Assembly: GCA_025594325.1 (NCBI GenBank)
Contig: JANHCV010000011.1
Location: 310,001 to 374,000 of the forward strand
From: Blastocladiella emersonii ATCC 22665
Lineage: Eukaryota > Fungi > Blastocladiomycota
DNA: 64,000 bases
Direction of reading: 5' to 3'
A model generated the notes under the pieces. It saw nothing but the letters and a program-made list of their open reading frames with translations. It ran no database searches and was not told the DNA's origin. The position numbers and the translations under genes were made by a program. Shown here in pieces: positions 1 to 64,000 of the stretch; positions within the stretch are counted from its first letter, which is position 1, and each line of letters begins with the position of its first letter.

Positions 1-896
1 GCCGCGACCACACTCTGCCGCTCGCCGCGCGGAGCCGCGCGAGTCCTGCCGTACTAGTGCAGGCCGCCGGGTTTCGGATCATCTCGAGTGGGTGAGTAGT
101 TGTCGTTGCCGCGTCCACCAAGCGCTTGCGCCACGCTGACCGCGCGGGCGACGATCGTTCCAACTCTTCACGTCCAACGGACGCAACGCGCTAGAAAGCG
201 CGACGCGGCCGCCGCGGGCACTGCCGACTGGAACATGGGCTAGATCGTCGCCGTGCAGCTGCCGTGGTGGCAGCATGCGCTGATGCGCAGTAAAATCGAC
301 ACGGCTCTCGTCGCCGCGTCCAAGATCGCTACAGGGATCACGCTGAACACTTGATCCTGCTCTCAGGTCGCCATCTGGTCGCGCGCGTGAAGCTCCTCTC
401 AACGGAGACCATGCGCTATTGTTTCTAGTGCGCGTTGAGCGACCCGAGACGCGCAGCGGCCGATCCACTTCGCGGACATCGCAAGACGACGTCGTTCCGT
501 TTCCTCGCCTTCGCTACTGACCTTCTGTACCACTATCCGTTGCACTAGGTCGGTCGCATTGCCGCGCTCAACCTCAGCATTACCGGTTACTTCACGATAG
601 AGGGTGGTGTGGTCCGCTGCGTCAGGAACCGCCGCGGACCTTTGGGCTCGCGCCTCGATCGCGTCGATTGTTTCGCCACGAGACGAGGAGCAGACTGCTC
701 CCGGTGATACAGAATTGCCGTCGCTATGGGCGGTAAGAGAAACAGCTGTATTGTCCCGAGTATCATGTCTCACGTCTCACGAGGCGACGTCACATGATTG
801 ATCAACGCGTCTCCTTCACCATCAACGAGTTGCGCGACTGATCCACCAGCGGATTTAGAGACAAACGAAAATATATGAGGAACAAAAAACTTTGGA

Positions 897-3800
897 CTAG
901 CCCAGGACCCGGTACACGGCGAGCGAGATGGACTTCATCATGTTGGACGCTGTCCCCGCTGCGTTGCGCAACATCGGGACTTGGTCGCGAGGGACGGAAA
1001 GGCGGACGGCGGGCACCGACGGATTGGGCAGCCCGTAGGTAGCCTTCTTCTCTACAGTAACAGGCACGGACTTGCGTGCGCTCGACTTGTAGGGCTCAAA
1101 GATGGATGCGCTGCCGCCGCCCATGTCGTCAAAGTACCACCACGAGCCGCCGTAGACGAAGGCGCTCGTATAGTGCGCGGTCCGCTCGCTTGGGTGATAG
1201 TACACGACGGCGCAGAGGCGAAGCGCGAGTCTACGTGAGTGGGCGTTCACACGTGAGTTGAGTAGGAGGAGACAGAGAGCAGTTGGCGCGTACCCATTGG
1301 TCGTGATCATGGCGGGGACAGGGTCAGACAGCGGTCCAGTATGGTCGCGCATTGGAGAAACAGCGAGAAAGTGCGGCGCCGACGGGACGATCAGGTTGTC
1401 GCGAATGAAGCGAGGACAGATGCATCTAGACGCAACAAGAGTGAATCAGTCAGTATCACGTCAAGCGATGCAAGCGAGGTGAAGGCGATCAATCGAGGTG
1501 GCGAACTTTTTCATGTCCTTCTTCGCGACCAATTTCTTGTCCTCGAAGGACTCGTGGCGCGATGACGCGCGGCACGGACACGCGTCGCACGGATCGAGGC
1601 AGCTCTTGACCGCCTGCTCGATGTTGGGGGTGTACGGCGTGATGATGGACGCCGAGGAGGAAGGGAAGTCGCGTCTGTTCTTGAACGAGCGCGTCCCAAA
1701 TCGCCTTGAAGTTGTTGGGGTCAGACAGTGCGCGCACGCGCGCTCGTCTTCCGGGTGGTATTCGAGCGCGAGGAGCGGGCGGTGCAGCGTGTTGGTCGCG
1801 CGCGCGCTGTCCAGCTGCGCCATGTCGACCTTGTACATCTCGAAGACGTGATCGGCGACATCGCCGACCCACGAGACAGACACGTCGGTTTTGCTGTGCA
1901 CGTCAAACCCACCCGGCAGGCGTCCGCCCGTCCTATTTGCGAAGACGTGCGCGTACAGGAAGCGGGCGCGGTCGTACTCGCCTGCCCGCAGAAGGCGAAA
2001 CACGTCGCGAATCGTGTCGCGCGGCGCGGGCACCTCGGGGAAGCGCGCCATGTCCCACGACGTGCTTTCAGACGGCGCAAACACGTCCATTACCCGAGTG
2101 TCAACCATGACCCACAGGAGCGCCGTGAAGAGCGCGTCAAACGGGCACGCGTAGAACAGGTCGTAGCTGAAGTTGGGCGAGACGTCGATGGAGCCCGTGT
2201 TGGGCGGGCCGTGTGGGACGTTGACGGGGAGGATGGCGCGCTGAGCAGGCCGCGGCTGCGTCGCGTTGTTTGATGCGCTGCGGGCCCACGCAGCTGCGAT
2301 GCTGGCGGCGAGCGCGGGCATCGTCTTGAGCGTGGCCGCATGCGAGTGCTTGCCGAGCCCTTGGCCAACCTGCACGAGCTGCGGGGCCGGAGCGCCGCGC
2401 TCGATTGGACGCGCACTTGCGGCTGGCGGCGGGCGGACTGCAGCGGCATCGCGACTGCGCGGCGGAACCGCGATCTTCGGCGACACGAGCCGCGACGCGA
2501 ACGGCGACGATGAGGGCGGCTGGAGCGGGGCGGCATCAGCACGCGCGCGCGAGGGTCGCGGCGGCCGCGGCATGCTCGGGGATGGCGCAGGGGGCGACGC
2601 CGGAAGCGGCGTGGGAGGTGACGCGGGAGGTGACGCGGGAGGTGACGCGGGCGCAGCAGCTGGCCGGCGGCGCTTTGGCGCGGCTTGCTCGCTGGTCGAG
2701 GCGTTGACACTACGCGCGCGCTTCGTAGTGTTGGCAGCAGTGGGCCGCCATTCCTGCATCGTCATGACGCGCGCGGGCCGCCCGCGCGATGGCCGAAGGT
2801 CGTCCGCCGCGTCGCGTTGGGGGGCTTCGCCGCTGGCCGCCGCCTCGGCGAGTGCAAACAGTTTCGCGGCGCCCTCGTCGGCTGCTGCGTCGCCAAACAT
2901 CCACGGAACCGAGTCGAGCCCGCCGTCGTCGTCGCGAGTGCCAGGCGCGGCGGCGGCGCTTGAGTCGGACTCAAAGCCAGATCTCTCGCCGTCAACGAGC
3001 ATGCGGTCGTCATCGCCGTTGGACCCGTCGCCCACGCACGACCGGTCGGCGTCAAACCGCTCGTCGAGGTCCATGTCGTTCTCGTCGCAGGTGCTGCTGC
3101 GCGCCTCGCGCGAGGACGACGCCGCGGCGACGCGAGCCGACACGACAGAACCCGTGCCGCTGTCGCCGTCGGTCGAGCGGGACAGAGCGGGTGCAACGGT
3201 TGAGCGTTCGCGGCGCCGGCGGTTGGGTTTGCGCGCAAGCGGGTTGCCCCACTCTAGGTTGTCGAAATCGGCAACCTGCACTGGATCGAGCTCGTCCAGA
3301 TCGGCGAGGAACTCGGTGGTCGCTTGGCGGAGGTCGAGCATCCACGCAGGGAGCGGGATGTCGGCGTCGAGCAGCGAGACGACCTCGGGCACCGACGCCC
3401 GCTTCTTGCTGTGCGACTTGGGCTCGCACTGCCGGCGACCGTGGTTGAACATGAGGTGCGCGGCGATGAGGTGGGCGCACACCTGGTTGTGGTCACGCGA
3501 AGCGCAGCAGGTGCACCGATGCTGCTCGAGGTAGACGTAGTGCTTGCGACCCGACTCCTCAAAACTGACAACGAGGAAGATGGACGGCGACGGATCGCCG
3601 CCCACGCGGGCGAGCTTGCGCACCGTTTCCACGTCGGTGACGCGCGCAACGAGGCCGAACTGCCAAAGATCGAAGCCGTGCGCACGATGGGCGGCCTGGT
3701 CCATGGTGAAGCGCGGGTCGTCATCGCCTCGCTCACGCAGCATCCGCTCGTAGTACGGGAACATGAGCTCCAGGATTCGGTGAAGGAGAAGATCGAGGCG

Positions 3801-5543
3801 GTTGCCTGCGATGTTACTAGATTCGCGCGGCGTGGAGCTGCATTAGTCCCAAGTTGCGCGTGCTGTACGGCGCGGGCAGCGTACTTTAGCACAACACGAT
3901 CAAACGTGCGAAACATGGCCTCGGTGATGTTGTTGGTGTTGCTGAGTGCAGGCGCGATCTCAGTCGAGCCCGTTGCGTCGACGATGTACGCTACACAGGA
4001 GCCACGTGGTCAGTTGCCTTGCACATGTGGTGTGACCCATGCAAACAACGTACGCAGCCACGTCGGCGAGAACCAGTAGCGCTGGAAGTACTCGACCCAG
4101 GACTTGTGCTCGAGGAGAGCGAGCGACGGTTACCGCGAACCAGGTCGATGAGGACATCCACGACACGCTCGCGGAACGCCTTGAGGAACGCGACGAGCGT
4201 TTCCGTCTTGATGTCCGATGAGACGAGGACGGCAACGGGGAGCCCGCGGCTACACAATTTGACAACGGCTGGGTCAGTACAACGCTGTCGCGCGGCGCGT
4301 TGAGAGAGAGGGAGGGCGCGCACCCTTGCGGGTTGAAGATCGTGAGGATCGTCATGGGGATCGAGCCCGAGCTCTTGTGCCGGTGCGAGCTGTCGATTCC
4401 CGTCGGCGCGCCGCGATGGTAGGCGAGCCACCAGAGCGCGGCATTGTCGGTCATGAAGGCGACCGCGAATGGCGCACGGGTGTAGTGGATGACCTTGGCC
4501 GTGTTGTCGGCGACGATCTTGTCCACGACGTCGAGCATGAGCTTGAACTTGTTCGAGTGCGCATGGCTATGGCAGTCGCCGATCTGCTTCTCGCTTGGGC
4601 GGCGGTACTCGGGGATGTTGCGCTCCTTGCAGAAGAACAGGACCTCTACAAGAGGCGGCGGACGGTTCGTTAGACTCGCGACGCGGACAGCGGGGACGCG
4701 TTGGCGGATCGTACCATTGATCAAGGCGCGTCGGGTGAGGCTGAAGTCGAGCTTGCGGCGGTTCATGAACTTCTCGACGAGCGGGGAGATCTTGAGCTGT
4801 TTGAGCGGGATGACGTCGGTGTGGTCGTCGTAGAAGCGGACGAGCGCGGTCTTGAGGTCGCGGGCGTAGATGTAGATGGAGATCGTCACGGGGCATGTAC
4901 GCCGCGGGGCGTTGCCACGCTTGCCGACGGGTAGCGCATGCCACTCGGCGACTGCCTTGGCGTCGTCATCGGAGATCGGGCAGGACGGGCGACTGAGGCA
5001 ACCGTAGCGGGCGCGGTAGACGAGATTGTCGTTGTCGGGCAGGTAGGGGACCGCGAAGGGGATGCACGGGATCGAGATGCGGGGATCTGGGTGCGGGATG
5101 TTGGACGTCTGCGTGATAACGACGTCGGGCGAGAAGTCGGTGCTGTCGAACGTGAAGTCCTGGTGCATGGTGTTGAAGAAGTGCGGGATGTCGGACACGG
5201 GCACGCGGAACGTACGGCTACGAGCGATGCAAGCGGACGTGAGTTTCCCATGGATCGGCCGACACGATGTGCAGGCGTGGTATATCGCTTACGTTGGGTT
5301 GTTAGACTTGGTCGTGTCCCTCAAGGCGACAGCCTTGAACGAGCGGGTCATGTCCTCGCGCTGGGGCGGCCGAGGGGCGACGGCGCTTGCGACAGACCGG
5401 TCCATGTGCGCCTTCATGATGTCGCCGCCCATGAGGAGCATCTGGCCGAGATGATCAGATAGTCGGCCGACGGCCGTGTTGGCGTCGGTAGCGGCGAGGA
5501 GGCGGTCGATCTCGTCAAGGCCGTCGTCTTCATGGCCCGCCAC
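897..5543 (-). mobile_element. Mutator/MULE-like DNA transposase gene with SWIM zinc finger and C-terminal USP-like (papain-fold) peptidase domain; six introns; probably internally deleted
   Basis: Spliced frame rebuilt through GT-AG introns 5218-5292, 4250-4323, 3991-4053, 3817-3884, 1426-1506 and 1231-1293, each restoring frame. MULE-type motifs GIDSSH..MTILTIFNPQGRGLPVAVLVS..ETLVAFLKAF, YFQRYW and TNNITEAMF. SWIM motif YVYLEQHRCTC..QVCAH. Cys box YACPFDALFTAL and His box LCAVVYYH..AHYTSAFVYGGSWWYFDD. No TIR or TSD found. Confidence 0.75.
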
Positions 5544-6086
5544 ATTTTCTCCTCCTCCTCCTCCTCAAAGTCAGACGACACGTCGTCGGCACGGGGTTCG
5601 GGAACACGCGCCGCGGCGATAGAAGGGTCGGGAAACTTGGGCGGGCGACCGCCGCGGTTGGCGGTGGTCCGAACGGCAGCTTGCGTCGCGCGCCTGGCGC
5701 CACCGCCACCGCCGTGAAGGGCGGGAGACGACGAGGGCGGTGCCGTCATCGCAATGTTGGGCAGGGCACGATGCAGGGAGTGGTGCGAGCGTGCGTGTGC
5801 AGTTACGGGTGAGGAGGGCGCAAACTGAGGGAGTTAGAGCGTGCGAAGCGAGTTCCTCGGTGGATCCGCACGAAGCCTCGGCGGGTCCGCACGGGGCCAC
5901 GGCCAGCCCGCCCCGCGTCTCGGCCGATCCGCTCCTTCCCTCGGCGCGTCCGCACGGAGTGTCGGCGGGTGCGGAAAAATCCCCTCGGCAGCTCAGCTTT
6001 TTTAGCCGGCAGGTCCCATAAATCCCTCGGAATAAACTATTTACCGGACGGAAACCGCGTTCGCCACCCGTGTTCGCGGCGGTTCG

Positions 6087-6271
6087 CGCCGCCGGGCGTC
6101 CCGCGAATCGGTGCACCACCGCCTTGCGCGTTAGCCAAGTGCGCACACTGTGTAAGCAGACCCCGCGCCGCGAGCTCCTGCAACTTCCCCGCCGCCGGGC
6201 GTCCCGTGTATTGGTGCACCACCGCCTTGCGCGTTAGCCAAGTGCGCACACCGTGTAAGCAGACCCCGCGC
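6087..6271. repeat. Two-copy direct repeat, ~82-bp unit at 103-bp spacing, upstream of the MULE gene
   Basis: cgccgccgggcgtcccg..ggtgcaccaccgccttgcgcgttagccaagtgcgcacac(t/c)gtgtaagcagaccccgcgc at ~6087 and ~6190. Confidence 0.85.
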
Positions 6272-7292
6272 GGCACGTTGCATCATCCCCTGCCTGTGAG
6301 CCTCGGACGCGTTCCCCGATGTGATGTGTGTGTGGTTGCGACCAGGAGAAGCGGGCGTCGTGCGTGCGCGAGTGTGGGTCGCCCTTCGCGGTCACCTCCA
6401 ATGCTCTTCGATCTGCTCACTCCTCCTCTCGCCCCGCCGTCCGTCGTTTAGAAGTACTCGCAACACTTCGCTCCCCTTGCTCCGTATCTGGCTCGGTTCC
6501 CTTGGAACCTCTCTGGCATCTCCACCATGTATGGCTCCCCGACAACGTAGGGCGACCATGCATCGCCCCTCACACTCACGCACGCTTACCTGCACAGACC
6601 AACTATGCACACCACACAATCTTGCACTATGATGGGCGCACCTGCACCGCCAGCACCTCTCCGCACCACCATGCTCGCCTCGCGTCGCTCTGCGAACAGT
6701 CGCGCCCTCCCCGCGCCGTCTTGCGGGCGACGGCGTTGCAATCGCTGCGCGGCTGGCTGCCTTGCCCCGCTCGCCTCGCATCGTCGCGCGAGTACCAGCA
6801 CTGCGTGCCTGCTCGCCATCGCGCTCCTCGCGGACTCTTGGCCATCTCCCGCAGTGCACGACGTGGCATCACGCCATCATCATCACGCACAATCTGAGCC
6901 CCTACGCTCCGCCTACCTGCCGGTTCGGCGCGGGGTCCCACATCCCGCTCGCCGTCCGATCTCGCGCGACACGAACCACTCCACACGCTCTCCGCCATCC
7001 TACGTGCCGCACGTCCCCAACTCGCTCCTCGCCCTTGTGGAAACCGCGCGTCCCGTGTGACGTCGGTCCTCGCACGGTCCACGGCGCCCTACCGCCCTGT
7101 TGGCCGTGTACACTCGCGCTACCCACACTCGCGTAATCCACGGTGCACCACGCTGTTCGGCCCCGGCCGAGCCGCAGTTCCCCAATTGCACTCGCGCAAG
7201 CTGTGCATTCCGCGCGGCATCCCGCTCGCCGACTCGCTTGCGCGATCCACGTCTTCCCGCGCGACACCTGCTCTCGCGTGAGTTGCGCACAC

Positions 7293-8640
7293 CGCTCGTC
7301 GCCCACTAGCGCGACGCGCGCGTCCCGCTCGTCGCCCACTAGCGCGACGCGCGCGTCCCGCTCGTCGCCCGCTCGTACGACCCGCGACATCCCGCTCGGC
7401 GCCGGCACTTGTGCGAGCTGCGGAACCCGCCTGACGCCCGCACTCGCGCCATCCGCACCACCCGCTCGTCGCCCGCCCGCGCGACCCGCGCGCCCAGCAC
7501 GTCGCCCGCCCGCGCAATCCGCGCGTCCCGCACGTCGCCTGCTCGCGCCATCCGCACCACCCGCTCGTCGCCCGTTCGCGCGATCCGCGCGTCCTGCACG
7601 TCGCGCAGTCCGCGCGTCTCGCTCGTCGCCCACTCGTGCAATCCACGCGTTCCGCTCGTCGCCCGTTCGCGCGATCCGCGCGTCCCGCTCGTCACCTGCA
7701 CCCGCGCGAGCTGTGCGTCCTTCTCGCCGCCTGCGCTCGCGCGATCCGCGACGTCCCGCATGGCACTCGCTACTAGATCGAGCTGTGCATCCCGCTAGCC
7801 GCTGGCGCTCGCGTGATCCGCGACATCCTTCGCGGCCCCTGCGCCCGCGCGATCCGCGTTTTTCCCGCTCGCCACCTGCACTTGCGCGGCCAACGGTACC
7901 CTGTCCTCCGCCTGCGCCCACGCGATCCGCGACATCTTGCACGGTGCCTGCGCTCGCGCGATCCGCAACACCACGCTCGTCGTCTACGCTCGCGCGATCC
8001 GCGGCATCATGATCGCTGTCGGCGCTCGTGCGACCAGTGATACCCCGTTCGCCGCCTGCGCTCGCGCGATCCGTGGCATCCCGTCGCGCACCGGCGCTCG
8101 CGCGATTTGCGGCATCCCGCTCGTCGCACGCGTCGCGCATCCCCCTTGCCGCCCGCGCTCACGCGATCCCGTGACGCTCCACCATGGCGCACACGCCCGC
8201 GCGATCCACGGCATTGCGCTCAGCGCCCACACTCGCGCAATCCGCGGCACCCGCTCGACGCACGCGCTCACGCGATCCGCAGCACCTTCTCGCCGCCTGC
8301 GCTCACGCTGGCCGCGCACCCCGCTCGCTGTGCGCCCTCACGCGAGGCGCGCGCTGACAGCACCCCGTTCGCCATCCGCATTTGCGCTACCCACGGCACC
8401 CCGCTCGCCCGCTTGACTCGCACAATTTGCGGTATCCCGCTCGCACGCTGGACCCGCACGACCCGCAGCATCCCGCTCGTCTTCCAACGTTGCGCAAGTC
8501 GCACATCCTTCTCACCGAAGGCACCTGCGCGATCTGCGGCACCCCGCTTGCTTCGCGCACCCTCCTCGCCGTACGCGCCTGCGCGATTCGCGCATCCCGC
8601 TCACCGTATGCGCTTGCGCGTGCTGCATCATCCCGCCTGC
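7293..8640. repeat. Degenerate ~33-bp GC-rich minisatellite array
   Basis: The first two units, cgctcgtcgcccactagcgcgacgcgcgcgtcc, are exact. The core cgctcgtcgccc..cgcgcgatccgc recurs, increasingly degenerate, to ~8.6 kb. Confidence 0.8.
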
Positions 8641-8820
8641 AGTTCACACTCTGTTGAACTGCAGCGCCTTACCTGCTGGGTGCTGCCTTGTGGTTACCTC
8701 CTGTCACACTCCCTATCCGCTGCTACGCGGCCTGCTGCAGCCCTTCGCGCGCTGCGCGCCGTGCTCGCACCGCTGTGCGCTCCCTACATGCCCCTACGCT
8801 TGCTCCTGCCTCATGGTGGT

Positions 8821-8928
8821 TGGGGGAGCGGCCGCGTCTGTCCCGCCTCTTGCTGTTGGGGGAGTGGCCGCGCCTGTCTTGCTGCTTGCCATTGGGGGAG
8901 TTGCCGCGCCCGTCCCGCTGCCTGCCAT
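8821..8928 (+). repeat. 3 x 36-bp tandem repeat, each unit starting tgggggag
   Basis: tgggggag at 8821, 8857 and 8893; translates as VGGxAAxVxxxA units. Confidence 0.7.
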
Positions 8929-9123
8929 CAACGAGCCTGAGCTGGCCACCATCGCCGACGGGTTCTACGCCAACGCCGCGCTCCTGCCCGACCGGCTCAA
9001 CGCCATCAAGGCGGCTGCGGCAACGACGCGCCACTTGCCGTCGGGGGAGCCGCTGCGCCCGATCCGCTGCCGCTCACTGTTGGGGGAGCCGCCACACCTC
9101 GCCCGTCCGACATCTCCATTGAG

Positions 9124-12100
9124 ATGGGGGGAGGAACCTCGGACTTGGCCCCAGCCCGCGCATCTGGCCCCGCCGCCGGCGATGCACCACCACCACCGCC
9201 GTCGCCATCCACCACTGGCACCTCTTCCTCAACACGGTCTCAATTTCCTTGTTCATTCTCAAAATCCGAAGCCAAGACCGCCACCTCGACAGCCATCCTG
9301 CACCTTCGGTTTGGCCACGCCAGCCGCGACGCGCTGCGCAAGCTCTTTGACCCAATCTACCACCTCTTCTCCGAGCACGAGTTGCACCTCGCCCACAAGA
9401 CGCTTGACAACGACTGTTTCATCTGCAAATCGTCCAAGGAGGTGTTCCAGTCGCTCCCGTCCACGGGCAACACCACCAACGCCTTGCTCGAGCTGCTCCA
9501 GGTGGACTTAAACGTCGTTGATTACACGCCATTGCACATCCACGGCTACCGCTATGTCATGGCTGTGCACAACGACTTCTCCTGGCTCACGTGGCTCGTG
9601 CCGCTCAAGAAGAAGAGTGAGGCTGCCCAGAAGCTCCACCACCTCATCAACTGCATCAAGCGCGACCTGTCGCACAAGGTTGTCCACCTGCGCTGCGACG
9701 GCGGGGGCTCGCTCCGCAGCAACTCGTTTGTGTTGTGGTGCAGCACCATGGGCATCCAGCTCGAGCCGACAGTCCCCGGCCACCACGGCGGCAACGGCTC
9801 GGTTGAGCGCCTGTTCCGCACGCTCAATGAGCGCATCTGCGCCTACCTCCAGCACGTTGACTGCCGCCTCGTGTTCAACCGGACCCCGCGCGCCAGCCTC
9901 AACTGGAAGACGCCATACGAGGTCCTCTACGGCCGCGTGCCTAACCTTGCCAACATCCGCGCGTGGGGCGTCACCGCGCTCGCGCCGCTGCGGCACGGCA
10001 CGCACGTGCGCAAGCTTGACCCATTGGCGCGCCCGTATATCTTCCTTGGCCACGGCGACAACAAGGCCAAGACGCACGTCATGCTCAACCTGCAGACCAA
10101 GCGCATCGTGCGCGTCTGGCTTGCCGTGTTTGACAAACGAGCGCTTGTCAAGCGCGCCATGTCGAGCGTGGAAGCCTTCCACCACCTCTTCAAGGACTAC
10201 AAGACGCAGTACACCAAGGATGACGGGGCTTGTCAACTCCCCGGCAATGACAAGTACTCGCCCTTGCAGGACGGCACCCAGTACAATGAGGGGTTCAACT
10301 CCGAGGAGGAGGTTGACCAGTTCCTGTACAAGATCAATGGGCCAACCACGTCCGGCGGTGCACGCGTACACGCGCCGGGTCCCGCGCCACGTGCAGAGTT
10401 GCCAATCCCCAGTCCCGCGCCGCGCGCAGAGTTGCCAATCCCCGGTCCTGCACCGCGCGCTGAGTCGCTGATCCCTGAGATCGCGCCGCACGGCGACCCG
10501 CCGATCCCTGCACGTTTTGGCGACCTCGTATACAACAAGAAGACGGACTCGTACCGGTACCCGCCCACGTCAACCAGAACGCGCATTGGCCACACTGTTG
10601 CTCGGCCCATGCTCAACCTTGCGCTGCCTGACCCGTTCGCGGCCGTGTTGCTGTTCCACGCCCCACGTAAACAGGCCGCCAACATCGTCGCCACCGCGAC
10701 AGCCCATCTGTCGCAGCTCACCACCGGCGTGTCCCAGTTGGTTGTGTTCACCGTGATTGACGTGCCGTGCAACTACCGCGACGTGTGCAAGTCCAAGAAC
10801 TTCACCAAGTGGTTTGCCGCGCAGAACACGGAGCTCACAGCGCTGATCAACAATGGCACCTGGATCGTGATCAAGAAGGCTGACGTCCCCGCCGGCGAAC
10901 GCATCATTGGCTCGCAGTGGGTCTATGCGTACAAGGCCGCCAAGGACATCTTCAAGGCGCGCCTCGTTGCCCGAGGAGACCAGCAGCGCGTCGGCCTCGA
11001 CGTTGATAACTGCTACTTGCCCACTGTCTTGTACGCGTCGATCCGCACCTTCTTCGCCGTCGCCGCGTTGCGCAGGTGGCGTATCCACTCCATGGACGTC
11101 TCAAACGCGTACGTCCACACCAACTTGCCCAAGCCCGTGTACATGTACCCACCACCGGGCATCGGCGCCGCGCCCAACGACGTGTTCCTCCTCAAGTAGT
11201 TGCTCTACGGTCTCAAGAACGCCGGCCGCAAGTGGTACTTGTTACTCTTGTCCGAGGTTGAGAAGCTCGGGTTCAAGCGCACAACGGCCGACCCGTGCGT
11301 GTTCTTGCGCAAGCTCGACGGCTCCGTGACCAACCTTGTGTGCTACGTCAATGACCTCCTCCTCGGCGGCAACGACGAGCTGCAGGTCGAGCGCGTCAAG
11401 TCCAACCTCGCCAAGGTCTTCACCATCAAGGACCTCGGTCCCGCCGACTCGTTTTTGAACATGGAGGTGGTCCAACACAACGACTACATCTGGATCAGCC
11501 AGTCGCGGTACATCAAGGACCTTGTTGAGCAGTGGGGCCTTGAACCGTCCAACACCCGGGTCCCCATCTCGCAGCTGCCCAAGTTGGGCCTCACCAACTC
11601 CATGATTGCCTCGACCAACTACAACGGCAAGGTCCCAAACGCCGGCAACGACAGTGACACAGAGTACGACGAGTCGCAGGCCGACGCGTCCCGCACGACC
11701 AGCGCCCTCGACGCAGATTGGACCCGCAAGTACCAGTTGGTCCTTGGCGCCCTGCTCCATCTCGCCACCGTGTTGCGGCCCGACATTGCGTTTGCAGTTG
11801 GTGTTGCGGCTTGCCGCGCATTGTGCCCAACGTTTGACGACCGCAAGCTGCTTGCCCAAATCTCGCGCTACATGACCAGCACGCCCGATCTGGGGCTCAA
11901 GTACACACGCGGCGCCTCAATCACCAACTCGCTCCAGTGCTTTGCCGACGCCAATTACGCCGGTGACAAAGCGACGTGCCGCTTGACCTCGGGCCTCGTG
12001 ATCTTGATTGCAGGCGCCCCCGTCACGTGGATCTCCAAGCGCCAGGCATGGGTTGCGCTGTCGACAGTCGAGTCAGAGCTCAACGCCGCCCCCAAGGCGA

Positions 12101-12429
12101 CGTGTGAGACCATCTGGATCAAGGACCTGCTTGAGCAGATGACGCACACCACGCTCGGCACAATTGTCCTGCAGGAGGACAATGCGCCACTCATTGCCAC
12201 CACCGACAACACCGTTGCTGTGTACTGCTTGGTCAAGCACGTCACGGTCCGCATCACCTTCATCCGCAAGAAGGTCAACACGGGCGTGATCTCAATCAAC
12301 AAGGTCGCGTCCAAGAACAACCTCGCCGACTTCTTCACCAAGCCCATTGTGAGCACGTTCGACTGGGCCGTGTCCCGACTCGGCCTTCACCCGCACCCGC
12401 TCGCCAAGCGCAACATCACCAAGGCGTAG
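9124..12429 (+). mobile_element. Ty1/copia LTR retrotransposon pol (GAG-pre-integrase, integrase, RT, RNase H), inactivated
   Basis: Copia domain order IN-RT-RH. Motifs HLRFGH, QVDL..CDGGG..NGSVERLFRTL, FKARLVARG, MDVSNAY, LYGLK, YVND (from YVDD), FADANYAGD..WISKRQ..LST, ADFFTK. In-frame TAG at 11197-11199. Protease and 5' LTR not recognisable. Confidence 0.92.
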
Positions 12430-12450
12430 GCTCCCCCTTGTCTGGCAGTC

Positions 12451-12660
12451 GGGGGAGAGTTCAAGTACACACGCGCACGCTGGCCCAACCGCGAGAGACG
12501 CGTCGGGCAATCACGCGAGTGGCACGCGCCAGCGGCGCCACACTTCCAGTCACTGCCGGCGGACTGCCTCGCCGCGGGGTCGCACGCTCACCTCAAGCGA
12601 GCGTCTCCGCTCCCTCTGGTTTGGTTCTAGATCGCTGCTACTATTAGCCGTCGTTATACA
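12451..12660 (+). mobile_element. Polypurine tract (gggggag) and possible 3' LTR of the copia element
   Basis: gggggag at 12451-12457, 21 nt after the pol stop. The following ~200 bp end in CA at 12660 but begin AG rather than TG, and no 5' twin is visible. Confidence 0.35.
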
Positions 12661-12699
12661 CCCTTTCCTCCCTTCTGCGTCTACCTCCTTTGCTGTGTC

Positions 12700-13900
12700 C
12701 ATCACCGTCTCCGTCATCTCCTCAGCCTTCCGTGCATTGTGCTCAACCTTCCTCTCGCACCCTGCACCTGTACGCTTCAACTGCTTTGCGCGTCGCAGCT
12801 TTGCGCGTCTCAGCACAGCGCGTTCCCCTGCTGTGCGATGCGTGCGCTTCAACAAAGAATGGTGCGGTTGGTCGCTCGCGTTGAGTGGCGGCAGGGCACC
12901 GTCATGTGTCACCGGCGCGGCATCAGCAATCGCGCTGCAGCGAGGGCGCCAAGCAAGCTCCTGCATGGCGCTTGAGGCGATGGCCGTCATGGCAGGAGCG
13001 CGAGGCGTGGATCAATGAGTTCGTCTCAGTAAAGCTGTTTGAACCACGCAACGAGTGGTGCGTCCACGATGGCGGCCACGGTGCTTCATGTGTTTTGGGT
13101 TGAGAAGGCGCTCGGCGAGCGATCCGGTGACGCTGGTGTGGAGCCCGCCCCCAATCTAGCCCTTGTCGACCGCCGCAAGGGCGTTTACGATGCGGACGTC
13201 GTCCAGTGCCGCGGAGACAATTGCGCACAAAGAGTGTGCACTCAAACGCGTACGCTTGAGTGTCGGCGACCTTGCCGCCAATTTTTGGGCATTTGGCGCA
13301 GTTGGGGGACTCGTAGCGGTGCGGCCAGAGCTGGTGCAAACAGCTGCGGGTCGGCAGCTGGCCTGCAAGCGCACGGAGCTGGAAGCACGGGAGCGAGTTT
13401 GCGGTGAGGGACTCGCTTGGGTGGATGCGGCGCGTGCTGCCCTGAAGCGCAGCGACAAGGGCTGGGACATTGATGGGGGGGGGACGTGATGCCAGCGGAC
13501 GCGGTCAGAGCGAGCAGCGGGTCGTGTCGCGCGTCGTGCAGGCGGCGGAGAGAGCGTCGCGGGACTGAGTTGAAGTCGCAGCCGCGCCTGCGCGCCGTGA
13601 AGGGCGCATCGAGGTCCACGCGATGGTGGCGGCGGCGATTCACAGCGGGAGATGCGCGGCAGCCCTTGTTGGCGAGCGCGTCGGCCTCCTCATTCTCCAA
13701 GTTCACGGCGTGGCCACGGACCCACTCGATCTGGAGCTCGCGGGCCGCGATGATCCAGCGGAGCACGGCCCACTCGAGCAAGCACGTTGCGCGGACCCGC
13801 ACCCACGCGAACAGCGAGTTCCAGCGATCCGCTCACGAAGACGTCTGCGCCCGCTGCAACGTCTGGCAAACCCACGCCATGGAGCGACCCGTCCGTGTAA
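12700..13900 (-). mobile_element. 5'-truncated, frameshifted non-LTR (LINE-like) retrotransposon fragment: RNase H and C-terminal Cys motif
   Basis: YTDGS at 13885-13899; IEWVRGHAVNLENEEADALA (RNase H C-terminal motif); CAKC..DTQAYAFEC (CxxC..H..C-like with His lost); WRPRC near the end. Pieces lie in different frames and the RNase H middle appears missing. Confidence 0.7.
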
Positions 13901-14945
13901 CGGACCGCAACTCAAAGAGCGGATCTCTCGACCTCGTAGTCCTCACTCGAACTCACGTTCATGGGACCTCGCAAGTCGTTCTCGGTGCAACCGTTGAACT
14001 CGCGCCCACGTCAACGAGCCTGCGCTAGCGGCTCCCAGGTGAACCGCGTCGTTTAAGGATGTGCACCGAACACGGGCTCCGTTCTCCAACACGCACGCCA
14101 AGCACGGGCTCCGTTAGTGGCTTACTGCGCTTCTGCATCTCTCACGCATTCATGTGCTCGGAGTCTCGCGGGCCTGGTCGAGGGTCGGTGCAAAGCGTTA
14201 AACGTTCCGCGATGGCCGAGCGGAACAGCGTCAAGCGACGCGCTTCCGGGGGTTGGGCCGAGGCCGATCACGTGCAAGGCCAGGACGCGTTGCGCCACAG
14301 CAGTCACATGAGAAACGACGCGTCTGTCACGCGTTTTCGGGTCGCTCACGTGCATGGCGCTCACGTGAGCGTCGGCACCCTATCCGGCAGCGACCCGGTC
14401 TAGAAAGAGGGCTTTAGCCCTCGACTTCGTTTGAACTCAATCTTGATGGAAGGCATCATGGGAGAGGCAAGCGAGGCAAAGAAGCTTCATTGGTCACCAG
14501 TCAATTGCGCTAGTTGTAGACGAGGCAATGCCTTCGAGGCGCGTTGCGCCACACCGAATGACACGCGTTGCGCCACACTTGACCCTCACCCATCCGATGA
14601 CGAAACAACTTTGCCCACATCGGTCCTCTCGTTCGAAATCATTGAGTGTGAGCGCGGGATCACAAATGAATGCCTTTAAGCGGACGATTTGCCCTCCGAC
14701 GCGGGTTCGCCAGATCTGGCAACTGGCTTGAACACCAGCTCAATCGGATTGCTGGAGCCAGTGGTCCATGGACGGTGCTGAAATGCGCCGATTTTGCGCT
14801 GTCGATGCTCATTATGTTCAACCTCGACAAGAATGCACGTGGGGCCGCAAGCGTGCTACTTTGACGCAGATCCTTTCGCGGACTAACTTCGCCAGAAGTA
14901 GTGGCTGGCGCGTACGTTTGGCGCGATCAACGCCGGCAGCCATGG

Positions 14946-16011
14946 CGTGCAGCACCAGGCTTACGGCTGCTAAGCGCGTCCCTCATTTGTCTGATCTTTT
15001 TGTTCATAATATGCAAGAAATGGTTTTTACTTCATTCATCTTGAGTTCACTCTCCCTTTCGCACTGACTTGTGAAGACTCTGTCAGGTCCGTGTCGACCC
15101 ACAGCGCACTTGCTGCTCGAAATGTCAAAAGACCGCCTCGTCTCGGTAAAGCAAGAGTTTATTAATCAATTGCATGCAGTCATTCATTGTTGCTTCATGA
15201 GTGTCGAGCAGAGAGTGTCAAGCACGAGGAGCGGGAAGTGGAGCTACGCCACTGCGGCGGGACGAGAGGCCCGCCACCCTGTCGCGCAGTTGTCACGTTT
15301 TTTGAGCTCGAAGCCAAGCTGATCTCTCTCGCTTCCGCGTTGCCAGCGTCCCTCGCCCATCACTCATCACTCCGTTTGGATGTGCTCGACGCTTAAAACT
15401 AGCGTTATGACTCGGCCCAAGGCACCTGCAACGGACCCTCGCCCTTACACGCGCTTGATGGTCTTGCCTCTTACCTCGTACCTCACTTGTTGTGGGCACA
15501 TGTACGTCTCGACCTTGAGTCGCGCCGCTCCGCGCGACACCACCAGAAAGATCATTGATGACGACTTTCATTGCTTCCCGAACGGAGTGATGAGTGATGG
15601 GCGAGGGACGCTGGCAACGCGGAAGCGAGAGAGATCAGCTTGGCTTCGAGCTCAAAAAACGTGACAACTGCGCGACAGGGTGGCGGGCCTCTCGTCCCGC
15701 CGCAGTGGCGTAGCTCCACTTCCCGCTCCTCGTGCTTGACACTCTCTGCTCGACACTCATGAAGCAACAATGAATGACTGCATGCAATTGATTAATAAAC
15801 TCTTGCTTTACCGAGACGAGGCGGTCTTTTGACATTTCGAGCAGCAAGTGCGCTGTGGGTCGACACGGACCTGACAGAGTCTTCACAAGTCAGTGCGAAA
15901 GGGAGAGTGAACTCAAGATGAATGAAGTAAAAACCATTTCTTGCATATTATGAACAAAAAGATCAGACAAATGAGGGACGCGCTTAGCAGCCGTAGGCAT
16001 GGTGCTGCACG
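14946..16011. repeat. Long inverted repeat: arms 14946-15376 and 15581-16011 (431 bp), 204-bp spacer
   Basis: Direct comparison shows reverse-complement identity apart from 2 mismatches near the outer end. The ORF track shows the same 83-aa ORF on opposite strands (15071-15322 + and 15635-15886 -). Confidence 0.95.
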
Positions 16012-17939
16012 TACGCCGAAAGGTCGTACGCGGCGTGCGAATGCTGAGCAGCCGCCGCGGCCGCGTCGAAGCTTGCGTCGGGAGCACCGTGGAGGAAGCT
16101 GAACGAGTCGGTGGCGTAGTGTGCGCCCTGGCTGCCGGCGTGGATCGCGCCAAACGCGTCGCCGTGTCCCGCAGCGAATGCATCGCCGCCAGCAGTACCA
16201 TGGCCAGCGAAACCGCTGCCGATGGAACCGTGGCCGTCGAAACCGCCGTTGCCGCCGAAATGGCCCTGACCGGCCGCAGAACCATGACCAGCGAAGCCGC
16301 CATTGACCTGGCCCCCCGCGGAACCGTGACCACCAAACCCACCACCGAGGCCACCCCCGCCGATGATCTGGCCGTGCGCGTCGACGTTTCCGTGCGCCCC
16401 GCCGCCGATGGAACCCTGGCCGCCAATGGAACCCTGGCCGCCGATCGAACCCTGGCCGCCGGCGTGCAGGCCGCCGTTCGCCGAGCCCGCGCCCGCGCCA
16501 AAACCGCCTCCGCCGATGATCTGGCCGTGCGCGTCGACATTCCCGTGCGCGCCGCCGCCAATGGAGCCCTGGCCGCCCGAGTGCGCGCCCGCGCCCGCTC
16601 CGAAGCCGCCGCCCAGGCCGCCGGTGGCCGATCCCGAGCCATGCGCGCCCGCGCCCGCCCCGAAACCGCCTCCGCCGATGATCTGGCCGTGCGCGTCGAC
16701 GTTTCCGTGCGCGCCGCCGCCGATAGTGCCCTGGCCGCCCGCGTGAAGGCCGCCATTCGCTGATCCAGCGCCGTGCGCGCCCGCGCCCGCTCCGAAGCCG
16801 CCGCCCAGGCCGCCGGTGGCCGATCCCGAGCCATGCGCGCCCGCGCCCGCCCCGAAACCGCCTCCGCCGATGATCTGGCCGTGCGCGTCGACATTTCCGT
16901 GCGCGCCGCCGCCGATAGTGCCCTGGCCGCCCGCGTGAAGGCCGCCATTCGCTGATCCAGCGCCGTGCGCGCCCGCGCCCGCTCCGAAGCCGCCGCCCAG
17001 GCCGCCGGTGGCCGATCCCGAGCCATGCGCGCCCGCGCCCGCCCCGAAACCGCCTCCGCCGATGATCTGGCCGTGCGCGTCGACATTTCCGTGCGCGCCG
17101 CCGCCGATAGTGCCCTGGCCGCCCGCGTGAAGGCCGCCATTCGCTGATCCAGCGCCGTGCGCGCCCGCGCCCATTCCGAAGCCGCCGCCCAGGCCCCCGG
17201 TGGCCGATCCGGAGCCGTGCGCGCCCGCGCCCGCCCCGAAACCGCCTCCGCCAATGATCTGGCCGTGCGCGTCGATGTTGCCGTGCGCGCCGCCGCCAAT
17301 AGAGCCCTGGCCGCCCGCGTGCGCGCCCGCGCCCGTCCCGAAGCCGCCGCCCAGGCCGCCGGTGGCCGATCCCGAGCCGTGCGCACCCGCGCCCGCCCCG
17401 AAACCGCCACCAATGGACCCGTGAGCATCGATATCGCCGCGGCCGCCGGCCCCGAAGCCGCCATTCGCCGACCCAGAGCCGTGAAGGCCGCCATTCGCGG
17501 ACCCGCCCGCGTGCAGGCCTCCGTTGGCCATGCCCGAGCCATGTCCAGCGAATCCACCGCCGACCTGGCCCCCAGAGTGAGCTCCGCCGCCGATGAACCC
17601 GCCCGCGTTGCCGCCGCCAATGAGCTGACCTCCGGCGTCAATGTTTCCGTGAGCCGACGCGTTTCCACCGGCCCCAGCCGACGCCCCGCCGCCCACGTGT
17701 CCCGAGCCACCGGCCGAGACGTTTCCATGAGCCGAACCACCGGCCGAGACGTTTCCGTGAGCCGAACCGCCGCCCGAGATGTTGCCCGAGGCGTTCCCGC
17801 TCGCCGAACCACCGCCGTGGACCGCGCCACCGTTGTGGATCGCGCCGCCGCCGTTCTGGGCCGCGCCGCCGTTGTAGACATGGCCGCCCATCATGTTGCC
17901 GAGGAGGGCCTTCTTCATCTGGAGGAGACCAAGCGTCAT
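15984..17939 (-). CDS. Gly/Ala/His-rich low-complexity repeat protein, 651 aa, intronless, with 64-aa internal repeats
   Basis: Long ORF with typical codon usage; ATG preceded by catcaac; TATAAA on the minus strand at 18161-18166; 192-bp tandem units. Confidence 0.8.
   Translation of the reverse strand: MTLGLLQMKKALLGNMMGGHVYNGGAAQNGGGAIHNGGAVHGGGSASGNASGNISGGGSAHGNVSAGGSAHGNVSAGGSGHVGGGASAGAGGNASAHGNIDAGGQLIGGGNAGGFIGGGAHSGGQVGGGFAGHGSGMANGGLHAGGSANGGLHGSGSANGGFGAGGRGDIDAHGSIGGGFGAGAGAHGSGSATGGLGGGFGTGAGAHAGGQGSIGGGAHGNIDAHGQIIGGGGFGAGAGAHGSGSATGGLGGGFGMGAGAHGAGSANGGLHAGGQGTIGGGAHGNVDAHGQIIGGGGFGAGAGAHGSGSATGGLGGGFGAGAGAHGAGSANGGLHAGGQGTIGGGAHGNVDAHGQIIGGGGFGAGAGAHGSGSATGGLGGGFGAGAGAHGAGSANGGLHAGGQGTIGGGAHGNVDAHGQIIGGGGFGAGAGAHGSGSATGGLGGGFGAGAGAHSGGQGSIGGGAHGNVDAHGQIIGGGGFGAGAGSANGGLHAGGQGSIGGQGSIGGQGSIGGGAHGNVDAHGQIIGGGGLGGGFGGHGSAGGQVNGGFAGHGSAAGQGHFGGNGGFDGHGSIGSGFAGHGTAGGDAFAAGHGDAFGAIHAGSQGAHYATDSFSFLHGAPDASFDAAAAAAQHSHAAYDLSAYVQHHAYGC
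16719..17294 (-). repeat. 3 x 192-bp coding tandem repeat (64 aa) inside the Gly-rich gene, with degenerate flanking copies
   Basis: Units start at ~16719, 16911 and 17103. Identical shadow ORFs at 16773-16955 and 16965-17147 confirm the 192-bp period. Confidence 0.9.
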
Positions 17940-18160
17940 GTTGATGCTGTTGGGAGTTGAATAGAGTTGGTGGTGAAGTGTCGCGACGCCGTGGAGAACA
18001 GCGAGCGCGAGGTGTAGAGCGAAGGGCTAGAGTGGATTACTTGCGCCAGGCAAGGAGAAATGCTGTACAGTGGTTGGGGAGGGAGGGAATCTCAGCGGGT
18101 CTACCGATGAGGTTGTCTGGGATGTTTGGTGTCGACAAAGTGAGGGCGGGGCTCAGGCTC

Positions 18161-18166
18161 TTTATA
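18161..18166 (-). promoter_or_regulatory. Candidate TATA box of the Gly-rich gene
   Basis: TATAAA ~220 nt upstream of the ATG in a GC-rich background. Confidence 0.4.
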
Positions 18167-19834
18167 CTAGGGGAGTTGGCGCTGCGAGTTGTGAACTGGA
18201 GGTGCACAAGAAAATTCCGTTGAGGAGCAGCAGGGAGCGCTGATTAATTTCGAGTGGCTCAGCAAGCCCGCAGCGGCCGCTGCGGTTGCCGAGATGAACG
18301 AGCGAGATGACTTTATAACCGCGCGACGGCGCACTTTCGCAACGGCGGGGCTGGTGCTGTTGGCTGGCAGTCATCCGTTGAGGCTCGCTCGCAATAGCAA
18401 TTCCGATGACAAGGATGCGCGCAACGGCCACGTGTAATGACGAGCGCTTTTGATTTGCTCGATTCGGGCGACGGAGACCTTGTGCATGAGTACTCGAGCG
18501 CAACGCGTGCTCAAAACGCGTGAAAGCGTCGCGACTCAAGCCCAGAGGACGTGGTCGCGAGCTGGAACAGGCTTGGAGCGGCTTTCGACTTCCGACTTGC
18601 GTCGAAAACTTCGGCGTTGCACCGACCTCGTTGTGAAAGACTTGAGCTTCAAAGTGATGCGAAGGCTGAGTTCCACAAGAACACGATTTAAAATGTATTT
18701 AAAATTTGTCTCTAGTCCTTCCACGCAGTTGGGAAAGCAGGCATCGAGACAGAGGTCGCCATGGCGGACCTGGGCGGGCGCGGAGGAGCGTCGGCCGCGC
18801 CCATGCCGCTGGGCGACGCGAGCGAGTTCGCAAAGTCGCTTGGCGCGCTCAGGGCGGGGAGCTGCTGTCCAGTTGTTGAAAGCCGGAAATTGGCGAGCAG
18901 CAGACTCTGGCCATCCACGGCGTGAGAGCGAGCGGAAGCAGGCTGTCCATGGCCGGGACGAGCTGTTTACGTGAGGGCTGAGTGTGTCGTGTGGAAGCAT
19001 AGGATCTAGCCGTCCTGGTACGGCGAACGCGTGAGGCGCGAGATCCCGACACGGACGTGATCCGCGTTTTGATCGCGCAACAATCCGTGGCCGCGAGCAA
19101 GTGGCAGGAGCAGGACAGAGTTCGATAACCGCGCTCAGTTCTTCCCTCCTGGTTTCCAATCTGACCCATGTGCTGTTCCGACACGACTGAGGCCCAGGGG
19201 GAGAGCGTGATGCAAAAGTGTTCGCAGGAAGCCCAGCCTGATCGACGTCGCGCCCAACTTCCTTGATCGCTGCAGGTCAGCTAGCACACTCGGGCGAACA
19301 TGTCCGACGAAGCCTTGTCCAGGCGCCGCGAGCGAGGAGCGCTCGCGCCTCGTCCGCCAACAACTCTGCCACTCGGACGTGTACGGCCGGTGGTAAGGGA
19401 ACGCTCAGTAACAACAGTCTCACCTTATCGTGTGTTCGACGTGAGTGCACGGCCGAGGAATCAGGCCCTCTCGAGGCGGCAGCTCGTAGTGCGTTTCGCG
19501 CGACTTGGCCGGCTGGGCGACGACGACAAGCTCCATCTACGTGCTAGATCTCTCGCAGTACGCGTCAATCGGTATCCCGGACACACAACAACGAGCGGAA
19601 GCTCCGGGCGAGGACCGGCCGTCGCGCTCGAGCGACGCGTCGCGCACCGCGCCACTCAGGTGATGGGCGCTGTGCACGTGCGCCGTGTTTTGCTTTGCCG
19701 CTCCGCTCTGCTCCGCTCGCCCTGCCGCCGCGGCCGCGCGCCCTTGACAAAAACGATCTCGCCTCTCACCCGCTGCTACGGATCAAGGGTCCGCTCTCCA
19801 GTCACTGCAACGCATCAACCCCCCACGCACCACC

Positions 19835-21328
19835 ATGTCCGCGGCCTTTGCCTCTGCGCGCGACAAGCTGCGCAACATCAAGCCGCCGTCGCGCGGCGTG
19901 GTGATCTTCACGACGGTGGTCGGGACCTTCTTCGGGCTCGTGTACCGCGACCGGCGCCTGACCGAGCAGGTGCACGAGGAGCTGCGCTTGCGCGCGGCCG
20001 AGCTGGCGAACCAGCCGCTGGCGTCGACGGACCGCGTGCGCAAGGTCGCCGTGTACCTGATGCGGCCGCACCCGGACGACTCGATCCGCACGTCGCGCCA
20101 GATCTTTGCAAAGTACATCAAGCCCGTGTTCGACGCGGCCGCGCTCGACTACGACCTGGTCGAGGCGTTCGAGCCGGGCGCCGTCGCCCGCCACACGCAG
20201 CAGACGCTGGCCAAGAAGCAGCGGTACGTGCGGTGGACCGACGAGGACCGCATGCGCGCGCTCGTCCTGAGTACTGCCCAGGACGACCTCCAGTACTTTT
20301 ACCGCATGCAGGACTACGACGCGTACGTCGCCCTCGGACGCAAGCCGTTCGAGGAGGTGCTCGTCGGGTACCAGGCCGGCCTGCAGCAGGCGCGCGACGA
20401 GGCCGTCGAGGACGGCGTTGTCGCTGCGGCCACCGCGCAGGCGACCGCGGGCCGGTCCACGAGCTGGCTCCGCTCGTTGTTCGGCGGTTCCTCCTCCTCG
20501 CCCGCCCCCGCCGAGTCCTCGTCGACCGCCGCCGAGCACCCGATCGACACCATCTCGGGTTACCCGCTATCGCTGCCTGCCGTAGCGTACCTGCCGCTGT
20601 TCACGCTCAAGGGCCTCGCCAACTTCCCGAAGAAGATGTACCGGTGGTTCAACAAGCACGAGCAGGCGCGTTTGCTGGGGACCATGGCGCTGCAGATCGC
20701 CGAGGCCGCGGGCACGCGCCCGCTGTCGCCCGTCGACTTCGAGCTCGGCGTCACCGAGTTCGGCATGCAGCTCGCGGCCAAGGCCGCAGGTAAGCCTGTG
20801 GGCCACGCCGACGACTCGGAGCCGACGCTCGTCCAGGCGTACGCCGACTTCTGGCCCGCGCCGGTCCCCGCCCACGTCAAGGTCGCCGAGGCCGTCCAGA
20901 AGCTCAGCGCCAAGTACGAGGCCGAGCAGAAGGCCGCTGTCGACGCGGTCTCGGCCCAGTCGATCCTGTCGTCCGCCGGCACCCAGCAGCTGCAGGCGCC
21001 GCACCTCGCCACGGCTCCCGCGGCTCCTGCCGCTGAGGGCGCGGCCGAGGCCGGCGTCGAGTCGGGCTTCGCGCCCGAGCCCGCGACGCCCGAGGAGCCC
21101 GTGTTCGAGGACCCGTACGCCAAGAACGACGAGGCCAAGGCGGCGGCGGCCGCGAAGGAGGACAAGGCCAAGGCGGCCGAGGACCGCGAGACGGAGCGCG
21201 AGCGCAAGGAGAAGACCAAGAGCGAGCTGCTCAAGCGGTACTTTGTGCCCAAGGCCGTGGACGCGCGCGAGCTGGTCGAGGTGCGCGCGCCCATCTACGA
21301 TTTCGGCGACAAGTCGCTGGTCGTCTGA
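19835..21328 (+). CDS. TIM54: Mitochondrial import inner-membrane translocase subunit Tim54
   Basis: KPPSRGVVIF..VYRDRR, LANQPL..RKVAVYL..PDDSIR..FAKYIKPVFDAAALDYDLV, and LANFPKKMYRWFNK match Tim54 motifs. Intronless, 497 aa. Confidence 0.85.
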   Translation: MSAAFASARDKLRNIKPPSRGVVIFTTVVGTFFGLVYRDRRLTEQVHEELRLRAAELANQPLASTDRVRKVAVYLMRPHPDDSIRTSRQIFAKYIKPVFDAAALDYDLVEAFEPGAVARHTQQTLAKKQRYVRWTDEDRMRALVLSTAQDDLQYFYRMQDYDAYVALGRKPFEEVLVGYQAGLQQARDEAVEDGVVAAATAQATAGRSTSWLRSLFGGSSSSPAPAESSSTAAEHPIDTISGYPLSLPAVAYLPLFTLKGLANFPKKMYRWFNKHEQARLLGTMALQIAEAAGTRPLSPVDFELGVTEFGMQLAAKAAGKPVGHADDSEPTLVQAYADFWPAPVPAHVKVAEAVQKLSAKYEAEQKAAVDAVSAQSILSSAGTQQLQAPHLATAPAAPAAEGAAEAGVESGFAPEPATPEEPVFEDPYAKNDEAKAAAAAKEDKAKAAEDRETERERKEKTKSELLKRYFVPKAVDARELVEVRAPIYDFGDKSLVV

Positions 21329-21456
21329 GGCGGAGCGCGAGGTTAGGTGAGTCGTAGTAGTAGTATCCAATAGATCCCTATCTAGTTCTCAATCAAACCG
21401 AGCGCGAGTGAACGAGCATGTGTGTGTATAACCTGACGAGTGCACGAGCGAACCGA

Positions 21457-22957
21457 CTACCAGCCAAAGATACTCCCCGCGATCCGCCCAAACCAGCCCG
21501 TCGACCCGCTCCCACCATCGCCGGCGGCCGCGGCGCCGTGGACCGTGATCTTGGCGGCGCCCGAGTCGGCGTACATGTCCATTTCGTCGTCGAGGTAGCC
21601 CGGCGCGTGGTCGACGACCGCCTTGCCGTCCGCGTCGTACCGGATCCCGTACGGGTCGTCATCGTCGCTTTCATCATCATCATCCTCGTCGCTGTCCTCC
21701 TCCTCGTCGTCATCGTCCGACCCCGAATCCGACCGCCCGCTCCCCGCCGCGTCCCCGCCGTCGGCCGGCGCGATGAACGCCCGCGCGACGTCGTCGGGGG
21801 TGCGGACGACCGACAGCAGCACCTCCTCGCCAGCCTGCCCACGAGCGACCTGGCGCAGGGCGAGCGCCGCGTCGGGCCACACGTCGGCGATCTGGCCGAG
21901 CGCCGCGACCATGGCGGGGGCGGCGCGCACCACGTGCTGCATCAGGTCGTCGAGGACGAGCGTGGGCAGGACGCGGAACGCGATGCGGCCGCGGTGCACG
22001 TCAATCGTGAAGCTGATGACGCCCGGGGTGTGGGTCAGCGCGCGGTGGATCGCGTCGGCGATGGGCTGCGGGACCGGGCGCGCCGACGGGTGCGAAATGT
22101 GTAGGACGAGCGACCGCGCGCGTTTCGTGTTCACGGCGAAGATGGAGCGCGCGGCCGAGGGAGCGACACTGGATGCGCGCTACATGGTTGAGGTGTGAGA
22201 TGGCGGTCGTCAGAGCGGGGATGGGGAAGCCGTACCGAGGGCGCAGCGGAACCAGGACTCCGCGCGAGCGAGCTGGGCCGGCGCATGCCCCACACGCCGC
22301 TGTCGTTGAGCGGCTTGGCGCCGACGAGCTTGGCGGGCGGGCGGCACGGGGACGCGGTACGGCAGGGCGACGCGGTGCGGCAGCCGGTGGCCGACGTGGG
22401 CGAGGTGCACGTCGGCGACGTGCTCGAGCAGTGCGCGTGCGTGTCGTGGTGCGCGGCCGTCGACGCGGGGCCCGTGGGACGCTAACCGGGCGCGACGACG
22501 GTCAGCATCAAGTCATCTCAAAGATACGTCGAAGAAGTAGTACCTTGGACAGCGCAATCGCAAGCTGCCGCGCGCGTTCCTCGGGACTCTCGTTGATGAC
22601 GGAGCTGAGCGCGGCCTTGAGGCCAAACTCGCCGCGGATGGCACGGAAGTGGTCGGGGCACTGCGAGATGATGTCGAGGGTCTGCAGCGTGGTCCACACG
22701 ACCTGGTCTTCGGTGCTGGCCAGCATCAGGATCAGCGTGGTGCGCAGGCCCGGGTCCGACACGAGCGTGGCGCGCGCGGCGAGGCTCGTCGTCGCCAGGG
22801 TGTAGAGGTGCTGCGCGATGCTGAGCTCCGACTTGCTCGAGGTCGGCGAGGTGGCGCGCGGGAAGGCGGCCGGCGGTACTGCCGCATCGGCGGGTGGAGC
22901 CGGCGGCGACGAGGCCGCGGCGACGGCGGGGCGTGTCTTGGTCGGCGAGGATTGCAT
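21457..22957 (-). CDS. ARMC1: ARMC1-like protein (armadillo repeat + HMA-like domain), 3 exons
   Basis: Introns 22482-22543 and ~22180-22235 restore frame. LVSDPGL..LILML..VV..TLQTL..I..IRGEFGL, FAVNTKRARSLVLHI, ALTHTPGVISFT and the C-terminal GWF..SIFGW resemble animal ARMC1. Confidence 0.7.
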
Positions 22958-23971
22958 GGTGTGGTGAGTGTGCTTGCTTGAAGTGTGACAGGAGTAGAGA
23001 GGTGGAGAAGCAGTCGGTGGCGAGCAAGGGGTCGGGCGCGGGCACAGACGCGCTCCGCCCGGAAGCGACGCGTGAGAGCGAAGCCGCGCGTGGCGTGGGA
23101 GACACGGTGCGAGACATCACGTGTCGGGCTGAAACGCGACGGCGCGGCGCGCATGTTCGCGCAGCCGTGCGTCACGGTGCGTCACGGTGCGCCATGACGA
23201 TCGGCCGACGTCGAATTCGGGGACCCGAGGATAAGGTTTTGCGCGCCGCGGGTGGTCGCTCGCTGCTGCTGCTGGCCGCCGGGTTCCTGCCCTTGTCCAT
23301 GGTCCCTTCCACCGGCGCGGCGCACAGCAGCGGCCGCGGCGGCGGGACACAGCTTCCCTTTTCCGACCCGAACGCTCTCTCTCTCCGATCCCTTCACCTT
23401 CCTCCCTGACCCTCGCACTCTCCGCACTTGTGATTCGCGCTGTGATCGTTCCGCCTCGCGTCGTGGCACCAGCACCCGTCGTCCTTCACGCGCGACCGAC
23501 CTCCCGCGGCCGACCTCCACCTCGCCGCGTGCGGAAATCCCTCACCGTGCGTTGCGTGTGGGAACCGCGTCTCCCTCATCATCCCCATCGTCGTCGCGGT
23601 CGCCGAGCCGCCAGCAGCCGCCGCTCCGCGCTCGCCGACGCGGGCCGGCCTCGAATTCGCGTTCCTCGGGCTGCCTGCGCGATCGGGCCCACGCTGCCGC
23701 GCTGCCCCCGCTGCCTGCCGGGATCCCGATCACGCACTCCGCGCCCTCGCCGTCGCCGTCGTGGCGCTCGCCCTCTCGCGGCCTCGGTCTCGCTCATTGT
23801 TCGCGCAGCAGTCCGCGCTTCCCGCCGTGGCGCGCCTCGTTTCTTGTTCCACGACGCGACCAGCCTCGTCCCTGGCCGCCGCTGCTTCCCACGTCACTCT
23901 TCTCCTCGCGGCTCGTCGCTGCAGCTCTCCCTACCCCCACCTCGCTCCTTGCAAATTGAACCGCCAGCGCG

Positions 23972-26900
23972 ATGCCGTGGTCGTCCATCTTCTCGCGCCC
24001 GCGCCGCGGCAGCGAGCCGCCGCCGCCGCCGCGCCGCACCTCGCTGTTCCGCACCGTGTCGGTCGAGCACAACGGGATCGCCGCCGGCCTGCGCTCGCAC
24101 CTCGGCAACGCTAGCGATGCCGACGCCGACGTCGATGCTGACTCGGACTCGGACTCGGACGACAACCGGCCGCTCGGTTCGGTCGTCTCGTCGTCATCAA
24201 GCGCGCCATCACACGGCGCGCGCATCTCGCTGTCGCAGATCCTGGCGTCGCCGACGCTGACGCGCCAGTTCCAGACGTACCTGGTGCGCGTCCACGCCGA
24301 GGAGAACCTGCACTTCCTGCTGCGCCTGCGCGAGGTGTGTGCCGCGCACGCGGGCGCCGGCGTGGGGGCGTGGGACCCGCGGCTCGCACACCGCGACGCG
24401 CGCGCCCTCGTCGACGAGTTCTTCACCCACAAGTCGCCGCTCGAGCTCAACGTGCCCGCCGCGATGCGCCGACGGCTCCTCGTCGCCCTGCGCGCGCGGC
24501 AGCGGCTCATCTTTGGCGCGCCGCCCGCAACGGGTGCGGCGCCGGCGACTGGGACCGCGACCATGGTCCCCTCGCCGACGCGCCGGTCGGCCGGCAGTGG
24601 CAACCCGCCGCTGCAGTCCGGCTGGGTGCCGAAACGCATCTCGTCGGCGTCCGGCGCCGCCGCGTCGCACCTGCCGTCGCCGCCGCTCTCGTCGCCCGCC
24701 ATGTCGCCCGTCACCTCGCCCAACGTGTCCCTGGGGTCGTCCCCGCGGCGCTCCTTTTCGCCGCTCTCCCCGGCGCCCTCGCCCGCAGCGTCGCCCGCGA
24801 TCCCCGTGCTCCCGACGATCCCGGGCTCGCCGACGCCCTCGCACGCGTCCGTTTCGACCGTTGTCGCTCCCACAACGTCGCACCCATCGATGGCCGTCAT
24901 CGCACCGTTCCTCGGCGGCACCCCGCCGCCGCTGCTCCCGCTCTACACTTCCTCGCGCGCCGCGTCGCCCAACCCGCCGCTCGTCCCCATCGCGCTGCGG
25001 TCCGTCGGGTCCGTCGACTTTGACGACTACCGCGCCGTCAACGCCGTGCCTGACTCGCTGCGTAGCTCGCCCACCGTGTCGCCGCCGCGCCAGCAGCACC
25101 ACCACGGGAGCCGTCGCGGGCGGCCGCGCGGGTACAGTGTTGCCAGCGAGGAGGAGGACGAGCTCAGCGACGCCGACTCGCTCGAGCTGTTCGCCGGCGA
25201 CGAGATGATTGGCGGGAACACCAGCAGCAGTAGCGGGCCCGACCTCGACGAGGACGAGGAGGGAGACGACGAGTACGACGAGGTCGCGGCCGAAACCACG
25301 CTCGGGTCCGTCGACCAGCACCGCAAGCGCGTCGCGACGCCGTCGCTGCGCAGCGTCGATGCGACCGTGTCCTCGAGCGCGGCCTACTTTGCCGCCTTCG
25401 TCGAGGTCGAGAACCACGTCGCTGACCTCCTCGTCCCGCAGCTCAAGACGTTTGTCTCGATCGCCGACCAGACGTACGCTTCTCTACCCGGACCCTCACA
25501 CAACATCGACTAACCCCCCCCCCCCTCCACTCCGTAGCCTGGCGACGATCCCGCGCGTCCCGCAGCGCAACCAGAAGCGTGTGGTGATCATCGGCGGCGG
25601 CTTCTGCGGCTCCCTCCTCGCGCGGATCCTGGACCCCATGGACCGTTTCCAGGTGTGCCTGATCGACACCAAGCCGTACTTCGAGTACACGGCGGCCATC
25701 GTGCGGGTGATCCCGGACCCGACGGCGGACGTCGTCACGTTCCCGCACGCGAGCTACATCCGGCACGGCCAGCTCGTGCTCGGGTACGTTGACGCGGTGG
25801 CGCGCGACCACGTCGTGCTGCAGGGTGCGGGCGACACGACGCGGATCCCGTTCGACTACTGTGTCCTGGCGACCGGGTCGGCCTACGCGTCGTCCATCAA
25901 GGCCGCCAATATCTCCTCGACGTACCGCGCCCGCAAGCTCAAGTACGACTACACCAAGCTCGCCAAGGCGCGCACCGTGCTCGTGATCGGCGGCGGGTCC
26001 GTCGGCGTCGAGATCGCCGCCGAGATCGCGTCCGTGTTCGGGACCAAGTCGCACAAGCCCAAGGCGCTCACGGGCGCCGCGCAGCGCGCCGCCGAGCGCG
26101 CGGCTGCCTCGGCCTCCTCCGACGCCGGCGAGAAGCCCACGGCGGCGGGCGACGCCGACGGCAACGGCGCCGCCCAGCCGCGCGCGAAACGCGTGATCCT
26201 GGTCGACGCGCACACGTCGCTGCTACGCCGCTGCCCCGCGCGCGCGGGCGCCAAGACGCTCGCGTACCTGCGCGACGAGCTCGGCGTCGAGGTGGTGCTG
26301 GGCGAACGCATCGTGTTCCACGACGAGCGCAACCGCATCTTCCGCGCGCGGTCCGGCCGCGTGTTCCGCGCCGACGCCGTCTACCTCGCCACGGGCCCGA
26401 TCCCGCAGACCAAGTGCATGGAGCCGTATTTCGGGCATCTCCTGACCCCGCCGCTCGTCGCGGGGGCGGCGGCGCCGGGGGTGCCTGAGAGCCCGCTCAT
26501 TGGTGCTGCGGCGGGTGGGGGGATGGATGGGAGTGGGTTTCTCGGGCTCGGCGCGACCGCGGACGAGGTCGCGGCGGTGCTTGGACCTGACCCCGTCGCG
26601 AGCGCGGCGCAGGCGGCGGGATCGGGCGGCAAGAAGTCGTCGGGCAAGAAGGACGACGACGCGGCGGCGGGCGCAGCGACGATCCCGCGCGGCCGGCGCG
26701 TGCAGGTCCTGCCCACGCACCAGCTGCCGGGCCACGGGCACATCTACATCGGCGGCGACTGCTGCTCGACGGACGAGGAGAAGCTGGCGCTGACGGCGCA
26801 GTGCGCGGCCATCACGATCGCGCGCAACATTGTCCGCGCCGAGAAGGGCAAGCCGGCGATCGCGCGCGGCGCCAAGGGCACGCGCCCGCTGATGCCCGAC

Positions 26901-27317
26901 CCGCCGATCCAGCTCATCTCGCTCGGCCGCGCGTCCGCGCTCGCCATCGTCAACGGCGCCGTGTTCCTCGGCCCGTCGTACCTCCGGTACAAGTGGGACG
27001 AGCTCAAGGCGCTCTACTTTGCGTACCTCCAGGACCAGGACCTCCCGATGCCCCGCACCCTGCGGCTCATGTGGGGCCAGCCGCCGAACCGCCTCGGCGC
27101 CGACGGCGACGGGAGCGCGGCGGCGGCCGCGGCCGCGGCGCTGTTCGGCCGCGCGTGGAAGCCCACGCAGGCCGCGCGGAGTACGTCACCCGGATCGCCA
27201 CGCCGGCCTGACTCGCCCGCGGCGGACTCGGTCGGGTCGGCGTCGTCGGCGACCGCCAACGTCGCGGAACCCGTCGCGCTCGGGCTCAGCACGCTGCTCG
27301 AGTCGCTCCGCGTCTGA
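23972..27317 (+). CDS. RGS-domain + AMID/FSP1(AIFM2)-like FAD/NAD(P)H oxidoreductase fusion, ~1093 aa, 2 exons
   Basis: RGS motifs SLSQILA..FQTYL..HAEENLHFL..EFF..SPLELNVP and FAAFVEVENHV..L..F. Intron 25474-25537 (GTACGC..GACTAAC..TAG) joins in frame to VVIIGGGFCG, VLVIGGGSVGVEIAAEIA and IYIGGDC. Confidence 0.8.
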
Positions 27318-27724
27318 CGACGTGTCCCTCCTCTCCCTTTTGCAACCCATTTCGCCCCCACTCGCTTCTCTGTATCCATTGCATTTGTACAACTAGGATT
27401 GCACCGTTGCCATCCGACTGCCGAGAGCTGCGAGGCGTGGCGCGACGCGTCGCCGTGATGTTGCCCACGCGGTCGGCACACTTGCTCCGCCACCGCCGCG
27501 AGACAGACAGGAGACAGAATCGGATCCGCCGCGAGACAGAGAGACACGCGCCGAGGCAGTCACTCCCGCGCACAGCTGCAACCAACGCTTTGCGGTCCGC
27601 GACGCTCTCCCTCTCCCTCGTCAAGTCAGATCCCCCTTCACTCTCCATGCATCACACCGTCTAAGCTCGCGCAAGCACCGTCGCTGCGCCCGTCCATGAA
27701 TCTCCCGCGGCCGCCGCCACCACC

Positions 27725-30700
27725 ATGCCAGCGACCTCCATCTCGGGCCTGTTCAAGGCCGCGGCGCTCGCGATCCTCGCCGCCCTGCGCGACCTGGTGC
27801 TCGGCTTCTTCCGCGTCGTCCTCGTCCCGCTAGCCAAGGCGATGGCCACGTTCCTGCGCACCGTCGTGTGGCAGCATGGCATCAAGGGTACGCCTCGCGG
27901 ACGCACGCACGGTCCACCCAGCTGACACCCCGCACACCAGGCGTGCTGTGGAGCATGGTCGTGCTACCGCTCGGCATCATCGGCGGCCAATTTTTCTTCC
28001 TCCTCGTCAAGGCCGTGTGGTACGGCCCGTTCCAGACGCGCCAGATCCTGTTGGATGGGATGCTCGGCGCCCCGCGCGCGTCCGTCGTCCTCAACCACCC
28101 GTTCCAGGTGTGGATCCCGACCGCCGGCTTGACGCGCGCCGCCGGTATCGTGTTCGGGGTTGGGATCGGCCTGCGCAACTACCTCGAGCTCGTCCTGACG
28201 CTCGCCCGGTGCGCGTGGTACGGGCCCGCGCCTCGCCGACTGCATAACCCCGACGGGCTGTTCGGGGAACCGCCCGCGACCGTGTACCGGCACGCCGTGT
28301 CCCCGTTCCTCGCTGCCGTCGTCGGGTGCGGCGTCGGCCTGCGCCCCGTCGCGTCGCTGCTCCTCGTCGTCCCGTCGTTCATGTTCTACGGCGTCTCGCC
28401 GACGCTCACCGCGCGCCTGCGCGTCGTCGGGTTCCGCAAGGCTGCCGAGCCGTGGCAGTCGCGCTTCGTCTCCCCCGTCCTCGGGTTCGTCCTGGGCCTC
28501 GGGTTCGGTTTTCGCCTGTACGAAGCGCTGGTCGTCGGCCTCCTCTACATCTGCACGATCCACGCGTACCTGGTCGCCCTCGGCGCGTGGCGCGGTATCT
28601 CGCCCGCGCTATACTGCGCCGACGGCTGGTTCTCCCCGCCGAACCCTGCCAAGTTCCCGTTCCACCCAGACTGCCGGTCGCGCGCCACCTCGCGCGCCGC
28701 CAAGGCCTTCGGCGCGATGCTCACGGGCGGGCTTGGCGTGCGCAACGTGCTGAACTTGGTGACCGTCGCGCTCCGCGCCGCGTACTACGGCGCTGGGTCG
28801 GCGCACCTCGCGTTCCGCGCGGTCGATTTCGGGCCGCCGGGGTACACGATGCGCACGCCGCTTGGCAAGGTGTTGGGGGTGGTCCTCGGCCTCGGCGTCG
28901 GGTGGCGGTGTCTCCTCGAGGCCCTCGCGATCGCCGCGTTCGCCGTCGCTCTCGCCGCGTGGTACACGGCGCGCGGCGCGGTCCTCGGCCCGTGGCCCGC
29001 GGTACGCATCCCGCACGGCCGCGTCTCCCCGCCGATGGCGGGGGAGGATGCGTACCCAAAGCGCGGAATGCGCGCGTTCGGGACCGCGGGTGCCGTCGTG
29101 TTCGGGCTCGTGCTCGGGTGGCGGTGGGTCGCGGACCTCGTGTCCGCCGTCGCGCTGTGCTCGTGGTACGGCGGGATCAAGTGGGCGCAGATCCGCGGCA
29201 CGCGGTCGATCCTCGGGCCGCCCGCGTCGGTTTGGGCGGACGAGCCGTACGACGCGTGGCGGCTCGCGCTGAGCGCGCCGGGGGCGTTCGTCGGGTACCG
29301 CGTGCTCGTCGACGCGGCGCTCGTCGCGGTCGTCGCGCTGTACTCGGCGGTGCTCGGCGCCGTGCTCATGTCGGCGCGCGCCGCCCGGTGGGTGTTCGGC
29401 CACGCGCGCGAGGTCGTCGTGCTGCTCGCCATGGGCGCGTGGTGGGGCGCCGTACCGCACGCCGTGTACTGCCGCGACGGCCTCCTCCCGCCGCCTGCCG
29501 TCCATGTCCCGTCGTCGAGGTGGCAGGCGAACGTGCTCGCCGTCGGCAGTGTCCTGGGTCTTGGCGTTGGCGTGCGTAACGTCCTCAACGTCCTCACGGT
29601 CGCGTTCCCCGCGCTCTGGCACGGCGCGCTACCCGCGCACGTATTCTTTCCCGACGGATACATTGCCGAGGACTTCGAGGTCGAGGAGCGGATGCGGCAG
29701 CAGGCCGACGCGGTGCTCGCGGCGGCGGCATCGCAGACGTCGGCGGCGTCGGCGCCCGCATCACCCATTCTGCCCACGTCGAGCCCGACCACCGCCTCGA
29801 GACCGTCGGCCGCGGCCGCGACCACCGCCGCCAACCAGATGAACACGCCGATCGGCCGGGTATTCGGCGCCCTCCTCGGTGTCGTCGGGCTCAAGCGCGT
29901 CGTCGACGCCGCGTACATCATCGTCGCGCGCGGCCTGTGGTACGGCGCGTGCCCGCAGTTCTTCGACCTGCCCGACTCGCCGATGCGCGACGAGATCGGC
30001 GACCCGCCGCAGTACCGGCACTGGACGGGCAACGTGCTGGGCGGGCTCGGCGGCGCCATCGTTGGCCTGCGGTGGGTGTTTTTGGCCGTGTTCGCGGCGC
30101 TCCGTGGGCTCTGGACCGGCGCCGCGCCGCGCTTCTTCCACGCCGACGAGGGCCTGCTCAAGTCGCCGTCCGGGTACTGGAAGTCGCCCGTCGCCGCCGT
30201 TGTGTTCGGGACGGCCGGCGCGTGGATCGGCGTGCGCGCGGTGCTCAACGCCGTGACCCTCGTCCCGTTCGCCGTCTGGTACGGCGTCCTGCGCAAGGAG
30301 ACGGCGCTCCCGCACAGCGTGCTGGGGAGTGCGAAGCGCGAGCTGCGGTCGCCGCTTGGCATGGCCATGGGCCTCGTTTTGGGGGTGGGACTCGGGCTGC
30401 GCACGTACATCGACCTCGCGTTCCTGATCCTCGCCGGTGCGTGGTACGGCGCCGCGCCCAAAGTGTTCACGATGCACGACTGCCCGCTCAAACCGTTCGA
30501 CCGCGACCTGCCCACCGTCGTGCGCGCGCTCGGCGCCGTGTTCGGGCTCGTCGTCGGCGTCCGCCAGGTCCTCGTGTTCCTCGTGTTCCAGATCCCCTTC
30601 GCCGCGTGGTACGGGCCCGCGCCCGAGGTCCTGTGTCTGCCGCCCTCGGTCACCGTGTTCCGCAGCGCCATGATCCGGCCGCCGACGCGCCTCGCGACGC

Positions 30701-32274
30701 GGTTTCTGGGGTTCGTGTTCGGCGCCGGGATCGGCGCGCGCCTCGTGTGCGACCTCCTCGCCGCGGGCATCGGCGGCGCCATCTTCGGGTTCGCCGGGTA
30801 CGTCGTGCGGTCCGGGCAGACGCCGCCGCGCGCGGACCCGGCGGCCGGCGCGCCGCTGTTCATCCGCGTGGTGCGGTCCGTCATGGCCGCCGCGCTCCTC
30901 GGCGGGATCGGGTACGGCGCGCCGTACTCGTTCGCGTTCCTGCGACACACGTCGGCGCCCGTCGTGGGCGCGTGCGTTGGCGCCGCGCTCGGGGTCGCGG
31001 GGATCCAAAACGTACTCAACCTTGCGTTCTACCTCCGCGTCCTCGAGATCGTGCGCGACGTGGTTTTGGTCGTGATCGGCGCCGCGCTCTACGTGCCCAT
31101 CTACGTCGCGGTGCTCCTGTTCACGCACCAGGCGCGGTGCGCGTTCAAGGTCGCGCGGTACGTCGCCGCCGACCGCTTGTTCCCGCAGCGGCACCGCAGT
31201 GTCGCGGTGCGGTCGGCGGCGAGCATCATCGTGACGTGGGGCGCCGCGGCGGGTGTCGGCGTCGCGATCGCGCGCGGGCTTCCGGGCGCTACGACCCTCA
31301 TCATCATCGCAGCGGCCGTGGGCACCGCGCTCGTCGTCAACCTCGTCTCGGTCATCGTGCTCCGCGTCTACAGCCGCACCATGTTCCGCATCGGCGGGTG
31401 GCCGATCGCCGAGACGACCGTGCTCGAGCGCGACGAGGTCGCGGCGCTCAACCGCCACTTCTACCACGCGATCCGCCAGGCCAAGCTCGGGCTGCGGTCC
31501 GACCCCGTCGGCGCGATGCGGTTCTATATCCGCGATTTCGGGCTCATCTCGCCCGACGAGCGCAAGCTCAAGGTCATGTACGAGCTGTTCCTCGACGCTG
31601 CCGTCGAGGTGTCGGACGGCCGGCCCGTGCGCCAGGTCATTCGGCGGCCGGCCGGGCAGCAGATGACCGAGGCGGAAGCACGACCTGACAACAACGGAGC
31701 GGTACGCAGCGAAGCACAGCTCCCGGGGTACAACTCACAACAACCGGCCTCGCAGGAACCGGACACGGTGCCGCCCGAGTCGATCCCGCTCGCGCCGTCT
31801 CCGACCGTCGAAGCGCCGCTGCCAGCAACCGAGGTGCTCCCCGGAACGGCCAGCACGGAAGCGGGCGGTACGCTGTCGCCGCCCGCGATCCCCGGCTCGT
31901 CGCTGCTCCTCCCGCGCACCCCGCCGCCGCCCTTCGACGCGTCGTCGTCGCTGCAGCCGCCGCGGTCCGACCTGCTCGAGGAGACGCCGCAGTACGGCGA
32001 GCTCAGCGCGGTCGCGATCCAGACGCTCGACGAGGCCACGTCCGAGGGGTCCTTCGCGGTGCGCGAGATCGTGCACGTCCGTGCCGCGGCGCCACCACCC
32101 GGCCCGGAGGCAGGTGCGAGCGCCGACCAGCTAGGCCCGAGCACGACGGTGCCTGACCGGGTCGTCCTCGTGGTCCACTTTGCGGACAACACGGATATGG
32201 CGATGCTCGCGCGCGGGTTCAAGCCCAGGTCGCTGGCTATTGTGCGGCATCCTGTCGTCGTTGTGCACGAGTAG
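27725..32274 (+). CDS. Large multi-pass membrane protein (~1498 aa) built from ~14 WYG / glycine-zipper repeats; unknown family
   Basis: Exon 27725-27887, intron 27888-27940, then a long exon. Recurrent W(Y)G..GxxxGxGxGxR + hydrophobic helix units; Pro/Ser-rich C-terminal tail. Confidence 0.8.
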
Positions 32275-33317
32275 ACGGGCAGAGCATAAATCATTTTTGA
32301 TCCTCTTGTATTCATGTTTTGTGTGCGGGCGAGAGGGCAGCGGTGAGGCGCGGGGTGAAAATTTCCCAAGTCCCTCGAGCCCACAGCAACGGGGTCACCT
32401 GAGCGCGGGTGACCTCGCACACACGCTGAGCCACTGCCCGTGCGCGCGCTCCGCCCCGGTCCCTGCCGCCGTGCCGCCCGCTGCGGGGGAGGGAGTATAT
32501 AAGCCTGCGCGCCCTCGCCCTCCAGTTTTGCTCACCATCGACTTTACTCTTAGGATCTTGTATCTAGGAGATATCTACCTTGTGTTTCTCACACAAGACA
32601 CCATACGAACGCTGGACGACGATGCATGGATTCGGCTCCGAAAAGGGAGGCGGGCACGCCTGCGGGCGCCCTCGTGCGCTCGCCGTGCCATCGAGGATCT
32701 TGGCCGCCCTCCCATTCCTTGGGCGCGCCGTGGAGCCGAATCGTTCTGACAGCGCTATGTTGCTACTTTGGCCCTCTTGTCCGTGTCCTGCCCCGTCAGC
32801 GACTGCGTTGCTACTTTGGCTCTGCTCCTTCCACGAACTAGCTGCGAGTCCTTGCCAAGCGTCGCCCGAAACGGCCAATTTCTCTGGCCGTCTGCCGTTG
32901 TCGTTCGTGCATGTTGCTCGTCTCATCGCTTGTCCTCCGAGCACTTTCATAACGGCCCTTGACGGAAATCTCGGCACCGTACGGCCTCGCACGATGGGGC
33001 GTTGTCCTCGCCGTAGTCCTCGCGGCGACCCCGTCGACCACGGCGAAGCCCATGAGTTGGCCGGCATCGCGTCCCGTCCCGCGGCTGATCTCGGCGCCGT
33101 CCGACTCCTGGCGCTTTCGTCCAGCTTTTAAAAGAGAAGACTCCGAGAGAGGAGCGTTCTTGGCAGCTGAGGGAGTTGAGTCGAAGGCGCGTCGGTCGCA
33201 ACGGTGAGTGTTCGACGCGTCGCTCTCGCTGCGTGGCGTCGGCTTCGCTCCCTCCCTCTCCCCCTCTTCAAAAGCAGCCCTCGCTCCGTCAGCCCATGCA
33301 TCCGCCCGCACGCAACC

Positions 33318-35571
33318 ATGTCATCAACACCATCCAGTAACCGCATCACCGTCGAGGCCGCCGCGCACCCGGTCCGCCGCGTCACCGTCTACTCGGACCG
33401 CGCCGAAGTGTCGCGCGACGTGCGCGGCGTCAAGGTCGCCCGCAACGGCACCACCGACGTCTGGCTGCGCGGCGTCACCACGGGGCTCGACCAGGACACG
33501 CTGCGGTACGCCCGACTACTTGCACACAAAGCGTCGCCGCGTTGGCTCACATTCCCGCCACCGCTAGAGTTGAGATCGCGCGCGGCCGCGCCCTCATCGC
33601 CGACGTGCGCGCCGAGTGCGAGGTCGAGCTCGTCCGCGCCGCCGCCAACGGCGTGCAGGAGCAGGTGCCCGAGTCGGAGCTCGACGCGCAGACGGCCGCC
33701 CGCGACGCCCGCATCAAGGCCCGTAAGGCCGAGCTCGAGTCGCTCACCGAGGCCGTCGAGGACCTGCGCGAGGACCTGGCGATTGCCACGGACCGCCTCG
33801 CCCTCGCCGACGCGTTTGCCGCGCGCGCCGCCAAGGACCAGACCCCGTTCTTGTCCGCTTCGGGCCCGCTCGAGGCCGCCGCGACGTCCTTCTTTGGCAC
33901 CTTCTCGGGCGACTACGGCAAGGCGGCTGCGTCGCTCGGCGCATCCCGCGTGCGCCTCGAGCGCGCGATTGCCGACCACGACGCGCGCATCGACGCGCTG
34001 CGCGACGCCATCGCGGCCGAGGAGTACCGCCCCAACTCCGACGCGGACGCGGCCCACCGCACCATCCAGTACATCAAGGTCGCCCTCGAGGGGCCCGGCG
34101 ATGCCGAGGCCAAGGACGGTGACAAGGAGGTCGAGGTGGACCTCGTTGTGACCTACGGTACTACTTCTCCCCCAGCGCTGATCTCGCGCGATTGCTGACC
34201 TCCGCCCCTATGAATCTAGTCGTGCGCAACGCGTCGTGGGCCCCGCGCTATGATATGCGCGTGTACTCGGCCGACTCACTCGTCCGCCTCACCTACGCCG
34301 CCACGCTAAAGCAGTCGACGACCGAGGCGTGGAACAACGTCGAGCTGACGCTGTCGACGGCCTCGGTCGCCGCCATTGACCACACGCTACCCAAGTTTGC
34401 GTCCGCGTGGGTCGTCGACGAGTACCGCCCGCCGCCCCCGCCTCCGCCGATGATGGGTTACGCCATGGCGATGTGCCCGGCTCCAGTGATGGCGCGCAGT
34501 GCGGCTCCCGCTCCTCGAATGTATGGCGCGCCGCCGCCGGCTCCGCTCCTCAAGTCGGCCCGCGTGCAGTCGGCGCCGCGCGCGCCCCCGCCGAAGCCGC
34601 AGCTGCCGCAGGCTGCCGTGACGTCGGGCATGACGGCGACGTCGTACCGCATCCCGTCAGCCGCCACGATCCCGTCCGACGGCGAGGACCACCGCGTCAC
34701 GGTCGCGGTGCTCGACCTCCCGCTCACCATGGCGCGCGAGGCCGCGCCCAAGCTGTCGACCAAGGTGTACCTCACGGGCAAGGCCGAGAACGCGTCCGCG
34801 TACACGCTGCTGCCCGGCTCCGCCAACGTGTTCCTCGACGGGTCGTTCATCGCCAAGTCCGAGTGCGGGCTCGTCCTGCCGAGCGGCACCCTCAGCCTCG
34901 CGCTCGGCGTCGACCCGACCATCGAGGTCTCGCTCAAGCCCGTCGAGAAGGTGACCGAGGTCGGCGCGGCTAAGAAGACGGGCATCGCCATGTTCACGGG
35001 CGGCGGCTCGAGCAACAGCGCGGCGGCGCCCGCGCCTGGCGGCACCTCGATTGTTCACACGCAGCGCATCGTTGTGACCAACCGGCGCGCTGCTCCACCC
35101 GCGAATGCGGCGGCTGGCGAGTCGGCGGCAACGACGGCCGTGGTTCCGGAGCCGCCCGTCATCGTCAAGCTCGCGCACCAGATCCCGTCCTCGACGCACC
35201 AGGAGATTGCCGTGGTCCTGCTCGAGCCCGACGAGAAGGCGGTCGTCGTGCGCGCGAGCAAGCACGACACGGCGGGTTCGGGTGCCGACGCGCAGCCGCC
35301 GTCGCTCACGCGCATCGGGACGGCGACCAAGCGCAGCCGCGAGTCCGTCTTCTTTGGCGGCGCGAAAAGGGACAAGGCCGGCGGCAGCAAGTCGGGCTCG
35401 CTCAGCGACCTCGCGGCGGCGGCGCTCGACCGGGTGCCGGTGCTGACGCGCGACACGGGCGTGCTCGAGTGGGAGCTCGGGCTCGCCGGCGGCCAGACGC
35501 GCGAGCTCGTGTGCAAGTTCGCCGTCGTGTACCCCAAGGACGTCAAGGTCGACGGGCTCAACCGCGCGTGA
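33318..35571 (+). CDS. DUF4140/DUF4139 (MuiA-like) family protein, 3 exons
   Basis: Introns 33506-33567 and 34158-34219 restore frame. VTVYSDRAEV.R, coiled coil, NASWAPRYDMRV, QSTTEAWNNVELTLSTA, TIPSDGEDHRVTV, LLPGSANVFLDGSFI, LGVDPTIEV, GVLEWEL. Confidence 0.85.
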
Positions 35572-37174
35572 TGGCGTGAGATGAAGAGCGCCGTGGGGGG
35601 AACGGCGTTCTAGGCAGGAAGCCCGTGTACGTAGACCGGTACAACTTGTGGTAACGGAACGTGAGCTTCGATTACAGAGAAATGAGGGGGACAAAACGAG
35701 GGGGAAACAAGAGGGAAAAGAGATGGTAAAGGGGCCGCACTCACCTTGTGGTAACGGAACGTGAGCTTAAAGAGAGCTCACGTCCGCGGCGGGGGTGCGG
35801 CCGCCTTTTGAGGGCGACGGGGAAATGGGCGGCGAGTCACCGGCGGCGGTCGGGCGCGGACGGCCGTGTCCGCGGCGTTGGGGATCACGCGGAGATCAGC
35901 GGCGCGCGCGCGCGTGGGTCGAGCTTCACGCGCGTCGCGTGACAGAGACGGGTGTTTTCGCTGTATATAACGTGTATCGTTCGTCTTCGATCATGCGTGT
36001 GAGAAGTGAGCTTCCCCTCAGCCGCCCGGACGTGGTGACCGCGACAGCGACTGCGATGTCCAGTTCATCCAAGTCTGAGAGGTCGGCACGCTCGACAGCG
36101 GCCTGCATGCTCGAGAGGTCGGCAGCCAAGGTCGACAGCAGACGCCACAGCAGCAGACGGTCGAGCGAGCAGATGCACGAGATCCGGGTCCGAGGCATCC
36201 TGTTGTGCGCCGTCACGTTGCGAGAGTGAGAGCGGGAGCGCAACGTTGGTCACCGTTTCCAGGTCGGCGACCAGGTCAGCGGCGGCCCCAACCCGAGCGC
36301 CTCGAGCACCACGTCCCTGCCCGCTCGTCTGCAACCGTTCTTTCTCTCGAGAGAAGTCGAGCCCACCGTTTGCCATGTATCGTTCGAGCTCGCGATTATG
36401 CTGTGTCACAAACTGTCTCCCGCGCAAGCCACGCCGGAGACAAACCGAGCGGTCATGTGCACGTGACCGGGTTTCGCGCGCGGTTTCGCCGGGTTTCGCG
36501 CGCTTCGACGCGGCGAAGGTCGCAATCTCCGGCCTTCGCGCAGCCACTCACGATGCTGCTCATGGAGCCCGAGGATGGAGATCATGACGGACGCGGCGGC
36601 GACATGACGGCGATGATCGTGGAAGCGCGCTGCTGCGGCCGTGGCCCATGCGCAACATGGGACGCGCCACGTCGGCCAGCCGGCCAATCCCGACTTCCTG
36701 CACGATGATTGGCGCGGATCAGCCGTCCTACAGGCTGGTTTGCGCGCGAACGTGCGAGAGCGCGACACGGGGACGCTGTCCGTTTTTGAGCGACTCGCCG
36801 CCGCCGTCGCTGCCGCCGTCCTCGAACCCGCCGGGAGACGCAACGGCCAGCGATCGAGGCGCGAGGAGAACGGCGAGCGTCGATCCGCCGTGGTTGACTC
36901 GATGGGGACTTCGACGAGCGCCGTACCGGGCGCCGTGCCACGTCGACTCGCAATGGCGCGCAACGGCTCGCGCTCCCGGGCGACCAGACTTAGCTCCAGC
37001 TTCCTCTCCCGGTGCGAAAGCTTCTAGGCGGCCGGGTACAGAAGCGTCGGTGGGAGACGCCCCCGTGGGCAGGGATTCGGGACCTTTTCTGATCGGTAGG
37101 TTGCGTTTTCGAATTTTCGGCGGGCGCTTGCCTTTTTTTCGTCTCCCCGGTCCCCGGTCGTGCTCGTCTCTGAC

Positions 37175-37180
37175 TATAAA
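37175..37180 (+). promoter_or_regulatory. Candidate TATA box upstream of the Ser/Thr/Glu/Cys-rich gene
   Basis: TATAAA followed by a pyrimidine-rich leader and a CAG-rich tract at ~37358-37400. Confidence 0.35.
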
Positions 37181-37632
37181 GCGCCCGCGCTCCCGCTGCC
37201 GGTTGCTGCTGCTCCTCTCAAGCTTTCACGCCAACCTTACATCAACCAAGACCGGCCACTGCGCCCTCCTCCTCCACCCCTCCCTCTCCGCACGCTCTCT
37301 CGCTCTCTCTCCCCGTTCGTCTGTCGCCAGCAGCAGCACGATCGACCCTCCCCACACGCAGCAGCAGCACCAGCAGTATCAGCAGCACCACCAGCACCTC
37401 CTTCTAGGTTGGTACCTGATCAGCAGCTCGCCGTCGTCCTCCCTCTCCCCTCCCGCCACCCTCGCCGCGCTCGCCCCCTCCTCCCCGCTCGCGTCTGGCT
37501 GCACTGCGTCGACTGGGTCTGACCTTGCTCGCCCGCACCCGCTCCCCGCCCCTGCTCGTTGTCGCATAACCGCGCACGTTGCACCACCACCAACAAACTC
37601 TACTCGACGCAACTCGTTACATCACTACCACC

Positions 37633-40600
37633 ATGGCTGGAAAGCGTAACCGCCCCTCGCGCAGTACGTTTTTGCCTTCTCTTCATGCCTTGTTGACGCT
37701 GCGCAGCGGCCGCGGCGTCGCGGTCCGAGCCACCCGGCCTCGTCGTCGGTCACCGTTGCGCGGTCGGTCGGCTGCCGTGATCCTGCTGCGCTTTCCTCGC
37801 CGGCTCGCGTTTGCGCCATGTGCTCGTCGCCGCTGCGCACGCCTCCCGCCGACGCGCGCGCGGCCACGCGGGCCCCGATCGCCTGCCTGAAAAGGCGCGA
37901 GAGCTGCTGCGCCGCATCGTTCCTTCGCACCCACCCCACCGTCATGTTGAACTGGATGTTCACCACCACGCGCCCCGCTCTGTATTACGCTCCTCGCTAC
38001 CCGCCTCGCGCAGAGATGTCGTCGTCGTCCGTCTCGTCGTCGTCGTCGGCCAAGCAGTCCTCGAGCTCCAGCTCCTCGTCGTCGCACTCGTCGAGCAGCT
38101 TCTCGTCCTCGTCGTCGTCGTCGTCGAGCTCCAGCCCCGCCTCGCACCACGCGTCGTCGGCTTCCTTCTCCTCCGGCGCCGCTGCCGCCGCCATCACCTC
38201 TAGCTCGTCGTCGACCTCGTCCGCCTCGTCCGCGTCCATGTCGGCGTCGTCGGGCTCGGCCGCCAAGATCGAGACGTCCGAGGTCTCGACCGCGCAGCAC
38301 TCGGAGACCGTCAACGGAGAGGTGACCCAGTTCGCCGCCGCGGCCGCCGTCGAGGCCACGTCCACCACCATCGACCACTGCGGCGCCGCCGAGACCGAGG
38401 TCGTGTCGGCCTCGACCCTCGTCACCAACCAGGGCGAGTCGGCCGAGTGCATCGCCTATTCGGCCACGTCGCAGGAGTGCATCGAGACCACCTCGGCCAC
38501 CGAGTGCTCGTCGTCGTCCGAGGTCGTCACCACCGAGGAGTGCATGGAGCACGCGTCGTCGGCGTGCGAGATCGCCGAGGTCACGGCGCAGATCGAGGAG
38601 TGCGCCGCCGAGTGCACCGAGACCACCACCACCGAGTGCACCGAGACCGTCACGTCGCAAGAGTCGTGCCAGGCCGAGTGCACCGAGTCGTCGTCGTTCG
38701 AGTGCGCCACGTCCCAGGTCCAGACCTCGTGCGAGTCCGAGTGCATCGACACGTCCCAGGAGTGTACCGCGACCGAGTCCGAGTGCGTCGAGTCGGCCGA
38801 GTGCACCGAGACCACGTCGCAGGAGTGCACCGAGACCAACGAGTGCTCCACCACCATCGTCACGTCGCAGGAGTCGTGCGAGGCCCAGTGCGCCGTCACG
38901 TCGCAGATCAACGAGTGCGCCGCCGTCGAGTGCGTCACGTCGCAGGTCCAGGAGTGCGCCGAGACCTCGGCCGCTATCGTCACGTCGCAGGCTTCCTCGT
39001 CCGAGTCGTCGTCTTTCCACGCCGAGTCCTCGTCGTCGACCTCGTCGTCGTCGAGCGTGTCGGCTTCGTCCAACTCGGCCGTGTCGTCGTCGACGTCTTC
39101 GACCACCTCCATGTCGGTCGCCAACCTGCACACCGAGGCCGCCACCACTCACGAGGAGTCGCACTCGTACGTGACCGAGGAGGGCGAGGAGCACGAGGTC
39201 GTCACCACCATCTACAAGGTCGTGCGCGTCCGCGTCCGCCGCCCCGACGGCACCTACGAGTGGAAGGAGTCGATCGTCCCCGCCAACCAGTCGGCCTCGT
39301 CGGTCACCTCGTCGACTTCCTCCTCGTCGTCGGCCGCCGCTGCCTCGAGCTCGTCGTCGTCGTCCTCGCACTTCGAGTCGTCGTCCATCACCGTCTCGGA
39401 GCAGCACGCCGCCGCTGCCGCTACGAGCACGGCCGCCTCAACGCTCCAGATCTCGGCCCACACCGCCGACTCGGCCGTCGGCAGCTTCATTGTCGACAAC
39501 TCGTCGTCCTTCTCCGCGTCCACGTCGTGCCACGAGGAGGAGACGTCGAGCTGCCACGAGGAGCAGACCTCGTCGTCGTGCACCACCACCACGACCCAGC
39601 AGCAGGAGTCGACCGAGTGCGCCGTCGTCGACACCGCCGCGACGACCGCCGAGGGAGAGACCGTCTTCACGGCCGTGTGCACGCCGCTCGCCTTCATCGA
39701 CACCCCGAACGGCCCCGTCGCCATCGAGGGCGGCGACCTGGCTGCCTACGACACGTGCCTCACGGCCGACTTCTCGACCTCCGTCTCCAACGAGACCTCG
39801 TCGTCGTCGTCGTTCGTCCAGGAGTCGTCCTCGTCGTCGTCCTCGGTCGAGTGCCACAACGTGACTGTCGACGAGTCGTCCGTCACCATGGTCTCCACGC
39901 CGCTGTGCGAGATGCCCGTCGTCCCCGAGGTCGAGTTCGAGTTCACGCCCGTGATCGTGACCGAGGAGTGCACCGAGACCAAGACCGAGGTCGAGACGAC
40001 CGTGTGCGAGTCGTCGTCGGTCGCCATCGAGACCTCGACCACCTCCGAGTTGTGCACCTCGGCTACCGCCACCACGGTCGAGACCGAGCAGTACGAGGTG
40101 ATCGAGAACCCCGTCATCTGCTACCTGCCCGCCGAGCCCGAGGTCGTGCTCACCGCGCCCACGGTCGAGCTGATTGCCGTCGAGGAGACGACTTCGGCCA
40201 CCGCCGTCGAGTCTTCGTCTTCGTCCTTCACCGAGACCCATGTCGAGTCGCACGTCGAGTCGTCCTCCTCGACCTCGACCGCCACCGCCACCGAGACGGT
40301 CGAGACCGAGACCCAGCAGCACTACGCCACGGGCCTGATCGTCCCCGAGACGACCGTCATCACCGAGACCACCGAGACCACCGAGTACGCGACCGGCCTC
40401 ATCGTCCCCGTCGTCCTGCCCGCCTTCGACGAGACCAAGACCGAGGCCGAGCAGGCCGTCATCACCACCGAGACCATCCAGCAGTTTGCCACCGCCCACG
40501 AGGCTGCCGTCATGGCCACGTACTCGACCGGCACCAACGCATCGTCGTCGTCGACCTCGACCTCGACCACTACCACGACCACCGTCGAGGAGTCGGCCAA

Positions 40601-42323
40601 CGTTGAGACCTCCTCGGCCACGTCGTCGATCGTTGAGGAGCAATCCTTCGTCTGCGGCGGCTGCACGTCGACCTCGAGCACCTCGTCGTCGTCGACCACC
40701 GCCGTCGAGCAGTCCTCGTCCTCGGTGTCGGCCTCGTCCAACACCGGTTTCTCGGCCTCGTTCTCGCTCAACGTCGATCGCGGCATGGACAAGAAGACCT
40801 CGACCATCATCATCCAGGACACCATGTCGGCGCGCATCTCGCGCTTCGCGTTCATGATCCAGACCTCGGTCCTCGGCTTCCTCGCGCTCCTGTCGAGCAA
40901 CGCGTCGGGCGCCAGCTGCGACAACCACTCGTACAAGTTCCTGTGGGGCCTCGTGACCCTCAACGGCGCCGTGTGGGCGCTGCTCACCTGGTACGCGTCG
41001 ACGGCCGCGGCCGCCGCCGTGGCTGCCGGCAAGGTGCAGGAGCCGACGTTCGGCGAGCACGCGACCACGCTGGCCGCGACGCTCCAGGCGTCCTCGGCGA
41101 CCCTCGGCCACGACTCGCTGCACGTGTCGCTGCGCCTGTTCAAGACGGTCATGTCGCCCCGCGCGGCGCGCCACGTCATGTGCCTCGCGGCGGCGGTCCA
41201 GGTCGCGTCGCTCGCGTTCCTCGCCACCATTGACGCCGGGTTCTGGCCCGCGTGGCTGCTCGTCGCCGCCAGCAGCGCGACGGTCGTGCACGCCGCGACC
41301 CGCCTCAGCATGCCGCACGAGCGCGTGCCGCTCGTCGAGGACGTGACCATCTACGGGTACACGGTCGAGGGCGTGTCCGAGTACGACCTCGAGGGCACCA
41401 TGAACGTCGCCATGGACGTGGCCACGGGCCACGCCACTTTCGCCGTCGACGTGGCGCGCACCAACGCCATCTCGGTCTCGGGCAAGGTCGCCGCCGCCGC
41501 CCTCGGCGCGTGGCTCGCCGTCACGCTCCGCGCCAAGGCCACCAAGCTCGCCATCACCACCGCGTACGCGTGCGCCGTCGCCAAGGTCACGCTCACCATT
41601 GCCCGCACCCGCGCGGCGATCCTCGCCTTCATCGCCGCCGCGATCCCGGTCGCGATCCTCGCCGCCAAGTTCGCCGGCCTCGCCGTCATCGTGGCCGCCG
41701 CCGCCTTCGGCTTCTACCACGTGTACACCAACTACCTCGCCGCCATGATCACCGAGGCCATGACCCGCCCCGCGTGCGCCACAGGCACCTGCGGCGCGTC
41801 GGGCGTGTTCTCGTCGACCACGACCAAGGTCGTCACCGAGACCACGACCCAGGTGTGGACCTCGGTCACGGCGTCGGCCACCGAGACGTACCAGACGGTT
41901 GTCGACAACCTCGGCGGCAACTCGTACATGCTCCTCATCTTCGTCCTCAACCTCGCCCTGTGGTTCATCATCACGCCCATGTTCGGCTCGGCCTCGGCCA
42001 AGGTCGAGACCACCATCAACGTCGCCAAGCCCGCCGCTGCGCCCGTCGCGCCTGTCGCGCCCGCCGTCGTGGTGGCTGCTCCCGTCACGGTCGCCGCCCC
42101 GGCCGTCGCTGCGACGACCTCGTCGTCGGCCAAGCTCTCGGTTGACGTTTCGGCCGCGATCCCGTCGGCCGCCATGGCGCTCATCCCGCTGTTCCTCGTC
42201 GCCGGGTTCGTGTACCCGTCGGTCATGGGCGGCTCGTGCAACATGTGGCTCTCCACGGCCCTCAACCTCGGCCTCGTCGTGGTCGTCGCCAAGGTGTTCG
42301 CCGCCAAGCAGCAGCAGGCGTAA
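37633..42323 (+). CDS. Ser/Thr/Glu/Cys-rich low-complexity protein (~1440 aa) with a C-terminal multi-TM region; unknown function
   Basis: Long ORF with strong codon bias from ATG 38016. A possible first exon 37633-37663 (MAGKRNRPSR, GTACGT donor) would splice in frame to 38014; start uncertain. About 8-10 hydrophobic segments after ~40820. Confidence 0.8.
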
Positions 42324-43998
42324 TACCTCCCGTCCCCCCTCTTGTTTCTCCTGTATCACCATCACTCCCTAGTTTGTTTGTGTGTTTGCTCATTAGCTGT
42401 TGCCGTTCTTACAATACCATCACCTGTTTCCTTGCTCACCTCTTGGTTTCGTCGAGCTTGAGAGGAAACGACTCGCGTCGTGAGTTGGAGCTTACGGCTG
42501 GTCGAATTGATGGGCGAGGTGATCTGCGCGATCACGCCGCGTCGCTTGTGGTCGACCTCGCGCTGGCTCCACTCCCCATCTCGGACCGCATCTCCGGCCT
42601 CGACTGAATCTCTTGCAGTCTTATCCCCCGAGCTCTTGCCACTCGCTGCATCGTATTCCGTGCTTAGCGCTCCGCCACTGTGGCGCCGGGTGGCGCGTCG
42701 CGTCGTCGTGGCAGTCGGAGCGAGCAGTTCACGGCCGCTGGACTCGGTTCTCGTCGATCTCGCGCACGCACGCACAGCATCTGATCCGGCTGGGTACGTC
42801 AACGGTTCAAGCTTGTCCATCGGTGTCGATCTCACACTGATAGCCTCCGTCGTGCAAAGCTCGCTCAAGCGTGCGCGAGGTCTAGGGTGGAGTCGATCAT
42901 CGGCGTGAAGTCGCTCAGAACTCCCTGCAATGAACAACGCGGCCGACGTATCCAGTTCGACAGCGTCATCAGCGAAGACTACTGCTGCACGCTCGACCTC
43001 GCGTCCAGCTGTGGTACAATCATGAGATGATCGTCCAGAATCAGCTCAGGTACTACTCCTAGCACAGCGCCATGCAGCCGAACATCACACGCTCACGAAA
43101 CTTCGCATACGTGCGCTTCTCCTTCAGCTGACATGAACAACGCCTTACAACCAGCAACGAAGACGCATCGACTCCTCTTCGCCAACGAGATCCGCTTCAC
43201 CGATTCTCTTCGCGATTATGTTTTTGAGGTCTGTCAAAGCGGCTCGAGTCCCGCTGAACCGAATGCACCTCGCTGCTGGGTCGCGCTCGCACACGCGCCG
43301 TGAAAAGACCGCGCCGCGTGTGCGAGTGCGGCCCTCTGTACAACCAAGTAGCAGCGCGGAGCGGAGCGGTCCCGCGGGCTCAAACGCGACGGTGGCCGCG
43401 GCCGAGGTCGGTTATGGGACCGTGTGAGACGAATGAGCGGTGCGATCAATAGAATGACGAAGCCGCGTTGCTGCTGTGTCTCAACCAGAGAAGCAAGTTG
43501 GGTACTCGCATGTTGGGCGACTTTCGTGAGCAGAGTCCGGCGAGGCCGCTTGACAACGGAAGGCAAGCAAGCGAAGCTCACTCGGAACTTGGACAGCATG
43601 TAGGACCGAGACTGTTTTCCAACGCGCGCCATCGACTTGGAAACAGGGGGACTTGCTTGAAGGGGGACGGCTCGCGGATGCAAACGCGCGAGACATTCAC
43701 ACGTGACGTGAGACACTTTCCACGTGATAACTCGACGCGTCGATCGGCGCTGCTCTTTGCCTTTTACTTGTCTCCTCTCGCAATCGCACGGGCTCCTGGT
43801 TTAAACGCAGACCGAAGTTTGACGCATTTGACGCATCTCCAAATCCGAGGCCCGTTCGGTTTTCGCGGTCACGCCTGATGGGAGACGGCGGGCACCCAAC
43901 GCGTGCACTCCCCTGCTGACGACGCGTCGTGTCCGCGTTCCTTTTCTTCTGGTTGAGAATCAAAGCATCGAATGAAATACAGAGAGATGAATAGAACC

Positions 43999-45313
43999 AT
44001 GAATCAACCGCTCTTACTTATCATGGCGGGGCTCGTTGCCCTGCTCATAATCGCGGCCGATGCCAAACCGTTGCTGATTCGGTGCCGGACGCCGCTCCCG
44101 GCTGCTGCGACTCCCATCCTCGTGCGCGCCGAGATCGTGGGCAGCTCGTCGATCCGCACTTCGGTGCCTCGCATTGAGTATACGCCGACAGCGCGTATCG
44201 TGCTTCGCGGCGAAGACGCGACGTGGACACTCCAGCTGAAGCGAAACGACGCGCTCATCAGCCCGCGGTACCGCACATGGTCAGCAGGCAGGGCGTGGTC
44301 CCGGCACCGGCGCCCATTAACTGCTACTACTACGGGAGCGTTCATGGAGTCCAGGGGTCGCTGGTCGCGGTCTCGGCGTGCGAAGGCCTGGTACGCTGGC
44401 TGCGATGACACCGTTCGAATATATGACTGATGACCGTGACGGTGTGTAGCACGGTATGATCCAACTCGGTCCCGAGGAAAAGTACACGATCCACGCGGTC
44501 GAGGAGGCGGGCGTGTCCAGTGCGGACGGCTCGCCCGTTAACGGCGCGACACACGTCTTGGTCCGCGACGATCCCAACTTGTCCGCGACTACGCCCGGAA
44601 CGTGCGGCGCCGTGCCGGCCCCGTCGTCTGACGCCGTGGCCTCGCTCATTCCACGCACTCGGCCGCATCCGCGACATGCTCTCATTGACCCCGCGTCCGG
44701 CAGCTTCCCCATCCGCTCCAACAAGTCGGTCGAGCTCATGCTCGCGGGCGACTACGCGTACGTGCAGCGGTGGGGCAACCGGTCTCTTTCGGTCATGCTC
44801 GAAGCAGCCAACGCGGTTCACGCTTTCTACAAGGCCGCCGACCTGCTTCCTTCGCCCTTCTCGGTGTCCGTGTCGCTCGTCGGGACCTGCTTTGAGTCGG
44901 AGCCCGGCTGGCTCAAGGAGAACCCCGAGATTGTCGATGGCAGCGACCTGCTCTCGACCTTTTGCACGTGGCGCGAGCAGCAGCGCGTATTGCCCGCCAA
45001 CAAGGGCACGGCCCTCGAGTTCAACGATTTCGCGCACATCCTGACCGGCTGCGCCTACACGTCGCCGACCCTGCTCGGGCTCGCGTACGTCGGTGCCGCG
45101 TGTTTGGACGCCTGGGCGTGCGGCATCGAGACTGTCCCAATCGAGGCCACGGCCAGCGGGCTTGGCGCTGTCATTGCGCACGAGGTCGGCCACAACCTCG
45201 GCGTTTTGCATGATGGGGTGAACAACGCGTGCCCGCCGATGGGCTACCTCATGGCCACGACGGTCTGCATCGAGTGCGCGTCCATCTCGAGTACTTTCTC
45301 GGAGCGAAAGTGA
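43999..45313 (+). pseudogene. ADAM/reprolysin (M12B) metalloprotease with signal peptide and prodomain; frameshifted
   Basis: Hydrophobic N-terminus; prodomain LQLKRNDALI and NCYYYGSVHGVQGSLVAVSACEGL; intron 44391-44449; catalytic HEVGHNLGVLHD and Met-turn YLM. Frame breaks at ~44275-44290 and ~45300. Confidence 0.7.
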
Positions 45314-45630
45314 TCTCTGACGACCTGGCCCAATTCCGCCGCCGTGGCGCAACGCGTAGCACGCTGTAAGTGCGCATCAGCTGATCCCGAGGCGCCTTGC
45401 GCCGATCCTTCCCGGCCGCTCTGCTGCCGAACGGGCACGCTCCCCGCGCCCCCACTCCAACCAGCAACAGCAACAACGGAAGCAAATGAACATGGACCGC
45501 AACCAACCGTCGACACGTATTCAGCAGCTCATCGCGCGGAATGAACTGCGGATGGGCGGCAACCCGCCGCCAAGTGCCTTCGGTCCGCAGTGGGCCGCCG
45601 CGTGTGAGCCCTGCCCCTTTTGACGCAAAC

Positions 45631-46532
45631 ATGTCGAAGCAGGAGGGTGAGGCGATGTTGCGCCGCGAGAAGAGGTACTATACGAGGAAACGCGTGTGTG
45701 CGACGTGACTAACGGTTTCTGCAACTTCAGAAAGGCCGCCAAGGACGAGGAGCTCGAGGCCCGCCTTAGCGCCGGCATCAAGGCCAAGCGCGCTTGTCAT
45801 GCGACCGAGGTGACTAAGCAGCTTGCCTGCGTCGCCGCTGAAGCGGTGGAGAAGCCAGCGTCGGCTTTGGCTGATCCCGCCGACTGGGAGTCCGACTCGA
45901 AGGTGTGTATGGAGCTCGCTCGCCACGTCCATGCACCAGTTGATTCCGAGACCATCGACCATCTTGAGCTCGCCAGCAGTTCAGGAGGCCGGGTCCCTGT
46001 CCGTCTCGTTGCTGCCGACTTGGCCGAGCGCGATGGACCGTTTGTCCGGTTCTCTTCTCCATGCCGGGGCGCCAGTACTTGGTACCGACAGGTTCGGCAC
46101 ATTGTTGTTAAACCGCTCCGCTGCTGGCGCAAGGCACCGTCACTGCTGGCCTCGCAGCAAGTCACGATCCCCGCTTCGCCAACAAAGCCGGTGGTACTCA
46201 TCGTTCGCGAGGACGACACCATGTTCGCGTGCGACCCGGAGCATCTCACGCTCATGCCGACCACGGCGGCTGCATTCGAAAGCACGCTCTCGCGCTTCCG
46301 GGTTCTCGACCAAGACCTTGAGCCAGGCGACCGCATTGAGTACACGGCCGAGTCTGACTCGCCCGCATGGTGCTCAAGTTTATTGACTCCGAGTACGCGT
46401 CGTATGGCTATCGGTCGCACTGCATCTACCACGCTTCGGCCCGACGACCCAATGGTCTACGTGCGCGATCGCGCGACACACGAAGAGTCTGTGATCTGCC
46501 TCGAGGACATTACGAAGGTCCTCTCTGTTTAG
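45631..46532 (+). CDS. Hypothetical protein, 281 aa, 2 exons
   Basis: Exon 45631-45674, intron 45675-45730 (GTACTA..GACTAAC..CAG), in frame with ORF 45696-46532. Confidence 0.55.
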
Positions 46533-46755
46533 CCGTGTCGGATCTTCTCGAGTAATTATAATATATCCATCTTTCGCCTTGTTCGGTGCTGAAACAATTC
46601 TTGGCGTTTGGTCGCGAGCGAAGCGGAAGCTACGACGCGGTTCGTTTCAAGTTTGGCGCCACGCACATGATATCGCGACGCGTACTCACAGCCTGTCTCG
46701 CGGACACGCTCGCACTCGTTCAATGCGGATGGTGGGTATCAACAAATGTATGAAA

Positions 46756-47340
46756 TCAAAAACGAACAAAATCCATGACAGCGGGCTGCTCGTCGTCGTC
46801 AGCGAAGAACTCGTCATGGAGCTCATCGACGACAACGACCTTGCCGCCCGCAACGGGGACAGGAGCAGCACGCCGGGACAGTCGCGCCTTGACCGCCGCC
46901 CACGCCAGACGAGGCGAGAGCGACGACGAAGACCAAGGCGACGACTTGGCCGACTTGTCCGCCGCTGGGCTCGGATGAGGGACGACCAGCGTGTTGTCCG
47001 AGCCCAGGTCGCCGCAGGCCGCGAACGGGGCCGGGGCGGTGAGCTCGGCGAACGGGTCGGCCGGGGCGGGCACCGTTGACTGCTTCGACTTGTTCGTGTC
47101 GCGCTTGCCGGGGCGCGGCACGATGCGAGGCAGGCGGGCCGTGAACTTGCCGAACGCGTGCTTGACCGAGGCGACGGCCGAGGGCACGAGCGGCAACTTG
47201 AAGGCCTTCTCGGACTTGCAGCGGTAGTCCTCGCCAGCCAGGGGAAGCGTGGCGAACGAGGACGAGGACTGCTGCTGCTCGTGGGCCGGGAGGAGGAGGG
47301 CGGTCGAGGGGACCTTGGCGGGGGCGGAGAACATCATCAT
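46756..47340 (-). CDS. Hypothetical Ser/Pro/Ala-rich protein, ~194 aa
   Basis: Intronless ORF with host-like codon usage (C/G third positions); A-rich context before the ATG. Confidence 0.55.
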   Translation of the reverse strand: MMMFSAPAKVPSTALLLPAHEQQQSSSSFATLPLAGEDYRCKSEKAFKLPLVPSAVASVKHAFGKFTARLPRIVPRPGKRDTNKSKQSTVPAPADPFAELTAPAPFAACGDLGSDNTLVVPHPSPAADKSAKSSPWSSSSLSPRLAWAAVKARLSRRAAPVPVAGGKVVVVDELHDEFFADDDEQPAVMDFVRF

Positions 47341-47879
47341 TTTTGGGATAGGCTCTGGAGGGCGGACGAGCACAAGCGTTAGTGATGACGGTCAGCGAGT
47401 GTTACGTAAAGAGATGCGTACATGGATGAAATAAGACCTAGGTTGAAGAGCAGGAGAAGGAGGGCCGAGGGGCGGGCGATCTTCATAGGAGGCAAGCGCG
47501 TGCATTTAACGAAAGGTCAGTTCAAGGCGAGCGAGTCGCTCGCTGCATACAACGTTCATTTCGACCCCCGTGGCAGTGGCGATCACCCACAAGGCAGAGT
47601 GCGAGACATCACGGGGCTGCGAGACTATTAGTTCAAGTCAAGCAAGCCGCTCGGACGGTGATTCGTTCAAAAGCCCATCGTTGAGGTTGAGAGCACCCTC
47701 GTGCCTCAACGCGTCGACGCGCCGCTCATGAACGGCAATCCGCTGTTCCCGCCGAGTCCACGTCGTTTTCACAACAGAGAGAATCAAAGAGGTACATTCG
47801 CAAAACAGTCATTATATGTACAGCTTGGATCAGGGCGCGACAACGATGACAAGGTAGCGCGCTCTCTCGACCCCCAAAA

Positions 47880-50800
47880 CTACAACAGGTCGGCACCGAC
47901 GGCCGCATTCGTCTGCACGTTGCGCATCATGGCGGCGCTCGACTCGGGGTTGGACGGCATGAAGATGGCCGTGGCGCCCAACAATTTGGACATGGTCTGC
48001 ATCGCCTCGAAGCTCTGCAGGGTGGTCCCAGAGGACATGAGGTCGGCGACGTTGCCCATCAGGCACGCGGCCTGCACCTCGGCCTCGGCCGCGGTAACCT
48101 TGAACTCGCCAACCCGCCTCTGCTTGGCGGCGGCCGACATCGACTCGAGGAGCTCCGGCGCCATCTGCATGTCCGTGATCAGGATCGACGAGATCTCGGC
48201 GCCCCACTTCTTGGCGGGACCCTTGATGAGCGACTCGATGTTGAGTGCGATGGCCACTACAGTGCGGTCCAATGTGAGCGTCATCACCGGTCCTGCACCC
48301 TCAAGTCAACCCCGAGATCCCATGGTGGTCGAAGTATCGGACACAGGTTTATATAGTTTTGTACGCTACGATGGGGTCCAAACCGAGAAACAGAGAGAAG
48401 GAGAACAGACAAACAGGCAAGGGAACAAACAGCTTAGAGAACTTGAGAGCGACGATGGCGACGCTCAGACGCCGAGCAGGTTGGCCTCAGCGGGCGCGGG
48501 CTGGCCGCTGGTGGGCGACGCGGGCGACGCGGGGAGCGCCGTGTTGGCGGCCGTGGCGGCGGCGGCCTGGCGGGCAGCGACGCGCTCGTCGTGGCGCTTC
48601 TGGGCAATCGAGCGCAGCTTGGCGGCGGTGGCCTCGCCCGTGTTGGCGACGAGGTTCGCAAAGTGGCCGTTCGGAATGTCGAGCAGCTTGAGCGGCTCGT
48701 CAAACTCCATGAGCCGGCCGCCCTCCATGACCAGGACCTTGTCGCTGTCAATGATGGTGTTGAGGCGGTGCGCGACCGTGAGCACCGTCAGGTCCGAGAA
48801 GTTCTTGCGGATCGACTCCTGGATCAGGCTGTCGGTCGTCAGGTCGATGCTCGCCGACGCCTCGTCGAGGACCTGCGGGAAACGAGGCACGCGAAAATGT
48901 CAGTCACTGCGAACCGAGCCAGTCACCCGTGAGAGTGGACGTACCAGGATCTTGGTCTTGGACAGGATCGCGCGGGCAATGCAGAACAGCTGGCGGAGGC
49001 CGAGCGAGAAATTGGACCCGCCCTCGGCCACCTCGGACTCGAGCTTGCCGGGCATGTTGCGGATGCGGTGGCCGAGCTGCACCGCGTCGAGCGCCTGCCA
49101 CACCTCCTCGTCCGACGACTTGTTGAACGGGTCGAGGTTGGACCGGATCGTGCCGACAAACAGCACGGGCTCCTGCGGGATGATGGCCACGGCCTCGCGC
49201 AGGTCCTTGAGCCCGATCTTGGACACGTCGACGCCGTCAATCGTGATGCGCCCGTTGCACGCCTCGACGATGCGGAGCAGCGAGACGATGAGCGTGGACT
49301 ACCATGGGTTGCGAGAGCGACGAGTGAGTGAGCTTGTCCTTGTACACCAGGACCAAACGAAAAAAAAAAGCGCACCTTGCCCGAACCCGTACGGCCGACG
49401 ATACCGACCGACTCGCGCGGGTTGATGGTAATGTCAATGTTCTTGAGCACGGCGACGCCAAACTCGTGGTACTTGAGCACCACGTCCTCGAACTTGATGA
49501 GCCCCTGCTCGGGCCACGACGCGCGCGGCTTGTTCTCGGGCACCTCGAACGGCGCCTCCGTCTTGACGTTGGCGTAGTAGGTCAGCACGCCGACCGACGG
49601 CATCTGCGCCTGCACCTCGCCGATCATGCGGATCGACCACTGCAGGAACACGAGGATCTGCAGCGCGTTGGACATGGCGAGCCCGCCCGTTGACGCGCGC
49701 TCCTTGGCCGAGTTGCCGAGCTCGGCGCGGAACACGACCATGAACAGCGCCGTGCAGTAGATGGCCACCGACGTGATGATGTCCAGGTACAGCGCCGTCC
49801 ACGACTTGACGAGCGACAGCCCGAGGAACAGCTGGTGGTTGGCGTCGAGCTTGTCCATGTTGAGCCCGTCGAAGCGCGCCTGCGCGCGGTACGCGCGGAT
49901 CGAGAAGAGGCCCTCGAGCGTGGCGGCCAGGTGCGAGAAGATGGGCGGCTTGGTCGCGGCCTCGGCCGCCTTGAGCGCGTTCTCCGACGGCGTGACCCAG
50001 ATGACGACGAGGATGGCGCAGAACAGGAGGCCGATGATGGGCGCCCAGTTCCACGGGACCACGACAGCGACGAGCACAAAGGCGCCGAGCGTCAGCGGCA
50101 CGTACTGCAGGCCCTGCATGGCCGAGTCGGGCATGGTCTCGTCGACGTGGAACTGGTGCTTGGCGAACGCCGACAGGATGCGGCCGAGCGGCGTCGCGTC
50201 GTAGTGCGACATGGGCGCCACGAGCGCGCGGTTGAAGATGTTCTCGTGCAGGATGTAGGCCTTGGACGACGCCGCCTTGGCGAAGAGGAGACCGCGGGCG
50301 AGCACACCCGACGCGAACAGGGCAATGAAGCCGCCGTACACGCCGACGTACACGGCATCACCAGATTCGCCGAGTTTTAGCGTGTCAGGAATCCACAGCT
50401 TGAGCCAGTAGTCGGAGCCGATGCGGACGCCGTGGACCATGAAGAAGAAGACCATGGTGAACACGGTCAGCGGGGTGCCGACGCCGGCGCGCGCGTAGTT
50501 GAGGTAGTCGGTCCACCCAAGCGACTCGGCCGACTTGTCCTCGGTCGTCAGCTGGCCGGCCTTGCGGGTGCCCTCGGGGACCTCCTCCTCCTCGTAGTCC
50601 GAGTCCGAGTCCGAGCCGCCGGCAGCGAGGTCGGCGCGCGCCTGGGCGACGGCCGCCGACACGTCCTTGATCGAGTGGATCGTGAGCTCGTTGCGCTGGA
50701 TCACGTCCGCGACCGACTGGTGGCCGTGACCGTGGCCGGCCGACGCGCCCTTGAGCACCGAGAGCTGGTTGCGCTCGATCATGGACGAGATGGTCTGCTC

Positions 50801-53120
50801 GTTGATCTGCAGGTTCTTCATCGACTTGACCGTGAGCTGGTTGAGCTCAATGTCGCCGCCCGTCGCCTCGTTGCGCACCGTGACGTGGTTGTCGGTCGTC
50901 GGCTCGAGCGGCATGGCCTCGACGTCGTCGTCGCCCTCCTCGCCCGCAGCGACGTGGCTGTTGATGAGGTGCTCGAAATCGGGGTACTTGGCGATCAGCT
51001 CGTCGTAGGTGCCGTACTTGGCGACGCGGCCGTCCTTGAGCTGCAGGATCTTGTCGACCTGCGGCAGGTACTGGAGCTGGTGCGTGACGAAGATGACCGT
51101 CTTGCTGCGCAGGTGGCTCTTGATGCACTCCTCGAAGATGTGGCGACCGACGGCCTAGAGAAGGTGGGTGAGCGTCAGGTTAGTCCAGAGTCACCGGGAA
51201 CATCGAGAATAACGATACGAACCTGATCCACGGCTGAGAGGGGATCGTCGAGCAAAACCACGTCCTGGATAATGGGGGAGGTGGGGGGGAGTCGGTTAGT
51301 GAAGTTTCGGGTGGTCAGGGTCGAGTTTGGACGTACCTTGTCGGCATACACGGCGCGCGCGAGCGAGCTGCGCTGGCGCTGGCCACCACTACGTTCGGAG
51401 CAAGCGTCAGTATCGGTCGGGTCTTGGTGGGGGTCGAGGGAGCAGAGGGTCGAGGCGAGTTCGAGATCGAGGTCAGAGTCCGAGTCGAAAGCGCGTACCT
51501 GAGGTTGGCGCCGCGCTCGGCGATCTCCGTCTCCTCGGCGGCGGCGAGCAGCGTCAGGTCGCGTTGCAGGGCGCAGACGCGGATCGTCTCGTCGAACTTG
51601 GCCTGGTCAAACTCGGACCCGAACAGAATGTTCTCCTTGAGCGTGAAGTTGAGCAGCCACGCCTCCTGCGGCACGTACGCCGTGGACCCGTAGATCTTGA
51701 TCGTGTCGCCCTTGAGCTGCTTCATCTGGCCGAGCAGCGCCGCGACGAGCGACGACTTGCCGCTGCCCACGTCGCCGATCACGGCGAGCACCTCGCCGCG
51801 CTTGACCTTGAGGTTGATGTCGTGCAGCGTCGGGTGGTCGTCGCCCTCCCAGGCAAACGACGCGTCCTTGAGCTCGATCATGGTGTCGTCGCCCTTGGTG
51901 GGGGTCAGGCGCGGGATCTCCTTGACCTCGGTCTGCTGCATGAAGGTGGTGAGGCGGTCGAGCGAGACCGAGGCACCGGCAAACGACTTGACGGCCTGCG
52001 GCAGCATGAGCAGCGGGTACCGGAGCGTGTTGAAGACGGACAGGACCGTGAACGAGAGCGACGACGTGAGGCGGGCGCGACCCTCGGTGTAGCGGAAGGT
52101 GGCGAGCGCGACAATGGCGACGACGACGGGCGCCGCGAACACGACGGCAAAGTTGACGGCCTTGATCTTGAGCGCCGACGTGATGAGCTGCATCTCGCGG
52201 GCGCGCACCTTGCCGACCTTTTTCGTGAACTCGCCCTCCCACGTGTAGAACTTGACGAGCTTGATGGCGGTGAGCAGCTCCGACATGATGTGGACGCGCT
52301 TGGCCGTGATCTCGGTGTTCTCGCGCTGCAGCTCGGCCGTCTTGCGGCCGAGGTAGACCTGGATGGGCATGAGCAGGACGATGATGGCGAGCGACGTGAA
52401 GGCCGAGAGGCCAATCTCGATGAAGGCGAGGATCAGGATGAGGATCGTCTCGAGGGCCGACGTCCAGAGGAAGTGCACGTTGAGGACCGCGTCCTGGACG
52501 CGCGTCACGTCCGTCGACACAATGTTGATGACCTCGCCGGCGCCGCCGCGGATGCGGGCGAGGGCGAGCGACTTGCGGTAGACGAGGACCGTCAGGGCGG
52601 CCTTGACGCGGACGCCCTCCTTGGCGCACTCGCCGTAGAGCTGGTGGATGGCGATGGACGAGAAGAGCGACGAGAGGAGCAGGGCCATGGCGAACATGTG
52701 TCCGCGGAAGTCGTCCTCGTTCTTCTCGAGGAAGACGATGAAGACCTTGAGGAAGTACCAGGCGCCCAGCCAGGTGAAGACGCCCCAGACGATCTTCCAC
52801 AGGCCGATGAGCATGTAGTGGGTCTGGTAGGCGGCGCGCAGGGCGTTGAAGACCTGCGGGTTCTCGGGGTTGCGCTTGACCTCGGCCTGCCACGCGTCGT
52901 CGAGGGCGCGGCCGTTAGACCGGGCCGTGAGGTTCTCGGGCAGGCGCAGCTTGACGCGGCGCACGCCGGCGCGCGTCAGCGAGATGAGCCGGAACGCCCA
53001 CAGGTACAGCCAGTTGTTGAGGAAGAAGCTCGAGCCGATGTTGACGGCGACGCGCTTCTGGCGCCGGTTGAGCTGCTGGTGCTTGCCAGCAGCCCCGTCG
53101 GCGGAGGCGGAGGGCGCCAT
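47880..53120 (-). CDS. ABCC/MRP-type ABC transporter (TMD-NBD-TMD-NBD, no TMD0), multi-exon
   Basis: Walker A GDVGSGKS and GRTGSGK; signature LSGGQRQR across intron 51389-51498; second signature FSLGLRQL; LDEASA; TVAHRL; two TM bundles; several GT-AG introns. Confidence 0.93.
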
Positions 53121-55235
53121 GGTGGTGTCGTCGAGCTGCTGCGGTTGGTGTAGTCGAGCTGGATCGGATGGATACTACGAGGGAGGAGCGAGTGGGAGAG
53201 CGAGAGCGAGGAAGGAGAAGGGAAGGGAAGGCGGATTCGGGAACACGCGTGTGAGAACAGAGTTGGCGAAAGCGGTGCGACGGCGGCGCGACGGCGGCGG
53301 CCAGGCAGAGACAGAAAGTCAACCGACAGTCAACAGGCGAGGGCACAGAGTCGGAGGGCGGCGAGCGGCAGGGAGCGAGAGAGGAAGGCGGAGGAGAAGT
53401 GTATGCGGAGGCCGGGCGGGGCGCGCGGCACGCGTGGCTCAGCCAGCGTCCAGTATCAGCGTCCAGTATCACAATCAAGGGCCAGATCCAGCCTGCCGAA
53501 AGCACTCCTCGCGCACGCGCGCGCGCGCTGGTTCGTGCGTGTGCGACACACGGCGCGGGTGCGACACACGGCGGGACCGGCCGCGCGCGCCAAAAGGGAA
53601 GTGTGATGGTGTGACGACGTACTGCACGAGGCGGGAGACACGCGCGGGAGGGCAGTCGTCGAGGCGGGAGCGCGATAGCCGAGGCGTGATTACGAGAGTG
53701 CACGAGCGGTGGTGGGAGAGGGTCCAGCGAGCGGGGAGGGGAGAGGGAGCGAGGGCAGGCGGGAGAGGTCAGTCCTGGTCGACAGCGGTGACACACTCCT
53801 CCGCGAGACGGCGGGCGAGACAGAGACGCGTGAGGGCCCCCCTCGGGCGCGGTCACGACGGCAGTCACGCCGGCCGTTGGCAGGGTGCGTCCCGCGGCCG
53901 GCGACGCAGCGAACGCGCAGCAGGGTGGCGAAGCACGGCAAGCCGAGACAAGCCAAGCCTCGCAATATGAGCACGGGACCGCGTCGCCGCGCGTGTCTCC
54001 CGCCCTCGCGCGCCGTGTGTTCGCGTCGTCTGCGTGCTCGCTCCTTGCCGCGACCGAGGTAGCCATGTATCGCTCGTACCAGATGCCGAGAGTCGCTGCA
54101 GCCGCCGTAGTCGCGTCGGGACGGGTCACGGAGGCGGGTTGTTGATCACGTCGCGGTAGCGGGGAGGTGGGTCTGGGCGGGCCGGTTGGTCGGCGGCGTC
54201 GCTGCTTGTCCGAGAGTAGGGCAAGAGGAGGCAGGGTACGTCCGGCGGGGGCGCGGGCTTCTTAAGAGAGAGAGAGCGCGGGGCGGCCGGCGCGGGACAC
54301 GGACACGGGTGCACTCCACTACTCGAAATACGCACCCGCGCGCCCTTGACCGCTGTGGCCGTGGCCACGGACGCCGCCGCCGCCGCTGGCTGGATGGCAC
54401 GCCAGCCTCGCGGCGGCCGCGTGTGATCGCGTGAGAATGTCGGTAGGGACCCTTCGGCCGACGAGGCTCGGTGGAGTGGCGCGTTCCGGCCAATCAAATC
54501 GCTGCACCCGGTTTTCGAGCTTGCATCGCGCGATCTTCGAGAACGACGCCACGGCGCACGCCGCGCTGCCCTCGTGTCGCTTGCTCGCGGTCTGGCCGCC
54601 GCGGTCGGTGGCCACGACGCGCTCGGAGGCCGTGGCCAGCAGCGCTCGACCATGGTCGTTGGCCGTCGTGGCCGTGGCCGTGAGGGACCTTGCTGGGCCT
54701 TGTCTCCCGGGGCCTTGAATGAGGAGGCATGGGAAACGCATGGGAGCGAACCCCGCCCACTCGAGCCCTGAAAACGTGTGGACCACCTCGAACTTCTCAG
54801 GCCCTTCTCGCCGCCATCACGGGGCGCTCCTCGACCCTGCCCACTCGCCCGTTGGTTGGTCCCATGAGCGCCCGTCGGCGCGGACTCCCACGCGTGCGCG
54901 TGCGGGCAGCAAACGAACGGTGGCGCGGTGCTTGAACTTCGCTTCGGCCCCGAGATGAGCATCGCGCGCCACCCGAGCGCCGCGATGCAAGGGACCAGCC
55001 GCGCGGCGTCGCCACCCGCCTCTCCTTGGCCGCCGCCACCCGTCGTCGTTCGCGACAACCTGCCTGATCTGGTCGCTGCTCGAGCGCCACCCTGACCGGC
55101 TGGAGCAGCGTGAGCGAACCCGCCAACGCGGGCAACGAGAGCGAGCGCACCAACACGGGCGACGAGCAAGTGAGTGTGGGAGAGGGAATGAACATCTATC
55201 AAATCGGTACACTGCACGCGGCCTTGGCCTCTTCC

Positions 55236-57361
55236 TTAGTTGTCGAGCGCCATGAGCGAGCCGATGAACGTGAGGAGCTACACACGTCCAAGAAGTCAGT
55301 CAGTCACCCGCCATCACCCATCGCCACCACCACGACAAACGTACCAGCCGCTGACGGCCCTCCATGATATCCTCGGGCAGGACAAAGATGGTGGCGCCGA
55401 GCTTGCGGGCCATGGAGATAGCGTACTTGGCGTTGAGGCGCGCGTCGTCGTCCGAGTGGCCGTCCGTGACGAGCGCGTAGTCGACGGTGCCGGGGCGCAG
55501 GCCGTTGATCACGTCGATGAAGAAGACGCCCGACCGGACCGCGGGGTCCTTGAACCCGCCGATGCTGCCGCCGCGGGCGCCGACGCCCTTGGCGACGGTC
55601 GCGTTAGCCCACTTGATGAGGTCGTCCTCGGAGAGGTCGCGGCCGGCCGACTTGGAGGCCGCGCGCAGCGTCGCGAGCATATGGGCGCGCATCAGCTGCC
55701 ACACGAGGCCGAGCGTGAGCCGCGACCCGTCGACGAGGTCGAGCCCCTGGATCCCGACCAGCGTGAACCGGAACGCGGGGGACTTGCCGAGCACGATGAC
55801 CGCGTTGCAGTTCTCGACGCGCTTGAACTTGGACGTGACGGGCGCCTTGTTGATCTTGCGCCAGTCGACGATCCCCGGGCTCACCGTGTCCATGACCTGC
55901 AGGAGCACGAGGCCGTCGCGCAGGTCCTGGAAGATGTTGTTGACGAACGGGTCGACGCCGAGCGAGTTCATCCACAGGGCAAAGGCGCGCGACTCGCGGT
56001 CGCCCTCGGAGCTGAACAGGGCGTCGTCGAGCGAGGCGAGCTCCGACTCGGAAAGCTTCTCGAGCCCCGGGTACATGTTGAACAGGTTGGCGACGAAGGC
56101 GAGGTTGAGCTTCGGGTTGGCCTCGACAATGGCCTTGGGCGTGACGAAGGCGGCAGCGCCGATACGTGCCGCGTTGCCGATCACGGCCTCGGCGCGCTCG
56201 TGCAGGTCGCCAATGTGCAGCGGCGCCTTGGAGCAGGTGCCCGGGTGCAGCGCGTGGAGCAGGTACGTGTAGACGACCGAGTCGCGGATGTCGGTGGAGA
56301 AGTTGGTCAGCTCGACGGGGCACTGCACCTTCTTGAGGTGGTAGTTGGCCCACCGCAGCAGGATCTGGTCGGCGGGCAGGGCCAGGAACGACTCGAGCGA
56401 CTCGCCGTCCTCGAGCAGGCGGTACAGCTCCGGGTGCAGCTTGATGTCGATGCGCGACAGCAGGCCGATCTTGATGATCTGCCAGATGAGCCCGAGGATC
56501 AGGTACTCGACGCCGTCAATCAGGTCCTGCGCGCCCACGTTGACGACCGAGCACCCAATGGCCTTGGCCGAGTTGATGACCACGTTCCCGTTCTCGGTCA
56601 TCTTGAACGGGTTGAGCCGCTTGCCGACGTTGAGGGCGCGCTCGTCGATGGTGTCGGGGACGGCGTGGTTGATGAGCTTGGCGAGCACGAGCCCGTCGCG
56701 GCACTCGTCGAAGACGGCCATGCCGTGCGGGTCGATGGGCACGCGGTCGCCAACGTGCGGGTCGCGCGCGAGCGCCGCGTTGATGTGGTTGACGAACTGT
56801 GCCTGCTCGTCCTCGTTGATGGTGTGGGTCGTGTTCTGCGTGGTCCCCTTGATGATGATCTTCTTCTGCGGGGTGCCGCCGGGCGTCGCCGCCGCCGCCG
56901 TGGCCGCGAGCTTGGCCTCCTTGAGCTTGGCGATCGCACCCAGGTACTCGTCGAACGGCACCTTGCCCTCGTCGTTCTTGCGCAGCGACTGCAGCGCGCC
57001 CTGGATCTTGTCCATGGGGAACTGCTTGAGCCCGCGCGCCACCGTCATCACCTCCGACTGGTCGATGGCGCCCTCGCCCTCGAGATCAAACGCGCTACGT
57101 TGTACGGGGTGGTGCTGGGTCAGTCTCACGGTTCCGCGAGCGCGGTCGGCCGGGCCTCGCTCCGCGTCATGACGACGTCGGCAGCAAGGACACAGCCTCC
57201 CCGTAGCGTGCACGAGCTGCAAGCGTGACGCTGCAACGAGCACACGCTGCACGAGCGCAAGCGCGCCGGGATACGGACTTGAACTGCTGGATGAGGTGGT
57301 CGAGCTCGGTGTTCAGCTGCGGGTACTTGGCGCCCAGCTCGCGGTAGTTGACGGATGCCAT
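55236..57361 (-). CDS. SAC6: Fimbrin/plastin (EF-hand + 4 calponin-homology domains), 3 exons
   Basis: DGLVLAKLINHAVPDTIDERALN, NAKAIGCSVVNVGAQDL-type segment, LGLIWQIIK, LLRWANYHL, NPKLNLAFVANLFN, DARLNAKYAISMARKLGA; last exon LLTFIGSLMALDN*. Confidence 0.95.
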
Positions 57362-57716
57362 GGTGGTGATACGCTGCTTGTTGTTGTTTGTTGGGAGAGA
57401 GAGCGGAGAGAGGGAGGGAGCGACGATCGGAGGTCGGAGGAGGGCAGCGGGCCCACGCACGCACACACGCGTCGCACTTGCCGCCAAGATGCACGCGCCA
57501 ACAAGCCACCGAAACTCGGCGACGTTCGCGGCCGGCAACGCCAAGCCCACGAGCCCGGCCAAGACCGGTCATGGATGATGGTGAGAATGTATCAAACGGC
57601 TCTATTACAATGTACTGCGGCGGCGAGGGATCACCCTGAGGGGGACGCGAGTGAGGTATCCAAAAATCGAGCGCGCGGGCCTCCAGGGCGACGACATCAG
57701 TCCTCGCGCGCGCGGG

Positions 57717-59248
57717 CTACGGCGACGCGGCGTGCTGGTCGTCGGACGACCGGTTCCACGCGCCGGGCAGCGGCTCCGCCTCGGGAGCCGCCTCGGGTGC
57801 GCCGCCGCGCCGCCATCGCGCGAGGAGGCCGCGGAACCGCGCCTCGAGCGTGTCGAGCTCGAGGTTCGCGCCCAAGAAACCGAGCACAATGAGGGCGGCG
57901 CCGAGCAGATACGAGGGCGGGTACGATATGCCCTTGAGGACGAGGTCGCCGACCATGGCCACGGGGATCGTGAGCGAGAGCCCGAGCGTGACGACCGTGG
58001 GGCCCGTCATGAGCATCGACAGCAGCCACAGGTAGTCCGACACGAAGGTCCCGAGCAGCGCGTTGACGAGCAGCACGCCCCAGACCTGCTGGTCGGGCCA
58101 CGCGAATGGCTCGAGGCCCGTGACGTGCAGCAGGCCGAGGAAGGGGAGCAGCATCAAGATGTTGCACATGCCGAGGCACCCGAAGAAGACGGACATGCGC
58201 AGGCGGGACTCGTGCCCGATCTTGACCTTGAGCCACGTAATGTACACGGCGTAGAAGACGGCGCCCACGAGTGACAGCAGGTCGCCGAGCACCGGGTGCG
58301 CCGCGTCCGTCACCGCCTGCACGGCCCCGCTCCCGCCATCCGACGACGCCACGCACACGACACCGATGAAGCTGCACACGGCCGCGGCAAACTTGACCGC
58401 TGTGAACGAGTCGGCGCCCACGTACGACGCCAGGAGCAGCGTCAGCGGGCCCGACATGGACGACAGGATCGTCGTCGACGCGACGTTGGTCATACCGAGG
58501 CTCACGTTGGTTGAGTAGTTGGCAAAGAACCACAACCCGCAAAACTGGAACGAGAGCTTGGCCGTCTGTGAAAGAGAGGAACTGGGTGAGCAGGGTACGA
58601 TACAGTCCGAAACGAAGGAAGCGTACCTCGTAGGTGGTGAGCGGCGGAAGCTCTGTCTGCTGCTCGGCAGGCTCGTCAGCGACCGGCACCACGCTGGGCG
58701 CGCCCGACACGGGCGAGTTGGCGCGGGTCGCGGACGTTTTGACCGAGAGCAGGTCATCCTGCACGGACGACGGTGGTGGTGGTGGTGCGAGCTCGTCGTT
58801 GACGAACGTCGCGTACGACTGGCCCGTCGAGACGGACGGCGTCGCTGTTGGCGGGCGTAGGAGCGGCTGGGTATCGGACGCAACAGGCGTCGTCGCTCTA
58901 CTCACCGCCGCGGCCGCCGGCGAGGACTCGACGTCATCGATAGCAGCAGCACCGCGCTCCGACTTGCTCGCTCGCCTTCTCGAGCGGAACGCGGCGCGGA
59001 TGGCGACGGGTACGAGGTACAGCGAGAAGCTCGCCGTGTTGATGAACGTCACCAGCGCCGGTTTGTGGTAGTTTTGCTCCGAGAACGTGAACTAGACACG
59101 CATGTCCGCGTCAGCCGTCGTCCGGTCGGCGGTAGGTCGAAGAGCGGAGCCGTACGTTGATGAGGAAGCTCGAGCCGACCCAGAGCAGCACGACGCACAG
59201 CAGGGCCACGATGCCCGCAGCGTAGCGTAGCCGTCCCGAGAGGACCAT
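57717..59248 (-). CDS. SLC35F5/EamA-like (drug/metabolite superfamily) transporter, copy 1, multi-exon
   Basis: VLLWVGSSFLIN, KPALVTFINTASFSLY, FCGLWFFANYSTNVSLGMTNVASTTILSS, GDLLSLVGAVFYAVY, SDYLW..T.P..VTLGLSLTIP. Confidence 0.88.
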
Positions 59249-59705
59249 GGTCGATGGTGGCGCGGCGCGGCTCGTCTGCGGCCAATACGCGGAAGAACGG
59301 GCCGGATGCACGAAGAAACTGGGCAGTGGCGCGACGCGGTGGACACGGCGCGATGGATGGTCGGTCGGCGGGGTGATGGCCGCGGGAGGACGAATGCGCT
59401 TCCCACGCTTCTTCGTCGTCGCCGTCGTCGTCGGCGTAGTTGATACGTTGCAGTTACAAGTGCGTACGGAGAGCGAGCGTCGCCTCAGCTCATTTGGCAG
59501 GATAGGAACGTAACGTAGGCGGCGGGAGTTCCCGTGGCGAGATCGGGAGGCCCCGGCGTGTCGAGCACGCCATCGCCGCGCGCCGTGGCGGATGTCTCGC
59601 GCCCTGTCTCGCACCTGCACTCCTCGGCCAGTTCCAAGGCTCACATACACACGTACACACACAACTGAAATCTATAGAGGAAAAAGAATGGACGAGGAGG
59701 GGGGA

Positions 59706-60911
59706 TCACGCACTCGCGGCGTCCTTGGCCGGTGGGGAGGACTTGCGGAACCGCGCGACAAACGCGTTGAACTTGGCGTCGAGCTGCTTGAACTCGAGGT
59801 TCGCGCCGATGAACCCGATGACGATCAGGACGGCGCCCGTCACGTACAGAGGCGAGTAGGTGATGCCCTTGAGGATCAGGTCGCCGATCATGGACAGCGG
59901 GGTCTACACGGTCGGGGCGGGTGAGTTTGCGGCTCGCTTGTGTCCGAGAGGTAGCAGCGGCGTACCGTGAGCGAAAGACCGACCGTGACGACGATCGGAC
60001 CCGTCATGAGCATGGCCGTGATCCACAGGTAGTCGGACAGCACGGTGCCGAACATGGCGTTGATGATGAGCACACCCCACACCTCCTTCTCGGGCCAGCG
60101 GAAGGTCTCGACGCCCGTGATGTGCGCGAGGCCCATGAAGGGGAGCAGAAACACGGCGTTGAAGGCGCCGACGAACGCAAAGAACAGGCTGGTCCGCAAC
60201 CGGCTTTCGTGCCCGATCTTGACCTTGAGGAAAACTATGTAGATGGCGTAGAAGACGGCGCCGATCAGGGCGAGCACGTCGCCGAGGATCGGGTTCGCCG
60301 CCTCGGTCGTCGAGCCGTTATCGTCGAGCGCGACGCACGTCACCCCGCCGATGCTCAATGCCACGGCCAGGAACTTGGACACGGTGAACGTGTCGGCGCC
60401 GACCAGCGTCGCCAGGATCAGCGTGAACGGGCCCGACATGGACGCGAGGATCGTGGACGAGGCGACCGTCGTGAGGCCCAGTCCGACGTTGCTGGTGTAG
60501 TTGGCGATGAACCACAGCCAGCAGAACTGGAACGCCACCATGGCCGTCTCCTTGGTCGTCAGCGGGACCATCTTCGGGTCGACGGTCTCGCCCTCGGCGG
60601 CGGCGGCGGGCTTCGCGTCGGCGTCCGCGGCGCTCGACTTGCTCGTGATCTTGCGGTACAGCGCGCCCAACCCGATCGGGATCGTGTACGTTACGAACAT
60701 AGTCGTCCCAAAGTACGTGAGGGCAAAGGGCTGGAAGTAGTTGGCGCCCGTGAAGGCATACTACGCGGCGGGGCAGTGTCAGGGACCGTGCGAGTCGCGG
60801 CAGCGAGTGCGACCGTACGTTGATCAGGAACGACGACCCGACCCACAGGAACACGACGCCGATGAGGCAGACGATGCCGATCGCGTAGCGGAGCTTTTCG
60901 GACATCACCAT
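59706..60911 (-). CDS. SLC35F5/EamA-like transporter, copy 2 (tandem paralog), multi-exon
   Basis: VFLWVGSSFLIN, FCWLWFIANYTSNVGLGLTTVASSTILAS, GDVLALIGAVFYAIY, SDYLW, VGLSLT; shares the first intron position with copy 1. Confidence 0.88.
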
Positions 60912-61539
60912 CTTGGACTTTGATACATAAAGGGCGGGAAGGACGAGTTGGAGAGGAGGGACCGTTGCGAGGGTCCATGAGGTTTCAAATTTGGACTTGC
61001 GTGGCTGAGCGTCACAGGTCGCCGATGGCGCGATGTGTGAGGTTCAACCTCACGGTTAACGGGCGAGGTCGACGAGCACGCCATCCAAGTCGCGCCATCG
61101 CGGAAATTCAACCAGCTGGATGAGTTATCATCGCTGGAGTCCTCCGACCCGTGGCCGCGGCGTTCCGCTCATCCGTCCCTGCGGACGCGAGGCGCTCACG
61201 CGAGCGGCCGTGATCCAGGCCGTGATCCATGGTGTGATCGAGGTCGCGACCACGCGGGTTCGCTCACGGGAATGACGCCGACGCCGACGCCGACGCCGGA
61301 GCAGCTCAACGTGTCACGCTCCATCGCCGCGCGTGAGGACGTATCCGCGGTGAACTTGCCGTTCCGGCCCGAGTTCGTCGCGTCGTGAATGATTATCGAA
61401 TATCGCGGATCAGTCATGCGCGCGTCAGCTGATCGTGGCGCAACGCGTCCCACGCGTCCCCGGCTTTCGCACCGCCCCCTCTCCTGAGCCGCGCTCTACC
61501 CACACGGCAACCTGCAATGGATCTCTAACTACCGGAAAC

Positions 61540-64000
61540 ATGCGCCTCAAGATCTTGAACAACGCTAGCGGCCGTATGGGGTTGACCGGCGTCTGATCTT
61601 GAAGTCAGGTCCACTGACGCGCCGATGCTTAGACTCGGAGCTTGTGAGCTGCCTCGGATGGTCGTCCGGAAGCGAACTGTATACTCTCGGGTATGCAACA
61701 GGCAGTATCATACGCCCGAAGCGCGCTGACAGCCCCTTGTAGCGAGGACCAGAAGCTCCTGCGATGGTCGCACGAGGGCGAGTGCCTCGGCCCCGTCCCG
61801 ACCAACCTGTTCCCGTCCGCATCAGCGACGGCGGCGCAGGGCAACGCGGCTCGGGTAACCATCTACTACACGGCGCTCCACTGGTGCCCGGGCAAGACGG
61901 ACGTGTTTGCTGCGGGAACGAGCGACGGCAAGGTGATGCTGTGCAGCAAGGGCGCGCGCGTCGATAAGGTCATCGAGGCGCACCACGGCGCTATCCTGTC
62001 GCTCGCGTGGTGTAACGATGGGACTGCACTGCTCTCTGGTACGGTCTAGGCGTACGAGGTCTCTAGACCCGACTGAAGCTCGTTCTAATAGGCGGCGAGG
62101 ATGGGATCATCAAGATCTGGTCCAAGTCGGGTATGCTGCGGTCGACCTTCATCACCCAGAGTACGTTACATACCGCTTCAGCATTGCGAGCGGGCGTCAA
62201 CTGATGAGCACACCCGTATCGCAGGCTCTCCTGTCTTCTCGGCTGCGTGGTCCGCCGACGGAAGCCAGATCCTCTTCACGACCAACCGCTCGCTCTCCGT
62301 GAAGCCGCTTCAGGCCGGGACCAAGACGAACACGGTCCGTCGCCGAACTACACCTAGCGAAACCGATCCCACTCACACCTCGCGAATGTCTAGTGGAAGG
62401 CGCACGAGGGCGTCATCCTCAAGGCCGTGTGGAACGAGACGACGGGGCTCATCGTGTCGGGCGGCGAGGACAAAAAGTACAAGGTGTGGGACGCGTTCGG
62501 GCGGCTGTTGTACTCGTCGCAGATGCTCGAGCACACCATCACGTCGCTCGCGTGGTCCATCAACGGCGAGTCGTTTGCTGTCGGCAGCTTCAACAACATT
62601 CGCGTGTGTGACCGGCTCGGGGTACGGTCTCCCTCTGACGGCTTTCGTGCACATCGAGCTGACCGACACGCCGCGTGTAGTGGACGCTGGCGGCATCCTC
62701 GGTGGAAGCGGGCAGCCTGCTCAACCTCAGCTGGATGCCCGACGGCACGACGCTGGCCTTTGTGAGCGCGCGCGGCAACGTCGGGTTCGCGCACACAGTG
62801 GACCGGCGGGTCGAGTGGCGCAACATCGAGGTGGACATTCTCGACGACAAAATCGTGAGCATCAAGGACGCGCGCACGGGGCACGAGGAGCAGCTCGACT
62901 TCAAGGACAAGCTGGTGCATGTCGGGATCGCCTTCTCGACGGTGCTGCTGCTGACGCGCACGCAGGGGCATGTCTTCAACTTTGGCAAGTCGCTCAACGC
63001 CTTTGACCTGCCGTCGGGCATCACGTCAGGCGGGCGCGTCGTGGCCGTGCGCCAGGCCAAGTCCCACTTCGCGACCGTCGACCCGCTCGTCGGCGTCACC
63101 GTGTTCACGTACGCGGGCAAGCCCGTGTGCACCATCAAGCTGCCGCGCGCCGACACGCTGCACGAGGGCGTGCTCGCGCTCAACGACGAGCTGGTCGCGG
63201 TGCGCGACCCGGGCAACGAGTGCGCGGTCCTCACGTTCGATGTTCTGTCGGGCAAGCCCATCAACACGTACAAGCACGGGCACGCTGTGCGGCAGCTGGA
63301 CGTGGACCACGTCGGGCTGTCCAAGACGCTGGCCATCATCGACAAGAACGGCGACCTGCACGTGGCGCAGCTGTCGCGCGGGACGTTTGTCAAGCTCGGC
63401 GGGATGGCCGACTCGATGCGGTTCTGCGAGGAGACGCCGCTGCTGGCGAGCGTCATGGACGGGCGGCTGACGTTCTGGATGTACCCGGGGGTCGTGTTTG
63501 TTGACAGCGACCTGCGTCTGGCGACGCGGCGCGTCAAGGACCACGTCAAGAGCGCGCGGATCCAGTGGTTTGCCGGGTCGCAGTGCCTGCTGCGGCGGAC
63601 GGACGGGTCGGGGATGGTGGTCGGGTGGACGTGCCCGTTCACGCGGCCGCTGCACGAGCTCGCGGCGCGCAAGAAGTGGGACGCGTGCGTGACGCTGTGC
63701 CGCGCGGCCAAGGCGCAGGACCTGTGGGCGGTGCTGGCGGCGCTGGCGCTCAACGGCAACGAGCTCAACACGGCCGAGGTCGCGTACGCGGCCATCGACG
63801 ACGCCAACAAGGTGCAGTACATGTGCTACGTGCGCGAGCTCAAGAGCACCGAGCTGCGCACCGCCGAGATGCACGTCTTCAAGCGCCAGTTCAAGGAGGC
63901 CGAGACCATCCTGCTGTCGTCGGGCAACCCGTACCTCGCGATCCGCATGTGGATCAACCTGCACAACTGGGACCGCGCCCTCGACCTCGCCACGCGGTAC
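61540..64000 (+). CDS. IFT80: Intraflagellar transport protein 80 (WD40 repeats + TPR-like region), multi-exon, runs off the window end
   Basis: [94 protein letters not shown] match IFT80. Confidence 0.93.

What the first reader, a model, noticed from the sequence alone, without database searches (positions are those of the whole stretch)
14915..16156. Gene 3' end duplicated in inverted orientation: candidate hairpin-RNA (siRNA) locus
The last codons, stop and ~400 bp downstream of the Gly-rich gene are copied head-to-head 204 bp away (431-bp arms, 2 mismatches). The copy extends 32 bp further (14915-14946 matches 16125-16156 with 2 mismatches) across an exact in-frame 114-nt deletion, reading TFGAINAGSHG-VQHQAYGC*. 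All mismatches are in the coding part while the non-coding ~400 bp is identical, hinting at gene conversion between arms. Read-through transcription would fold into >400 bp dsRNA complementary to the gene's own mRNA, giving possible autoregulation or silencing. A GACTAAC..CAG acceptor at 14881-14895 just upstream suggests the copy may also be spliced into another transcript. The structure marks the TE island/gene border.
Basis: partly seen in the sequence, partly recalled or inferred. Interest (0 to 1): 0.75.

Follow-up and report, generated by a model that had tools for sequence, protein, structure and literature searches.

The report
Inverted copy of a gene tail
A water fungus (most likely Blastocladiella emersonii) carries a real, near-perfect back-to-front copy of the last codons and downstream flank of an orphan glycine-rich gene just behind that gene. 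It is one of many mirror-image duplications in this genome, and nothing yet shows that it makes a silencing hairpin RNA.

Summary
Arms 14946-15379 and 15578-16011 (434 nt) are inverted copies around a 198-nt unique spacer. A 33-nt outer block continues the match across an in-frame 114-nt gap with 2-nt (CG) microhomology. The structure is single-copy in the 32.65-Mb genome. It is not a transposon and not a retrocopy, and an assembly artefact is very unlikely. It lies between the last transposon (ends about 14424) and an unannotated, homologue-less Gly/His-rich ORF (15984-17939, minus strand).

My reading is a small DNA-level inverted partial duplication, a dead gene-tail fragment whose frame closes 24 codons upstream. 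Its 415-nt core is identical and its outer edge is diverged (4 mismatches in 59 nt against 0 in 403, p=2.4e-4). That fits arm-to-arm gene conversion or error-prone synthesis at the breakpoint.

The scan found this kind of structure before on other DNA of the same genome. I verified two cases: a 267-nt inverted tail of the essential CCT1 gene, and a large palindrome on the same contig.

The siRNA reading stays untested:
- Four Argonaute loci exist.
- No RdRP and no canonical Dicer were detected.
- A poly(A)-like signal sits in the first 75 nt of each arm, so a hairpin needs terminator read-through.

Interest is modest.

The parts
12783..14424 (.). Multi-copy transposon fragment, the last element of the TE island. 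It carries an RNase H-like ORF on the minus strand at 13242-13802.
   Evidence: At least 40 matching loci in the genome share a common terminus at about 14424-14429. RNase_H PF00075 scores E=2.1e-5.
14425..14914 (.). Unique left flank that looks non-coding (GC 54%). It shows no homology to the gene.
   Evidence: No other genomic copy beyond query position about 530. No blastn or tblastx similarity to 15990-19400.
14882..14895 (+).
   Evidence: The motif is present but not enriched (5 observed against 2.7 expected). The gene-homologous frame hits TAG at 14899-14901.
14915..14947 (+). Outer homology block of the copy, coding-derived (TFGAINAGSHG), with 2 mismatches to the parent.
14946..15379 (+). 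Left arm: an inverted copy of the last 8 codons, the stop (TAA 14971-14973) and 406 nt of 3' flank.
14986..15046 (+). Poly(A)-signal-like AT-rich stretch in the left arm (70-73% AT; ATAATA, AAGAAA, T5 tracts), in sense orientation for plus-strand transcripts.
   Evidence: The function is inferred from the yeast poly(A) signal model and was not tested.
15380..15577 (.). Unique, asymmetric 198-nt spacer that would form the loop.
   Evidence: It occurs only once in the window and in the genome.
15578..16011 (-). Right arm, the parental sequence: 3' flank, stop (15984-15986) and last 8 codons of the Gly/His-rich ORF.
15911..15971 (-). Poly(A)-signal-like AT-rich stretch 15-75 nt after the parental stop codon.
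   Evidence: inference.
16012..16123 (-). Core of the 114-nt (38-codon) parental segment that the copy lacks. The boundaries are ambiguous by a 2-nt CG microhomology and are not GT..AG.
16124..16156 (-). Parental counterpart of the outer block (AFGAIHAGSQG).
15984..17939 (-). Parent ORF: 651 aa, 40% Gly, 8% His, with 64-aa (192-nt) modules. It is single-copy, unannotated and has no homologue.

Best explanation
This is a genuine, single-copy, DNA-level inverted partial duplication. About 0.47 kb was copied in reverse orientation and now lies 198 bp downstream of its source: 59 nt of coding tail in two blocks, the stop codon, and 406 nt of 3' flank of an orphan Gly/His-rich ORF. The breakpoints carry no long homology, and the internal 114-nt skip uses a 2-nt microhomology. 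This points to replication or repair template switching (fold-back type). It does not point to transposition, retroposition or recombination between repeats (inferred). The copy is a dead fragment.

The pattern of an identical 415-nt core with a diverged outer edge has two best explanations. One is arm-to-arm gene conversion that stops short of the indel. The other is error-prone synthesis next to the breakpoint when the copy formed. The locus is the small end of a spectrum of inverted duplications, from 0.27 kb to tens of kb, that this genome carries.

The locus can give a long hairpin RNA only if transcription reads through the poly(A)-like signal that lies at the outer end of each arm. Any small-RNA output is therefore probably low and incidental.
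For: - The inverted repeat and its internal gap are confirmed.
- The repeat matches only itself in the genome, and the parent ORF has no paralogue.
- No homology continues left of 14915, and 490 bp of unique DNA separate the copy from the nearest TE. The copy is therefore not a TE-truncated full gene copy.
- The gap boundaries are not GT..AG, there is no poly(A) tail, and the copy runs 406 nt past the stop. It is therefore not a retrocopy.
- The homologous frame is closed 24 codons upstream.
- Mismatches cluster at the edge: 4 in 59 nt against 0 in 403 nt, Fisher p=2.4e-4.
- At two of the four mismatches, both in the outer block, the parent keeps the residues of its own internal LHAGGQG-type motif, so at those sites the copy is the derived one.
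- Other inverted duplications were verified in the same genome. One is a palindrome with a 2,200-nt spacer and 100% identical arms at C3:89500-99400. The other is a 267-nt, 100% identical inverted copy of the CCT1 gene tail 2.27 kb behind that gene.
- The assembly appears to be the B. emersonii ATCC 22665 assembly: 21 contigs, about 186x PacBio HiFi with 10.5-kb mean read length (PMC9730499). The neighbouring Tim54 ORF is recorded in NCBI on a contig of 1,500,809 bases, the length of C3. Single reads would therefore span the whole 1.07-kb structure together with its unique flanks.
Against: - No reads, no second strain and no related genome could be inspected, so neither the age nor the conversion history is shown directly.
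- Gene conversion cannot be separated from breakpoint-associated mutagenesis without an outgroup.
- Polishing with 65-bp Illumina reads could in principle homogenise near-identical arms, although it left the two mismatches at 14958 and 14961.
- Absence of function is not shown. Argonautes are present, and in a lineage without RdRP, hairpins are a natural dsRNA source.
Confidence: 0.7

Rival explanations
1. Functional hairpin-RNA (endo-siRNA) locus. Read-through transcripts of the Gly-rich gene, or plus-strand transcripts coming from the TE island, fold into a stem of more than 430 bp. The stem is diced and loaded into Argonaute and silences the parent mRNA through the roughly 90-120 nt it shares with the stem base.
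For: - The predicted stem is near-perfect (-1103 kcal/mol).
- Four intact Piwi-domain loci are present.
- RdRP was not detected and is reported absent from Blastocladiomycota (PMC4290597; PMC5796279). Hairpins or convergent transcripts would then be the only endogenous dsRNA sources.
- Gene-derived hpRNAs that silence their parent genes are established in Drosophila (PMC10317233 and PMC10292708, listed).
Against: - No expression or small-RNA data are available.
- A poly(A)-like signal lies 15-75 nt inside each arm and points inward, so normal transcripts probably end before the loop.
- No canonical Dicer was detected. The only find was one single-RNase-III plus dsRBD gene of Rnt1/MRPL44 type.
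- With zero differences in the stem, no covariation signal is possible.
- A similar inverted tail sits behind essential CCT1, where self-silencing would be harmful.
- The parent ORF is not annotated and has no homologues.
Confidence: 0.15
2. Duplicated terminator acting as an insulator or fail-safe terminator. The left arm supplies a sense-oriented poly(A) signal that stops TE-island transcription before it runs antisense into the gene. Any read-through hairpin is cut by the Rnt1-like RNase III, as in yeast Rnt1-dependent termination.
For: - Each arm starts, from the outside, with the same AT-rich poly(A)-like block pointing inward.
- The repeat lies exactly between the last TE and the first ORF.
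- One RNase III plus dsRBD gene is present.
Against: This is purely inferential. The poly(A) signal has not been validated in this organism. The structure is single-copy and very young, or recently converted, so there is no sign of selection.
Confidence: 0.08
3. Assembly or library fold-back artefact.
For: Near-perfect palindromes are a known artefact class. I could not inspect any reads.
Against: - The locus lies about 325 kb inside a 1.5-Mb contig, with different unique flanks on each side.
- The spacer is a 198-nt asymmetric sequence.
- The arms differ by 4-5 substitutions and a 114-nt indel.
- At 1.07 kb, the structure is about ten times shorter than the mean HiFi read at about 186x depth.
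Confidence: 0.03
4. Foldback or MITE-like transposon, or a processed retrocopy.
For: Long terminal inverted arms around a short loop resemble foldback elements.
Against: The sequence is single-copy in the genome. The right arm is continuous with the ORF. No target-site duplication was seen by eye in the flanks, no poly(A) tail is present, and the gap is not an intron.
Confidence: 0.02

Closest known systems
Inverted segmental duplications (palindromes) homogenised by arm-to-arm gene conversion, such as human Y-chromosome palindromes and the other palindromes of this genome
   Same: Two inverted arms surround a unique spacer. The core is identical while an edge is diverged. The sequence is single-copy and not a TE. 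Other examples were verified in the same genome.
   Different: This one is very small (0.43-kb arms) and holds only a gene tail plus flank. Conversion is inferred from the identity profile alone.
Drosophila hairpin-RNA (hpRNA) loci and plant proto-miRNA genes born by inverted duplication of their target gene
   Same: An inverted repeat derived from a gene, with near-perfect complementarity to the parent, lies in a genome that has Argonautes and no RdRP.
   Different: No transcript or small RNA has been shown. The copy sits directly behind its parent and shares the parent's own terminator. No canonical Dicer was detected. The part shared with the mature mRNA is probably only about 100 nt.
Replication-based template-switch insertions (FoSTeS/MMBIR-type inverted insertions)
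   Same: A nearby segment is inserted in inverted orientation. The junctions lack long homology, there is an internal skip at a 2-nt microhomology, and substitutions cluster near the breakpoint.
   Different: The mechanism is inferred from the end product only. The ancestral allele is unknown.
Rnt1-dependent fail-safe transcription termination in budding yeast
   Same: A downstream RNA hairpin could be cut by an RNase III plus dsRBD enzyme, and one such gene is present.
   Different: Rnt1 substrates are short capped stem-loops, not 430-bp duplexes. Nothing was tested here.

Membership tests
hpRNA / endo-siRNA hairpin locus | Long inverted repeat with sequence identity to a target gene | tested here: met
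   434-nt arms, 99% identical, include the last 8 codons and the 3' flank of the parent ORF.
hpRNA / endo-siRNA hairpin locus | Both arms transcribed on one RNA | not testable with these tools
   No RNA data are available. A poly(A)-like signal 15-75 nt inside each arm argues against efficient read-through (inference).
hpRNA / endo-siRNA hairpin locus | Dicer-dependent 20-24-nt small RNAs from the arms | not testable with these tools
   No small-RNA data are available. No literature on small RNAs of Blastocladiella was found.
hpRNA / endo-siRNA hairpin locus | RNAi machinery encoded in the genome (Argonaute and Dicer) | tested here: inconclusive
   Piwi domains occur at 4 loci with open frames of 759-1111 aa. 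The RNase III searches found only one single-domain RNase III plus dsRBD gene. The Dicer_dimer hit is a dsRBD protein. RdRP was not found. The sensitivity of six-frame searches for intron-bearing genes is unknown.
Gene-converted inverted duplication (palindrome) | Inverted arms around a unique spacer, single-copy, not a mobile element | tested here: met
Gene-converted inverted duplication (palindrome) | Patchy identity: an identical tract beside a diverged homologous tract | tested here: met
   0 mismatches in 403 non-coding nt against 4 in 59 coding nt plus a 114-nt indel, p=2.4e-4.
Gene-converted inverted duplication (palindrome) | Arms more alike within the species than orthologous arms between species (direct proof of conversion) | not testable with these tools
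Foldback / MITE transposon | Multiple copies with target-site duplications | tested here: not met
   The repeat matches only itself in 32.65 Mb, and the right arm is continuous with the ORF.
Processed retrocopy | Intron loss, a poly(A) tail, and an end at the mRNA 3' end | tested here: not met
   The 114-nt gap has no GT..AG ends. There is no A-tract at the inner end. The copy extends 406 nt past the stop.
Assembly fold-back artefact | Perfect symmetry without a spacer, typically at a contig end and unsupported by spanning reads | tested here: not met
   The locus is in the contig interior, with an asymmetric 198-nt spacer, substitutions, an indel and unique flanks. Read support itself was not testable.

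The most novel reading that the evidence does not exclude
Small inverted copies of gene tails placed just behind their own genes are a recurrent feature of this Argonaute-bearing fungus, which lacks RdRP and apparently lacks Dicer. Here the gene is the Gly-rich ORF. I verified the CCT1 case, and other scan notes, which I did not verify, report ABCA and chitin-synthase cases. On this reading, these copies are the organism's way of making gene-specific dsRNA. That would be the first endogenous hpRNA-type regulation described in early-diverging zoosporic fungi.
Probability: 0.1. Interest if true: 0.6.

Novelty: new member of a known kind. Interest (0 to 1): 0.3.

Why it matters
As a single locus it is an ordinary, if neat, example of a young inverted partial duplication. 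Its value is as a marker. This genome repeatedly makes inverted duplications of all sizes and keeps them identical, including small ones that place an antisense gene tail behind the gene. Blastocladiomycota have Argonautes but no RdRP. These loci are therefore the obvious first places to look with small-RNA sequencing for endogenous RNAi triggers in zoosporic fungi. They are also natural substrates for studying gene conversion and template-switch repair in an early-diverging fungus.

Tried and rejected
- **Retrocopy:** rejected. The gap ends are not GT..AG, there is no poly(A) tail, and the flank is copied far past the likely poly(A) site.
- **Foldback or MITE:** rejected, because the sequence is single-copy.
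- **TE-truncated full second gene copy:** rejected. No homology lies left of 14915, and 490 bp of unique DNA precede the TE.
- **Known RNA family in the repeat:** none. Rfam gave only U3 at 32538-32754, and no tRNA was found.
- **Splicing of the copy into another transcript:** the motif is not enriched, and the homologous frame hits TAG right after the acceptor. The 99-aa alternative-frame ORF and the 94-aa spacer ORF are not in the protein collection.
- **Identity of the parent protein:** no Pfam match. The exact sequence, tried with four alternative starts, is absent from the collection. No homologue was found for residues 545-651. The protein atlas gave only a 0.82 chance-level hit.
- **Dicer and RdRP searches:**, followed up. 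They found only dsRBD proteins and one Rnt1/MRPL44-like RNase III.
- **Neighbouring giant palindrome:** my first guess at its position (C3:152600-162500) was wrong. I found it at C3:89500-99400.
- **Searches held back:** I did not run the large HMMER representative search or any structure prediction, because the parent protein's function does not decide the question.
Full report
**Observation**

The repeat finder on 13500-17500 reports an inverted repeat with arms 14946-15379 and 15578-16011. The arms are 434 nt long and 99% complementary, with 198 nt between them. A second pair, 14915-14947 / 16124-16156, is 33 nt long and 94% complementary.

The pairwise alignment and a base-by-base script place the differences:
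- 14958/15999 and 14961/15996, both in the last codons.
- The ragged inner edge at 15377/15580.
- 14929/16142 and 14943/16128, in the outer block.

Positions 14962-15376 (415 nt) are identical. The two blocks overlap by the dinucleotide CG, so the copy lacks exactly 114 nt (38 codons) of the parent.

This is the only inverted repeat of 60 nt or more in the window. A search of the whole 32.65-Mb genome with 14880-16160 returns only the locus itself and its own arms.

**Organism and assembly**

The window is eukaryotic and fungal. It holds a U3 snoRNA, a Tim54 gene at 19835-21328, and copia-type reverse transcriptase.

Earlier notes of this scan name Blastocladiella emersonii. The published assembly of strain ATCC 22665 has 21 contigs, as this genome does. 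It was built from about 186x PacBio HiFi reads of mean length 10.5 kb with the La Jolla Assembler and polished with Pilon (PMC9730499). The Tim54 ORF is recorded in NCBI on a contig of 1,500,809 bases, which is the length of contig C3.

I take the identification as very likely. I note that the paper gives 34.27 Mb against 32.65 Mb here.

**Is it an artefact?**

The locus lies about 325 kb inside a 1.5-Mb contig. Its two flanks are different and unique, or TE-derived. The spacer is asymmetric, and the arms differ by substitutions and an indel.

The whole structure is 1.07 kb, about a tenth of a mean HiFi read. A fold-back chimera would not produce this, and a de Bruijn assembler would not need to guess it. 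I put the artefact at about 3%.

**What surrounds it**

To the left, a multi-copy element (at least 40 loci) occupies 12783 to about 14424. All long copies share that terminus. It carries an RNase H-like ORF on the minus strand.

Between that terminus and the copy lie 490 bp (14425-14914) of unique DNA with 54% GC. This stretch has no blastn or tblastx similarity to the gene or to the gene's upstream region. The copy is therefore not a whole second gene cut short by a transposon. It was a partial copy from the start, or it lost the rest by a clean deletion.

To the right is the parent ORF, 15984-17939 on the minus strand:
- It is 651 aa long, with 40% Gly, 17% Ala and 8% His, and is built of 64-aa (192-nt) modules.
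- It has no Pfam domain and no paralogue in the genome.
- The protein atlas gives no convincing look-alike.
- No homologue was found for its non-repetitive C-terminal 107 residues.
- Its exact sequence, tried with four alternative starts, is not in the protein collection, whereas the neighbouring Tim54 ORF is.
- Its codon-position GC (0.76/0.67/0.79) has the ordering expected of coding sequence, and this frame fits best of the three on its strand. However, GC3 is far below the 0.95 of Tim54.

I treat it as a plausible but unproven orphan gene.

**What the copy is**

- The gene-homologous frame of the copy is closed by TAG at 14899-14901, 24 codons before its stop.
- The 114-nt gap cannot be an intron under any of the three placements that the CG microhomology allows.
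- The inner end of the copy has no A-tract, and the copy continues 406 nt past the stop. It was therefore made from DNA and not from mRNA.
- It is single-copy, so it is not a foldback or MITE element.
- The junctions show no long homology. An inverted insertion of a nearby segment, an internal jump at a 2-nt microhomology, and substitutions clustered next to the breakpoint are what replication or repair template switching leaves behind. This mechanism is an inference from the end product.

**The identity profile**

There are four substitutions in the 59 aligned coding nucleotides and none in 403 non-coding nucleotides (Fisher p=2.4e-4). Two explanations fit:
- (i) The duplication is older than its core suggests, and arm-to-arm gene conversion keeps the core identical. 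The conversion stops short of the 114-nt heterology.
- (ii) The substitutions and the skip arose during error-prone synthesis near the breakpoint when the copy formed.

At the two outer-block differences the parent keeps H and Q, as in its own internal LHAGGQG-type motif. The changes at those two sites therefore lie in the copy, which fits both explanations. Three of the four changes are transversions, and none is the C-to-T type expected from methylation- or RIP-like processes. Without an outgroup the two explanations cannot be separated.

**Context in the genome**

Notes of this scan report many palindromes with identical cores in this genome. They also report three other small inverted copies of gene ends, at CCT1, an ABCA transporter and a chitin synthase. 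These notes are leads and not evidence, so I checked two myself.

- At C3:89500-99400 there is a palindrome with a 2,200-nt spacer and 100% identical arms that run to the ends of the fetched stretch.
- The CCT1 (TCP-1 alpha) gene at C18:1337781-1339343 (minus strand, 902 bits) has a plus-strand match to the last 80 profile positions at C18:1335199-1335447. The repeat finder shows 267-nt arms at 100% identity, 2,273 nt apart, with a diverged 37-nt inverted pair further in.

The locus under study is therefore one small member of a recurrent class in this genome, and the scan has found this kind of thing before on other DNA. One such copy sits behind an essential chaperonin gene. That argues that these copies are tolerated by-products and not evolved self-silencers.

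**Could it make a silencing hairpin?**

Folded as one RNA, 14900-16170 forms an uninterrupted stem of more than 430 bp with a 198-nt loop (MFE -1103 kcal/mol). This follows trivially from the repeat.

The machinery is partly present:
- Four loci have full-length Piwi domains in open frames of 759-1111 aa.
- RdRP was not found. This agrees with the literature for the phylum: funRNA lists Allomyces with 8 Argonautes, 1 Dicer and 0 RdRP (PMC4290597; PMC5796279).
- A canonical Dicer was not detected. PF00636 and PF14622 find only one gene, with a single RNase III domain plus a dsRBD, of Rnt1/MRPL44 type. The weak Dicer_dimer hit is a multi-dsRBD protein.
- These six-frame searches have unknown sensitivity for intron-bearing genes, and the assembly is 71-82% BUSCO-complete. 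The absence of Dicer is therefore only suggestive.

The transcript geometry also matters. The most AT-rich part of the arm (70-73% AT) lies 15-75 nt after the stop and contains ATAATA, AAGAAA and flanking T5 tracts. A second AT-rich patch lies at 165-215 nt. By analogy with yeast poly(A) signals, which is an inference, the mRNA probably ends well inside the arm. Because the arm is duplicated, a transcript entering from either side meets this signal in sense orientation first. A hairpin therefore needs terminator read-through of about 1 kb. Only about 100 nt at the stem base would match the mature mRNA.

I found no paper on small RNAs in Blastocladiella.

**The proposed splice acceptor**

ACTAAC followed by CAG is present at 14882-14895. 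The pattern ACTAAC-N(3-25)-YAG occurs 5 times in the window against 2.7 expected by chance, and 14 of 100 shuffles reach 5. The homologous frame stops two codons after the acceptor. Upstream there is only unique, low-GC, ORF-poor DNA and a transposon. This part of the reading is unsupported.

**Verdict**

The structure is real and precisely as described. The best-supported explanation (about 0.7) is a small inverted partial duplication made by template-switch repair or replication. Its core is kept identical, or was made identical, by gene conversion, or the duplication is simply very young. It is one of many inverted duplications in this genome.

The hairpin-siRNA reading remains possible (about 0.15) but has no positive evidence beyond the geometry and the Argonautes. 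A terminator or insulator role (about 0.08) is an untested alternative. The closest known functional analogues are the gene-derived hpRNA loci of Drosophila (PMC10317233, PMC10292708). The closest structural analogues are gene-converted palindromes.

Noticed in passing
G000:C18:1335211-1338017 (L027:1712-1978 and 4252-4518): The essential CCT1 (TCP-1 alpha) gene has a 267-nt, 100% identical inverted copy of its 3' end 2,273 nt behind it. A diverged 37-nt inverted pair lies further in. This is a second gene-tail inverted repeat in the genome.
   Followed up: partly
G000:C3:89500-99400 (L024): A palindrome with a 2,200-nt unique spacer and 100% identical arms that run to both ends of the fetched 9.9 kb. 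It lies about 215 kb from the locus on the same contig.
   Followed up: partly
whole genome G000 (C17:1404132, C17:1586553, C11:2504843, C20:476549; C1:2959691-2960185): There are four Piwi/Argonaute loci, two of them with identical scores 182 kb apart on C17. No RdRP and no two-RNase-III Dicer were detected, only one single-RNase-III plus dsRBD gene. This could mean Argonautes without a canonical Dicer, or it could be a limit of search sensitivity.
   Followed up: partly
window 14240-14424: The terminal 185 nt of the multi-copy element also occur alone at 12 or more loci at 97-99% identity. The element ends in a 16-nt perfect stem-loop (GAGGGC-TTTA-GCCCTC, about 14410-14425). Its class and orientation are unresolved, because the RNase H-like ORF is on the opposite strand.
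   Followed up: partly
window 15984-17939 (-): The 651-aa Gly/His-rich ORF is absent from the NCBI-derived protein collection, although its neighbour Tim54 is present. An overlapping 663-aa ORF in another frame of the same strand (15890-17881) runs through the stop into the arm.
   Followed up: partly
window 32538-32754 (+): A U3 snoRNA gene (Rfam RF00012, 67 bits, full length).
   Followed up: no
window 14706-14727 and 14888-14909: A 22-nt direct repeat at 73% identity, 182 nt apart, in the unique left flank, overlapping the acceptor-like motif. It is probably chance.
   Followed up: no

Follow-up and report, generated by a model that had tools for sequence, protein, structure and literature searches.

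Gene structure at the locus

The window, a stretch of 64,000 nucleotides from the water mould Blastocladiella emersonii ATCC 22665, contains a genuine two-exon gene, confirmed by sequence comparison, in which an RGS domain, the module that switches G proteins off, is fused to a putative NAD(P)H:quinone reductase resembling FSP1. Two open reading frames (ORFs) were found here, one at 23972-25513 and another ending at 27317, and the first-pass annotation had joined them in frame across a 64-nt intron. This predicted junction stands: the translations of the two exons, each compared separately, are residues 1-500 and 502-1093 of the GenBank protein H9P43_008137, whose 1093 amino acids match exon 1 plus exon 2 exactly, and the spacing across the junction equals that in Allomyces. 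The H9P43_008137 gene model is an ab initio prediction, and its database sequence was the input for alignment and folding. The features of the gene are as follows.

23972..25473, + strand: exon 1, from ORF and translation (codons 1-500 and the first two bases of codon 501), encoding a disordered N-terminus and the RGS box with the insert that divides it in two
24215..24541, + strand: N-terminal half of the RGS box, helices 1-6 (residues ~82-190; Pfam PF00615, pLDDT 80-96, RGS10 alignment)
24299-24307, + strand: EEN motif in the RGS N-terminal half (residues 110-112)
24443-24454, + strand: ELNV motif in the RGS N-terminal half (residues 158-161)
24551..25348, + strand: disordered insert, rich in Ser, Pro and Ala with an acidic C-terminal part, in the loop from helix 6 to helix 7 (residues ~194-459; pLDDT <50)
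25349..25473, + strand: C-terminal helices of the RGS box (residues ~460-501; pLDDT 90-97)
25474..25537, + strand: predicted phase-2 intron of 64 nt, with GTACGC donor, CTAAC branch-like site, poly-C tract and TAG acceptor
25538..27317, + strand: exon 2 (final base of codon 501, then codons 502-1093 and the TGA stop), containing the linker, FSP1-like flavoprotein and disordered tail
25569..27146, + strand: FSP1/AIFM2-like flavoprotein with two dinucleotide-binding domains (residues 512-1037; Pfam Pyr_redox_2, Foldseek, VIA)
25593..25610, + strand: first GxGxxG, GGGFCG, the FAD-binding Rossmann motif (residues 520-525), near-invariant in 75 homologues
25989..26006, + strand: second GxGxxG, GGGSVG, the NAD(P)H-binding motif (residues 652-657)
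26049..26186, + strand: first, Ala-rich enzyme insert, following helix 1 of the NAD(P)H domain (residues ~672-717)
26451..26693, + strand: second, Ala/Gly-rich enzyme insert (residues ~806-886)
26751..26759, + strand: GGD motif (residues 906-908), its Asp corresponding to that of the GD motif in FSP1
27147..27314, + strand: disordered C-terminal tail with a short predicted helix at its end (residues 1084-1092)

The protein begins MPWSS, and the exon 1 start 'MP...' is common to B. emersonii and B. britannica. Once the intron, in which CTAAC lies 23 nt upstream of the 3' TAG, is removed, the two frames meet in the Thr codon AC|C; translation into a retained intron would end at the TAA at 25511-25513. 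The exon-1 frame, and not the exon-2 frame, is conserved at the protein level up to the splice donor in three other Blastocladiomycota, and after splicing 19 residues separate the last RGS Phe from KRVV, exactly as in the unspliced Allomyces ORF; the joined frame is therefore not a matter of chance. Furthermore, B. britannica, Allomyces and Sorochytrium each encode the end of the RGS box and the first GxGxxG within a single exon, the entire gene is one ORF in Piptocephalis, and a single transcript unigene carries the fusion in Nuclearia; hence, judged by these relatives, the fusion is independent of the 64-nt intron. With intron-free fusions in relatives and an exon-1 frame conserved up to the donor, a mis-fused gene model was rejected. 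For separate translation of the enzyme no suitable in-frame ATG is available, since the only two lie at 25359, inside exon 1 but in the exon-2 frame, and at 25638, downstream of the FAD-binding GxGxxG. Initiation at 25359 was likewise rejected because it is the exon-1 frame that is conserved there.

A flavoprotein of the FSP1 type

The first-pass annotation had assigned the C-terminal part to the FSP1/AMID-type flavoproteins, with both GxGxxG motifs and the GD motif intact, and this assignment is upheld here. The Pfam family Pyr_redox_2 is matched with 76 bits, and FSP1 is the top match both in the PDB by sequence (7e-20) and in Foldseek (TM 0.83), while the search with the whole-protein model returned flavoprotein matches only. 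In VIA alignments human FSP1 (ferroptosis suppressor protein 1, FSP1/AIFM2, an NAD(P)H:quinone oxidoreductase; PDB 8wik, 8jsc, 8yo8) corresponds end to end with the model, with Z 40.8, rmsd 2.3 Å, 348/364 residues and 24% identity, against Z 32.8 for NDH-2, 22.6 for AIF and 22.4 for glutathione reductase; disulfide reductases of the same Pfam family (glutathione, CoA-disulfide and thioredoxin reductases) have lower fold scores (Z 21-25). NDH-2, yeast Ndi1 and the sulfide:quinone oxidoreductases, which act on quinones at membranes, share the fold of two dinucleotide-binding domains (Z 28-33), although their scores are clearly below that of FSP1, and, judged by alignment ranges, the RGS-FSP1 family is without the C-terminal membrane-anchoring domain of NDH-2.

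Both GxGxxG motifs, Glu659 (which follows the second of them and is the counterpart of FSP1 E156), and the ATG and GD motifs are near-invariant in 75 homologues, which argues for an active enzyme, as predicted from conservation. In the NAD(P)H domain strand 2 ends in an acidic residue and, under the general Rossmann rule, this hints at a preference for NADH. The His-His of the FSP1 motif 'DSFHHN' is replaced by Glu-Tyr in the B. emersonii protein, and for this reason its electron acceptor may differ from that of FSP1. Other differences from FSP1 are the two Ala/Gly inserts, already recognized in the first-pass annotation and placed here at the coordinates listed, and a tail of ~55 aa, whose end resembles the Leu-rich C-terminal end of the B. 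britannica protein. An N-terminal myristoylation signal is absent: in place of the Met-Gly site of FSP1 there is a 511-residue extension containing the RGS box, behind which the enzyme part begins at residue ~512. We therefore describe the protein as FSP1-like and not as an FSP1 orthologue.

An RGS box split by a disordered insert

In its sequence the RGS box is canonical. The Pfam RGS profile (PF00615) scores 27.5 bits against a cut-off of 23.9 and covers residues 86-173, that is, profile positions 1-80 of 117; in orthologues without the insert the coverage is positions 2-103 of 117. When used as a single sequence, the N-terminal half found no match in the PDB, and a family profile was required to obtain RGS matches there. 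With this profile the box resembles the R4/R12-type RGS proteins (RGS4, RGS10, RGS2, RGS3, RGS8, RGS16) at E-values of 1e-14 to 1e-9, including RGS10 at 3e-14 and RGS4 at 4e-9, compared with 2e-3 for SNX25. The EEN and ELNV motifs align with the SEEN and Asn-containing loop of RGS10, and we take them to be the counterparts of Glu87/Asn88 and Asn128 in RGS4, conserved in the B. emersonii protein; these are three of the five RGS4 residues considered as contacts to the G-alpha switch regions, the others being Asp163 and Arg167 in helices 7-8. Across the family the Asn of EEN is retained in 32/40 members and that of ELNV in 29/40; in the other 11/40, about a quarter, the counterpart of Asn128 is Asp or another residue.

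Unlike the R4/R12-type boxes, that of B. emersonii is split, besides having a flavoenzyme fused at its C-terminal side. A Ser/Pro-rich and acidic insert before the last helices had been proposed from the sequence and is substantiated here: relative to Mucorales orthologues it comprises ~270 residues, with 18% Ser and 15% Pro, and is acidic near its end. The last RGS helix extends beyond the splice junction to residue 502, in exon 2. Whether such a divided domain could refold had been posed as a check for AlphaFold, and in an AlphaFold2 model of residues 84-512 both halves assemble into the full nine-helix fold, so the box is predicted to refold despite the insert. Foldseek aligned the N-terminal half of this model alone (E >1e-3) because of the insert; VIA alignment with trimming of low-pLDDT residues recovered the whole match, spanning model residues 1-420, with Z 15.2, 117/127 residues and rmsd 1.8 Å for RGS3, and Z 14.7 and 113/116 residues for RGS4 from its complex with Gi-alpha. 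The 15 best structural matches are all RGS or RGS-like domains, among them those of SNX13 (Z 14.2) and Axin (Z 13.1), and on modelled structure alone GAP-competent RGS boxes are indistinguishable from the SNX13/Axin type.

The two domains are also modelled together with confidence in a single AlphaFold2 chain (pTM 0.64 despite 43% disorder), and a short linker with a near-invariant Pro connects the last RGS helix to the first Rossmann strand.

Distribution of the fusion

More than 100 database proteins have the RGS plus flavoprotein architecture, and they belong to Mucoromycota, Zoopagomycota, Blastocladiomycota and Nuclearia, the last being the sister of fungi. No member from Dikarya was seen among the RGS-bearing matches listed. 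The flavoprotein domains of the fusions group together as one clade, and sequence comparison shows the fusion to be old and inherited vertically, with at least three paralogue clades in Mucorales. Compact orthologues, free of introns or of the insert, occur in Piptocephalis (515 aa, intron-free) and in Halteromyces.

In full-text literature searches no account of a protein combining RGS with Pyr_redox came to light, although a mention is possible in Anantharaman et al. 2011, which is reportedly a catalogue of RGS architectures. The fusion is also unmentioned in the main text of the RGS-architecture survey by de Mendoza et al. 2014 (PMC3971589). The original statement that no characterised protein has this architecture thus agrees with these searches, but the architecture is not peculiar to the present locus, being that of a large family whose members bear only automatic names, either 'hypothetical' or 'RGS domain-containing'. 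As the B. emersonii gene had already been deposited as a hypothetical protein, the value of the analysis lies in recognizing the family and not the locus.

Interpretation

FSP1 has been studied intensively as a protector against lipid peroxidation, and its activity requires recruitment to membranes; heterotrimeric G-protein signals are timed mainly by RGS proteins. A conserved fusion of the two points to a direct, unexplored connection of G-protein signalling with quinone redox chemistry at membranes. The best explanation, to which we give a probability of roughly 55%, is a single fusion gene whose product is a putative G-alpha-coupled effector enzyme at the membrane. The RGS box would bind lipid-anchored G-alpha-GTP at the membrane and speed its GTP hydrolysis, as RGS4 and RGS10 do; the same binding would bring the fused NAD(P)H:quinone reductase into position there to reduce acceptors of the ubiquinone type, in the manner of FSP1. 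To reach membranes FSP1 depends on its N-terminal myristoyl anchor, and the RGS box, standing at the corresponding end of the protein, would assume the role of targeting or gating. Known proteins that combine an RGS or RGS-like domain with a catalytic domain in one chain include GRK2 and the RGS-RhoGEFs (p115RhoGEF, PDZ-RhoGEF and EhRGS-RhoGEF), the last of which (4gou) turns up in the sequence as well as the structure comparisons of the RGS box. By analogy, the proposed logic would be similar, in that active G-alpha recruits an enzyme and is then switched off, although the partner enzyme here is a redox flavoprotein and not a GEF or kinase.

A bolder extension, which we offer tentatively, is that the fusion represents an ancestral holomycotan 'G-protein-gated FSP1', in which active G-alpha recruits a membrane NAD(P)H:ubiquinone reductase, activates it, or both, through the RGS box, which also times the signal. 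If true, receptor signalling would directly determine the local level of quinol and, through it, the defence against lipid peroxidation or the redox state of the plasma membrane; the link would have been lost in Dikarya, and animals would have substituted the myristoyl anchor.

Regulation might also run in the opposite direction to the effector reading, with metabolism governing G-protein signalling: the flavoprotein would be chiefly a sensor, and its NAD(P)H/FAD or quinone state would alter the conformation of the neighbouring RGS box and hence tune G-alpha deactivation. The short linker with its near-invariant Pro and the confident modelling of both domains in one chain are consistent with such coupling, as is the precedent of SNX25, which is reported to be a redox-modulated RGS protein (PMC11259961). 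We nevertheless consider it unlikely, as the catalytic motifs are kept as strictly as in true enzymes. Slightly less probable still is that the RGS box is a scaffold or targeting module without GAP function, as in Axin, GRKs and SNX-RGS proteins, and that the protein is an FSP1-like reductase with a protein-binding head. The structural matches to SNX13 and Axin nearly equal those to RGS3 and RGS4, the Asn128 counterpart varies among family members and Pfam coverage in B. emersonii is partial, all of which suit such a module; however, the profile scores for R4/R12-type GAP boxes are better by ~11 orders of magnitude than those for SNX25 and the rgRGS of RhoGEFs, and the B. emersonii protein keeps both EEN and ELNV. 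Finally, retention of the intron to give two products, an RGS-only protein ending at the TAA and an oxidoreductase translated alone, would suit the ATG at 25359 and a deposited model that is a prediction, but is most improbable given the exon-1 frame conserved to the donor in three relatives, the uninterrupted coding of the fusion at this site in B. britannica, Allomyces, Sorochytrium and Piptocephalis, the Allomyces-like spacing after splicing, and the position of the next ATG (25638) beyond the FAD-binding motif.

The effector-enzyme reading is open to experiment within the family, since the compact Piptocephalis and Halteromyces orthologues make testing in vitro feasible and genetics is feasible in Mucor and Rhizopus. 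The Mucorales, with their several fusion paralogues, include agents of mucormycosis.

Gene structure and evidence for a single gene

The locus lies in GC-rich surroundings (66–76%), and when the downstream ORF was used as query in a word search it matched, at 100% identity, the deposited GenBank protein of Blastocladiella emersonii ATCC 22665, H9P43_008137 (P0001, 1093 aa), on a 1.5-Mb contig. The upstream ORF and the intron that follows from it are:

23972 (ATG) to 25511-25513 (TAA), + strand: upstream ORF
25474-25537, + strand: intron, 64 nt, phase 2, with GTACGC at the 5' end, CTAAC 23 nt before the TAG end, and a poly-C tract

With the intron removed, the two frames meet through the codon AC|C, predicting a Thr that is indeed residue 501 of P0001. 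Translated alone, exon 1 (23972-25471) reproduces residues 1-500 of P0001, and exon 2 (25539-27314) its residues 502-1093. The ORF and intron coordinates of the first-pass annotation, which was made from the sequence alone, are exact; given these matches the deposited and first-pass models are identical, and the former adds no independent support to the latter. The B. emersonii genome paper describes annotation by the ab initio predictors of funannotate and nowhere mentions transcript input (PMC9730499). The next ORF downstream (27868-32274, + strand; 1468 aa) repeats a hydrophobic 'WYG...' unit many times.

Comparison of sequences among relatives provides strong evidence that the splice-joined fusion of RGS box and flavoprotein, as first proposed, is real. 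In B. britannica and Allomyces, protein-level conservation of the exon-1 frame reaches all the way to the donor, the conserved stretch before it being the last RGS helices. A single exon of B. britannica (residues 1 to about 350) contains the entire RGS region together with the first GxGxxG, in Sorochytrium the RGS and flavoprotein parts share one exon, and the RGS + Pyr_redox_2 protein of Piptocephalis tieghemiana (515 aa) is one uninterrupted ORF. In Allomyces macrogynus (GG745370.1), one ORF (locus L002, 3170-4948) runs from RGS helices 4-6 through an insert to the last RGS helices and the beginning of the Rossmann fold; the annotated product, AMAG_20413 (595 aa), is too short at its N-terminus, since this open frame already encodes RGS helices 4-6 before the annotated start, and an assembly gap (a run of N) occupies the place where helices 1-3 are expected. 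The Nuclearia family member is a transcriptome unigene, and the distance from the last RGS Phe to the KRVV motif is 19 residues in spliced B. emersonii, identical to that in unspliced Allomyces. That the two ORFs yield separate products is very improbable, given this conservation up to the donor and the relatives that encode both parts together, and it is hard to see where translation of a stand-alone enzyme would begin: its frame offers just two ATGs, one at 25359, inside exon 1 where that frame is not conserved, and the other at 25638, downstream of the FAD-binding motif.

The RGS box and its insert

The Pfam RGS match in B. emersonii is above cut-off and is limited to positions 1-80 of the 117 in the profile; in Mucorales orthologues the domain is contiguous (positions 2-103). 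Alignment puts an insert in the helix 6-7 loop, behind the helix that follows the ELNV loop and ahead of the last helices. Its length is about 270 aa in B. emersonii, against about 95-120 aa in B. britannica and about 35 aa in Sorochytrium; Allomyces has it too, and it is absent elsewhere. In AlphaFold2 models both RGS halves reach pLDDT 80-98, and the insert stays under 50. When the model of residues 84-512, trimmed of the insert, was used as query, it matched RGS3 over 117/127 residues (Z 15.2, rmsd 1.8 A) and, over 113/116, the RGS4 of the Gi-alpha-1 complex (Z 14.7, rmsd 1.8 A), and the best 15 matches were all RGS or RGS-like domains. Because the alignment spans both halves, the split domain recognised in the first-pass annotation refolds in silico into the whole RGS3/RGS4 fold.

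A profile of the family RGS segments matches RGS10 (3e-14) and RGS4 (4e-9), as well as RGS2, RGS5, RGS17, RGS8 and RGS16, and SNX25 at only 2e-3, which places the family, by sequence, in the canonical GAP type. The family 'AEEN' aligns with 'SEEN' of RGS10 and 'LELNV' with its Asn loop, positions that we take to be E87/N88 and N128 of RGS4. B. emersonii carries both EEN and ELNV; of 40 family members, 32 retain the first Asn and 29 the second. The disordered N-terminus contains RRGS and RRTS (24002-24013 and 24032-24043), which fit the PKA-type consensus Arg-Arg-x-Ser/Thr; B. britannica does not obviously share them, and they may reflect chance in an Arg-rich proteome.

The flavoprotein part

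FSP1 is the closest solved protein by three measures: sequence (7e-20 for the Halteromyces orthologue), Foldseek (E 1.7e-20, TM 0.83 by target) and VIA-align (Z 40.8, rmsd 2.3 A, 348/364 residues, identity 24%), the last scoring NDH-2 (Z 32.8), SQR (30.7), AIF (22.6) and glutathione reductase (22.4) below it. Both GxGxxG motifs and the GD motif had been read as intact; B. emersonii has both GxGxxG, ATGS and GGD, which vary little or not at all across 75 homologues, and the same holds for the Asp closing the first beta-alpha-beta unit and for Glu659, which aligns in sequence with E156 of FSP1. This conservation of cofactor and catalytic motifs argues for a working enzyme. As a general rule, an acidic residue at the end of the second strand of a Rossmann domain points to NADH; one is found there in the NAD(P)H domain of all eight aligned members, hinting that NADH is preferred.

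The B. emersonii protein differs from FSP1 in having two Ala/Gly inserts modelled at low confidence (about 672-717 and 806-886), both noticed at first pass, in carrying Glu-Tyr for the His-His of the FSP1 DSFHHN segment, and in lacking the N-terminal myristoylation site, for which reason we call the domain FSP1-like and not an FSP1 orthologue. Both Blastocladiella proteins (P0001 and P0003, the latter from B. britannica) have a short Leu-rich C-terminal end behind a long disordered tail; that of B. emersonii (27255-27314) is a predicted helix at residues 1084-1092. Such an end may act as an amphipathic anchor or as a short linear motif.

Proposed role

The family can be viewed as an RGS-coupled effector enzyme or, equally, as an FSP1-like reductase, both of known kinds. 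We favour an effector-type enzyme, with a probability of roughly 0.55. The RGS box would dock on membrane-anchored G-alpha-GTP and speed its GTPase, and docking would place or gate the NAD(P)H:quinone reductase at the membrane, the RGS box thus taking the role of FSP1's myristoyl anchor. The reverse arrangement, a flavoprotein acting as redox sensor to tune GAP activity, seems unlikely. Slightly less likely still is an RGS box serving as a non-GAP scaffold. SNX13 (Z 14.2) and Axin (Z 13.1) match the trimmed model nearly as well as RGS3 and RGS4, so that GAP activity is presumed and the modelled fold leaves room for an SNX13- or Axin-like role. The family would offer a direct connection, open to testing, from G-protein signalling to quinone redox chemistry at the membrane.

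Distribution and history

A profile word search, which scored just the 8000 candidates with most words in common, listed more than 100 RGS + Pyr_redox_2 proteins. The family occurs in most genera of Mucorales, at 2-3 copies per genome, and in Umbelopsis, Jimgerdemannia, Piptocephalis, Syncephalis, Blastocladiella, Allomyces, Sorochytrium and Nuclearia; a Cladochytrium protein aligns with the family without a Pfam RGS match. No RGS-bearing relative from Dikarya or animals was among the matches listed, an absence left unproven by the 8000 candidates scored. An ESM Atlas cluster of Mucoromycota has 59 members, 98% with RGS. Proteins from Cladochytrium replicatum (P0108, 1098 aa) and Syncephalis fuscata (P0111, 1080 aa) have about 290-460 extra N-terminal residues before the RGS-like segment, and P0117 (1146 aa), from a metagenomic/SRA-derived assembly, carries a DEP domain N-terminal to its RGS + Pyr_redox_2 and lies on a very long tree branch. 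In the source records family members are called 'hypothetical' or 'RGS domain-containing protein'; the names 'alternative NADP(H) dehydrogenase' and 'Apoptosis-inducing factor B' also turn up occasionally. The locus and the architecture are thus already visible in databases; our literature searches, whose scope did not extend to the RGS catalogue of Anantharaman et al. 2011, found no paper describing or testing it, in agreement with the initial view that no characterised protein of this kind was known.

In a quick ML tree of the flavoprotein domain, which has several long branches and leaves out FSP1 and Dikarya relatives, the fused members form a single clade (SH-aLRT 100), set apart from stand-alone proteins of ~345 aa from unnamed metagenomic or archaeal sources. 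Groups within it track taxonomy (Blastocladiomycota 97) and include at least three Mucorales paralogue clades. The tree is consistent with a single old fusion and gives no date.

Phase-2 introns in the RGS-enzyme linker were found at:

25474-25537: B. emersonii, AC|C, 13 codons before KRVV
L003 3534-3633 and L006 1173-1271: loci listed with Halteromyces (AT|C) and Jimgerdemannia (CA|C), 12 codons before KRV

There is no intron at this point in B. britannica, Allomyces, Sorochytrium or Piptocephalis. The pattern is no more than suggestive: a single ancient intron may have marked the fusion seam and later disappeared from the other Blastocladiomycota and from Piptocephalis.
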